From Narcine bancroftii (taxonomy: Eukaryota), in NCBI RefSeq assembly GCF_036971445.1, contig NC_091474.1, positions 209,126,001-209,190,000 on the forward strand: a DNA stretch of 64,000 nt, in the 5' to 3' direction. Position numbers and translations under genes: made by a program. Positions 1 through 64,000 of this stretch are shown here, in pieces. Numbering within the stretch: the stretch's first letter is position 1; every line of letters starts with the position of its first letter. The notes under the pieces were generated by a model. That model saw only the letters and a list, made by a program, of their open reading frames with translations, ran no database searches and was not told where the DNA came from.

Positions 1-365
1 CTTTCTCCAATTTAGAATCTCAACCCAAGGTCCAGACCTATCATTATCCATATTTATCTTGAAAGCAATCGCATTATAACCACTGGACCCAAAGTGTTCA
101 GCTACATGTTACCTGTCCTGTCTTGTTGCCTAATAGGAGTAGGAGATCCAGTATTGCACTCTCCCTAGTTGGTACATCTATATACATATTGATTTAGAAC
201 ACATCTGACAAACTCTAAGCTATTCACCCCTTTTACAGTATGGGAGTCCCAGTTAAAATATGGAAAGTTAAAACCCCCCCTACTTTCACAACTTTGTTTC
301 CTGCACTGTCTTGTTTTTCCCTGCAGATTTGCTCCTCCAATTCTTGCTTTGTTTAATCCTATCAA
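1..365 (-). mobile_element. CR1 LINE fragment, ORF2 APE endonuclease region (decayed)
   Basis: Minus-strand translation GGFNFPYFNWDSHTVKG..EFVRCV..QYV then a RESAILDLLLGN-like motif, matching the CR1 endonuclease GDFNFPxIDW...PTRxxAxLDLLL signature. Confidence 0.8.
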
Positions 366-697
366 TGTACATTGTGATTTAATCCTTTTCAGTTTTGCTG
401 ATCTCTCATATGAATACTTTAGTCATCTCACTGTGGAAATTACATTCTTCTGGTTTTTCTTATGGTCATGACCTCCTTGTTCCCAGACTTGTATGTCATG
501 TATTTTGGCCCAAAAGGTAACATTTAATTACTTTGGAACTTTTGAAGTTTTGGTTATATCTTTTGAAGTTATATGGTGAATGTGGACATTCAACATCTAA
601 TTTACACCTCAATGTCTACTTAGGCATTCTCCTAAACAAAAAATATTTATTTTCATAAATGTGGCAAAAATAAAATCTCCAAAGTCACCATCTAAAT

Positions 698-1066
698 CAG
701 TGGTTCTCAACCTTTTTCTTTTCACTCACATACCACTTTAAGTAATCCCTACACCATTAGTCCTCTGTGTTTAGTAAGGGATTGCTTAAGGTGGTATGTG
801 AGTGGGAAGAGAAGGTTGAGAATCACTGCTCTAGACCCAGTTGTTACTGAAATATTTTGCTTGAGAAAAGTTGTCATCGGCCCATTTCCTGTGGAGTTAT
901 GAAACCATGCATATAATGAGTCATTTAGGTACGATTAAAACAGTGGTTTTCAAACTTTTCTTTCCACCCACATACCACCTTAACCAATCCCTTACACAGA
1001 GCACCTATGCCATAGGAAATACTTTAAGTGGTATGTGAGTGGAAGGAAAAAGGTTGAGAACCACTG
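698..1066. mobile_element. Non-autonomous hAT (Charlie-type) MITE made of two hairpin units (698-828, 941-1066) plus spacer
   Basis: TIRs CAGTGGTTCTCAACC / GGTTGAGAACCACTG; 8-bp flanks ATCTAAAT (690-697) and ATCTAAAG (1067-1074); second copy at 28268-28640. Confidence 0.88.
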
Positions 1067-1139
1067 ATCTAAAGTATAAAATCTGAAAACACAATGTCAG
1101 AGATGAGGCATGTGTTCACTGGCTGAAAAGAAGGAGGGA

Positions 1140-1287
1140 TGTTTAGACTGGTGGAGAGGAGACACAGGTAGACTGGTGGAGAGGAGACAAAGACAGAGTG
1201 GTCGAGACACAGTCAGACTGGTACAAAGGAGACACAGACAGACAGGCCGAGGGAAGCACAGACAGACTGGCGGAGAGGAGACAGACA
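1140..1287. repeat. Degenerate GA/CA-rich tandem repeat (ggagagacacagacagactgg-like), resumes at ~2125-2200
   Basis: Visible reiteration of gactggtggagaggagacac units on both sides of the 1288-2124 insertion. Confidence 0.65.
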
Positions 1288-2124
1288 AGCCCTTTTCGCA
1301 CTAGCTAACCTGTTTTCTGCGTCCTTTCACATTCATCTCCAGGCATCCCTGGGGAGAGGGGTGCCTTTCTTCCACTGGTATCATCTGAGTGATGCATCCA
1401 CTAATTATGATCTTGCATTTAAACAAAATTAATCATACATAATTATAACATAATTAAACATTCTGTACAACACAGTATGAGCCCTTCAGCCCCTGTTGTT
1501 GTGCCAACTATATAAACTTTTAAAAAATTTTAAAGGACCATGGGAAAATGGTAGTAGCAATAAAATACATCGGCACACGATTTATAAAGACCGTGGGAAA
1601 GTTGCAGAGAGAGAGAAAGAGCGCACATGATGGCGGACCTCCATCCCAGAATTCTATGTGGTAGAGAAAGGGCTGTATGAATGGAGCACTCAAGGAGGGG
1701 TTTCTCTGCTGCACGGAATTCTGGGAGGGCAGGTTCACCATAGTGTTCATGTGCTCTCTTTCTACGACTTTCCCATGGTCTTTATAAATTATAATTACGC
1801 ATGATTAATTTTGTTTAAATACATGATCATAATATTTTGATCAGGATTTAGTAAATTGAATACAAAGTTTATATCTTTTTAATCTTTTGTTTCCTTCACA
1901 TTCCTGCACTCATCATCAACGTGTCCCTACTTTGTCCATGGATAGTTCATGTCCCTTTCTCTGGGCTAATTGGCACACAGGCATCAGATGTCTCTGGGGA
2001 TGATACACCCTACTTAGGCTGTCCATCCCCAGGTGATTTGATGCCTGCATGCCATTCACATTGGCCCCTTAACCGGTATATTGGCCGTTAATTGCTAGGA
2101 TAAGGTGCCAGTGTGAAAAGGTCT
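1288..2124. mobile_element. Non-autonomous PIF/Harbinger-like TIR element with a long internal palindrome
   Basis: Termini AGCCCTTTTCGCACTAGC / GCCAGTGTGAAAAGGTCT (15/18 inverted match); 3-bp flanks ACA/ACA; internal inverted arms 1404-1448 vs 1789-1833 and a ~1580-1790 fold-back. Confidence 0.65.
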
Positions 2125-3480
2125 ACAGATGGAAGAGAGGAGGGACAGACATACTGGTGGAGAGGAGGCATGGACAGATTGTCTGAGGGGAGGCATATAA
2201 AGACTGATAAAGAGCAGTCACTAGTTTGGGATTTTGCACTTGTATCCATACCTGAGAACACTGAACCTGGAACCAGCCACAAATCAATGTGCTTATCTTT
2301 ACCTTCAATATCCAGACGATCAGATCCTGGTTCAGTATCTTGATTCAGTTGCGTTTCTTTCCTTTTGAACTTCATATCTTGTATGTCATCCTGTTTAACT
2401 TTCCCTCTTTCATTGGTCTTGTTTTTCTGTTATAGATACATCTGCATTGAATAGATGGAAATGCATCCAACCATTTTGTAGACATCCATTCTGAAACCAT
2501 TGCTCAGACAGTGCAGGAGGTTGTGACAAGCTGCCGTTTATCATTGTTTATCACATAGCAACACACCATTCTTTTATTGTGGAACTAGTGAAAGGTGGTC
2601 TGTCTGATTACCAGAGCTGCTTTATTCTGATTTGCATTGGAAAGGAACTGAATAGGAACAGAGCAAGCAAAAGCCCTTGTAAGGAATCTTTAAAAGAAAT
2701 GAGCTTTGAGAGTGATTTACAGGCCATGTTTTATGCTGAATTTAAAAAAAAATGCTGTCTCTTGTGCTTGTAAGTATTTAATCAAAGGAAACATAGCCTG
2801 AAATAAAATGATTTGTAATGTCTGATGGGCTTTATTGTGAGAGCTGAGAAGTAGGACATGAGGAAATGTTTGTGTAATTTTGGCTGCTGTTATTCTTCCT
2901 CAGAGAGGTGGCGGTAAGTAGATAACCAGTTTGCCTGTCACTTATCATGAAGGAACAAAGAGCACAAAGCTACCAAATATTCCACCTTCACAAAGCTATC
3001 CAGGATCCATGACCTAGGTGGCAACACTCACTGTCCGACATAGAAGTTGGAGAGCAATATTTACTCGCCTAGAACTTTTGGTACTTTTAAAAAAAATTAA
3101 TGCTGCACAGATTTTGAATGACTCATTTGACCGTTCTTCCAGAAGTTTCTCTTCGAGTGCACCAGTGAACTATTCTGGGACGATTATTGCATCAACACAC
3201 ATGGCTGCCTCTTTCCCACCAGTAGCATCTAACAAATCATCGCTTCTGAGATTTTGGTTCCCACTCCCATCTTTAGGGAAAACGCGCCTCAGCTATCTCG
3301 TGACCTTTGGGGCAATGACTCCTTTTTTTTGATGCAGGTTTCAGTGAGGTATCACCCTGGTACTCAGTTGCTGCAAATGCTATTAAGCTGTCTCAATAGC
3401 AATCATTTAAAATAAACCTCACAAGCAAGATACCAGTGGTGGGGGAACAGGTTTTCTTCCTCGCTCTTCAAAAGCTTAAG

Positions 3481-3734
3481 CATTGTGTACAACACAGTAT
3501 GAGCCCTTCAGCCCCTGTTGTTGTGCCAACTATATAAACTTTTAAAAAATTTTAAAGGACCATGGGAAAGTGGTAGTGGCAATGAAATACATCGGCACAC
3601 GATTTATAAAGACCGTGGGAAAGTTGCAGAGAGAGAGAGAAAGAGCGCACATGATGGCGGACCTCCATCCCAGAATTCTATGTGGTAGAGAAAGGGCTGT
3701 ATGAATGGAGCACTCAAGGAGGGGTTTCTCTGCT
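3481..3734 (+). repeat. Near-identical local duplicate of 1459-1710
   Basis: Direct comparison shows only a handful of substitutions and one extra GA over ~250 bp. Confidence 0.92.
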
Positions 3735-5408
3735 TTACATAAACTTGGCCCTTTCTGAGTGACACAAAATGCTCAAAATGCACACCATGCCCATCAGTAA
3801 TTGAAGGGTAAAGAGTGACCTGTTTCCAGCATTCTCACTCTGCTGTTTAACACACACTGCTGTTGCTCATTGTTAGCTAATTGTTAACTAACAACTGTTA
3901 GTTACTTGGTTTTGTTGGCCATACTTTGGACCTGTTATCACCCAGAGGAGGAAGTAAATAGCATTGGCCAAAACAGTCTATTATCAATTGAAATAGCAGA
4001 TCTGTTTCTTGGCATTTCTGCATGTGTTTCTATTATGAGACTAATCTACTGTATATCAACATTATTGTAGGGACATCGCCTGGTAAGTTTGGAGTGTGCA
4101 GATGGCAGTGTTTTTAACTATTGAGATGGCATCATCTCATCATTATCAGAGAATAAGCCCTTTGTCCATCGGACCTTTTTGCCCATCTAATTTCTATTTG
4201 CCTGCATTAGCGCTGCATATAGCATATTATGTTCTTGCCTATTTGACTATCAGTCTAAATGTCTCTTCAACATAATAAATGTATCTGTTCCACCACTTCC
4301 TCTGCTGGCATATTTCAGATATCAGCCATTCTTTGTGTAAAACTCCTACCCCTCAAATCTCCTGTAAAGAACTTTGGGTACGAAGGAGCTAATGAAGAAA
4401 ATACAGTTCAAAAATGCTATGCTGAAATTGACATTCGTTGGTAATAGGATTGATTGTGGACAAGAGCTCAGTGAGCCACATGAGCTTTATTGCCCCGAAT
4501 AATGAACCTGCTCACCTTGTATTCCTGTTCAAGTGGAACAATAGAAGGGCAACTCTCAGGGTCTTCACAGAGTAGTTCAGGTCATCATTGCAGTATGTCG
4601 CTCTTTGATTGGGTCCTATCGTTTTACACAATCTCAATGCAGCAACGTTGTCAGCAAATCTATACTTCCCAAATGGTCATCAGGTTGACCTGTTTTGCCA
4701 ATTAAAAGTCGCCAGCCATCTCAGAACTTTACCTACAAAATTCCTTGGGAATCCTGATTTATTGCACGGTTGTTGAGTGATCTTGGGATAGCAGTTTCAA
4801 AAGCCAGGAGGAGCTCAGCAGGTTGAGAAGCCTAAGTGGGGGAGAAAAAAAAGAATAGGTCATTCTGATGCTGCTGGACCTGCAGTTTCAACACATTGTT
4901 TGTCGCTCCAGATTTCAGCACCTTGAACAGTGTTGACAGCAGGTGAGCCTAAACTGGCTTTCAGTGCAACTTTGAGGTCAGATCATGGCTGATATCATTA
5001 AAAAGGTCCTGCTTTGCCAATCACCTGGGCACCAACTTCAAGGAGGAAGACTGTGTGTTTCAGCATTGACCACTGTTAAGTTCAGGTAGTCCTCGTTCCT
5101 GCAGCATGGCAGTCACTAGCTTCAAGGTCATAAGAGCAGGGAGCCCTCCTCTGTGTTGGCATTTATGTAGGTGGAAATTTGGTGGTTAAATTCTCGAAAT
5201 CCCAGCATTCAGGAGCCATGCCAGAATTAACTCCTCGTCAGTTTTTAATTCGCTCATTGTCTGTTTCTGGCAACGTTGACAAGGCTTGTCAGCAGCTGGT
5301 AAATTCAGCAGCAAAAGGCTGAGGCTGGGCCTTGGCAACCAGGAAAGGGAAGAGATTAGTGGATTGGGACAGGACGGTCAGAGGGGGAGGTCAGCTGGGA
5401 GGGAGCAG

Positions 5409-6438
5409 TGTGATGGAATATTTGGAAATGTTTTTGGGAGATAAATTGGTAAAATTAGAGAAGGTTACATATATACACAGACTTTGAAATGGATTTTATT
5501 TGAAATACTGAATAATTCATATTTAGTGACTACGGAAACTATGGAGAATGCTATGCACATTTCAGAAGTAGGTGCTAATTGAAATGATGTCATGAAATGA
5601 ATAGGCTATCGTCTTGGAAGAACAACTGGAGTCAGGTTGTCTGTGTTGGATCTTTTTGCAAGGCTTTTGACCTCTCTGCAAAGTGCTCACTCAGAAGTCA
5701 TTGAGAGGTTTGTTTACCTAAAACAACAGAAGGACTAGGGGATTGACTCCTATTGTTTGCTGGAGAAGGAATGGGTTTTGCAAGTGAGAGAGAGAAGGAC
5801 ATGTGGCTGGCAGTTTGAATCTCAGATGGAGAGAGAGGCACACAGCTGAAACAAGCCAGGAGAAGCTTGTTGAAACAGAAGCTCCAGAGTGGCGGATAGC
5901 TGGAAGTGCTATCTGTCTGATGTTTCGCTTAGAATAAGAGGAACAAAAGTGAACTCTGTGATAGCCTGAAAGAAAGAGGTTATCATCTGGAGAATCCTGA
6001 TGGGGCAAGTTTCATCAGCAAGACATTGAGGTGACTAATGGTGGTACCTCAGTTGTGGAAATCCTGGAACAACACATCTCTCTCTGCAAACCTACAAGAA
6101 CCTCCCTGAATGGTAAACATTTACTTTTTGAGCACCAAAGCCTGGTGAACTTTATACATGTTAAATTCTGTGCACAGTACAAGAATTACCTGCAACCAGA
6201 GAACTTGGAGGAATGAAACGTGAGATTGAACTGTGAACCAAAGAACTTTTCTTAAATTTACACACACATCACATACGCGTGCGCTTAGAATGAAAAGGGG
6301 TTAAGTTGGGTAGTTAAGTTAAAGTTTGATTCTGTTTTCATGTTTAAAGATAATTAAAAACAACTTTTGTTTAAATAACCATTTGTTGTGGTGAATATCT
6401 ACTGCTGCTGGGTTTTGGGGTCCTTTGGGCTTGTAACA
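5409..6438 (+). mobile_element. Solo LTR (~1.03 kb), probably Gypsy-type
   Basis: Starts TGTGATGG, ends TGTAACA, flanked by 4-bp direct repeat GCAG (5405-5408, 6439-6442); no coding content. Confidence 0.7.
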
Positions 6439-6734
6439 GCAGGCAAAGATTCACGGGCCTGGAGATGAAAGGAATTTTTGTAATGGAAGCTTTGATTGAA
6501 GATCTGAGGGAAGGATATCTGTTACTGCCCAGCTCGAATTGTCAAAATAACCACTCAACTACTTGATCCAGCAATCCTGCTCCTTTATCACTTGAGTTTC
6601 CCGAATCTTCGGAAGCAGCTGACTGGTAAGGTTAACTTTAAATCAACCATCAAGCTAGAGTAAAGTGAATCATGGCTTGATGAAGTGTTCTGCTTCAAGA
6701 GAGCAGCAACACAGACTGAAAATGCTATCATTAA

Positions 6735-6940
6735 AATAATGAAACACCAGAACTGTGGGTGCTGAGAAACTTGAATGAACAAATTGAGGGTCAGTCAGCA
6801 TCCAAGGAGAGAAATAGTCAGTCAACGGCATGGGTCAGGACCCTTAATCGAGACTTTATTGAGTCTTGATAAAGGTTCATCAACTGAAACATTGACTGGC
6901 CATTTTTCTCCATGGGTGGAGCCTGACCCACTGACTCCCT
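6735..6940. mobile_element. Penelope pLTR-derived inverted hairpin element (decayed)
   Basis: Fold-back centred at ~6858 (cagtcaacg..gacccttaatcgagac / gtcttgataaagg..gaaacattgactg) with a decayed hammerhead-like TGAnnA..GAAAC. Confidence 0.55.
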
Positions 6941-7444
6941 CCATCCTTACTTTGCTAACCACAAAAGAAATGGAAGCAGGTCCCAAAAGAAAAAAATTCA
7001 GATGATGTTCTTTTCACATCCCTTCTGGGAAATCCTGGCACCATGTGAATTATGTGCAAAATACAAATGTGCTGGAGAAAGTCAGCAGGTCCCGCAGCAT
7101 CCACTCGAAGTAAAGGGGAACCAACGTTTTGTGTCTGGGCCCCTCCTCCGTTCTTGTTCAACACCATGTAATTTATACAAATGCAGTTAAACTCTGCACT
7201 TATCTCACAAGCAGCAGCTCAGATATTCTGCAGTAGTGTGGTCTTCACCGGAACATTTTGCAAGGCAAGATCTTTGGAGCTCAGTTGTCACTGCTGTTGA
7301 TCCAATTTAATTCTGAAGTTATTCGGATTAGCACTTGGAAATGCTTCTGAGGGAGACCTTGTCCGTTTTGGGGGGGGGGGGGGGAGGGGGTTTATGTTTC
7401 ACAGCAGCTTGAGGGACTAGGAGTCCTCAAAATCCTGAAATGCC

Positions 7445-7567
7445 ACAGAGCATCCATGGGAAGTAAAGGGGAACCAATGCTTTGGCCTGGGCCCTTTATC
7501 AGGCTAATGGGCAGTTACCTGATGAAAGGACCAGGCCCTAGATGTTTGTTACCCTTTACTTCCCATA
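7445..7567. mobile_element. Penelope pLTR-derived hairpin with CTGATGA hammerhead core remnant (a further single arm at ~7058-7142)
   Basis: gcatccatgggaagtaaagggg..atcagg / cctgatgaaagg..ccctttacttcccatagatgc inverted arms. Confidence 0.7.
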
Positions 7568-7945
7568 GATGCTGCATGACCTGCTGAGTTTCTCCCGGAT
7601 GTTGCATGACCTGTTGAATTTCTCCCGCATGTTGCGTAACCTGCTGAGATTCTCCTGGATGTTGCGTGACCTGTTGAATTTCTCCAGGATGTGGCGTGAC
7701 CTGCTGAGTTTCTCCAGGATACTGAGTGACTTGTTGAGTTTCTCCTGGATGTTGCGTGACCTGCTGAGTTTCTCCAGGATGCTGAGTTTCTCCCGAATGT
7801 GCTGAGTTTCTCCAGGATGTTGCGTGACCTGCTGAATTTCTCCAGGATGTTGTATGACCTGCTGAGTTTCTCCAGGATGTTGTATGAACTGCTGAGATTC
7901 TCCAGGATACTGCGTGACCTGCTGAGTTTCTTCAGCACATTTGTG
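7568..7945 (+). repeat. 30-bp minisatellite (GATGTTGCGTGACCTGCTGAGTTTCTCCAG), 11 full plus 2 partial units
   Basis: Units counted directly at 30-bp spacing from 7568; truncated units at 7778-7815. Confidence 0.95.
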
Positions 7946-8479
7946 AATTGCACTATACCGTGGGATCTGCAGTTGTTCTTGTTTAACATCTTCAGAATCC
8001 CATTGGCTGCAGGAAAATTGTAACTTGCTCTTCAAGTATAACTAAGATTAGCTGCAGACCTTCTGAAAATTTTTGGATTCCAAACTGAAATTAGATGAAG
8101 AGGTAGTCGTGTTTAGAACTGATGAGTGAAAACTTCCAGAAAACTGCATTTTCATTTGGTAACATATGAAACATTATTTTGCACCTTCAAAAGAATTGGA
8201 TCATGTGACCTACTGGTCTTTCAACATAGAGTAACAATATCCCAGAGATTGTTCTGGGGAGAAGCTTTCTGGCTGCACACTAGAAGGCATCCAGTAGACA
8301 ATTGCTGCTCATCTGCTCATCTTCACTGTGCTAAAGCCTGATTAAGAGACCAATGCTGAGACATAGTATCAGAAGTTTAAAAAGCAAAAAAAATCTGCAG
8401 ATGTTGGAAAACAGATTGGAAAAAATAACAAAATTCAGAACATACATTATCAGTAGCAGTGCTTAAATGGGGTACAAAA

Positions 8480-8785
8480 AAAGCATCGAGGATCTCTACC
8501 ATCCATCGCACAATATCTTTGACCCATTGCCATCAGAAAGGAGGATCAAAATCAGAACCGCCATCCTGGGAAATAGCTTCTTCCAGTGGCTGTGAGATTG
8601 ATGAACAGTATCCAGTACCTTTGGGTTTCCAATAAATAAAAGAATTAAATTATTCTGAAATATTTAAACATAAGTGTTTTATTTTTTGCTCTATTTCTGT
8701 GATTTGTGTGTTCGTGCACGCGTGTACCTGTTTCATCTGGTTGTACAGTATATGTACAGTCAGATGATGATAAACTTGAACTTAA
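8480..8785 (+). mobile_element. Rex1/Babar-like LINE 3' fragment
   Basis: Encodes decayed HPSHNIFDPLPS.RR...LGNSFF..AVRLMN C-terminus; ends in an aaacttgaactt tail. Confidence 0.65.
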
Positions 8786-8819
8786 GTTAATGTTTCAGGC
8801 CATTCCCTCATGAAAGGGA

Positions 8820-9260
8820 AGTTTTGCAGGAATGTCTTAAAGAGAAGTAGAAAAAGCAGGGAGAATGAGGGAGGAGATTCCAATGATTACAAGATTACAA
8901 GATTTTGGGAAGTAGGTCGTGGAAGCAGAGTTGGCCAAAGGTGACTTTTGGGCTGAAAAAGACGGAGAGGAGCAAGGTGTGGAATGAAATTGAACTCGAG
9001 CATGAGGATCTGACATTGGAGGTCTTGCAGCACCTAGTGTCCACAGAAGTGAATGATGGTTGAAGGAACTTGGTGCAAAGTAGGATAAGGCAGCAGAGCC
9101 TTGGATGCATGGAGCTCAATAGAGAATGGAAGATTGGAGGCTGGCCAGGAATGCATTGGGGTGGTAAACTTTGGAGTGGGGAGTAGGTAACCACACAGAC
9201 AAGGGTTTCACCAAGAAATGGACTGATGAAAGGATACAGATAAGCAAAATGTGGAATGTT
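8820..9260 (-). mobile_element. Old L2-like LINE fragment
   Basis: Purine-rich 3'-end-type sequence (gtcttaaagagaag..agggaggagattcca) resembling fish L2 reverse strand; heavily decayed. Confidence 0.35.
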
Positions 9261-9709
9261 ATTTTCAATCACAACACCCTATTGAGGACTAGCTGTCATA
9301 AGCACTGAAGCAATTGATGGTTCAAATGTGATGGGGTTAGTGGAGGTACTATGAGGGAGCTTATTATTTCACTAGGCTGGGATATTTTTCTTGCTTTACC
9401 CTGTCTTCAAACTCAAATATAAATGGCATTTCTGAATGGTAAGCTCAGGGAATGGATGAAAGGAAAGAGTTAACAATGCATCAAGTAACAGAAAGGTTGC
9501 TGCAGCAATGGATTAGTAGTAGTCAAAATATAAAGTAAAATACGTCAAAATCTTAAATTAACGAAAAAGAGATTTCTTTCCATCTTTGGGCTTTTAAATG
9601 CCATTTAAATTATTGTCAACTAAACTGTGTGCCAAGATTAGTGGAAAAGGCTGCTGCTTTGGCACGGATTCTCCCCAAGAGAATTAACAGAAATTTACAT
9701 TTGAACAAT

Positions 9710-10338
9710 AAGAAACAGAAGCAGGAGAAGGCCATTTGGGCCTGATCCACCATTTAATAAGGTCATAGGTGATCTGGTCGTGGGCTCGGCCCCATTTTGC
9801 CCCATAGCCCTTAATTCCCCAACCATGCAAAAATTGATCTGTGACTTGAAAATGAGGTAGCTTCCACTGCTTCTTTGGGAAAAGAAGTCCACAGATTCAC
9901 TACTCTCTGGGAGAAGCAGTTCTTCCTTTCCTCCATCTTAAATCTGCTCCCCCAAATCTTGAGGCTGTGTCTGAGAGTTCTTGTCTCACCTGCCAATGGA
10001 AGCAACTTTCCTGCTTCCAGCTTATCTACTCCTTCCATAATTTTTCATGTTTTTATGAGATCTCCTCTCACTCTTCAAAATTCAAGTGAGTATAGTCCCA
10101 GTCGAATCAATTTCACTTCATAGGCTAACCCCCTCATTTCCAGAATCAACCTGGTGAACATCCTCTGCCCCACCTCCAAAGCCAGTATACTGTATCTTTC
10201 CTCATCTAAAGAGCAAAAAGCTGCATGCAGCACTCAAGGGGTGGCCTCACCATTACCCTATACAGTTGCATGAGACCTCCCTGTTCTTAAATTCAATCCT
10301 TCTAACAATGAAGGCCAACATTCCATTTACCTTCTTGA
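9710..10338 (-). mobile_element. CR1 LINE 3' end
   Basis: Minus ORF ETRTLRHSLKIWGSRFKMEERKNCFSQRVVNLWTS, the typical CR1 ORF2 C-terminus, followed by 3' UTR. Confidence 0.85.
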
Positions 10339-10339
10339 G

Positions 10340-10766
10340 GCCGTTTCTCTCAATAACACATACACTGTTTTGGATACTGTTAAGGGGGATGATCTACCAG
10401 GAACAAGCCACAGGGGTCAAGTCTCTGCCACGGACCATTTGGTTCAGGAGGGAAGTGGGGAGAAGAGGTGAGCTGTAGTCATAGGCGATTCAATGGTTAG
10501 GAGAACAGATAGGAGGTTCTGTGGGCAGGATTGAGACTTCTGAATGGTAGAGTCCAGGGCATCTTGGATCGAGTCCACGGAAGTTTCAAATGGGAGCATG
10601 AGCAGCTAGATGTCATAAGTCGTGTAGGGACCAATGACGTGGGTTGAAAAATATGAGAAGGTCCTGCAAAGTGAGTTCAGAGTGAGCTTAGGTGCTAAGC
10701 TAAAGGATAGGACCTCCATGGTTGTTATCTTGCTATCCATGCCATGTGCTAGTGAGGCCAGAAATA
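10340..10766 (+). mobile_element. CR1 ORF1 fragment (SGNH/GDSL esterase domain)
   Basis: gtagtcataggcgattcaatggttagg = VVIGDSMVR..DRRFCG; later VGTND block. Confidence 0.75.
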
Positions 10767-11210
10767 GTCAAGTCAAGTTTATTGTCATCTGCTTGCCCAT
10801 GTACAACCCAATAAAACAGCGCTCTCCAGTCCTCGTTGCAAAACACGTGGACACACAACCAGACATAACACACACACAGAAACAAAAATACATATACAGG
10901 ACAAGTATTCATAAATACAAATACGCACACACANNNNNNNNNNNNNNNNNNNNNNNNNNNNNNNNNNNNNNNNNNNNNNNNNNNNNNNNNNNNNNNNNNN
11001 NNNNNNNNNNNNNNNNNNNNNNNNNNNNNNNNNNNNNNNNNNNNNNNNNNNNNNNNNNNNNNNNNNNNNNNNNNNNNNNNTATAAGTAAATAATATTGTT
11101 TCATGAATATTAGAGCCTCAGATGGTTAGTGTGAGCAGTTCCTTTGTTTGGTCATTCAGCTTTCTCACTGCCCGTGCGAAGAAGCTGCTCTTCAGCCTGG
11201 TGGTACTGAG
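10767..11210 (-). mobile_element. Rex1/Babar-like 3' fragment inserted in CR1, spanning an assembly gap
   Basis: caagtcaagtttattgtcat tail on the minus strand; same family as 35285-35930. Confidence 0.6.
10934..11080. other. Assembly gap (147 N)
   Basis: Run of n characters. Confidence 0.99.
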
Positions 11211-11239
11211 GAGGATAATACAGCTTACAGATGGCCAAG

Positions 11240-11955
11240 AATTCGCCACGTATTTGAGTTGTATCTATTTCAATGCAAGGTGTATTGTAGGAAAGATGGA
11301 TGAGCTCAGAGCATGGATCAGCACATGGAGTTATGACATTGTGGCCATTTGTGAGACTTGGTTGCAGAAAGGGCAAGACAAGCTGCTTAATATTTTGGCC
11401 CTGAAAGAAGAGGTGGATGAAAGGGGGAGAGGTGGCATTTCTCGTCGGGAACCATGTCACAACAGTGTTGAGAAAGGACAGATTAGAGAGCTCGTCTATT
11501 GAGGCTCTACAGGTGGAATTGAGATATGGGGAAAGGGATGACCACATTAGTGGGATTGTAATATAGAGCACCAAATAGCAGGGTTGTGATGGTAACTGAT
11601 GTATTGACTAGAACTCCCATACTATATAATAGCTGGATGGTTAAGGTTTGTCAAATGTGTTCAGGAAGATTTCCTAAATCAATATAGAGAGGTCCGCGCT
11701 AGAGAAAATGTAGTACTGGATCTCCTATTTGGGAATGAGACAGAGCAGCTGATGGAGCTGTATGTAAGGGAACACTTTGGACTTAGTGATCATAATGCCA
11801 TTAGTTTCAAGGTAATCATGGAAAGGGATAGGTCTGGTCTGAACTGATGCTAAATTGGAGAAAGGACACTTTTGATGGTACCAGAAAAGATCTGGCAAGT
11901 GTGGACCTGGACAGGTAGTTAATTACAAAGAGGTGAAATCTTGAGAGTACAGAGT
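11240..11955 (+). mobile_element. CR1 ORF2 APE endonuclease fragment
   Basis: LSCIYFNARCIVGKMDELRAWISTWSYDIVAICETWL; later VLDLLFGNE and LGLSDHN motifs. Confidence 0.85.
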
Positions 11956-11959
11956 TCAG

Positions 11960-12790
11960 AATTTATGAACATGTCTTAAAATTTGTTGTTTTGTGGCAGC
12001 ATTACAGTGCAAATATTGCTACGGATTACATTTCAAAAATAAATAAATAGTGCAAGAAAATAGGAGAAAGTGAGGTAGTCTCTGCAGTTCATTGTCCATT
12101 CAGAAATCTGATGGCAAAGGGGAAGAAGCTGTCCTGGTGCTGCTGGGTGTGACAGAGGATGAGAAGTAACTTTATAGGGATAAATAAGGCCAGCACCTTT
12201 TTCCCAGGACAACAGTACCAAATACTAGAGGATGTCTGTATAAGGTGAGTGGAGGAAAGCTTAGGGGAGACTTTGGTAGGTGGCTGGAATGCATTGTTGG
12301 GTGTGGTGGTGGAGGCTGGTACAATAGGAACGTTTAGATGATAAAGAAAAATGGAAGATTATGGGCTGTGAGGTTGGCAAATAAGAGATTGTAGATAGAT
12401 ATATATATAGGTCTGTGTAATATTGTTGGCTGAAGGGTCCATACTGTCTTGTAGTATACTATGTTCTCAGTGTTGATAATTCTAGAACAAGAGGACACAG
12501 GCAGAGATCTAAGAGGTGCAACATTTTCACTCCAAGGGAGGTCGGCACTTTAGTTGAGCTGGATGAGTTGGGTCGAAGGACCTGATCTGTGGTGTATCAC
12601 TCCAGTATGTGTATGGAATGAGATGCCAGAGGAAGCTACAGGATTGTTTACAATTTTGACATTCTAAAGATATTTGGCCAGAATATGGATATGAAGAGTT
12701 TAGGATTAGAACCAAATGCAGGCAAAAAGGAATGCCATCTTGGTCAGCATAGACATGTGGGGCTGAAGGGTCTGTTCTGTGCTGTGTGAC
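11960..12790. mobile_element. Patchwork: Rex1/Babar 3' tail (minus, ~11960-12150) and two CR1 3' ends (plus)
   Basis: tcagaaatctgatggcaaaggggaagaagctgt (Rex reverse strand); TRGxxxKV motif and ggctgaagggnc..tactgt CR1 tails. Confidence 0.6.
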
Positions 12791-13499
12791 TACTCGATCT
12801 TAGCTGCAAGATTCTTGATTCATTGCCTGTTGGGCACCACTGAGGTAAAAATGATGGAATGTAAAAATAAACTATAACAGATCTTAAATTTCTGAAATAT
12901 AAGCAAAAAGTGCTGAAACACTGTACGTCAGGCAACATCAGTAGAGAAAGCAGAGATAATCTTTCCTAATATGACCCTTCTGGAGAACAACTGAATACTG
13001 ATGGTTTCTCCACCTCTGTCATTGTCCATATTGGAAGCTGAGCTGAGTAATATGACCGTATTGTTGATTTACTAACCCATAAATAAGATAAAAAATATAG
13101 GGAGGAATTGTCTTTCTATAGCACCTGTTACAAGATCAGGATGCCCTAAAGTGATTGACAGAAGTAAAAAGATATTTGAAATGCGTATTTTTGTAATGCT
13201 CAGCTCCTACTGAGTACATTCGAGGCTGAGATCAATAGGGTTGTAGGCACAAAAATAATAGAGTCATGAGAATCATATGGGATAGTGGATGAGGCACAGG
13301 ATCAGTCTGAATGTCAGAATGGGCAAGAGCACCATCTGGCTGACTTTTTCTTAACTTCTGAATGTTGGATAACTCCTACAGTCAATGGAAATTGTGCCAA
13401 AAAGTAAAATAAGTACAAACATTTAGAGCTGAACTGATTTTCTATGTTCTATCACAAGCATTATTTGAGTTGTTAGACTAGACAGCAGAAGCCAAATAT

Positions 13500-13844
13500 G
13501 AAAACGAGTAAAAGTATAAAGTGACGCATTTTGGAAGGTCGAGTACAGGGTTAATGGTCAGATACTTAACAGTGTGCAGGAACAGAGGGACCTTGGGGGT
13601 CCAAATCTATACATCTCTTAAGGTTGCCAAGAAGATTGATAGGATAATTAAGAAAGCCTATGGCATGCTGTGCTTCATTAATAGGGGATTTTTGAGTTCA
13701 AGAGTCAAGAGGTCACGTTACAACTCTACAAATCTCTGCTGAGACCACACTTGGAGTATAGTGTTCAGTTTTGGTCATTTCATTACAGGAAGGATATGAA
13801 AGTTATGGAGAGGGTGCAGAGGAAATTTAAAAGGATATTACTTG
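13500..13844 (+). mobile_element. CR1 ORF2 C-terminal region, left part; host of the BEL insertion
   Basis: LGVQIYTSLKVAKKIDRIIKKAYGMLCFINRG..RPHLEYSVQFW..ERVQRKFKRI; continues at 23147. Confidence 0.85.
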
Positions 13845-14241
13845 TGTAAGGGTTAAAATGGATTTCAAGCATGTAAGCAGTTCTGTTTTTGGCTTTCTGG
13901 ATGTTGTTTAACATGTTTTAAGCTGTCTCCCAGCAACATCTTTGAGTCAACGTTACAGATGTTTTCTCGGCCATGTTAGAAAGGAAAGATGCTTAGTTTA
14001 ATTCTGTTGTTCTCCGAAATGGAGGGATCAGAGAAGCCAACCGACAATTTATATTGACTGTCCAGCAATGATTTAATTGTTTGTAACAACGTATAGCATC
14101 TGATAATAACGTTAGCAATGTTTAATATCGTTTAATAAACTTCAGAAAAGTCAACTTTAGTATGAATTTGTTTGAATGAGTCATAGACAACAACAACAAC
14201 TTCTCTGATATCCTCCAAGCAACTCTAAAGGAAAATAGTCA
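13845..14241 (+). repeat. BEL 5' LTR (end 14241, possibly ~14251)
   Basis: Aligns with 22793-23146 through GGAAAATAGTCA; AATAAA at 14134-14139. Confidence 0.85.
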
Positions 14242-14473
14242 TTCAAATTAAGTCAATAGCAAAGTTGGAAATTGAATTTGGAATTTGGACCGGAGGGGGC
14301 ACAATCGTCAACTGCAACATCAAGGCCATTGAAGAAGTGGTAAGGATTCTTTCTGTGTGTTTATTGTAAGTTAATCACAGTTTAGAGAAACTGCTGCTTG
14401 TCCTTTCAGGATTCTTTTGGAGTTATTGTTGTGCAAGTGATGCGTAAGTATGATGGTTGATTGGATGGATAAT

Positions 14474-16300
14474 ATGGCAGATGCCGCTGAAGCAGCTTCC
14501 CCTGAGGAGCTACATGTTGAGAAGATGAAGGTCAAGGAACTTAAAAAAGAATTGCAACGTCAGAGATTAGATTCAAATAGAGTCAAAATTACTCTTCAAG
14601 CAAGACTGAAGGAGGCAATATACAAACCCCACAGAATTACTGGAAAAAACATCAATAGTATGTAAGAGCACCCATTTGGAATTGTTTGAAGGTGTGCCAC
14701 AAGATGATTGTGTGGAGGATGGGCAATCCAGAGTGGAGACAAAGTTAGATATTAAGGTGACATCTGAAGTAGAGGTGATAGAACGTCAAATACTGGAAGC
14801 AGGAGAAGCAAGATAAGTTTTAAAGCAGACTCCAGAGTTTCAAGAACTGCATCTACAAGTTTAAAGGTTCAGGTTGACATGGCAGCTCTTGAAGCAGAAA
14901 AATAAATGCTTCAAAATAAATTGGCCTTATAAGAGTAGGAGGAGCGGATAAGAAGAAGAAGACAGGGTCAGCTAGGGATGAAGAAGGAGCAGCTAAGGAG
15001 GGAGGTGGAGCGGGAGGAGGAGCTGCTAAAAAAAAAAAGCAAAAGGATCAACTGTATACAAAAATTGTTAATCAGGCCAGGGCAAGGGTACTAGAAAGCT
15101 CAGAGGTAACTGGTGTTCAAAGTTAATTATCTACAGTGCCTAATGTTTTGGAGTCACATTTTGAGGTAGGGAAACAGAAAAAGAAAATATTTAATACCAA
15201 AGAAGGAATAGCGCTACAGTTACAAGACGTGTATGTACCTGAACCCCATTATTGACCCCAGTGGACAGAGATGTGAGCCATATACCATCTTATGAGCAAA
15301 ATACTGGAGGCTCCCGTCAGGTAACCGGAATCTAGGTGAACAAAGTAATGTACGGTCAGGCATGAGAAGGCAAAATGAAATGGCTGTATCGTTAACTCAG
15401 TTACAGTCTCTCTCTTCTCTGCTAAGAGAGAGATTCAAGTTTTTCATGGTGATCCACTTCAGTTCCCAATGTTCATGAGACACTTTGAAAGTCAGAGCCA
15501 AACTTGGAGGATTGTCTATATTATTTGGAACAGTTCACGAGCAGACAACCACAGAAACTAGTAAGGAGTTACCCATCATATGGCCTCGAATGAAGGATTC
15601 GAAAAGGGTAAATTTTTACTGAAGAAGCATTTTGGCCACAAGCATAAAATTGCTATGGCTTATGTACAGAAGGTTCTTTAATGGTCGTCAATAAAAACTG
15701 ATGACATGAAAGTTCGACAAGCTTACTCCCTCTTTCTAAAAGGATGTTGTAATGTCTTGATGGAGATTGGCCATCTACAAGAACTTGACATGTCTACTAA
15801 TAATTTTAAATAAATTACCCTACTGGATGAGAGAACAATGGAGAATTTTAGTTGCTGAGTACCAGAAAAGTTGTGATAGAAGAGCTGCATTTATGGATTT
15901 GGTGGAGTTCATTGAAGAGCAAGTAAACATTGTCACAGATCCAGTGTATGGAAATATCAAAGGTACTCAGACAGTAAGCAAAGACGTTGAAAGCTCCAAA
16001 TCATACCTTCAACCAAAATTGGAAAAAAGTACATTTGCCACTTTCGTGGCAGTTGCAGGTAAAAGAATTAAGGAAAAGGAAAGTTTGCCTGCTGTGAAGA
16101 AATGTTTATTCTGTAATGATTTAGAAAAGTATGCACAGTTGGAAAAGATTCATAGTGAGAAAATCACTTTTATGAAGGAAAATGGAGTATGTTTTTGTTG
16201 TCTGTGTAAAGGACGCCAGCAAAAATTGCAAAAAGTAACTCAGCTGCGACATATGTAGTCAAAAGCATCCCAAAATGCTACATATCTTCCAGGAAAAGAA
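14474..16300 (+). pseudogene. gag: BEL gag remnant: N-terminal SAP domain, coiled-coil, BEL capsid-like region, three Cys/His knuckles
   Basis: VEKMKVKELKKELQRQRLDSNRVKITLQARLKEAI (14516-14620); E/K/R-rich stretch; REIQVFHGDPLQF; KLPYWMREQW; CLFC, CFCCL, CDIC..KHPKMLH; many stops and frameshifts. Confidence 0.8.
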
Positions 16301-16587
16301 AAATATGGAAAAGGAACAAGCAATAAGCAGATGGAAACAATGCTGAAGCTCGATACCATCAAATGGTTATACTGGGGTCAGTGAGAACAACTACAAACTT
16401 TTACTAGTATCTGTACAAGTCAAGGCCAAGAAACGAGGTACAATAGAGCAAACTTATTTATTTCTTAACCCAGGAAGCACTGAATCATTTTGCATTGTGG
16501 GGCTTCTTCAAGGAAGAAGGTCAAAAATTCAAGTGAAACACATTGAAACCAAAGTTGTTTTGGGCCTAGAGATCACTGGACTAGATA

Positions 16588-16897
16588 CAGGGTCGGCATC
16601 AGAACAAATATAATCGGGAGGGGGGGGAGCAACAGGGTGACCGTGGGGGGGGGGTGGGGGGGAAGCAATCTGATGTTTGAAAACTCACTTGGTGTTGTGG
16701 AGGGAGGTGGGTGCCTACCTGCCATGAACCTCCTCCGTGCGCCACCGCTGTCACACTTCCATCTCCCTCTGACATAACAGGCAAACGTGCGGAGACTAGT
16801 GATGCTGGGATGCTAGAGCTATGCGTGGAGAGTGCACAATAACTTATTTTGGGGGGACAATTTCCAAAAATGACCCCATTGGCACCTGCCGTGACTG
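16588..16897. mobile_element. G-rich ~310-bp insertion in BEL pol, possibly a hAT-like MITE
   Basis: Interrupts LEITGLD|..DFCE; weak inverted ends CAGGGTCGGCA / TGCCGTGACTG; no convincing TSD. Confidence 0.45.
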
Positions 16898-17504
16898 GAG
16901 ATGAGTGATTTTTGTGAACGCTCAGAAGACTATGCCTGTGTATAAAGGAAACATCCCACATCAAAACAACATTGAAACGTGGATGCGTTTGAAAAATGTT
17001 GGCTTATATGAAATCAGGACTACGTCCTGATTTGGTACATTTGGTTCAGATGTACCAAATGCCCTGGAGCCACTAGATATGATAAGGAGTGTGGGAGATG
17101 GACCTTACACTGTCAAAACTATGCTTGGATGCAAGATTAATGAACCATTAAGAGGAAGAAATGAGGTTCAGGACCAGTTGGCTATTGTATCAACAAGATA
17201 TCGATTATTAAACTTGATGAGCTGTGGGAGTAACAGTTCGAGATTGACTTTCCTGAGTGCCTCAGGGATGACCAACAATTTTCAAGGAAAGACCAGCAGT
17301 TCTTGGAATCGGTGTCAAAATCTGCCAAACTGGTTAATGATCATTATTGCATTGGATTACCTTTAAAGAAAAGGGAAATATGCATGCCTGATAATAGAAG
17401 TGTTGTCGAACGATGTACATTGAATTTAAAGAGAAGATTCAAGAAAGATTCTTCCTTTCATTCAGACTACACCAACTGCATGTCTGACATGATAATTAAA
17501 GGTT

Positions 17505-17790
17505 ATATAACCATATAACCATACAACAATTTATGGCATGGAAACAGGCTATCTCTGCCCTTCAAGTCCACGCCGGTTCACTCAAACAACTCTGCTAGAT
17601 CTCCCCGCCTATTCTCCACCCATAACCCTCCAACTCCCTCTTATCCATGTATATATCCAGCCTCCTCTTAAATGAACGGATTGACTCTCCCTCAACTATT
17701 TCCTCTGGAAAATTATTCCATTCAGCCACCGCTCTTTCAGTGAAGAAGCATCCTCTAATGTTTCTCCTAAAATTTTGCCCCCTTACCCTC
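17505..17790 (-). mobile_element. CR1 3' fragment inserted in BEL
   Basis: ataaccatataaccata tail plus ggaaacaggc..cccttc; reverse strand encodes FTERAVAEWNNFPEEIVE. Confidence 0.75.
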
Positions 17791-17823
17791 TGAAGTGCCA
17801 GTTGATGAAGTAGACAAAGACGA

Positions 17824-18200
17824 TGTGATCAAACAATAATCATGGCTTTTATTAGCAGAAGCTCATGGTACAATAATGGAAGACAATAGATGCATGTACA
17901 GTTATATCCAAGGGGAGTGTCCTTAACAGTAGAGGTAATGCACAGCCAATGTTAGTACAGCAAGGCTCACCAGAGGAGGGAGACAGACAACTTGGCAGAC
18001 ATTCACCGCAGTCTCCCCCTGGCAGAAGAAGAGTTAAAATAAAAAGGACAGCTGCTAGGAAAGACTGAAGTAAGCGATACATGGATACCATGTTTGGCCT
18101 TGAGATACTCTAACAGCCAAAATACGCCAGTATCTAGTAAGCAATCAAAATATAATGAGATGTTTTAGTTTCACTAAATTTTCAACTCTTACGTAGTCCT
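17824..18200 (-). mobile_element. 3' end of a small LTR element nested antisense in BEL (LTR 17824-18010 plus PPT)
   Basis: Minus strand reads AGGGGGAGAC (PPT) then TGCGGTGAAT...AATAAAA...GATCACA. Confidence 0.65.
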
Positions 18201-19308
18201 GATTTGACCAGTCTTAACTCAATTCCATAAAGTGTCGTCATCATTGCAGACATTGAAGCAATGTTCCACCAGGTGAAAGTACCAAAAGAAGACTGTGACT
18301 TGTTCGATTCTTCTAGTGGCCTGATGGAGACTGCAGTCAGAACATGGTAGAATACAGAATGACAGGGCATCTCTTTGGAGTGACTTCATCACCCAGTTGT
18401 GTGAATTCTGCCTTAGGAAGTGTGCTGAGGACAATTTGAAACAGTTTAGCTCTCAAGTAGAAATAACTTCTATGTGGATGACTGTCTTACTTATGTAACT
18501 ACAGGTTTTTTTTATCATGAGTTGTGAGCGATTTGTTTCAAGGGAGGCTATCTACTTATCAAATGGATAAGTAACAGTTGTCATGAATTGGCGGCCATAC
18601 CTGAAAGAGAGAGGGCAAAGGAAATGAAGAATTTGGACTTGGACCACGACAACCTTCCTGTGGAGAAGGTGTTAGGTGTGTTCAGTGTTAAGTTCAAAAT
18701 TATTTGTAAGGACCAACCTCTCACTAAAAGGGGGATTCTATCAACAGTCACTTTGATATCTGATCCTCCTGGAATATTGGCATCAGTTGACCTGACTGCC
18801 AAGAAGATCCTGCAAGACTTGTGTAGGAAAAGGAGTGGTTGGGATGATGAGATACCAGAATCCATTGTGCAAGAATGGACATGTTGGATTCAGGATCTTT
18901 ATATGCTGGGAGACTTCAAGATTGTCAGATGCTTCAAACCCACAAATTTTGGAACTGTGAGATCTGCTTAATTGCATCATTTTGTTCATGTATGTGAAGA
19001 CTGTTAGTTACCTATTACTGCATGATAAGGTACATTGTGGATTTGCAATGGGAAAGGTCAGAGTGTCTCCACTGAAATCAGTCACTTTTCCACGAATGGA
19101 GTTGAAGGCTGCTACCATGGTGAGCAGAATGGACACAATGTTGAAAAGAGAGTTGCAGATGGAACTATCAAACTCCATAATTTGGACTGATGAAACTTCT
19201 GTGCTCAAATACATCAATAATAAAACCACAAGGTTTCAAACTTTTGTGGCTAACAGAAGCAGAATCTCTGAAATTGATAAAGTTTCACATCTAATACAGT
19301 GGAGATAT

Positions 19309-20026
19309 TATTACAAGATCAAACCAGGAACCACAAAGAAGGCATATCACACAGGGGTAAAGATGAACAATTACTTTATTAACAAAAATTCACCTTCAAA
19401 CTTTAATTCAAAATCCCCCCTTTTATAACAATGCCCACTGGTTATTATGCAAATTTCTAAAACAGTGTAAAACTAATAAATTCCCCAGCCTAAATATAAC
19501 ATATGTAATTAAAGTCTAAGTTATATTTCCAGCCCACAGAAAAACTTAGACACAAAACAAACACAAAATACACAAAAAACTCACGAAACTTTGATCTCAA
19601 CCGAAGTAAAGATCATAAATAAAATTCAATTTGTTTGGTAAACTGAAGCCAAAAGATCTTTGAGAGAGAGAGAGAGAGAGAGAGAGCGCACAAAATTCAA
19701 AGTGGTCTTCTTGTGTTGCTTGCAGAGAGAGGAACAACTGGCTTGATCTGGATCCTTCTGGCAACCTTCGGAATGTTCATCCCTTTTGAAATCCCAACAT
19801 TCTAAACTGTCCTCCAGACCATGACTCATGCTCTGGGCCTTCTTCCACTCCTCAGTGGTTTATCGTCCAAATCCAGAAATTTTTAGATCATTTTCTGCAC
19901 ATGCTCAGTCTGTCTCCCACTCTCTCAGCAGTCCACCTTCACCTTGGCTCTCTAAGGCAAATTGTCACTTTTTAACATAAAAGCACACAAAACATAGGCC
20001 AATACACAACACAGAACTTTGTAACA
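19309..20026 (-). mobile_element. Solo LTR (718 bp) nested in BEL RNase H
   Basis: T(A)TTACA...TGTAACA with ATAT 4-bp TSD; removal restores the QWRYVNAVGNPAD frame; AATAAA on the minus strand at ~19375. Confidence 0.85.
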
Positions 20027-21800
20027 ATATGTTAATGCAGTTGGTAATCCTGCCGATGTTTGAAAGTGAAGTTTTTTTCTAAAGAAAGAAATGTGGGTGT
20101 CTGGGCCTTGATTTCCTCCACACCCTCAGAAGTAATGGCCTCAAAATCCTGATAAATTATAAGAAATGTTACCAGAAGACCCTGAAATCAGGAGTAAGAC
20201 TGCAAATGCTGTTCAGTTAATGTCTGAACAAATGGATCCAGTTAACCGCTTAATCCATTACTTCTCATCGTTTGAAAAAGGCAACAACATGGATGCTCAG
20301 ACTTAAAAGACTTCCTCTGAATTGTAGCAGAAAGGAAAAACAATTTCAATCAGATAACATCCATCAGGTATCTATGACAAAAAGAGACAGGAGATCTTGA
20401 GACTCAAGAAAACAGTGGTTTCACAGTTGAAGTTTTGGTTAATGCTGCGAAGGAGATTATCTGCTTTTGCCAGATGAAGAGATTTGCAGAGAATTTTCAA
20501 GTCTAAGAAAGGGAATGAATATTAAAAGGACAAACCACATTTGTAAAATCAACACCATTCTGGAGAATGGTTTATTAAGAGTTGGGGGGGGGGGCAACTT
20601 AACAGAGCAGGAATGCCAGGAGAGATGAAACATCCTGTCATATTAGCCAAGGATCTTTACGTCTCTGATTTGATTCCTCAGCTTATTCACGAAAAGGTGG
20701 GCCATAGTGGTCTCAATCACATGTTATCCAATCTACACCAAAAATATTGGATTCTTGGTGCCACTGGGTCAATCTGAAAAATTATGTTGGAATGTGTTGT
20801 TTGTCAGCATCCAAATGCTATTCCTGGACAACAGTAGATGGCAGATTTGTCCCTGGACAGAGTCTCTCCTGATGAACCTCTGTTTACATATGTTGGAGTT
20901 GAATATTTTGGACCCTTTGAAGTAAAGCGTGGAAGGGGTGTCGTGAAATGCTATTGTGTTATTTTCACGTTCAGCCATAAGAGGAATTCATATTGAAGTG
21001 GCATCATCACTTGATACAGACTTCTTCATTAATATCCTTTGGCATTTTATTGCCAGGCATGGTCAGGTAAAAGAACTACGATCTGACAATGGTACTAACT
21101 TTGTGGGGACTCAACACGAATTGAAGAAAGCGCTTATGGACTGGAATCAAGATCATATTCATACTGTATTACTCCAGAAAGGAATTAACTGGATCTTCCA
21201 TCCCCCTTCTGGCTCATACCATGGAGGTGAATGAATCAGTGTGAAAAGTTCTCATACTAGATGAGATTCTTAATGAGGAGGGTCTTCAGACAGTTCTCTG
21301 TGAAGTTGAAGCTACCCTCAACTGTCGTCCAATGACTAAGACTTCTACAGATCCAAATGATCTTGAAGCACTTATCCTGAACCACCTTTTGTTTCTTAAG
21401 ACTAAGCCTTCGTTGCCACAAGTGCAATTTCAGAAGGAAGACATATATGTGCATCGCAGGTGGAAACAGATGCAATTTATATTGGATTTGTTCTGGAAAA
21501 GATAGGTGAAAGAATATCTTCCACTGTTGCAGGAGTGACAGAAATGGATTAAGATCAGGCACAATTTCACGGCCGGGAGGTTGTGATCATCATGGACAAT
21601 TCAGCGCCTCAAAATTCCTGGTTGATGGGGAGGATTGTTGAAACCATCCAGGACAAAGGAGGATTTGAATGTCAAGTTCAGATCAAGACTAAAACTGGCT
21701 TTCTGAACAGATCAATTTCCAAAATCTGTTTTTAATGAAGAGGCAGAAAGCTTTGCTAAATTACTTTTATTTTCTTTTGAAATATATACTACTACTTGTA

Positions 21801-22720
21801 GAATGAAACACTGTTTTAACATGCCCTCATTTTATGCAAATTTGAATATAACGAGATGAGCCATTGGATCTTTGTTTTTACTCTTTCCAGAAATGAAAAA
21901 AAAATTTAAGAAAAAGAAAATCTTTTTCTCTGAAAGATAAGCTTCATTCACTTGATGTGATCGAGAATAAAAGTCAAACCAAGTTGCATGAGACATCAGC
22001 ATACCCGAATTAACACTTCAAGGCTGGAAATCTGAAGAAGACAAGTTATGCACATTGCTTTGCAAAGTTGAAGAAGAAGCAGGACTAAAAGCCAATGCCT
22101 GAAGGCAGCCAAAGATGTCAGCCTCGATGACTTGCTGTATAAGTGGTTCATTCAAGCTTGCTGAGAAGGCCTCCAATTTCTGGGCCTATTCTCAAAGCTC
22201 AAGCCGAGAAGTTTGACAAGCTGATCAATGGAGAAACCTCAGTTCAACGCTAGCAATGGATGGCTAGATCAGTTTAAAAACCACCACAGGATTTCTCAAG
22301 TGTTAGTGTCAAGAGAAATTCACTCAGCTGATAATGCCGCCGCGAGTGAATATCTGGCTGAACTAAAATCTCACTTAGAAGAAGGTGGCGTCATCGAAGA
22401 ATAAGTGTACAAATGTCACAAAACAGGCCTCTGTTACAAGATGATCCTAGACCATATGCTAACTAGTAAAAATGACACCCATTGACGTGAGGGGTTCAAA
22501 TAACGCAAAGATCGCGTGACATTTTATTGAAACAAAACTGGAACATATAAGTTAAAACAAAATAATGATGGAAAGAAATAAAATCATAATTGCTAATATA
22601 TGTATTCTTGAATGCTTTTGAAAACACTGATTTTCTTGAACCCCGATTTAGCGTGACCCCACTTTTTTCGTGATGACATTATTTAGACCCAAACATCCGT
22701 GTTATAATGGGGTTTCATTG
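21801..22720 (+). mobile_element. Tigger/pogo-family DNA transposon (internally deleted) in the BEL 3' UTR
   Basis: TA flanks; TIR GAATGAAACACTGTTTTAACA vs TGTTATAATGGGGTTTCATTG; CENP-B-like LYKWF..ISGPILKAQAEKF..ASNGWLDQFK and a decayed DETGL region. Confidence 0.85.
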
Positions 22721-22792
22721 TATGTACTTATTTTGATTTTTTTTCTTCATGATAGTAATGATTTTTTTAAACATAATAATTAGGGTCCGGGT

Positions 22793-23146
22793 TGTAAGGG
22801 TTAATATGGATTTCAAGCACGCAAGAAGTTCTGTTTTTATGCTGTCTCCTAGCAACGTCTTTGAGCCAAGGTTTCAGATGGTTTATCGGCCATGCTAGTA
22901 AGATAAGATGCTTAGTTTAGTTCTTTTGTTCTGCAAAATTGAAGGATTGGAGAAGCTATCTGACAATTTCTAATGACTGTTTTAACAGCTTATAACAACA
23001 TATAGTAACTTATGACAATTTTAATAAGTTTAATATTGTTTAATAAACTTCAGAAAACTTAACTTTAGTACAAATTTATTTGAACAAGTCACATACAACA
23101 ACAACTTTTCTGATATCCTCCAAGCAACTATAAAGGAAAATAGTCA
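22793..23146 (+). repeat. BEL 3' LTR
   Basis: Homologous to the 5' LTR with many substitutions and indels (old insertion). Confidence 0.88.
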
Positions 23147-23600
23147 CTGCTGGAAAATAAGTCTAATGAGGCAAGGTTAGTGGAGTTAGAACTTTTCTCT
23201 TTGGATCAAAGAAAGTTGAGAAGTGACTTAATAGAGGTCCACAAGATTTTGAGAGGCATAGATAAGGTAGAGAGCCAGCACCTTCTTCCCCAGAGCAGGA
23301 ATAGCAAACATCAGAGGACATCTCTACAAGGTGAAGGGAGGAAAGTTTTGGTGAGTCATCAGGGATAGGTTCTTTCCCCACAGAGAGTTGTGCATGTCTA
23401 GACTGCCTTGTCAGGGATGGTGGAGAAGGCTGAAACATTAGGGACATTTAAGAGACTCTTAGACATGCACACGGTTGAAAGAAAAATAGAGCATTATGAG
23501 GAAGGAAGGTTTTAGTTTTTTTTGGTAGGAAAATATAGGTCAGCACAACATTGAGGGCTGAAGGGCCTGTACTGTGGTACAATATTCTATGCTCTGCTTT
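23147..23600 (+). mobile_element. CR1 3' end, right part of the element split by BEL
   Basis: ELELFSLDQRKLRSDLIEVHKILRGIDKVE..; terminal gggctgaagggcctgtactgt tail. Confidence 0.85.
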
Positions 23601-26600
23601 TGTGACAAAATGCTGCCTGATAGATAATGTCCCAAAATTTCTACCAGCGCAGATCGCTTACCCACTGTTTGCAATGTAGTAGATATTCTTGAGATGATTT
23701 CCCCAAGCTTCCTCCTAAGGTCTTGTGCAGAAAAGGGCCTCTTTGAGGTTAATCCTCACGTGGCAAAACATTTCTGGAAACAGTGAACATATTTTGGTAA
23801 CCTCGAAAGACACATGGATAGGAAGGGTTTAGAAAGATATGGATCTAATGCAGGGAAATGGAAGTGGCCCAGAATACCAGCTTGGTCAGTGTGCATGAGT
23901 TGGACCAAAGGGCTTGTTCCATTCTATGACTCTTTAAGCACTCATCAAGCTACAGCTGGCTCCCAGAATCATTAAGGAACATTAGTTAAACATCTCCATT
24001 AAACACACATCCTCTAATTATGTAACTGTTATATTTTAAATAAATTTCTACAGTGCAATAAGCTGTTCACCATTCCTACAGTGTACACTGCATGTGTTAG
24101 GCACATCTCTTGACACTGGAAGTTTTCCTCATCAGCTGCATCTACTTCTGCAGATTTCAAGCTTTCGACAGATCCCAAATGCTCTCTAAAACTGGCTTTA
24201 AAAGAATGTCAGCAAGGCATTCTATTGCTGATAAGAAAAACATTGCCCATGCATTTAATTCTGCACAACTAATGTTCAGTTTTGTCCCTGATAATTTAGT
24301 GCAGACTTGATTTTGCTGCTTTGCACTGTTTTAGATTACCTTAATATTACCCCTACTGTTGTATTAGCCTGCAATAATTACCTTAAGGTAATTATCCTTT
24401 ACTATTACCCTGACATCAGCCATAATAGGTCAACTGCTCCAAGAGTCTTGGGCTACAATTTCCATGAGAAATTGGCCTTCATGGAAATCTGCTTCTCATG
24501 AAGTTATAGCACAATATTAAAGCACAAGTCAAACAATAAACAGATTTGAGGTTAATTTGTCAACTCATTGACTCTTGTAACAAGTTAACTACACGTTGTC
24601 TGAGATCATTGTTAACTAAGCAGCTCTCTTAGTACACATAAACAAATGCAGTCATGTGTTGATAGATCTGGTGAGCAACAAATCAATGCTTGAGTGCATC
24701 TGCTGAATGTACAAGCGATCAAATTGGCCATTATTTATTCATGATTTAAAACAATCACTCTAAAGTGTAAGACAGAGGGAGCAATCTTTATAAATACTGC
24801 TCTAAGTTCTCAATCGGGACATTTTCAAGCACCCTTAATTGTCTGCAGCTTTTTTCTTTCCAAAAAGAATTATTGCAATCACAACAGCAAAGCTGGGAAA
24901 CTTGGAGTCTGAGAAGGACTAAGACTGGATGAAACTGACCACTACCACATCATTCTGGAGTTTACAGGGAATATGTAAATATTGTCCTGAAATTACTGGG
25001 ACAACATGTGCAGGCATGTCAAGGGCAGTTCATGCACAAGGTGGTGTGCAAGGCATGACCTGGTGAGGGTGTGTTGGGGATGACATGCAGATTGTACAGC
25101 TGAGGAAAATCTAAAAACTGCAGCTGCTGGAATACTTGGCAGCTTAGGCAGCCTCCATTGAAAGGGAAACAGTTAAAATTTCAGGTTGATGATGTTTTGT
25201 CAGAACTGGGAAAGAGAGAAAACAAGTCAGTTTTTAGTTGCAGATAGGAACAGAAGAGATGGGTAGGACAAATGGATCATCTCAGATAGGTTGAGGCCAG
25301 GTTGCAATGGGTACTAGTTGTAAATGATATCATCTGGGTGATGGGTTAATAAGGGATGTTAGAGAGGACAAACTGGACAAAAAACAATGATGGGGGGTGG
25401 GGGGGGGGAGAGAGTGCACAAAAGAGAATAAAAATGTGAGATATATAGAGGCTAGAGATAGTTTCCAGTAGATCAAAGGTACTAATGGAGGCACTCCCAC
25501 AGATGGATGACTGCCCATTATTGGCACGTACTGTGAGGGTGAGATTGTATGGTTGAATGTCTTGAAGGGAGAAATGGCAGGAATGGATTGAGAAAGCAAG
25601 TTGACTGCCATTTTTGGTGATCCTCCCATGAAGCCAAAACAGATTGGATGGAGAGTCATGAAAATATCTCTCAGGCAATCTAATCCTTTGAGCAGATGAG
25701 ACAGGAAATCACCATTGCTTGTGAGGATATTATGATAATTTCATTTACACTTGAACAAATTTGTAACTTCAAACTCTTTAAAATTACTTTACCACCCATA
25801 CAATGCTGGTGCAACAATACCATGGATATATATCTGCCAGCTGTTCACTCCTTTTCTAAATGCATATTCAACCCTGTCAGTTTGTTGTATGTCTGATACT
25901 GTTCATTTATAAGTAAGAAGTAACCACCACCTACCACACCATTTAGCTAGCTATACTCTGCCACTAGCATTCAAACCACATTTTCCAGGTCTCTCCATGG
26001 GCCTTGATTGTTGGCTAGCAGGGGTAGGTTTCTTCAAAGACTTTGTGCAGAAATTGAGTGTGAGGCCCATCCTCTTGCATGCAAATGAGTAAATAGCAAG
26101 AAGTGCAAGTGATCTCTGTGTTTTATAGCATATCTATTGGGCCACACAGTACCATTGGCCTAGCAGACAGCAATGACCCCTGCCGTACATCTTGGGCAAT
26201 CTGCAACAGGCAACTCCAGATGTGAAAGAAATTTAATCCTCCAAATCCAGTGAGGTGACATGTGACCTAATGTCAGTTTCCTTTCCTGGGCCAGCATCTC
26301 CAACACTAAGCCTTAGTTGAATTCACTCTGCTCTGTTGGGCAGGCCACTTTGTTTGCATGACTAATACTAGACTCCAAAAATAAAAATTCTATTCTAAGC
26401 ACTGCAGTTGGAGACTGTAGGAAGGAAAATTCTAGACCATGGGCTGTGACAGATGAAGACAACCAACACTGAGGAACATAATGAGATTTGTTCTCCTTCT
26501 CAAGAGATTTGAAAGGAGGAGACATTTATTCTTTGTACCTGCCCTCAACTCCCAGTTAACTGTTTTACTCACTTCTCCAATGCACCTAGAGGCTCACTTT

Positions 26601-27435
26601 TGGGATGGATTATATTAAGATGGCTAGAAAAAGGAATAGAAAACAGAATACTAATGAAAATTACCAAATACAAGTGTGTCTAAAGCATAACAATTTGCTG
26701 ACTGGACAGGATAGCTATTAGATGACAGAGACCCTGTCCATAACTGCAGTCTCATAGCTCATCATCTGTTGTACCTACTTTTATATGTCTTATGATCTTA
26801 CGTTCTTGATTAGCCAGGACATCAAAGGTTATGGCGAAAAGGCTGAGCAATGGGGCTGAGTGGGAAAATGGATCAGCACATGATTAAATGGCTGGGCAAA
26901 CTCGACAGGCTGAATAGCCTATTTTTGCTCCGATGATCTTGTGTATGTATTTTGGGAGTGTTGTCCCTGCTGGCAAACTCAACTTGTTTTGGTCATCCCG
27001 GATTGCCTTGAAGAAAACAATGGCAGACCATCTTCTCAAACTGTTGTCCTCTGTGCTCTGCTCCCTCAGTATGTGGGGGTCCAGAAATCGTAAAGCGAAC
27101 AGTCAGTGGTATAATTTATCATCCAAACCATGTGCGACCATGAAAGGAATTTGCGTGCAATTTGTACCCCTTTGCCTGCTGTGCTCTTGATGTTAGAGCT
27201 CACGTAATTAGGAGGTGCTTTTGAAGAAGCCTTCACAAGTTTTCTGCTGCGCATTTTGTCAATCAAAACGTGCATTTAAATGGACATTTTGGTCATATCA
27301 GATGATTCATTCAATGAAACCCAAGCAAGGAAGGAATATGCAGTGAGTGGAACACGAAAGTCTTGTAGTAAAAACACAGAAATGATGGAGGAACTCGGCC
27401 AGTCTTGCAGCATCTATAGGAAGAAAAGGTAATAT

Positions 27436-27467
27436 TACTGATGTTTCGGGTCTGAGCCCTTCTTCAA
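27436..27467 (-). ncRNA. Minimal type I hammerhead ribozyme-like motif in Penelope pLTR
   Basis: Minus strand TTGAAGA-A-GGG-ctcaga-CCC-GAAAC-atca-GTA = (C/U)UGANGA, stem II, GAAA, mini stem III, GUA triplet; C3 is U in this copy. Confidence 0.55.
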
Positions 27468-28267
27468 AGTATAAGCAAAGAATAGGATGGAATCAGAATA
27501 AAGACTGAAGAGTGGCAGGGGGAGAAGTCCAGAACAACAAAAGGTGTTAATTGGATATGATGAGGAAAGCTGAGAATTGATTTTGGCTCTGTGAGAGGAG
27601 ACTGAGCCAAAATGGTGGAGTCTATGTGTATGAGTGAGAGAGTTGAGGAAAAGGTGACAAAAGGAACATTTCACTGGTGAATCTGCAGGGGTCATCTACT
27701 GCATCTGGTGCACCTGATGTGTTCTCCTCTACATCAGAGAGACTGGGCACAGACTGGGAGATTGCTTTGCTGAGCACCTCGGCTCTATCCACTGCAATAG
27801 TGTGGATCTTCCAGTACCAATTTCATGTCACATTCACTTGCTGACATGTCTGTCAATGGTCTCATTCACTTCCAACTGAGAACATCTGCAAATTGGAGGA
27901 ACAACACCCCATCTTCTGTCTGGGCACCCTCCAACCAGATGGCATTAACATTGACTTCTCTGCTTTTCATTAAAACCCCCACCTTCTTCTTCTTCCCCCT
28001 GTCACCTTTCTCCCAGCTCTGACACTCTCTCTCTCTTCCCTTTTCCATCTGTCTCTTTTCACAGAGCCAAAATCAAATCTCGCCTTTCCTCTTATCAAAT
28101 TAACATTTTTTGTTAGCCTGCACTCCACCCCCTGCCATTCTTCAGTCTTTATTCTGATGCCTTCCTATTCTTTGCTTATATCTTGAAGAAAGGCTCAGGT
28201 CCAAAACGTTGATAATATATCTTTACCTTCTATCGACACTGTGAGACCAGCTTGACTTACTCTGGCA

Positions 28268-28640
28268 CAGGGGTTTTCAAATTTTTTTCTTTCCATTTAC
28301 TGTAAGTAATCCTTAAAGCCATAGGAGCTCTGCGATTAGTATGGGATTACTTAAGATGGCAAGTGAGTGGAAAGAAAAAGTTTGAAAACCACTGTTTTAA
28401 TCGTACCTAATTGACTCGTTATGTGCACCATTTCATAACTCCAAAGGAAATGGGCCAATGACAATTTTTCCTCAAGCAAAATATTTCAGTAACAATTGGG
28501 TCTAGAGCAGTGGTTCTCAACTTTTTTTTCACCATTCACATACCACCTTAAGTAATCCCTTACTAATCACAGAGCACCAATGGCATAGGGATTACTTAAG
28601 GTGGTACGCAAGGGAAAAGAAAAAAGTTTGAAAACCACTG
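28268..28640. mobile_element. Second copy of the composite hAT MITE, opposite orientation, inserted in the Penelope right arm
   Basis: CAGGGGTTTTCAAA / TTTGAAAACCACTG; flanks CTCTGGCA / TTCTAGCA (6/8); spacer is the reverse complement of 829-940. Confidence 0.85.
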
Positions 28641-28969
28641 TTCTAGCATTTCTGTGTGGTTTTACTTGGAATATGACTGCACCAATATATAAACCAGTAA
28701 TATCGCAGAGTAATGACTACTGGAACTTGAAAGAATTGCCTCATGGGAGTTGGGTCTAGAATTTTGCTCCACTTTTATACCTGATTGTTGTGAATGGCAT
28801 TGACAAGGACACTGTTGCTATGAGAGCCAGATTGAAAGCATTTCCTTGAAAAGAACAATTTATTTTGAATTATTGACTGATGGTCGACAGGGTGAGGGGC
28901 GTTCGCTAGATATGCATATTGGTATGAGATAGTGAATAAATGCATTGGTGAACGTGTATAGATGGATTA

Positions 28970-29450
28970 TAGAACATTACAGGTACTTTGACCCATCAAG
29001 TCTATGCTGACCACCATGCTAATCTAACTAATCCTAACTACCTACACACTGTTTATATCCTTATTATTTCCTGCCTATTCCTGTGTCTGTGAAATCCCTC
29101 TTATACATGGTTGTCATATCCCTATCACTTAAATTTCCCTGGCATCATGTTCCAGGCACCTGCCACTCTGTGGGGAAAATCTTGTCTCGCACATCTCCTT
29201 TAAACTATTGCCTTCTCACCTTAAACCTGTGCACTCTAATATTTGACATTTCCACCCTGGGGGGGTGGGGGGGGGGGAAATGATCTCACCTATCTATGTC
29301 TCTTAGAATTTCATTTACTTCTATCAGATCGTTCTTCAACCTTTTACACTACAGAGAAAAACAATCTGGAGTTTGTCTATTCTTTCCTTAAAACTAATAC
29401 ATTCCCATGCACTCAACATCCTAGTCAACTTCGTCTATGCCCTCTCTAAT
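28970..29450 (-). mobile_element. CR1 3' fragment
   Basis: Reverse strand encodes RVHRFKVRRQ.FKGDVRDKIFPTEW; CR1-type tail at the left end. Confidence 0.7.
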
Positions 29451-29661
29451 GGCTCGTGCTTCCAATGGCTTACAGAATTCTAATAATGTGTCAAGCCACA
29501 GATCTTTATTGCATGCTGTTCCCCTAGGTTTTTGGAACCTATTTTGACTGGAATGCTGAGTCAATTGATCTCTCATTCTGCTGACCTGACAGTGGTACCC
29601 ACTCCAGCCAAGGATAAAGCATAATGAAGGTGCCAGAGTAACTGCTTGAGAAATGCAAGGA

Positions 29662-29920
29662 TATTCAGGAACAGCTGGTACCCCTCTACTATCAGACTCC
29701 TCAACAACAAACTCAATCAGGGACTTGTTTAAGGACTCTTACTTTTGCACTTTATTGATTTTTTCTCTCTCTGTATTGCACAGTCAGTTTGTTTACATTT
29801 CTTTATTTGTTTACATGTGTACGTCAAGTCAGATTTTTTTGCACTGACATTAAGAGGTAATTCTGCCTCGCCCGCAGGAAAAAGAATCTCAGGGTTGCAT
29901 GTGATGTACTCTGATAACAC
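29662..29920 (+). mobile_element. Rex1/Babar 3' tail
   Basis: ttcaggaacagct..ccctctactatcagactcctcaacaacaaactc; same family as 30570 and 40058. Confidence 0.75.
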
Positions 29921-30569
29921 ATCTTCATAATCCAACATACAAGTTGAGGTGCTATCATGAACTTTAAAAATATCAATTTATTTATTATCTGAAATCTAAG
30001 ACAGGATGAGATCCTGGAATCCAAGATCACTCTTAAAGTCTGCATAAACTTATTGACTTGACAATGAAGTTTGATCTGCAATGTGAAAAATCAAATAGTG
30101 GGCCAACGTTGGCTGTGCATAAAACTTTCAGTTTAACATTTCTCTTCACATTTGTCATCTCGACACTTTTTTTGTGGTGGTGAAGTATAGAACAACTCTT
30201 CAAACTGCTAAAAACAAGATGTTACAAACCAAATTATGACTGCACAACAAGGATTCACCAGATTAATCCCTGGCTCGGGGCAATGTTCAGTGAGGAAATT
30301 TAAGCACCTATAGTCTCCAGAAGAATGAGGCATATGGGATTTTTACAGACATTGACAATATAGATTTACTGTTTTGGATATTAAAAATCAGGAATCACAA
30401 TTAAACTTCTTCACCAATAGCAGAGTGAATTTTTAGAATTTTCTACCTGAGGAGGCTCTGGGGGCTCAATCAGGAGCATGTACAGAAATGAGATTGATTT
30501 TTTTTCAATATTAATAGACATGGAAAAAGTGCAGAAAATCAGATACTATTCATTATGCGTAAAGCCCTG

Positions 30570-31056
30570 AGTGTAAAGCCACTCCAAAAGGTAGTGGACA
30601 CAGCCCAGGACATCACAGGAAAAACCCTCCCCACTATCGAGAACATCTATCGGGAATGCTGCCGTCGGAGAGCAGCAACAATCATCAAGGATTCACACCA
30701 CTCAGCACATGCTGCTGCCATCAGGAAAGAGATATAGGTGCCAAAGACTCATACCACCAGGTTCAGGAACAGTTGCTACCCCTCCACCATCAGACTTCTC
30801 AACAACAAACTCCATCAGAGACTCATTTAAGGACTCTTACTTGAGTTAAATAATTTTTTAATTCTCTTTGATTTGCAAAGTCAATTTGCTTACATTTGTT
30901 ATCTGTTTACAGTTCTTTATTTGTTTACATATGTGCGCTATGTACAGTTATTTTGCACTAACAATAAGTGGTAATTCTACCTTGCCGCAGAAAAGAGAAT
31001 CTCAGGTTTGTATGTGATGTCATGTATTTACTCTGACAATAAATCTGAAATCTGAA
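30570..31056 (+). mobile_element. Rex1/Babar LINE 3' fragment
   Basis: LQKVVDTAQDITGKTLPTIENIYRECCRRRAATIIKDSHH...TTRFRNSCYPSTIRLLN; ends aataaatctgaaatctgaa. Confidence 0.85.
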
Positions 31057-31347
31057 TGAAATAGAAATGTAATATTACACAAAATTGCATTTAGTCTGAC
31101 ATAAGGCAGATCAGGATTTGCTATTAGCATTGCCCAGTGCCCCTTACAGTCAGAAGTCCGTTTCATGTCAGCCCTCCATTTGGAGGCCAGCTACAGGAGC
31201 AGATCTAAAACTTAAAACTTACCTTTCTGATACCAGCCCTAAAAGGCTGCTCCATTGTCCCATTCATACCCAGAGGCGCCTTGTAACGCCCTCCAGAGCC
31301 AATGGAGGCTGGGCGTCTGGTGCTGTAGCGCCAATGTCATAAAAATG

Positions 31348-31445
31348 CAGCAGAGCAATGGCCATCCTTCCCTACCCATAATCCTCCAGAACTGTTCCAA
31401 CTGCATGAGGGAATTATGGGTAAGGAAGACAACCATTGCTCTTCC
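31348..31445. repeat. Palindromic core of a probable MITE (flanking GC-rich arms ~31130-31650)
   Basis: agagcaatgg..ccttccctacccataat / attatgggtaaggaag..ccattgctct inverted arms. Confidence 0.6.
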
Positions 31446-32436
31446 ACGTTTTGAGCTGCAGAGAGTAGCCCTGTGTGGCTGTCTCAGCCCGCATTGGCCA
31501 CCCCCTGACGCCTCCCGCTGCCCCGACAGTCCTCACTGCTCCGCTGGCGCACCCCAATGATCCCTGCTTTCCCCTCGGGTCCCACCCGCTGTCCATGCCT
31601 TGGAGGGAGAGGGGTGAGTGGGGAGATGGGTTGCGGGCTGATGACTTGCCATAATTTTTTCTCATCCTAACAAGTAAAAGCCACAGGACCAAAGTATTCG
31701 AAATAAAATTATTTTTTGTAACACACCAGTTATTTTATGGATTGGCTAAATAGAGCTTTGATAAAGTGGTGTGCAGCTAATTGTGGCAGGTGGAAGAACT
31801 ACCTGTTCATAATATTGTCCACTATGTTGATGTTTTGGAAATCAATGCTGAAACAATAGATCATCTATCTTGACAGGAAATGGAATACAATGATTTCCAT
31901 TAAAAAATGTAGCAAGTAAAAATTCAGTCAAATCTACGGTCTTGAGATCCTCTATCAAATAATGCGATGTGGTGATTAATCAAATGTTGTCAGTATATTA
32001 AATAATCATTTCTATTATAATCAAACAAATAACTTGAGTTTGAAAGAACCAGCCATCCATCTTCTGTTCTGAAGGATACTCTCCAAGGTCTAGGAAGTGT
32101 AATTTTTGCAACATCTGAGCAAAAATAGAAGTATAACCAAAAACCTATCATGGTGATTGGACTCTCTACTCTTTGAGATGTGACATGCCTTTTGTTGTGT
32201 CCATGTTGATTTATTGCTTCTGATGCAGTAAGTATGATCGGGATACTTACGGGGAAATGTGGGCATCTTAATATTGCACATTTGATCCGCATAACTGCAA
32301 AACCAATAGAAGGCTATAAAAATAAGAGTGTAAATCTGCTCAAAAGTTTGGTCGTTATAAATGACCATTTATATGCATTAATGTATCTCAATTACTTGCT
32401 AGGGCAAGTGGAGATGCTCAATAAATATCCTGGCCA

Positions 32437-32472
<36 letters not shown>

Positions 32473-32569
32473 AAAAATAATAAAGAAAAATAAATCCAAC
32501 AGTCTGAATTTTTGAATTCATTAACTGGGAAAGTGCTCTCTTACAGTATATCCCAGTTGATGGATTTGT

Positions 32570-33010
32570 TAAATTCATTTATTTGGTGATATGGATATTA
32601 CTGGTGAGGATATTTACTGTCCATCTCTAATTGCAATGAAGAGTTGGGGTCCTCCTGGAGAAGATACTTTTGGGGATGGATACCAGTGATGATGAAAGAG
32701 TGACGATGTCTCCAAGTCAGGAATAAATCTGGGTGAGTTGGAGGAGAATGTGCAGGTGGTGATGTTCCCATTCACCGTCTTGGTGGTAGAGGTAATAGAT
32801 TTGGAAGGTGCAGTTGAAATAGTCCAATGGAGTAACTGTTGTACCTTTGTTTAAAAAAAAAAGGTGCGCTGGTTGTGAAGCTACTGAGTGTCTTGACTGG
32901 TGGATGGATGCAAAACAAGTTGGATGCTTCTCCTGGATAACATTGAACTTCTTGACAGTTGTTTGAACTGCACTTAGTTGATGGTTCGGAGAGAACTGAT
33001 AGGAAATCAA
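32570..33010 (-). mobile_element. Ancient LINE 3' fragment (CR1/L2 group); related piece at ~26960-27260
   Basis: atttactgtccatctctaattgc..ttggaggagaatgtgcaggtggtgatgttccca..gatgcttctcctggataacattgaacttcttga resembles a common elasmobranch LINE reverse strand (recall only). Confidence 0.4.
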
Positions 33011-33204
33011 TTAGCCTTATTGGATTTGTCTTGCTTTTTGTGAACAGGACATACCAGGACAATTTTATTGTCTCTTTTAATTCAATTAAGTATTTTTTTT
33101 AAACAAAGTACCTGTTGAGCTGCAGGAAGTAGGACACTTGGTGCATATGTTCATTGTTCAATGTATATGACAGTATATCAATTTTCTATAGTTCAGCACA
33201 TGAA

Positions 33205-34200
33205 ACAGCGCTGTTAGTACAGCCATTAGTACAATGCTGTAGGTGGTGCCGGTAGAGGACCCATGATTCGGAGCCGAACAGGAGTGTGGGTATGACAACG
33301 GCTCTGTATACGCTTATCTTTGTGAGGTTTTTCAGTTGGTTGTTTTTCCAGACTCTTTTGTGTAGTCTTCCAAAGGCGCTATTTGCCTTGGCGAGTCTGT
33401 TGTCTATCTCATTGTCGATCCTTGCATCTGATGAAACGCTTCCACCAGCGTTGTCTCCGCTCCATCCTCAACATCCATTGGAGCGCTCACACCCCTAACG
33501 TCGAGGTACTCGAGATGGCAGAGGTCGACAGCATCGAGTCCACGCTGCTGAAGATCCAGCTGCGCTGGATGGGTCACGTCTCCAGAATGGAGGACCATCG
33601 CCTTCCCAAGATCGTATTATATGGCGAGCTCTCCACTGGCCACCGTGACAGAGGTGCACCAAAGAAAAGGTACAAGGACTGCCTAAAGAAATCTCTTGGT
33701 GCCTGCCACATTGACCACCGCCAGTGGGCTGATAACGCCTCAAACCGTGCATCTTGGCGCCTCACAGTTTGGCGGGCAGCAGCCTCCTTTGAAGAAGACC
33801 GCAGAGCCCACCTCACTGACAAAAGGCAAAGGAGGAAAAACCCAACACCCAACCCCAACCAACCAATTTTCCCTTGCAACCGCTGCAATCGTGTCTGCCT
33901 GTCCCGCATCGGACTGGTCAGCCACAAACGAGCCTGCAGCTGACGTGGACTTTTTACCCCCTCCATAAATCTTCGTCCGCGAAGCCAAGCCAAAGAAAGA
34001 AGTACAATGCTATTACAGTGCCAGAGTCATGGGTTGGAATGTGGCGCTCTCTGTAAGGGGTTTGTACAGTCCCCTCATGTCTGCATGGATTTCCTCCGAC
34101 CTTTCAATATGTATGGGGGCTGTAGGTTAATTGGGATCTTCAGTCACACAGCTGGATGTTGTTTGGCCTCAAAGCTGCTGTATCTAATGCCTTCAGCTGT
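33205..34200 (+). mobile_element. V-SINE (HE1-like) split by an RTE insertion
   Basis: tRNA-like head gttagtacagccattagtacaatgct|attacagtgccag..gggttggaat, then ctgtaaggggtttgtac..catgtctgcatggatttcctccg V-domain. Confidence 0.65.
33239..34000 (+). mobile_element. Young 5'-truncated RTE LINE with an inverted 5' segment
   Basis: 33435-33943 encodes RFHQRCLRSIL..QLRWMGHVSRMEDHRLPK..C-terminal CxxC zinc finger; 33239-33436 encodes the upstream SSDARIDNEIDNRLAKA..SESWVLYRHHL on the minus strand; TSD AGTACAATGCT at 33228-33238 and 34001-34011. Confidence 0.93.
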
Positions 34201-34509
34201 GATTTATATCACCAGGAGTGATTTACATTACTTCCGTGATCGTGGACATTGCAAAATGCTTTAGCACTCAAGTTCTGGGGCCTCCAATCGAGCATTCTCC
34301 TTGTATTACCTGTTTAATTGTGCATTTTCAAGCTTTATATGTTGTAGTTTTCTACTTAAGTATGAGAAGTGAGTGGTTTGTTGAATTATCCCTAGAGTAT
34401 CCAGTCACTGAGACATTCAGTGACTGGGCATTCATGGTCCATGGGGCCTACAATGTGCTTCCGTTTACAGTGGTGAATTTACGGTATCTTCAGAGCAAGA
34501 GATGCACAG

Positions 34510-34680
34510 GAGACTGAAGCTAAACACAATCTGCTGGAGTTGAGCAGCATCATTGGGAAAAAAAGAATAAGCGAAGATTCAGGTCAGTGTCTCAATAAAG
34601 GGCTTCGGATTGAAACGTGGTCATTCTGTTTCTCCCACTCCTTGACCTAATGTTTTCCTCCAGCGAATTGTGTTTAACTT
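34510..34680. mobile_element. Penelope pLTR-derived hairpin (decayed)
   Basis: taaacacaatctgctggag / ctccagcgaattgtgttta inverted ends, with an internal aaagggcttcggattgaaacg hammerhead remnant. Confidence 0.55.
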
Positions 34681-34825
34681 TATATATAACAGTCCAAAGT
34701 ATAATCGTGCTTAAAAGAGTGCCATCACTGAAGAGACAGAAGTTGAGGAGAATGTGAAAGCATGCATCAATAGGCTTAAATATAGTTTCTTCCCGACAGC
34801 TATCAGGCTCCTGAATGAACCACTG

Positions 34826-35200
34826 TAGTGGGGATTGTGGAAGGTTATGTGGCCTTTCCATCTGAAACATGGTGGGAATGTGGATTGTGGAGAGTCATGT
34901 GGCCTCTCTGTCTGGAACGTAGTGGGAATGTGGATTGTGGAGAGTCATGTGGCCTTTCCATCTGAAACATGGTGGGAATGTGGATTGTGGAGAGTCATGT
35001 GGCCTCTCCGTCTGGAATGTAGTGGGAATATGGATTGTGGAAAGTCATGTGGCCTCTATCTGGGAATGTAGTGGGAATGTGGATTGTGGAGAGTTATGTG
35101 TCCTCTCTGTCTGGAATATAGTGAGAATGTGGATTGTGGAGAGTCATGTGGCCTCTCTGTCTGAAACCAGGTGGGAATATGGATTGTAGAAGGTCACATG
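34826..35200 (+). repeat. 50-bp minisatellite, ~7 units
   Basis: GTGGGAATGTGGATTGTGGAGAGTCATGTGGCCTCTCTGTCTGGAATGTA units starting at 34871, 34921, 34971, 35021, 35070, 35120, 35170. Confidence 0.93.
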
Positions 35201-35284
35201 AACTCGCCTAGGTGTCTGGAACTTAGTTGGAGGTCGCATCATCTGCCAATCAAGATTGAACTCTGCCCACCTGTTAGTCAAGTC

Positions 35285-35930
35285 ACATCAAGTCAAGTTT
35301 ATTGTCATCAGATTTTACAAGTACAACCTAGTGAAACATCATTCTCTGGTCCTCATTGCCAATCAGCGGACACACACAACCAGAAATAACACACATATTG
35401 ACAAACAATACAAGATGCTGCGTGCAGGTTGGAAGGGGTCCTCTATGATTTTGCATCCCTATGCAGACAACAATCCCAGTAGATCATATCAATAGTGGTG
35501 GGAGGGGAGGGAGACTCCAGTGATCCTCTCAGCCACTCTTATGGTCCTGTGGATTGACCTCCTATCATTTCTCTGCAGCAACCGTACCACACTGTGATGG
35601 ACCCGGCCAGGATGCTCTCGATAGAGTTCCTATAGAAGATTGACATAATGGCAGCTGGTAGCCTTGCCCGGTTCAGTCTTCTCAGGAAGTGCGGAAGCTA
35701 TTGCGCCTTCCTGACAAGTGAGAAAATGTTGAGTGTCCACGATACGTCACTAGTTAAGTGAACGCCAAGGAACTTGGTGCTCTCCACTACAGAGTAGTTT
35801 ATGTGCAGTGGTGAGTAATCATTCATGGTCCTCCTGAAGTCCATCTCCTTTGTCTTGTCCATGTTGAGACTTAGGTGGTTGTTCTCACACCATTTCATGA
35901 GATTTTCCTCCTCTTCTCTGTGCACATCTG
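35285..35930 (-). mobile_element. Rex1/Babar LINE 3' fragment
   Basis: NLMKWCENNHLSLNMDKTKEM..KFLGVHLTSDVSWT..RKAQ; caagtcaagtttattgtcat tail. Confidence 0.85.
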
Positions 35931-36147
35931 ACCATTGGCCCCTTTCAATCACTTGCTGATTACTTGGGCCAGATTCCCAGCTTATTGCATTTTAAAAGCC
36001 CACCACGTGCAGCAGATCATCCTCTTTGCTCCTTGGTCCTGACTACGAGGGCTGCTCTACGCCAGGTCGTGAACTGTGGACATCACAGGAGGAGTCATCG
36101 TTGTGCACTATACAGGTATGCAGGTACTTAGAGTGAGTCTGTAGTAT

Positions 36148-36498
36148 TGTGTGACAATACTTAGCATTGAGGCATACCCCATTAGACAGGGAACTGGGAG
36201 TGCATGTTGAAGTCCCTGTCTAGTAAGAGTGTACTAGTTACCAAATATTACTGCACATAGGAGAGGGGAGAGGGGAGAGAGGAGAGGGGAGAGAGGAGAG
36301 AGGAGAGAGAAGGCAGCCACTGATATCAGAGATCACTGTATCCAAAGTAACTGTTTACACTGTTTTAGTACCAGTACTTGTTTTGTGTCTTCCCTGTTAC
36401 AATTTTCCTGTGTGTGTAATAAAGATCATCCTTTGTTTGTTTAGCCTGTGCCTGGACTTGTTTCTCTGTGAACTCATTGAACCTGTTCTGATCACACA
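36148..36498 (+). mobile_element. Possible solo LTR containing a (GGAGA)n tract
   Basis: TGTG...CACA ends and AATAAA ~80 bp before the end; no TSD found. Confidence 0.35.
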
Positions 36499-36699
36499 AA
36501 ACAATCCCATAACAGTGCTATCTTGTTGCCCTTGCATGGTGCTCTTTGATCTTTCCATTGCAATCCTGCACTCTGTAATTGTGCTCATTACACAGCTGTA
36601 TGAATGATAGAGATGACCTGCTAATCTACTTGCTGAAGAATCCTTCTCACTGTACTAGCTATTTTGTGACAAATAAACTTGAACTTAAAACTTGAAGCA

Positions 36700-37085
36700 T
36701 TCCGATGGGAATATAGAATAATGCAATATGGGGTACCATATGGAAACACATGAAATTGTCCATTTTGACAGAAAAGAATAAAAAGAAAACATATTATCCA
36801 AATGGTGAGAGATTGCTGAGCTCTAAGACTGAAAGGATACTGGTGTCCTAATTCACAAATGGCTCATATGCAGGTACATCCAGCAATTAGAGAAGCTTAT
36901 AGAATGTTGTTGTTTATTGTTGGGGAATTGAAAATAAAAATAGGTAGGCAAAACTTCAGTTATGACCCTATCTCAAGCACTGTGGAGTACTGGTCTTATT
37001 TAAAGAAGGATGCTATCACAGTTCAGCTGAGGATTACTAGACTGATGACTTGCAGCAAAATTTGTCCAGTTCTGATATGAACAGA
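36700..37085 (+). mobile_element. Decayed CR1 ORF2 fragment
   Basis: aaattgtccattttg..; MQVHPAIREAYRMLLFI; EYW..LKKD..QLRITRL. Confidence 0.55.
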
Positions 37086-37664
37086 GAGAGCAAGTTATCA
37101 GAGAAATTGATATTGAGTCCGAAAATGTGTTGCTTCATTTTTATCCTGACATTCACCCTTCATGTACAGTAATTTCTGGAGCAGTAATTGGGCACTTGAC
37201 AAAAATGAAATAATTTGACTATCTACTAGTGTCTTCCTGTGAGTCAGGTTAAAACATCCAGATTCAGGTGTATTTTTGCAGCTCCTAGTGTATCTGTAGT
37301 TTAGATACCAAATGCAGAACTCCAGAGCTTCATCCACTACCGCCACCATGTATATTGCCTTCACATTTTGCACGAGGTGCTCTCTCATAGAAGAAACCAC
37401 AATAAAAGACTCGGTATTCCAATGGATGATTGATGCACAGTTCCTGATTCTGTAGAAAATTTTCTCTTTTCAGGCTGCACATCTTTCACACAAGATGCCT
37501 CCCAGCATTCACCAGTTGCTCTTGGACTTGGTGATAAAGTAGAGTCTTTACTACTCAAGTATCAGAGCATTGTTTGCCAACTTTAGGTAAATTAATAGAT
37601 ACTGTAGGTGCTAATGAGAGGGTGCAAGGAGGGTCACACTTCTCCCCTTGACAGAGTATGTCAG

Positions 37665-37879
37665 TGTTGGGCACTACCTGTTGCCCTTGTAACCACAAGG
37701 ACAAAGACTGAGGGGAACGATAGGCTTTATTGTACATAAGACTTGAGCTGGCCCAGATCCAAGCTAGGGAAGGGAGAGGTGGCTTGACCTTTATGGTCTG
37801 GGTCACAGGGGAGGAGTCAGGGGGTGGGCCAGCCCAAGCCTTTACCGGCCAATGAGTACATTCAATCCATACCACTACA
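37665..37879 (-). mobile_element. Short solo LTR (Gypsy-like)
   Basis: TGTTGG...CACTACA; flanks GTCAG / GACAG (4/5); AATAAA and TATA-like motifs on the minus strand. Confidence 0.55.
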
Positions 37880-37942
37880 GACAGCTGAGAAGAATTGATA
37901 GAATCCTGTTCTATTGTCACAAGACATTTTCCAAGATTAGCA

Positions 37943-38192
37943 TGGCAGCACGGGTTAGTGTAGTGACTATTGCAAAGCTATTACATACGGCGCCAGAAAC
38001 CAGGGTTTGAATCTGGCACTGTCTGTAAGTAGTTTGTACGATCTCCCCGTGTCTGTGTGGGATTCCTCTGGGTGGTCCGGTTTCCTCCCCCTCTTCAAAA
38101 CGAATGGAGGTTGTAGGTTAATTGGGGGTATGGACTCGTGGGCTAGGAGGCCTGTTACCGTGCTATATTTCCAAATTTAAATAAAATTAAAA
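37943..38192 (+). mobile_element. V-SINE (HE1-like)
   Basis: tRNA-derived A/B-box head, V-domain gtgtctgtgtgggattcctctgggtggtccggtttcctccc, AT-rich tail. Confidence 0.8.
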
Positions 38193-39739
38193 TCAGCCTG
38201 GTCTATACTTTTGGACAAATGAGTCCATGGAGAGAGCTTGTTAATGATGGGAACTTGCTCTCTAAGGCAGAGGAGAATAAAGGAGAGGCAAGAAACTGCT
38301 GGGCACATGTGTGGCCACACCTACATATGAAATCTGCAGAATCAGTTGTTATGAGTTTTATTTAACAGCAGTCCTTTCTGTATAACTCTAGGCTTTACCC
38401 AGAGCACTTAAACTCCAGTTCTTTGCACCACTTGCATTGCAAATAATGCCACCAGGTTTTACTGTATGCCAGTATTCTTCATCAGTCAATTCAGATTTGC
38501 AACATTGCTGATGTAGCAGTAAGTGAGGTATGAGATTGGGATCAGAGATTAGCAGTCCATTGCTGGTGTGGGATCATACTATTGGACTGACTGGTATGTA
38601 CAGACCACTGGCGTCCCATATCTTTCAGGGACTATCCAGATATGCTTCACCTGCCTGAGATATTTTTGTCCAATATTTTCATTGTTGGAATTCTCCTCAT
38701 TCTCCTTTGCATGGCTGTGTTTCCCACTTCTTTGGACCACCAACAAAATACAAATAAAACATTCCAAATTACCTTAAACCTGCTCATTTTTCCATTCTAT
38801 TCATTTTGACACGAGTGTCCACTGCCCCACTGTATTCCCCAAGCAATGAAATTGGTCCCCATTCTCTTGCTCTTCTGAAATGTCCCTCACAGAGAGGAGG
38901 GATGAGAAAGAATCAGGATAGTCCTCGAGTAGTGTCAGAGTGGCTCGCCTGTGATTGTGTTTCTGCTGGGTCATGAAATGGCATTGGTGCTACATGCTGA
39001 TCTCCATGCCACTATGCAACTTTTTCCCCCCTATTTCCTAAGGTACTGTGCAGCCCGAGATGGGTTTTCATTCAGAAGCTGAAGTGAGTTGAAGTTGAAA
39101 CCTTGTTAGATTCACACAAAGCTGATGAATCAAACCGGAGGTGTGCAGCTGTAGAAACTACAGGAGCTCTGGAGGCAAATCCGCAGATACTCAGTGACTC
39201 TGTTTTTGTCTTTACTTTCTCTTGTACTGTTAGGGACGCTGGGTAACACTAATGATGACTCTTTGTCTGTCTTACAGTGGGCAAAAAACAATTTTGTGTA
39301 ATACTTCATGTTCTGTGCTATTACGTAACAATAATGGAATTTTGAATCAGTTACCCTCACACGTGGCCTCAGTGACCAAGGGATACAGAATGAAATGAAC
39401 CAAGCTAAGTCTATCATAGGCTCCAACCTCCCATTCATTGAAGAGATTTTTATGAAGTGCTTCCCTGCTCTTAACCTCCTTTCACTATGACTTTTGGGCA
39501 GAAGATACACAAGCCTGACAACCTTTAGGTTCAAGAACAGTTTTTGCAGTATGGCAATCAGTCTTGAATCTTACCTTGCTATGCTAACCATGAATGACTC
39601 CAGGACCACAAAGAGATCTGTCTGAAACATTGAAATGCCATTTCTTTCTTGCATTAACTGTAACTGTGAATATTTATTATCCATTATATTTATTATCCCT
39701 TTCTATACTGAGGTAATTTAATATGCTATATACTGTTGT

Positions 39740-39905
39740 TAAATTTAATAGTTAAAATTTTAATTACAGCATACTAGAAGCCGATTCCAGCCATTTGAAT
39801 CCGTGCAGCCCAATTACTTCCAAATTAACCTACAAACCTGTGCATTTTGGACGGTGGGGGGAAACTAGAGCACCTTGGAGAACATACAAATCTCTTTTAG
39901 ACAGC
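39740..39905 (-). mobile_element. V-SINE fragment
   Basis: gggggaaactagagcacc..gagaacatacaaatctcttttagacagc is the reverse complement of the V-domain. Confidence 0.65.
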
Positions 39906-40057
39906 AAAAGTACCAGTTTCGTTGCAGCAAGTAAAAAAATTCAGTACATATGTATATATTATACTTGTGTGCATGGCAATAACCTCTATTATTATCAAGC
40001 AAATAGAAGACTAAATAATCAAGATTTTTACCAAAGTCAATTGTTCCTCAAATTTTA

Positions 40058-40590
40058 GATTTCGATTTCAGATTTATTGTCAGAGTACATACATGAGATC
40101 ACATGCAACCCTGAGATTCTTTTTCTGTGGGCGAGGCAGAATTACCACTAATTGGAAGCGTTAAAAAAAAACAGTGTCTACATGTAAATAAATAAAGAAC
40201 GATAACCAGATAATGAATGTAAACAAACAATATGGAGAGAATTAAAAAATCAATAAAGTGCACAGGTAAGAATCATTAAATGAGTGTCTGATTGAGTTTG
40301 TTGTTGAGGAATCTGATGGTGGAGGGATAGCAGCTGTACCTGAACCTGGTGGTGTGAGTCTTGTGGCACCTATACCTCTTTCCCAATGGCAGCAGAACGT
40401 GTGCTGGGTGGTGTGGGTCTTTGCTCTCTGACGGCAGCGTTCCCTGTAAATGTTCTCGATAGTGGGGAAGGATGTTGCCTGTGATGTCATGGGCTGTGTC
40501 CACTACCTTTTGCAGGAGTATTGGTGTCCCCATACCAGACTGTGATGCATACTTTCCACCACACGTGTAGAAATTTTAGTGAGAAATAGG
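40058..40590 (-). mobile_element. Rex1/Babar LINE 3' fragment
   Basis: LQKVVDTAHDITG..TTRFRYSCYPSTIRFLNNK; tail gatttcagatttatt. Confidence 0.85.
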
Positions 40591-40771
40591 TAAAACTTTG
40601 AGAGATGGGACTTTCAGCGTCAGATGAAATCTGCTCACTCATGGGCTTCCGCTGCATTAAGCTTGCAGCGAGCCAGCTCTTTCGAGGGATAGCATTAGCA
40701 GAAAATGTGGCCACACATGGATTCAGTGATCACCAAACCATCACTGAGATCCTGCTCCTCAGTGATGAAAG

Positions 40772-41022
40772 AGTGGTACGGTTAGTGTAACGCTTAGCAC
40801 AATGGTATTGCAGTTCCAGCAACCTGGATTCAAATCCAATGCTGACTGTGAGGAGTTTGTACGTTCTCCCTGTGACCCGTGTGTGTTTTCTCCGGATGCT
40901 CCAGTTTCCTCCCATCCTCTTAAAAAAAAAATGGGGTTGGGAGGTTATTTTGCTGTAATTAGATGGCAAGGGCTTCATGGGACGGATGGACCTTCTAACA
41001 TGTTGTATCGCTAAAGTAAAAA
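40772..41022 (+). mobile_element. V-SINE (HE1-like)
   Basis: ggttagtgtaacgcttagcac..ggattcaaatcc; gtttgtacgttctccctgtg..tctccggatgctccagtttcctccca. Confidence 0.8.
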
Positions 41023-41239
41023 AGTCACTGACATTGCTTCTTCTCCCCCAAAAGTCACAAGCTTGTTTCTCCAATGAAGGATCACAAACAAATGCTTTTG
41101 ACTTTAGAAAGTAATCTGAATCATGTTCACATTTCACCTCTATTCCTTTAGCTGTGAATCAAACAGTAATAAGTATCGTGGTGAGCAGATAGCAAATATG
41201 GAACATTATGTGAGTCTGAGAAAATGTTTCCTCAGTCAT

Positions 41240-41472
41240 TAGTAGCAGTTAGCACAACGCTGTTACAGCTCCAGCAATCGGGATTGGTCTTTGAATCTTG
41301 AGCTGTCTGTAAGGAGTTTGTATGTTCTCTCCATGACAGTGAGGTTTTCCTTTGGATGCTCCGGTTTCCTCCCACTGTTCTGGGGGTTGTAGATCAATCG
41401 GGTGTAATTGGGCGGCACAGGCTCGTGGGCCGAAATGGCCTGTTACTGTGCAGTATGTCTAAATTTAAATTA
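41240..41472 (+). mobile_element. V-SINE (HE1-like)
   Basis: gttagcacaacgctgttacagc..ctgtctgtaaggagtttgtatgttctc..ggatgctccggtttcctccca. Confidence 0.8.
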
Positions 41473-42049
41473 CATTGACAGTTGCAACTCCATTAATACG
41501 ACATTGATGAGATTAAGATGTGTAAACTTGGCACATTGTTTAGCAAGCTCTGTGGCTGGTGGAGTATAATGCCATTGGAGTGCACAGTGTAGGTGTTCCA
41601 GAACCTCAGAAAGGCTTTCTTTGCCTCAAAGGGCTTTTGCTAACATTTCATTGATCTAGGGATGGGACAGATTGCTTTCCCTCTACCAGTTAGCTTCATT
41701 CAGTCTCAAAGTGGAAGCTTCTGTTGTCACTTCTCCTATCGGGAGCTTGGTCTCTCCAGTGAAGAGGACTGCTTATGAAGTCCTGCAGCAATCTATTTAA
41801 ACAGCTATTGTTCTCCTTTAGAATAGGCTGTGGTCTCACCTCAGGTGTGGTAGCTCCTTAATTACTATCATAATCAGGGTTCGCCACAACTGTACATGCT
41901 CACTGTACACATTCAAAGCTACTTGGCAAATGTATACATTGATGGGAAGAATTGACTGCATGCTTATATATATATATCAGCATGGTCACCGGAAATGACA
42001 ATTTCCTCTGCCAGTCTCCATACATGCATTTTCTATTGGTAATATACAT

Positions 42050-43030
42050 GGTAGAATGTACATATGAACTGAAATTCTTACTTGTTGCAGCTGTACCAAT
42101 ACATTGTGGAAAAAAAAATACAAAAACAACTAAGATACAACTACAACAGGATATTTAATTGACTTAAAAAGAGACAATAAATGCAGCAAAAAAATTTTTC
42201 TGGTGCAAAAAAACAAGTGACTTTGCAATAAGTTATTTTTTGCTGTGGGAGAAGTGCCTAATTAGTGCAACAAGGGGAGGTTCAAGAGCCTGAAAACTCT
42301 TGGAAAGATAGCAGTGAGAAGTGGTTGTGACCAGAGTAATGGAGAACCTTTACGATGTTGACTGCTTTCTGGAGGCAGTGCCTCACATAGATATCTTCAA
42401 TGGATGGGAGTTCAGAGCCTGTGATGGGTCTGGACATCTTTAAAAAAAAATCTTCTGCAGCCTTCTGTGTGGCTGGGCAGTTGAATTCCCAAGCCAGGCT
42501 GTAATGCAACCAAGTCAGTATATAGTATTTTCCAGAGTGAACCTGTTTAATGGAGTATTCGACGACACAACAAATCTCCTCAGATTTCTTGGAAAAGAGA
42601 GACATTGGTGTGCCTTTTTCATGGTTGCCTCATTGTGCTGGCTCCAGAAGTCTGAAAAATAGAATCATGGGTTCTAACCCTCTCCACTTCTGTCCCAGTG
42701 ATCCTTCAGTCATGCCTTCCTAAAATTAACAATAAGCTCCTTGGTCTTACTGATGTTGAGAGCAAGATTGTTGTTCTGGCAATACCCAACCAGGCCCTCC
42801 ATCTTTCCATTCTGTATACTGACTTGTCATCTCCAGTTATTCAACCAACGACAGCAAATTGGTAGATGATGTTGGAGTGAACTTGGCTACGCAGTCATGA
42901 GTGCACAGGGTGTAGAGTGGGGACTAAGCGTGTGGCCTGGGGGGTCCCCCTGTGTGCTGGTCAGTGTGGAGGAGGTGATATTGCTGATTCACACAGTTTC
43001 CTGATGAGGAAATTGATGATCCATTTGCTT
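42050..43030 (-). mobile_element. Rex1/Babar-like LINE, RT C-terminal half to 3' end (decayed)
   Basis: Reverse strand ..GDDKSVYR..CQNNNLALNISKTKELIVNFRK.. and ITGSELPSIEDIY..CLQKAVNIVK. Confidence 0.7.
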
Positions 43031-43865
43031 GGATGGTAATCAAATTTTGATCTTTTACAATCCAGAATAAAAATCCCAAATGCTAAAAGATCAATGCAAG
43101 CATGAAAACTCAAAACCCAGAATCTAAACTGAACTGTTTCTCACAGATGTGTCACACGAGCTTATTTCATTTTGAAGCTAAACTTTGAGGTTGCCTAAAT
43201 TTATACCCTTTAATTGAACAAAACATTGCTGTTTTGATTCATCTGATGTCTGCTTTAATTCTCATGGAAATGCATCGAAGATGTAAATGGGGAATGATAT
43301 ATGGAAGGATTTTTAAAATTGAATTCTGCTTAAACATACATTTTCTTGTCTGGTAAATTAGATTAATCACCCATATATTGTCTGAATTTGTTCGACATCT
43401 TTCTCCTGCTGGGGAAGTGAATTGGAAGTCCCACTTAATAATGAGGCCAGCTAGTCTCACTACTGCTGAATATGTATAATGAATCTATAGGGTAGGGTAA
43501 TTTACCCCCCACCTTATCACAAGCACTAATTACATTGATTCAGAAAGAGGATAAAGACATATGTGAATGTAAGAATTATAGACCAATTTCCATAATTCCA
43601 ATGGATGTGAAAATCTTATTAAAGATTCTTACAAACCATTCAGATAAAGTAATAACTTGCTTGATACATAGAGATCAGGTGGGATTTATTAGGGGCCGCA
43701 GTTCATCTGATAAAATTGGGCGTCTTGTGAATATTATGTGGCTGATAAACGATCACCTATAGCAGCTATTTCACTTGATGCTGAAAAAGCATTTGATTGG
43801 GTGGAATGAGGATATTCATTTTTTTTGGATTTGGACCCACCTTTTTAAAATGGATTAGATTGTTA

Positions 43866-46800
43866 TGTAGCGGCACTACAAGTTGCAGCGAAGTGGCTGC
43901 TGAATGTCATGATGTCACAACAAGGTGATGTCATTGGGGAATGTGATGCAGGGTTTTTAAAAAGGTTGCGTTTGCCTGTAAATAGCTTTGTTTGAACTTC
44001 CTCTCAACTGCGACTCATTACTCTCTCCTCTTGAATTACCCACTGCGACATCAGTAGCTACAATTGGTGACCCCGATGGCCCAAAACAAAATCTTGGACT
44101 AGTGATGGACAGTGCAGCAGTATCCCTAAAACTGCCCTTCCTGTGGATGTCGCCACCTGAAGTTGAGTTTGGACAGGCAGAGGCACAATTCCGCAAAATA
44201 GAAGTGGATGCCACCATATGGTGAGTGATTTGGACCAGGACACAGCTGGTCACATTGTGCATTTCCTTTGGGAACCACCACTGCATAGCAAGTACGAGGT
44301 GCTGAAAGCACTCCTCCTGCACATTTTCGGGGTCTCCCAGCATGAGCGAGCTACACGACTCCTCCACATCGATGGCCTGGGAGACTGTGCCTCTTCAGAG
44401 CTATGGGTGACACGCTGGCACTGCCGGACAGCCACAAGACGTGTTTGCTCTTTGAACAGCTATTTCTAGAGCATTTGCCAGTAGACATCCACCTCATCCA
44501 ATGAGGATTTCAGCAACCCATGACCAGTGGCTGCACAGGCAGACATCCTGTGGCGAGCGAAGCAGCAGGGTATGAAGCCCATCAAAATTAAATGCTGTGT
44601 CAAGCCCCAAGGCACCGAACCTTCGAGTCCTAATGAAAACAGGGTCTCCACTGGACAGACATGATTTAGAGACTAGAAGTTAGTCCTTCTATCATCAGCT
44701 TTGGGGTGCTGGTGCCTGCAAATACCATCCTCCTTGTGGCTTCTTGGGAAATACCCAGGCCCAGTCGTCGATAATGGCAATGATGGCTAGCCACTGATAA
44801 AGCCTGCTTTATGTCTGGAACGAGCTCTCGGGCCGAAAATGCCTCATGAACACTGGTTTGGAGATTAGGGTCCTTTCTCCTTCAGGGTTTGACAGTTGTA
44901 CGGAGAAGCAGATCCCACCCTCATGGCTGCAAATTACAGCACTATCCATACGTCCAGGACAATAACCATAGCTCTGAAATTTGATGGCAGCAAAGTTTAC
45001 ATGGAGGTTCACTCTTGCTGCCGCGTCCTGGCTGTTGCTGGGAACAGACTTTCTCTGTGCCCGATCCCTAATGGTAGATATGAAAGGGTGCCACTTGGTG
45101 GACAGCACGGCTTTCCAAACCTTCCGCCTCAGAGATTTAAGGTTACCCACCCTGCACTTGCATGCCCTCGAATATACGAAGAATACATTGAAGACTTTGC
45201 TGATGTGGGGCTAGGATTTTGTCAAAAGTAGATTTAATGCATAGTTACCCAGAAAATGGACCCAATACAACTGTAACACAGTTCGGCTTATTTGAATTTT
45301 TGCGGATGCCCTTTGGGCTGAAAAATACTGTGCAAACTTTTCAGCACCTGATGGATGCGCCAACAGCCTTATCGACAGATGCATCTGATGTGGTTGTAGG
45401 AAGAGTACTAGAACAATATGTGAATGAACAATGGAAGCCACTAGCATTCTTCAGCCAACACCTTCGCCACATAGAGACCAAAAATAGCACCTTTGATGAG
45501 AAGCAGCTGGCGCTTTACCTGGTGCGTTGCACTTTCTGTACTTCCTCGAGGACAGAGATTTTATGGACTTCAGAGACCATAAACCATTAACTTTCGCTTT
45601 CGGTAAAGCTTTGGACCCTTGGTCAGTCCGTCAGCAGTGTCACTTATCTTGCATTTTAGAGTTCTCTACAAAGATAAAGCACATCTCTGGAAAAAGGAAT
45701 GTGGTGGTTAATGCTTTCTCCTGTGCCACTTTTCAACAAGTATGTGCACTTTCCCAAGGTGTTGTCTTTTTCACCCTGGCAGAGGCCCAACGGCAAGATT
45801 ACTGACTACAAGACGGCCCTTACAAACCTGCAGCTCCAGGTCCTGGCTTTAGGCCATATGCTACTCTTCGATGTCTGGACAGGACAACCATAACCCTATC
45901 ATTCCCGCCTCATGGAGCCGTCGCATTTTCAACACTATTCACGGCCTATCGCATCCCTCCATTAGGTCAACGGTCCACCTATTATCTGATAAATTTGTCT
46001 GGCACGGCCTGAAGAAAAACGTAACTCACTGGGCATGGATGTGCGTGGACTGTCAAAAGTCGAAGTTACAAAGGCACGTAAAAGTTCTGCTCCAGCCATT
46101 CGAACCAACAAAGCAGAGATTCGACCATGTACACGTCGATATCATTGGCCCAATCCTAGAGTCCAGGGGATTCAGACATCAACAGGTTTACTAGATGGCC
46201 GGAGTCAGATCCCATGGTCGACGTTTCAACTGAGTTGTGCGCAAGAACTTTTGTTTCATCCTGAATCTCTCATTTCGGTCTGCCCGTGTATGTTACTTTG
46301 GACAGAGGTCTGCAGTTTACCTCTGCCACGTAGAGGGCTTTATCTAGACTCCTAGGAATGGACATCCACCATACCAAGGCCTATCATTCACAGTCTAACG
46401 ATACAGTGGAGCCGTTCTATAGGCACCTGAAGGCAGCACTTATGATCCACTTACAGGGACCAGATTGGGAATTAGAACAGGGCTAAAGAAGACCTCAATT
46501 CATCATGTTGGCCTACGGAGCACCTCTGGCTGTCCCTGGAGAGTTCGTGCCATTTCCTTGTGAACAGGAAGACCAGCCGTCAGTGACACTGTGCAAGTTG
46601 TGGGAGCAGGTAGGAAAACCAGGTCCCATACCAACTTCTAGACATGACAAACAATCTTCCTTCATTCCCAAGGAACTCAGGCATTGTGTGTTTTCATCTG
46701 AAGGGGTGCACACAGATCACCCCTAAATACACCTTACAAAGGACCATGTAAAGTGCTATAAAGTTCTAGGACAACATGCATCTTAGACAATAGGGGACAA

Positions 46801-47132
46801 CCTCAAACATTCACAGTAGTCCAGTTAAAACCTGCATACATTGACTTAGAATGGCCTGTGCCACACCCTACAGTTCCATGTCGTGGCTGGCTACCAAAGC
46901 CAAATGAATTGGACCTTTCTGAGCTAGTTCTGAGGGGGGTGGGGGTAGGGGAATGTAGCAGTACTACAAGTTCCAGAAAACTGGCTGCCGAACGTCATGA
47001 CGTCACAATGCGGTGATATGGTGTTTTTAAAAAGGTTGCACACATCAATAAACAGTTTTGCTTGAACTTCCTCTCAACTGTGACTCCTTACTCTCTCCTT
47101 TCGAATTTCCCTCTGCAACATCAGTGGGTACA
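43866..47132 (+). mobile_element. Gypsy LTR retrotransposon, CsRn1-type, internally deleted and decayed
   Basis: LTRs 43866-44062 and 46954-47132 (TGTAG..TACA); TSD GTTA; PBS TGGTGACCCCGA; gag AVSLKLP..FGQAEAQF and YHQLWG..PPC; RT FGLFEFLRMPFGLKN; RH TDASD..DHKPL; IN HGLSHP, HVHVDIIGP; G-rich PPT. Confidence 0.92.
44065..44076 (+). promoter_or_regulatory. Primer-binding site complementary to the tRNA-Trp 3' end
   Basis: TGGTGACCCCGA 2 nt after the 5' LTR; matches the classical tRNA-Trp PBS TGGTGACCCCGACGTGAT. Confidence 0.85.
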
Positions 47133-48631
47133 GTTATATAATAACCCTGAGGCAGCAGTTCAAACAAGTGGTTACATTTCACCTTATTTCTCTCTTAGGA
47201 GGGGTACCCAATAGGGTTCCCCACTTTCCCCAATTTTGTTGTGTCTAGCTTTGGAGCCCCTGGCAGCAACTATTAAAGAGAACTTTGTAGGGATATGTGT
47301 GGGAGGACAGGTTCATAAATTGATGATATATGCAGATGATATTTTATTATTTGTGTCGGACCCTGGTCGGTCGGTGCCATATCTTGTGAATATTATAACA
47401 TTATTCTAAATTCTCAGGTTATAAGGTCAATTGGACAAAAGCAGAAGTATTGGCATTGACTGCATACTACCCTGCATCTGCTTTTTACCCAGGCCAATTT
47501 AATTGGCCAAAGGAGGGCATACGATATTTAGGTATTAATTTCCAACCCCCACCCAGCTGGAGGATTTAGTAAAGATAAATTTTGATCCTCTATTGCAGAA
47601 AATTTCATGTGATGTAAATAGATGGTCGTCACTGTACTTGCCAATGTCAGGAAAAGTAAATACCTTGAAGATGAATAGTATTCCAAAGGTTAATTACCTG
47701 TTCCAGTCATTACTTGTGCAAATCCCATTAACATATTTTAAGCAAGTTGATAAAATAATGAAGGCTTCTATGTGGAATGGTAAACACCCACATTTGAAAC
47801 TTGATAAATGAAAATGTCCAGTTGAGAGAGGGGGGTTAGGTTTGCCAAAGTTAATGCTCTATTATTCTTTTACTCTTGAGCATTTAATACATTGGGCTCT
47901 CTCCCCCTTGGTCTCATATTGAGTGTTCTGCTCTTCCTTCTATCCTTCATTACAATGTTTGTCTCTGAAGTTACCTCCTGAGGAAAGATCTCACCCAATT
48001 ATATCGCATATACATTTGTTCTGGAATAAATTATCCAGATTATTTAAATTTAATTCGCATTTGAATGAAGCCTCGAGTATTTGGCTGAATCCAAAGTTGA
48101 GTATTGATGTCCACTTTTTTCTGGAGGGTATGGCAAGGGAAAGGTACAACTAAATTGGGAGACCTTTTATAATTATGACATTTTGAAATATTTTAATCAA
48201 CTAATCCCAACAGTATGATTTCTCTAGATCACAATTTTGGAGATATCTTCAACCGTGTCATGTGCTACACATAACTTTTGGTTCTACATAGCGACCCCCC
48301 ACAAGATGCTACGATACTGTCCACTGTACTGGCTGCATATGGTAAAGGTCACAAAACCTTATTTTATTATTCAGCCTGAACACAAATCTCAGGGGCTAAA
48401 CATGGTGGATCTTAAACGAGCACGGGGAAATGCACCTGAGTGTGGTTTTTGAAGTAGAAGAATGCAAAAATAAATTGTAAAAATATCAAAATAATGTCAA
48501 GAGACCTGAGAGTTTAAGATTCTCCACCATTTTTTATTGGACTCCAGCAAGGTTATATAGATTAGGGTTGAAAAATACCCCTGAATGCTGGCGCTGTGAG
48601 TTGGATAAAGGGGATTTAGTACATGTGTAAA

Positions 48632-48975
48632 TCATAAAAGTCTGTAGACACAGTGATTGAAGTAAAAACGCAAAATGCTGGAGAAGCTCACCAGGTCAAA
48701 CTTCACTTGAAAGGCCTGTTTGGGGCCCCAGACCATGGCGAGGACACGTGTTGCATTTCCTGCGGGCATTTCTCTCTCCTTTCTCCACCTATTATCTCCT
48801 ACCTTTGCCACCTCCCCACCCCCCACCCCACCACTCTTTTGTTCAAACGCTTGCCGGCATTTTCTCATACCTTGAAAGGCTCAGGCCTGAAATGTCGGTT
48901 TGGTACTTTTACCTTTGCTAAATAAAGGACTCTGTTTGACCTTCTGAACTTTTCCAGCATTTTGTGTTTTTACTT
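48632..48975. mobile_element. Penelope-derived inverted element inserted in L1
   Basis: agtaaaaacgcaaaatgctggagaagctca / ttccagcattttgtgtttttact inverted ends; ccttgaaaggctcaggcctgaaatgtcggtt hammerhead remnant. Confidence 0.75.
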
Positions 48976-49276
48976 AGAACATGCACTTTGGCCTTGTCCC
49001 AGAATTCAAGAATTATGCATTACTGTGGTGGTACACCACCGGCCTACTGCAGGAGGCAACCTCTGTACCTGCAGGAGTGTAAGGGGACAGGACAACACCT
49101 GGCCGGCTGCCAATCAGTCGGCTTGAATGGATCAAGTCCCACCCGGTCAGGTGTCATCACCCTCCAGGGTATAACCCTGCGCTGGCCTCCCGAGGCCTCT
49201 CACTGAGGTTCTGTGGAAGTCTTTGAGGATTAAAGCCTGTTGTACAGTCTTTACCTTGTGTGTGTCTGATTCTGTC

Positions 49277-49801
49277 TGTGAGAGATGAGTAAAACTAATA
49301 TGAAAACATGAAAGATGAAGAAAACTAGTATGGATATATGTGTAATGAATAAAGCCAGTATGAATAGGCTAAGGATAGATAATAGAATGTAGGAAGTAAA
49401 GTTAGTCTGAATAAGATAAGGGTCTTCTAGCCTTAGACAGAATTAGCAAGTTCTGCATATAAGAAGTTAATATGCCCTGAGAGTCGGGAAGGTGTGAATA
49501 AGGACAATGATATGACAATAAGGACACCGCCAGGATACCCCCTGGTCCTCCAAGTTCACAGAAACAGCATGTAGGCAGACAGGATTGCCTAATGCCAAAC
49601 TCATCCAGGAGGCAGAAGAATGTAAGGGGGAGGGTTCTTCTATACTGAAATAAACTGTATAAAAGTTGGGTGAGCCCCAGTATGTGTGTGTATTCCCAGG
49701 GTAAGGGGAAGCACCCAACTTTGCATTGTTGTATAATAAATGTTCTTTGTTCTCAATTTTTGTCTCGAGCAATTTCTGTGAAGGTACTTCTGTTTCTCAC
49801 A
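49277..49801 (+). mobile_element. Solo LTR (525 bp, ERV- or Gypsy-like) nested in the 5' LTR of the Gypsy
   Basis: TGTGAGA...TCTCACA; TSD TGTC (49273-49276, 49802-49805); TATAAAA 49658, AATAAA 49735. Confidence 0.9.
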
Positions 49802-49850
49802 TGTCTAACAGCGCACCACAATTTAATCCACAAAATTTCCCACGGTTGCC

Positions 49851-52800
49851 ATGGAAAAACTCCTGAGCACAGGGAGCCTCGAGGTCGACCCATGCCACCC
49901 GGAAGCCCAGACATGCTTCGAGATCTGGCAGCACGCAGTCATCAAGGCACATGTGGGCAATATCCTGCCCAAAGAGGTTGGTCCTACTCCAGTCAAAGCT
50001 GGGTCCCCGCACCTTCCAGGTAACCAAAGGCTGCTGCACGTACAAGAGCACAATGGACACTCTCGAGAACTTGTTCAAGCCCCACCCTCCCATGAATGTG
50101 GTCTGTGCAAGGTACCCCCTCAACACCCAAGCCCAGCAACCCAGGGAGACGGCTGAGTTTTACCTGGGACACTTGCGAGAGTTGGCCTGACTGTCTGGCT
50201 GAAGCCAGGGTAGGTGTAGAAGAGGTCAAGAGGCTGATCCGGGACGTCTTCATCCGAGGGCTACGCTCGAGGGCCATCCGGCAGAAGCTGCTGAAGGACA
50301 ACATCTATGCCCTAACCAGGACTGTGGAACTGGTCCAAACCCTGGAAGCAGCAGCCCTGCATGTCGAAGCCTTCAATTCCAGGTTCCCCCAGGCTCCCTC
50401 ATGGCCCTCTCACACAGCAGCTGCTGGCCTAGGCCGAGCTGGGGAGGAAAATGTCACTGCAGCAGGCGCCTGGCGCGCCTGTAAGTACTGTGGGTCCTGG
50501 TGTGGGTCAGATCGATGATCGTGCCAAAACTGCCCAGCTAGGAACCAGTATTGTTCCCAATGCGGCAAGAAAGGCCACTTTGCAAAAGTGTGCCTCTCTA
50601 AACCTGTCGGCAGCTCAGCGGCCCTCTATGACCTCCTTACCTCCCCCACGGACTCCCCCACATGCATGTGCCGGGCGGCGCCATTGTCCCTGCGATGACT
50701 TCCTCCTTCCCCGAATTTGATCGCGCAACATCTGGCCCTGACAGCGACCGTCAGGGCGTGTGCCATGAGCATCTGCACTAACCCCTGCCCTCGCCAGCAC
50801 CGCTCACTGAGAACTACAGTAACGTCATGTCCGGCTCATGGCATGATGTCACTTCCAGCTGACATAACGATGTCATTGCCACTGGCCGTGATGACGTCAC
50901 TTCCCCTGGCCCAGCAGACATGGCAGGGGAAGGAGGCCAGCCATGCAGCTGCTCCCCATGTGCTGCCACAATCTTGGGCCAGGCAGCGTCCGACACGGAG
51001 GGCCCCCGACGACGTTGAGAACGACGTGGTTAACACGGGCCATGACTAGGCTGCCTTACTGATGCTCCCCACGCCACTGGGTGCCATCAGCTGCCGCACA
51101 CCACAGTGCAACCGACGGTAATGTGGTCAACACGGGCGATGACCAGTCCACCCTATTGACACGCCCAATCCCTCTGGATAGCGACGACTCTGAGATGGTC
51201 CTGGTCGCCACCACACTGACCAGTGACATCCACCACGATCTCGGGCGCTCGATGATGGACGTGCGAGTCAACAGGGAGGTAACAAAGTGCCTGTTGGACA
51301 GTGGCAGCACCAAGAGCTTCATTCACCCGAGCGTGGCCCATTCCCTAAGGTTAAAGGACCACCCCACCACCTGCTTGATCACCCTTACCACCAAGGATAA
51401 GACTGTTGATACCCTCGGGCACTGCTCTGTCGATATAATGGTGGGAGGGGAGACTTACACAGGATTCAGGCTCCTGATCATGCCCAAACTCTGGTCACCA
51501 CTCCTCTTGGGCCTGGATTTCCAGAGGCACCTGCAGAGTGTCACCCTTTCCTTCGGGGGGCCCCAACCTCCACTCACATTGCACAACACACCAACCTACC
51601 AGGCCAGGCCAACCTGCAGCCTCTCCACACTGCGCATCACCCCACCGGCGCTCTTTCCACATCTTGCGCTAGGCTGCAAGCCGATCACCACCAGAAGTAG
51701 GCGCTATTGCGCTGCAGACAAGGACTTCATCAAGGCGGAGGTGCGGCAACTCCTGGCGGAAGGTGTTATAGAGCCCAGTAACTGCCCTTGGAGAGCCTGA
51801 GTCCTGGTGGTCAAAGGGGGAAGTAAGCTGAGGATGGTCATGGATTACAGCTAGACCATTAATCGATACACCCAGCTGGATGCCTACCCCTTGCCGAGGA
51901 TCGCCGACATGGTCAATGAGATAGCCCACTACCGGATTTTCTCCACGATTGACCTGAAGTTTGGCGTATCACCAAATCCATATCCACCCGAAGGACAAGC
52001 CCTACACCACCTTTGAGGCGGACAGGCGCCTGTACCAGTTCCGCTGGGTTCTTTTTGGGGTCATCAACGGGGTCTCTGTCTTCCAGCAGGAGATGGATCA
52101 CATGGTAGACTGGCACAAGCTGAAGGCAACATTCCCATATCTGGATAACGTCACTATCTGCAGCCGTGACCAACAGGACCACGATGCTAACCTGGAAAAA
52201 TTCCTCCAGACGGCTGCGGAGCTGAAACTCACTTACAACAAGGAGAAGTGTGTGTTCAGCACCACCCGCCTCGCCATCCTGGGGTACATCGTGGCCCATG
52301 GAGTCGTCGGCCCAGATCCGGAAAGAATGCACCCATTAATGGAGTTACCCCTTTCCCCCACACTAAAGACCCTCTGCAGGTGCCTGGGCCTTTCTCTTAT
52401 TACTCGCAGTGGGTCCCTCACTTCTCGGACAAGGTCCACCCACTGTCCCAAGCCACAACTTTTCCCCTCCCACCTTAAGTGCAGGCAGCCTTCACCCGCA
52501 TCAGGCAAGACATGCGGTGATGAGCGATGCCTCCGAGGTGGCCCTTGCTGCTACCTTCATTGAAGGGGGCGCCCCATCGCCCTCTTCTCTAGGACCCTCC
52601 ACGGCTCCGAGCTAGGGCACTCTGCCATTGAAAGGGAGGCCCAGGCGATTGTGGAAGTGGTCTGCCACTGGCGCCACTACCTGGCTGGCAGGAGACTTAT
52701 GCTCCTCATGGACCAGCGGGCCGTACGTTCATGTTTAACACTTCCCACAAGAGCAAGATCAAGAACGACAAGATCCTGCGCTGGAGAGTTGATCTGACAA

Positions 52801-53760
52801 TCTACAGTACGACATCCAGTACTGCCCCAGGAAGTTTAATGACTCCCCTGATGTCCTCTCTCACACCTGTGCGTCTATGCATGACGACTGGTTGTAGGCA
52901 TTGCATGAGTCCCTCTGCCATCCGGGCATCACCCAGTTGTAACATTTCGTTAAGTCCTGAAATCTGCCGTACACCATCAGGGACGTCAGGGACATGACCG
53001 AGGCCTGTCGGGTCTCTGCAGAGTGTAAGTCCTGCTTCTTCTGCCCCCCCCCCCCCCCCCCCCCCATCCTGCCCCCGGCCCACATTGTAAAGGCTACTCA
53101 GCCTTTCGAGAGTCTCGGTGTGGACTTCAAAGGGCCCCTGCCTTCCACGAACCGAAACGTCCACTTCCTCAGAATAGTGAACGAGTACTCACGCTTCCCT
53201 TTCGCCATCCCTTGTCCGGACTCCTCCACAGCCACCATCATCAGGGCCTTGGGGCAGATTTTCACCATGTTTGGCTACTCCGGCTTCATCCACAGCGATA
53301 GGGGGTCTAGTTTCATGAGCGATAAGCTGCGCCAGTACCTGACAGCGAGGGGCATCGCGACCAGTCACACGACCAACTATAACCCGAGAGGCAACGGGCA
53401 AGTCGAATGCAAGAATGGGGTGGTCTGGAAGGCGGTCCTCCTGGCTCTCTGGTCAAAGGGGTGGGCCGTTGAGTACTGGCAGGACGCCCTGCCCGAGGAG
53501 CTCCATGCCATTTGGTCACTGTTGTGCATGGCTACCAACGAGACCCCTCACGAATGCCTGTTCTCATTCCCCAGGAGGTCAGCGACTGGAATGTCACTCC
53601 CAACATTGCTCACGTCCCCGGGATTGGTGCTTCTGCGTAAGCATGGCCAAAGCCCTGGTGGAGCAGGTTTTCCTTTTTCATGCAAACCATAACTACGCTT
53701 ACGTTAGGTTTGGCAGCGGCAGGGAGGACACTGTCTCAACCAGGGACCTGGCACCAGCAG
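49851..53760 (+). pseudogene. Gypsy gag-pol remnant (several stops and frameshifts)
   Basis: ORF pieces 49851-50156, 50096-50518, 51081-51800, 51961-52563 and 52994-53692 carry gag, PR, RT and IN motifs in Gypsy order. Confidence 0.88.
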
Positions 53761-55374
53761 GAGCACCCACCACACCATGCCACCCTCCAACCCAGGACAA
53801 TGCTGACTGGGCACACATACCCTTCCCCAGGCAGCTATGGGGCATGCAGGGCCTCCTTGACTAACAGGGGCCTGCTTCAGCCTTGGGAGACGAACCCACC
53901 CCCTCACCCATCCAATACGACCCACATACGTCGACCCTGGCCCCCCTGGCCACCTTTCTGTGCAGCACCACACCAGCCACACAAACCCCTGCCACGGGTC
54001 CCCCCACTTCCCTTCTGACCAGTGACCAGGAGCCAGTCCTACGACAGTCACAAAGACCCTGGTGGCCGCCGAATCGTCTCAACCTGTAAATATTGTATGT
54101 ACATAATGGGTGCGATTCTTTGTCACTGCCCCCCCCCCCCCCCACCCCGGGACAATTTTAAAGAAAGGGGTGAATGTGGTGGTACACCACCGGCCTATTA
54201 CAGGGGGAAACCTCTGTACCTGCAGGAGTGATTGGCTGCCAATCAGTCGGCCTGAATGGATCAAGCCCCACCCGGTCGAGTGCCAATCACCCTTTGGGAT
54301 ATAAGCCTGCGCCGGCCACCCGAGGCCTCACTCAGAGTTGTTGCAGCTACAGCCAGCCTGGCTTTGTGGAAGTCTTTGTGGCTTAAAGCGTGTTGTACAG
54401 TCTTTACCTTTTGTGTGTCTGATTCTGTCTAACAGCGCACCACAGAAACATAAGTATATTGGTGAAGTTTCAGGTATTCATATTCATTTTTGCCCCGGAC
54501 TTGGGAGACACACTTGGGTTATTTGGGGTTGAATACTCTCAAATTTGGATTCAGACCAGTATAATGGTAGGAAGACAAATTATACTTAGAGGCTGGAAAA
54601 ATTGGCAATAATTTCTGGAGTGGGCCTCAAAAGTGGGAAAGTGAATGTATGTCTTACAAACAGTTTGATAAATTTGACATCGATACACAAAAATTGGGGC
54701 AAATATCTAGGTTTCCTGGGGGAGGGAAATTGTGGTGGATGTGGTGGTGAAGCAGATTAATGAATGGCAGTTTTTTTCTGTTATTAGAGGTCGAAATAGA
54801 CATAAGGTTATTCTATTGATATTTTTTGTTGCCATGTTTGTTTCTCTTTTATGGACAAGTATATGTTTTGTAACTTCTGATTTACATAAGCTTTAATACT
54901 GACTCAAGGGGTTTGGGGAAAGTTTTTTTTAAAGGACTCAATAAAATTTAAATCAATAAAAAATTAATGAGGCCTATGTTCGCAGACTTTTACCATCTGG
55001 CTGTTTATAATTTCAGCTTTTTGTATAAACACTATCTAATAACATTCTCATACGCATAACCTCTTCTTACAACATTTGAGTTTTGTGATATTTTTAAGGA
55101 TGGAGGTACTTGTACTTTTGTGATTTTGGATTTTAAGCTTTCTCTGAATGAAATTGGGGTTTCAATCCTCCTCTCCACCATCCTAAGTGTAATATCGAGC
55201 TGTAAGTTTATAGTTCTCTGGAGAGAGAAAAAGAGGCCACATTTCAAGCTGCTGGTCCCATATGAGAATTGAAAGTCAGAGACAGGTTGTGAGGTTAAAT
55301 AGCAGGCACCTTTGCTTTCTCCCATTTGTTCTTTCCTCCCCTTATGCCTGCCATATTCAACTATGTGTTAGAAT

Positions 55375-57230
55375 TCCTTTAGAAAGCACAGGAACAGGCC
55401 CTTCGGCATAATATTTGTGCTGAACATGATGCCAAATCAAACTAAATCTCATCTATTTGCATGTGATCCATGTCCCACCATTTCTTGCCTATTCATATGT
55501 CGGTCTGGAAGCCTCTCGAACTTGACTATCATGCTTGCTTCCTCCACTTTATTTGGCAATCTGTTCCAAACTTCACACACTCCCTGAGTTTAACCCACAC
55601 ATCTCATTTAACTTCCCTGCCCCCCAGCTTATGTACATTAAAGGTATTTGGATTTTTTATTCTTGGTAAAAGAATGATCTATTATCAGGTCAGCCCTCAG
55701 TGTCTGACACTCTAGAGAAAACAACCCAATTTTCTAACCTCTTGTTATAGCTCATTCCCTCTAATCCAGGGAAAATCCAGGTAAATCTCTTCTGTACCCT
55801 TTCCAAAGCTTCTACATCCTTCCAGACAAGCAGACTGCACACAATTCTCCAAATGTGACCTAATCAAAGTTTTAAATAAATGCAATATGTCATCCTTTCT
55901 CTTCTACTCAATACCCCAACCAATGCCATATACCATCTTTACCACCCTCTCTACTTTTGCAGCCACTTTCAAGGAGTTGTGAACCTGGATCCCCAGATCC
56001 CTCTGCATAGGATAAGGATACTGCCATTTACTCTATACATTCCCTTTACATTTGACCTCCCAAAGTGCAGCTCCTCACAACTGCTTGGATTAAACTCCAT
56101 CTCCCATTTATTTGCCTACATCTGTATAGTCTGCTGTGTTCTTTAATAGCCCTCCATTGTGTCCATATCTCTACCAGTCTTTGTGTCACTGCGAAATTAC
56201 TGACCTATACATCGTTTTCATCCTTCAGTTATGTAAATCACAAACAACAGTGGTCCCAGGACAGATATGTGCCTTATTAAACTCTATGTAGGCAACATCC
56301 ACTGCTTGAACCTCATTAGCTGTCTTTGTTTTCCCCTCAAAAAACTCAATCATGACCTGCCCTACACAAAACTGTGCTGACTGTCCCTAATCTAGCTACA
56401 TCTTTCCAAGTGTGCATAAATCCTATCCAATGTTCCCTATGAGGCTCATGGCCCTATAATTAACCCTATTGAATAAATAACAATATTGGCTCCTTTCCAG
56501 TCTAAGACTTCACATTTTGCTACTGAGGATACAAAGATCTTCACCAAGGTCTCACCAGTCTTCTCTCTTGCCTCCTTCAATAATCTGTTATGTAACCCAG
56601 CAGACCCTTAGTGCTCTTCAGAAGACCTAGCACTAGCTTCTTATTGATCTCAAGATGTCCTAGCACCTTAGCATGTCTTTAAATTTGGTGAATACCATAG
56701 CAGAATACTCATTTAGTATCCTACCCAATTTCTATGGTTCCAAGTATAAAATTCCTCCTTTGTTCTTAGGTGTCTTTCTCTCTCCCTCGTCACCCTCTTG
56801 TTTTATTGCGTATGAAATACCGTAGGATTCCCTTTAATCCTACTAATTGAGGACATTTCATGTCCCCTTTTGGCCTTCCCAATGGCCTGTCTGAGCTCTT
56901 TCATGGTGTTCTTATATACCTCAAGGTCCCTGTCTGATATTAGTTTCCTAAATCTGTCATATGCTTCCTTTCTGTTTTGACTAAATTCACAACCTCTCTC
57001 ATGATTCATGGATATATTTTTTTGCCATCCCTGTCCTTCCTCTTTACTGAATCATGTGGTCCTGGACTCTAATTATTTGGTCCTTAAGCAACTCCCAAAT
57101 CCCAGTTGTGGGCTTGTCCGATAACAATTAATTCCCTGTGGCTCCTATCTAATCAAGTCATAACTTTCCCTCTCGCATTTCAGTAGTTTCCCACAAGGAC
57201 CAGGTTTATTTTTTCCATAATTATCTTCCA
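55375..57230 (-). mobile_element. Long decayed CR1 ORF2 / 3' UTR fragment
   Basis: CR1 tail agcacaggaacaggcccttcggc at the left; KELRQAIGKAKRGHEMS..RIKGNP; EDWKGANIV; CR1 C-terminal motifs. Confidence 0.75.
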
Positions 57231-57231
57231 A

Positions 57232-57890
57232 TGAGCAGATTTTTGACTTCAGGAGGAAATTAGGAGAAGATGAACCAGTCTTCACTGAGGGGATCAGCAG
57301 TAAAGAGATTCAAAAATTTCAAATTCCTGGATGCCAACATCTCTAAAGGTCTGCCCTGGGGCTTCCATGTCAAATGCAATCGTGAAAAGTCTTGGCAGCA
57401 GTTGTATGTCCTGAGGAGATTCGGTATGTCACTGAAGATTCTTGAAAATTTCTACAGGTGTAGCATGAAAAACATTCTGACTGGTTGCATCACTGTTTGG
57501 TATAGAGGTGCCAATGAATGGGATATACAGTGACATCACGGGCTCCAGTTTTCACACCTTCAAGGATATCTACACGAGGCAGTATCTTAAGAAATGTCTA
57601 TCCTCTAGGACCTCCACCACCCAGGCCATGCTCTCTTCACATGACTACCATCAGGAAAATGGTACCAGAGCCTGAAGAGGAGCACCTGGCAGCACAAGGA
57701 CAGCTTTTTTACTTCTTCCATCAGATTTCTGAATTGACAATGAACCACAGACTTGACTTCACTTTCTCCTATTTTTATTGCACTATTTATTTCTTTTTGA
57801 AACTTAATTTATAGCAATGTTTGCACTATATGATGCTACTGCAAAACAAAGAATTTTGTGACAGTCATGACAATAAATTTTGATTCTGAA
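57232..57890 (+). mobile_element. Rex1/Babar LINE 3' fragment
   Basis: KFLDANIS..LRRFGMS.KILENFYRCSMKNILTGCITVWY; aataaatttgattctgaa tail. Confidence 0.8.
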
Positions 57891-57949
57891 TATATTCTTT
57901 CAGGAAACCCTCTTGGATGCACTGAACAAATTCTGCCCCAGTCAATGTA

Positions 57950-58770
57950 CAATGGGCAGTGAAGAAGGTAATCAAGCTTTGCAATGGGATCTACACCAAA
58001 TGGGGAACTGGGCTAAGGAATGGCAGGTGCGGTTCAACTCAGAGAAGTTTGAGGTGCTGCACTTGGGTAAGTGGAACCAGGGCAGGTGTCCTATTAACTG
58101 CAATATCCTAAGGAGAGTTAATGGAGCAGAGGGACCTATCAGTGAAGGAACATAGCTCTTTAAAGATGGCAGTACAAGGAGAAAGAGTGGTGAAGAGAGA
58201 GTTTGGGAGGCTTGCTTTCATTGGTCATGGCATTGAACTCAAGAGCTGGGACTTCATGTTGAAGAGATTGGTGAGGCCACACGGGAATATTGTGTGTAGT
58301 TTTTGATCATCTATCTGTAGGGAATGGCACAGAAGAGGTTTTTCAAAGTTGTTGCCAGGAAGTTTAGTTATTGTAGCAGCCTGGGAAAACTAGGCCTGTT
58401 TTCCTGACAACAGGTTGAGAGAGGATCTATTGAGGTCGATAAAATCACGAGGTAAATATTGACATTCTGTTTCCTGGAGTAGGAGAATCCAAGATGGGAG
58501 GGCATAATTATAAGATGAGAGGGTGGGATTTAGAAGGGACATGAGGGGACAGTTCTTCATTTAGATGGTGATAAGCCTATTTACCTAGCTGCCAGACAAA
58601 GTAACAGAAGCATGTTAGCTTCTTTTAAGAAACACTTGGATAACTACTGTACCTGAATGGGAGGGGAATGGGCCTGATGTGGGCAAGTGAAAATAAAGCA
58701 GGAGACACATAATTTGGCATAGACAAGATGGGCCGTGGATCTGTTTCTGTGCTATCAGACTCTATGACTC
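57950..58770 (+). mobile_element. CR1 ORF2 C-terminus and 3' UTR
   Basis: LQWDLHQMGNWAKEWQVRFNSEKFEVLHLG; LVRPH; gggccg..ctgtttctgtgct..gactctatgact tail. Confidence 0.8.
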
Positions 58771-58849
58771 CAATATCGGTTATCACTAACATTGAAAACT
58801 CTCACAATGATAATCCTGTGTCTTTACATCTTTTCATAATTGGCCTTCA

Positions 58850-59050
58850 TTATCTGCCAATGGCTATGGGAAGGCCTACAGGGGAAACCTATCAGTGTGA
58901 TTGTACCTTTTGTGTATTTGATCACCACACAGATGGCCTCAGTAGATGAGGCCTTCAGTACCTCTCTGAGTGCTGATGTGACAGTCTTCCTAATTTGGAA
59001 TGCAACTTCTCCACCACCTTTATCTCCCTCTCTATCTTTTCCAAAACATC
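58850..59050 (-). mobile_element. CR1 endonuclease fragment
   Basis: KDREGDKGGGEVAFQIRKTV..STEAICV..TITLIGFPCRP. Confidence 0.65.
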
Positions 59051-59051
59051 C

Positions 59052-59625
59052 CTTGGGCCCGAGGTACAGAGGGCGGTGGGAGAGAGAGGGGGCCACGATT
59101 TGAGGGGAGTGAGGTTGCTGCCATTGCTGGAGTGGTCGCTGCCGCAGGGGGGGAGGGTGCCATAATCGGTGGAGGAGAGGTTACTGCCGCGGGGGGAGAA
59201 GGGTCACTGACGTGGTGGAGAGGGGGTGGGGGAGAGTGGGGAGCCGTGAACTGCCGCTGCTGTGAGTGCCACTCCGGTTCGCAGTCATGGCTCAACGTTC
59301 ACAGCAGTGGGACGTTGCTGAGGGGAGGGGGACGCGCAATTGATGGGGTGGGTGTCAACTGATGGTGGGAGGTGGCGACTGTTGGGGCTAACTGACTGGG
59401 GGGGGATGATGATTGATGGTTGGTGGTGACTAACGGGGCAGGGGAGAGACTGACTACCAAAGGTTCCCGTGAGTACGTGATGTGCCATTTACCGCATCAT
59501 TGTGGGGGTGAGATCCCTTTTAAATTGATCCCCTGCAGTTTAAAAGGTGCTTCCAGCACCTTTGCCCCAGTAATTGCACCTGGGTCCCAGGAGGCTACCT
59601 AGGTGCTGCAGTTTAAAAGAGCCTA
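59052..59625. mobile_element. GC/G-rich non-autonomous TIR-element fragment (Harbinger-like right end)
   Basis: Abrupt G-rich composition; ends cagtttaaaagagcct with an internal repeat cagtttaaaagg; left TIR not found. Confidence 0.35.
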
Positions 59626-59772
59626 TTGCTTACCATGTTTATCTCAAAGTTCACACATTTATTGTGCACCGTGGCATCCATTGGAGTAAAACACACATTT
59701 AAATATCTTCTGGAAAATTCACTCACACACATGTGCCCCAGGGATGGCTCAGGCTGCTGAAACAGAAGCAGG

Positions 59773-60294
59773 CATTGGAGCGCTTTCATCCCTAACGTCG
59801 AAGTACTCGAGATGGCAGAGGTCGACAGCATCGAGTCCACGCTGCTGAAGATCCAGCTGCACTGGGTAGGTTACGTCTCCAGAATGGAGGACCATCGCCT
59901 TCCCAAGATCGTGTTATATGGCGAGCTCTCCACTGGCCACCGTGACAGAGGTGCACCAAAGAAAAGGTACAAGGACTGCCTAAAGAAATCTCTTGGTGCC
60001 TGCCACATTGACCACCGCCAGTGGGCTGATATCGCCTCAAACCGTGCATCTTGGCGCCTCACAGTTTGGCGGGCAGCAACCTCCTTTGAAGAAGACCGCA
60101 GAGCCCACCTCACTGACAAAAGGCAAAGGAGGAAAAACCCAACACCCAACCCCAACCAACCAATTTTCCCCTGCAACCGCTGAAACCGTGTCTGCCTGTC
60201 CCGCATCGGACTTGTCAGCCACAAACGTGCCTGCAGCTGACGTGGACATTTACCCCCTCCATAAATCTTCGTCCGCGAAGCCAAGCAAAAGAAA
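59773..60294 (+). mobile_element. Young 5'-truncated RTE LINE, same family as 33239-34000
   Basis: Near-identical to 33476-34000; one stop in the zinc finger; aaagaaa tail. Confidence 0.92.
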
Positions 60295-61939
60295 CTTGCT
60301 TTGGTGACAGTTGAAGAAGATTTGCCTTCTGCAATCCCATGCTGTGAGCCAGTTACAGGTTAGAGCACTTTTAAGTTGCCACTCGCTTTCCATTTGGTCT
60401 CTCACCTAACAGCATCCCAACCCAACAAACTACCAACCAATATCAAATCCAGTACATACCAACACTGATCCATGATGCCAGCTCTGGCGCAAGTGACTCC
60501 TTGAATCTTGTCTGCATTCAGATTTTGCATGGATGGGCTCTTGCTCAAAGCATGCCTGGCCTCAATGCAGTGCATGCTCAATGAACTTCCCCAGCAATGG
60601 TGAATTTCTGGACTGCTCTTTTTCTAAAATCATTTAGTTTTGGGGAAAATGATTAGCCAGGAAAACTAACAGTTATTTGCTCTCTAAAAATGCTGCCTGG
60701 CCTTCTGAGTATTTGCAAACTTAAAAAAAAATTTTGATTTATGGATTGCCAGCACTTTTTTCTTTTATTCCTTTTCCTTACATATTTTCTTTTCAACTAC
60801 TTCCAATGAAAAATGTCTTTAGTTTCTAAGGTGCTGCTTCCAGATTAGCACTATTTGTTAATTTTAATGGAAAGTGCGACATGACAAGAATAAGCCAGAG
60901 CCCCTGTTGTTGGTTGTAAATTAACATTAATCTTTATTGCTTCCCTTTTGTGTTCCCAAGGTAGTATATGATGACATTGAGACATTAATGTCAAAGGATA
61001 TAGGCCTTTAAATATGTATCTGTATGGCATGAGAATCTTAAGACTCTCCTCTTACAAATTCCACTGAAACTTCTCATTAATCATCATTGTTTCCTTTTAA
61101 TGTCACACATTCAGTAGTTCAATTGTTAATAAGATTGAAATATTTGAACAGAGGAAGCAATTAGGGTCAGGTGCTGCAACTAATCATGTCTAGGTTGAAC
61201 ACACTAAACTACTTTGTTGCTTACCATTAAATTTCTTCTAAAGTCAGAGGAACCTGTCTCCCTCCTGACTTCATTCCAAATACAACAGATTTGTAACACT
61301 CTGTTGACCCCTCTTTGCAATCTCTTCCCATCTCAATTTGCTAGCTGTCTGAGCTTTTCCCTGTGAAAGCTAACTCAGTCTCTTGTTCATTCTACCTGCA
61401 AGAGTTCAAGGGCAACATCACTGAATTTCCATGTACATTACTCTCACCTCTGTTCCATTGTTCATAAATGTACCTAATCTGCAACTGACCTTTACAGAAT
61501 AGTTGTTGTAATGCATTAAATAACTATTTGTTTTAATGTTTGCTGAAAGAGTTTATCATATAATTTAAGAAATACCATTTTACAAGAATGATCTTGATGA
61601 CATCTGCTTTCATTAAGATTATGATTCATTTAGTATTTTGTTGTTCCAAGAATTAACTTTTAACCCCAAAGAGTGAGGGTCATGGTTAATTTATTTTCCC
61701 TTACCTTCATGTGGAAAATTGAAACCTAGCACTGATGGATGACAATAATATACTGCAGTTCTCGGCGTCCTTTATTGTAGGAAATCAGTGCTGGCTTTTA
61801 AGGGACAGAAGCGGATAAAAGTGACTGCCATTCAAAAGAAGATATTCAAAATATAAATTTGTTCACAGGAATGTTTTTAAGGAGGGTTTTTATAGGAGTT
61901 AATGGAGGATGGAGGAGAAGGAATTTAAAGTCATAGACT

Positions 61940-62150
61940 CCCAGACTTTTGGGGTCATACAGCACAGAAATGGGCCATCATTTCCACACTAAGTTTTTAA
62001 CCAATCTACACTAATCCCATTTGCCTGCAATAAGACTGTACCTGTCTATGCCTCTTTAAATGTAGTGATTGTATCTGATTCCACCACCTCTTCCAGTAGC
62101 AAGTTCCAGATATCCACCATTCTCTGCGTAAAGACCTTACCCCTCACTTG
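61940..62150 (-). mobile_element. CR1 3' fragment
   Basis: VRGKVFTQRMVDIWNLLLEEVVESDTITTFK; cagcacagaaatgggcc tail. Confidence 0.75.
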
Positions 62151-62344
62151 CAGGAAATGGCAACAGATTTGAGTAAATAAGATCAAATCTGTATGGCACC
62201 AATGGGTGCCATATATGAAAATAGGAAACAATTTCATTCATGTCTGACCAGAATTGTGAAAGTTTCTATTTCCCATTGGAAACTTTCAGCTCTTATAAAA
62301 AAAATGTTTGTCAGAAATTTAGTAGTAATTGGATATCCAATGTA

Positions 62345-63705
62345 CAGTTAAACCCTGCTATATGCTACCTCAATAAACACAAAATTCAGTTACTGCAATT
62401 TGGAAATTTGCTGTCTTACACTTGTAATTATTCAATTACCGTGAGCTCTTTCTGGAAAACTCAAAGTTACAAGTAGATCGTGTGAACGGCCCTAAGTAAA
62501 ATGTGCACAAGCGACAGTCAGACTCAGTGTGCGCCTCCTATTAAATATGGATAAAAAATGTGGAGAAGAATCTGACAGTAATATTAAAAGGAAAAGAAAA
62601 GCAATTACTTCAGAAGAAAAACTAGAAGTTATTAAACAATATGAATACAGTGCCAGCAATGTGAAAATCGGACCCAGTGAGTCAACGGTACACACAATTT
62701 TAAGTAAGAAGCACGAATATAAAGAAAAAGTTGCATCATTTTCTCTCAGCATGCAGATTACTCAAAACAGAAGACCATTAATGATTGAAATGGAACGGCT
62801 ACTTCATCTTTGAATTGAAGATTGTAACCCAAAGTGAATACCACTTTCTACAAAAAACATTCAAACCAAAGCTTTAAACATCGAAAATAAATTTCAAGGG
62901 GATATGAAAACTCTTGCTGCAAGTTTAAGTTGGTTTGACCATTTTCAACATTGAACAGGATTACACGACGTAAGAATTACAGGGGAAGCTGCTAAAATTC
63001 TGCTACTAAATTTCCAGAAACTTTTCAAAAAGGATTTTTGTCTAAATGTTGATCCTAACATGGAAAGTACTATGGAAGTCTGCAGCAATTTAGAAAAAGT
63101 GATTGCTCGTTGATCTCCCAGAGAGGGTAGGTATAGGAAGTTGTGGCAGATGAATGCGTGGCTTAAGTGTTGGTGCAGGCGGCAGGGGGCCCATATCCTG
63201 GTGGACAGGTTAGCTAGAGCTTTTGGGGAAGATTTAAACTTGTTTTGCGGTGGGTGGGAATCAGAATGTAAGCGCATAAATTAGGCCAGAAGGTGAAAGG
63301 AATGTGCTCTGAGTTTGTGAGGAAGGACGGGCAGGGGACAAAACATAAAGGGAGCCATTTAGCAGGGTTGAAGGATGCTTATTTCAATGCTTGGAATAAA
63401 GGGGATCAACGTAAAAGTGAAAGCAATGACAAAAAAACATCAAAATCTATGCAGTCAATTATTTTTCTAAGAAATAGTTTAGTTATGATGTAATTATGAA
63501 ATAAATGAAAAAATATCAATTATTTTTTATTAACCTTAACAGTTTTGGCATTTATGTAGCGAAACGTTTTTAAAGCATTTTTATGTCTGAAAGGACGGGG
63601 ATTCATTGTAATTATTCCCATTGATTCTACTAATCGCTTAACATGAATTCATCTTACATGAGTAAAAATTGGGATGAATTAATCTCGTAAAGTGGGGTTT
63701 GCCTG
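62345..63705 (+). mobile_element. Tigger/pogo DNA transposon (deleted), interrupted by a CR1 ORF1 fragment at ~63110-63395
   Basis: TA flanks; TIR CAGTTAAACCCTGCTATATG vs CGTAAAGTGGGGTTTGCCTG; KRKAITSEEKLEVIK..ESTVHTIL..EMERLL..WFDHF..RITGEAA; insert encodes QMNAWLKCWCRRQG. Confidence 0.82.
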
Positions 63706-63709
63706 TATC

Positions 63710-64000
63710 ATCAAGTCAGAGTCAAACTTATCCTCACCCGCACACAGCACCATTGCCTCGTTGCAGTGTAATGACCTGCATTGTGTCCATTCTCTGTAAA
63801 TTTATTTCTCACAAAATACCTAATGCAGTGAGGTTTCTTATGCGAACAGACCAGCAGGTTATCCCTAATATTACATACAGCCATATAAAGAGCACAATTT
63901 ACAGACAGTGTAGAGACAATGGAAAGGAAGATCAATTAGTACCACACAAGAGCACTATTATGGTGTTTCACTCAGGAGCCTGATGGTTCTGGGAAAGAAA
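63710..64000 (-). mobile_element. Rex1/Babar-like 3' tail running off the window end
   Basis: tcaagtcagagtcaa tail and caggagcctgatgg..gggaaagaa (reverse of FFP.TIRLL). Confidence 0.55.

Follow-up and report, generated by a model that had tools for sequence, protein, structure and literature searches.

A candidate self-priming system in an animal Gypsy clade whose predicted primer ends in the element's own poly(A) signal

A broken Ty3/Gypsy element in a 64,000-nucleotide stretch of the Narcine bancroftii genome (contig NC_091474.1; hereafter the window) belongs to an animal clade that probably primes reverse transcription with its own RNA. In the reading that we consider likely, a segment of the 5′ R pairs with the primer-binding site (PBS), the RNA is cut after the poly(A) hexamer that closes this segment, and the capped piece serves as the primer with no involvement of a tRNA. 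Priming from an R segment had been proposed in an earlier note on this DNA, and three lines of evidence now speak for it: covariation across the clade, RNA ends mapped from genomic retrocopies, and the break points of aberrant insertions, which fall at the edge of the duplex. With less assurance, we lean toward a wider account in which this animal Gypsy clade evolved self-priming independently of Tf1. In that account a single short duplex, formed by the PBS with the poly(A)-signal segment deep inside R, would both shut off 5′ polyadenylation and mark the site of RNase H cleavage, a capped 58-nt leader would prime, 15 to 20 nt of R would serve for strand transfer, and fossil intermediates would survive in the genome, including one-LTR mini-elements derived from strong-stop DNAs.

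The window element is not a chromovirus and retains its LTRs, its polypurine tract (PPT), and the domain order PR-RT-RH-IN (Table 1). The best match among solved structures is Ty3 Gag-Pol (E = 6e-63). The closest named proteins among the matches listed are from rays and sharks (∼70%), and further listed matches at 53 to 61% are from sea anemone, tunicate, prawn, and nematode; no relatives of the element were found in the viral contigs searched. Intact relatives carry a single ORF of about 1200 aa, and RNase H and integrase were found in all 28 of them. The 5′ LTR spans 49024-49820 overall, with the 3′ terminus ..CACCACA at 49820, and the portion at 49024..49276 is 88% identical to 54175-54429 across 231 aligned columns. 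Its U5 is interrupted by a nested solo LTR, which belongs to an unrelated family and has TGTGAGA..TCTCACA ends and its own TATAAA and AATAAA motifs. This insertion separates the target of the pairing from the leader, which are 586 nt apart in the window copy compared to 57 nt in the family. The LTR pair differs by indels of 22 and 23 nt, and the copy has no common target site duplication (TSD; ATTAC vs. GAAAC), 5-bp TSDs being typical of the family's solo LTRs. Given these two long indels, the 88% identity, and the lack of a shared TSD, the window copy is old or recombinant, and for the same reasons its LTR pair alone is weak evidence for pairing; the real support is the number of copies. Just upstream of the 5′ LTR, at 48660-48975, lies a small MITE-like element; its inverted arms are 42 nt long, 88% complementary, and separated by 232 nt.

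Table 1. Features of the element, numbered from the first letter of the window
Feature	Position	Strand	Remarks
5′ LTR, U3-R and most of U5	49024..49276	+	Starts TGTGGTGG; direct repeat of 54175-54429
TATA-like box, 5′ LTR	49170..49175	+	By sequence; position equivalent to the 3′ LTR box
R segment complementary to leader (predicted 3′ end of self-primer)	49222..49234	+	12/13 match
ATTAAA hexamer closing the R segment, 5′ LTR	49229-49234	+	
Nested solo LTR of another family, interrupting U5	49277..49801	+	525 bp, TG..CA, 4-bp TSD TGTC
3′ end of 5′ LTR	49802..49820	+	Identical to 54426-54444
Spacer A, then the 13-nt primer-binding position (complement of own R segment)	49821..49834	+	
gag-pol region with stops and frameshifts	49851..54089	+	End point approximate
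Aspartic protease	about 51258-51521	+	Pfam Asp_protease_2, 9e-10
Reverse transcriptase piece	about 51964-52293	+	Pfam RVT_1, 4e-16
Integrase core	about 53096-53386	+	Pfam rve, 8e-15
Polypurine tract	54160..54174	+	Abuts 3′ LTR; same motif precedes 3′ LTRs in other copies
3′ LTR	54175..54444	+	
TATA-like box at 54300; transcription start inferred at 54330 or 54331	54300..54331	+	Retrocopies L161, L194
Paired R segment, copy in the 3′ LTR	54375..54387	+	12/13; hexamer is CTTAAA in the window copy
Inferred poly(A) addition site	54402..54407	+	15-20 nt past hexamer; 8 A-tailed genomic copies

As the earlier note had observed, no TGG-type PBS follows the 5′ LTR: position 49820 is followed by one A and then by TTTAATCCACAAA at 49822-49834, with no TGG. 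This leader 13-mer is complementary to both LTRs, with a single and different mismatch in each (12/13). The note had deduced an intact 13/13 match in the ancestral LTR, and such a match does exist in family members. Our sample consisted of 32 distinct 5′-junction copies, the best-scoring of more than 2000 candidates in each search of the 3.3-Gb host genome. Among these best-scoring copies, pairing was 13/13 in 23 and 12/13 in 6, and the LTR was damaged in the other 3; 25 of the 32 had the same LTR 13-mer, 30 had the same leader 13-mer, and in 27 the target ended 56 to 58 nt ahead of the LTR end. Because the same 13-mers recur in family copies, the match in the window copy is not a product of chance. 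One leader variant was present 10 times, with a compensating LTR change in 0/10, so templated correction of the PBS was not seen within the family. Elsewhere in the clade, L107 and L108 are near-identical elements with integrase cores of 100% identity; a one-base difference between their LTR segments is accompanied by the matching base in the leader. The coordinates given in the note all proved correct. Pairing over about 18 of 22 nt is present in the window copy (17 Watson-Crick pairs and one G-U), but outside the core its conservation across families was no better than chance (permutation p = 0.35). The ATTAAA signal lies within the target in the 5′ LTR, but not in the 3′ LTR copy. The TATA-like box described for the 3′ LTR is indeed at 54300, 75 nt ahead of the target.

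We retrieved 85 related loci, 40 of which included the start of gag. A perfect run of 11 to 19 nt between leader and LTR was found in 33 of these 40 and wobble pairing in 3, all of one family; the duplex was absent at four (L079, which is cut 36 nt upstream, L080, L083, and L128). Of the 26 gag-start loci with a defined LTR end, 23 had the perfect 11- to 19-nt run and 3 the wobble pairing, and in all 23 tested loci none of 1000 LTR shuffles per locus reached the observed run. The remaining 14 loci had a run of 13 to 19 nt in 10 cases and none in 4. For a comparison between families, we took one representative from each of 21 (17 relatives, the window family, and 3 sister families), whose integrase cores are 47 to 100% identical. 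Leader and LTR showed compensatory covariation, which the note had proposed to look for in relatives, with 268 of 273 pairs kept with different letters in these families. When a leader was set against the LTR of another family, 65% of positions paired, and pairing was complete in 0/420 mismatched family pairs. The spacer was one base in all 21 families and A in 19, the paired segment ended in AATAAA or ATTAAA in 13, and GCC or ACC (RCC) directly followed the segment in 19. Some relatives kept the duplex where the hexamer reads ACAAAT, TGAAGA, or GGTAAA. We rejected a conserved hairpin after the junction, striking in predicted folds, as it occurred in 10/21 families vs. 7.5 in shuffles (p = 0.17).

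The pairing rule was also put to a forward test, in which the leader of a sister family was predicted from its solo LTRs. The predicted pattern was found 88 times, with a control count of 0; in the 20 loci that we read the pattern comes after an LTR end, and gag was downstream in 15. The host genome harbors at least three sister families with other paired segments (L171-L190, L198-L199). Six bacterial MAG contigs (L140-L145) carry this animal-type retrotransposon; most likely, host DNA was placed in the MAG during binning.

Four public runs, in contig form, carried no information on starts, ends, or tails. We read the ends of the RNA from genomic retrocopies, which were located by pattern searches of the host genome. 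Three patterns had a control count of 0. A loose A-tail pattern gave 13 rows and its control gave 13 as well, so that this count is no evidence, and only hits with LTR homology were kept (6 of 9 distinct places). Eight distinct LTR-derived copies carry A tails at 13 (with a deletion), 15, 15, 17, 17, 17, 18, and 20 nt past the hexamer, and six of these copies sit within TSDs of 9 to 17 bp. The position of the tails, 13 to 20 nt downstream, identifies the ATTAAA hexamer as a working poly(A) signal. Three further loci (L146, L147, and L169) consist of LINE 3′ ends that continue into LTR sequence and then an A tail, and are apparent 3′ transductions using the poly(A) signal of the LTR. At the 5′ side, L161 and L194, each within its own 17-bp TSD, share one starting base; it lies 57 nt ahead of the end of the hexamer and 30 to 31 nt past the TATA box. 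L162 begins 9 nt further in, the other A-tailed copies begin upstream and represent read-through or transductions, and none of the A-tailed copies starts at the paired segment. The TATA box, an initiator-like motif, and the two retrocopy 5′ ends thus concur on a start 44 to 45 nt before the segment in the window family; the two copies are short R-only RNAs, not full genomes, and perhaps come from one source locus. As read from these short RNAs, R is thus ∼75 nt long, the paired segment corresponds to R nucleotides 45 to 57, and U5 is ∼40 nt. By the mapped start and poly(A) site, the paired segment is therefore internal to R, at a depth of ∼45 nt, whereas that of Tf1 is located at the cap; this agrees with the geometry that the earlier note had foreseen.

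From these positions a priming mechanism can be outlined. A segment of 13 to 19 nt in the 5′ R, with the hexamer at its end, would pair with the site immediately following the 5′ LTR, closing a loop of 57 nt. The RNA would then be cut directly after the hexamer, presumably by the RNase H of the reverse transcriptase (RT), by analogy with Tf1, and the capped 5′ piece (∼58 nt) would prime minus-strand DNA. Strong-stop DNA would be only about 57 nt long, and the first strand transfer would have to proceed via just 15 to 20 nt of R, from the cut to the poly(A) site; so short an overlap would explain many mis-jumps. Pairing and cutting would at the same time disable the 5′ poly(A) signal, giving one duplex two jobs. 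For plus-strand synthesis to avoid copying the ∼58-nt primer, trimming or a second cut would be needed.

Aberrant insertions offer a view of reverse transcription intermediates. A search for an inverted joint in the window family returned 26 exact and 30 one-mismatch rows with a control count of 0; the matches with three mismatches, 3209 in number, were mostly ordinary LTRs on the opposite strand. We examined 54 loci, comprising every exact and one-mismatch place plus two two-mismatch places. Five of them (L249, L257, L262, L274, and L283) proved to be ordinary LTRs or short duplications and were discarded. The other 49 are true joints, in which R ending exactly at ATTAAA continues into the complement of the spacer and U5. 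Such a joint is the product expected of RT if a strand that ends at the hexamer serves as primer on the PBS. The joint at ATTAAA was selected by the search itself, and the other end of the insertion was unselected. Some joints could also stem from growing plus-strand DNA that hopped to the PBS through the same 13-nt match. The same inverted joints were present in 4/20 sister-family loci.

The 49 joints differ in what lies beyond them. Seven are full palindromes, with exact 5-bp TSDs in 4; those at L230-L232 and L242 are ∼530 bp long (a whole LTR, A, and inverted U3-R) and represent two U3 ends accepted by integrase. Another 18 (within L233-L282) are fold-backs, solo-like LTRs with an insertion at the hexamer, 10 of them with exact 5-bp TSDs, and 15 of the 18 turn at LTR position 236, the first base past the hexamer. 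Internal sequence adjoins 0/18 fold-backs vs. 8/29 ordinary LTR hits, and the fold-back copies may be one-LTR DNAs that were integrated directly. One insertion jumps into the leader. In the remaining 23 informative insertions, the U5 copy stops at LTR position 231 to 245 in 14 (the hexamer ends at 235) and at the cap (about 178) in none, a clustering with a binomial probability of 8e-13, or 1.6e-11 after allowing for the choice of interval. Twelve of the 14 breaks were placed by automatic extension, and those of L277 and L278 were set by eye. Breaks at 231 to 245 occur in 10 of the 13 insertions that are joined to other element sequence. A template ending just past the hexamer is the expected remnant of a cut at the edge of the duplex. 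At L260 (G000:C5:368.63 Mb) we found a tandem array with a 90-nt unit of U5, spacer A, and inverted R, in which an aberrant RT joint has been multiplied into a minisatellite, and L241 has a 46-nt U3 unit in more than 10 tandem copies.

On the primer side, the arm runs to the start of U3 in 40/49 aberrant copies, breaks at the cap only in L244, and in L270 runs on into the PPT and pol. Arms that reach U3 leave room for a primer from the 3′ end, in which the 3′ copy of R, at the terminus of the same or a co-packaged genomic RNA, would pair with the PBS and be cut after the hexamer, so that a long, U3-bearing RNA primes. No extra jump would then be required, whereas a capped 58-nt primer would call for an extra jump and for selection of integrable ends. 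We nevertheless regard a 3′ R primer as unlikely. It would leave the 5′ R uncut, allowing RT to reach the cap, and yet 14/23 U5 copies end near 236 and 0/23 at the cap. Moreover, only ∼57 nt separate the 5′ copy of R from the PBS, and in the predicted fold this copy is dominant. Since only molecules with two proper ends integrate, U3-ended arms would probably be favored under either model. The earlier note had admitted both an internal and a 3′-terminal R segment, and the sequence evidence favors the internal, 5′ one.

A primer with the geometry of Tf1 appears more doubtful still. Here the full-length RNA would start at the segment or be trimmed to it, the primer would measure 13 to 16 nt, and the upstream start would belong to short RNAs from solo LTRs. 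Such a primer would suit the perfect runs of 11 to 19 nt and the unconserved outer pairing, and the problem of plus-strand synthesis would disappear. A TATA box was sought in the 17 non-host families and none was seen, save two TATA-like words in one of them; in invertebrate-type relatives, which show no TATA box, the primer may therefore sit at the cap. In the window family, however, the TATA box, the initiator-like motif, and two retrocopies agree on the upstream start, and the third retrocopy also begins ahead of the segment. Sister families likewise have TATA-like boxes 79 to 110 nt before the junction in many copies. No A-tailed sister-family copies were found with the single pattern tried, whose letters excluded the window family.

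The earlier note had also suggested that the leader silences 5′ polyadenylation. This is a plausible role for the duplex: the hexamer works on RNAs only ∼75 nt long, so its 5′ copy needs silencing, and an AATAAA or ATTAAA closes the segment in more than half of the families. It is very unlikely, though, that the duplex merely hides the 5′ signal while another primer is used and the odd insertions arise from DNA template switches through the 13-nt match. The leader arm always begins one base past the LTR end, which is the very position at which priming has to begin, no second PBS was seen in the element, and the break cluster at 236 requires a template end there. Nor can silencing be all that the duplex does, as the pairing is retained in some relatives that have no AATAAA-like hexamer.

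We compared the leader with 28 distinct tRNA calls (14 anticodons) from 30 host loci, and the best 3′-end match was 7/18 and the longest internal run 5 nt. Priming by a host tRNA, tRNA half, or other small RNA, with an incidental LTR match, is scarcely credible: the loose clade-wide sequence bias in the segment, the 65% pairing between unrelated families, and a screen of 14 anticodons leave it some room, but the leader has no TGG and so fits no CCA end, and the host genome contains four different leaders that each match their own LTR.

Self-priming from the 5′ R segment, if correct, would have several consequences. It suggests that a primer can be other than the 5′ end of the RNA and that priming can be directly coupled to the choice of poly(A) site. 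Self-primed elements would be expected to escape silencing by PBS-directed tRNA fragments, and annotation tools that demand a tRNA site overlook such elements. By using retrocopies for RNA ends and aberrant insertions for RT intermediates, the priming of extinct families becomes testable from the genome alone.

Tf1 and Tf2 of Schizosaccharomyces pombe and Tj1 of S. japonicus are the experimentally studied self-priming Ty3/Gypsy elements; according to the accessible text of the reports, they have no tRNA site and a PBS complementary to their own R, and their primer is proposed to arise by cleavage 3′ of the duplex (PMC7175516, PMC4600332). The window clade shares with them both the lack of a tRNA site and the complementarity of the PBS to R. 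The Tf1 primer, however, consists of the RNA's first 11 bases, whereas the segment of the window family is internal and ends in a working poly(A) hexamer. Tf1 is also a chromovirus, whereas a chromodomain was detected in 0/28 intact relatives of the window element at an E-value threshold of 0.01, and no Chromo accession was present among the 120 homologues listed. The wider Tf1/sushi group (fungal and vertebrate chromoviruses, Tcn1 clade) is described in the accessible text as having a self-complementary PBS and a three-duplex "pretzel" (PMC10085805, PMC6317226). The window clade resembles this group in that a vertebrate Gypsy element has a self-complementary PBS. We did not find the three-duplex pretzel in the predicted folds of 18 representatives, in which any pairing of the sequence 3′ of the PBS involves R upstream of the segment and is not conserved. 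The window clade has the conserved RCC after the junction (19/21). With no chromodomain, no pretzel, and no RNA start at the paired segment found, the window element is best described as working like Tf1 and is not filed under Tf1/sushi. Self-priming has also been predicted from LTR/PBS complementarity in the TAR lineage of plant Ty1/copia elements (Houba, Osr-1), which is another superfamily and for which the accessible text describes no link to a poly(A) signal and no mapped cut (PMC6317226).

Among animal elements, Cigr-1 is listed under the Mag lineage and found in tunicates and molluscs according to the accessible text of PMC6238403, and that of PMC2774666 does not name it. Like the Cigr-1 clade, the window clade consists of compact single-ORF animal Gypsy elements. 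The ORF and LTR sizes of Cigr-1 resemble those of the window clade, which may be identical to this clade of the Mag lineage. Repbase Reports reportedly contains "self-primed Gypsy" families from sea urchin, sea anemone, and frog; if these belong to the window clade, the complementarity may have been noted there already, and we know of no mapping of RNA ends or of a cut in those entries. Our search of the open literature, with most subscription papers and Repbase Reports outside it, found no paper on self-priming in the clade or on an overlap between primer and poly(A) signal.

Retroviruses such as HIV-1 occlude their 5′ poly(A) signal, of the AAUAAA type, by base pairing. There the pairing takes the form of a local hairpin and priming is by a tRNA, whereas in the window clade the pairing partner is the PBS itself, so that only the 5′ copy of the signal can be masked. 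To our knowledge, self-primed reverse transcription has been proven only in chromoviruses of fission yeast and is elsewhere inferred from complementarity alone. Self-priming itself is thus known from Tf1/sushi, and what is new here is the proposal that the primer lies internally and includes the poly(A) signal, for which the support goes beyond complementarity. A non-chromovirus animal clade with mapped RNA ends and with breaks at the predicted cut suggests that self-priming had an independent origin.
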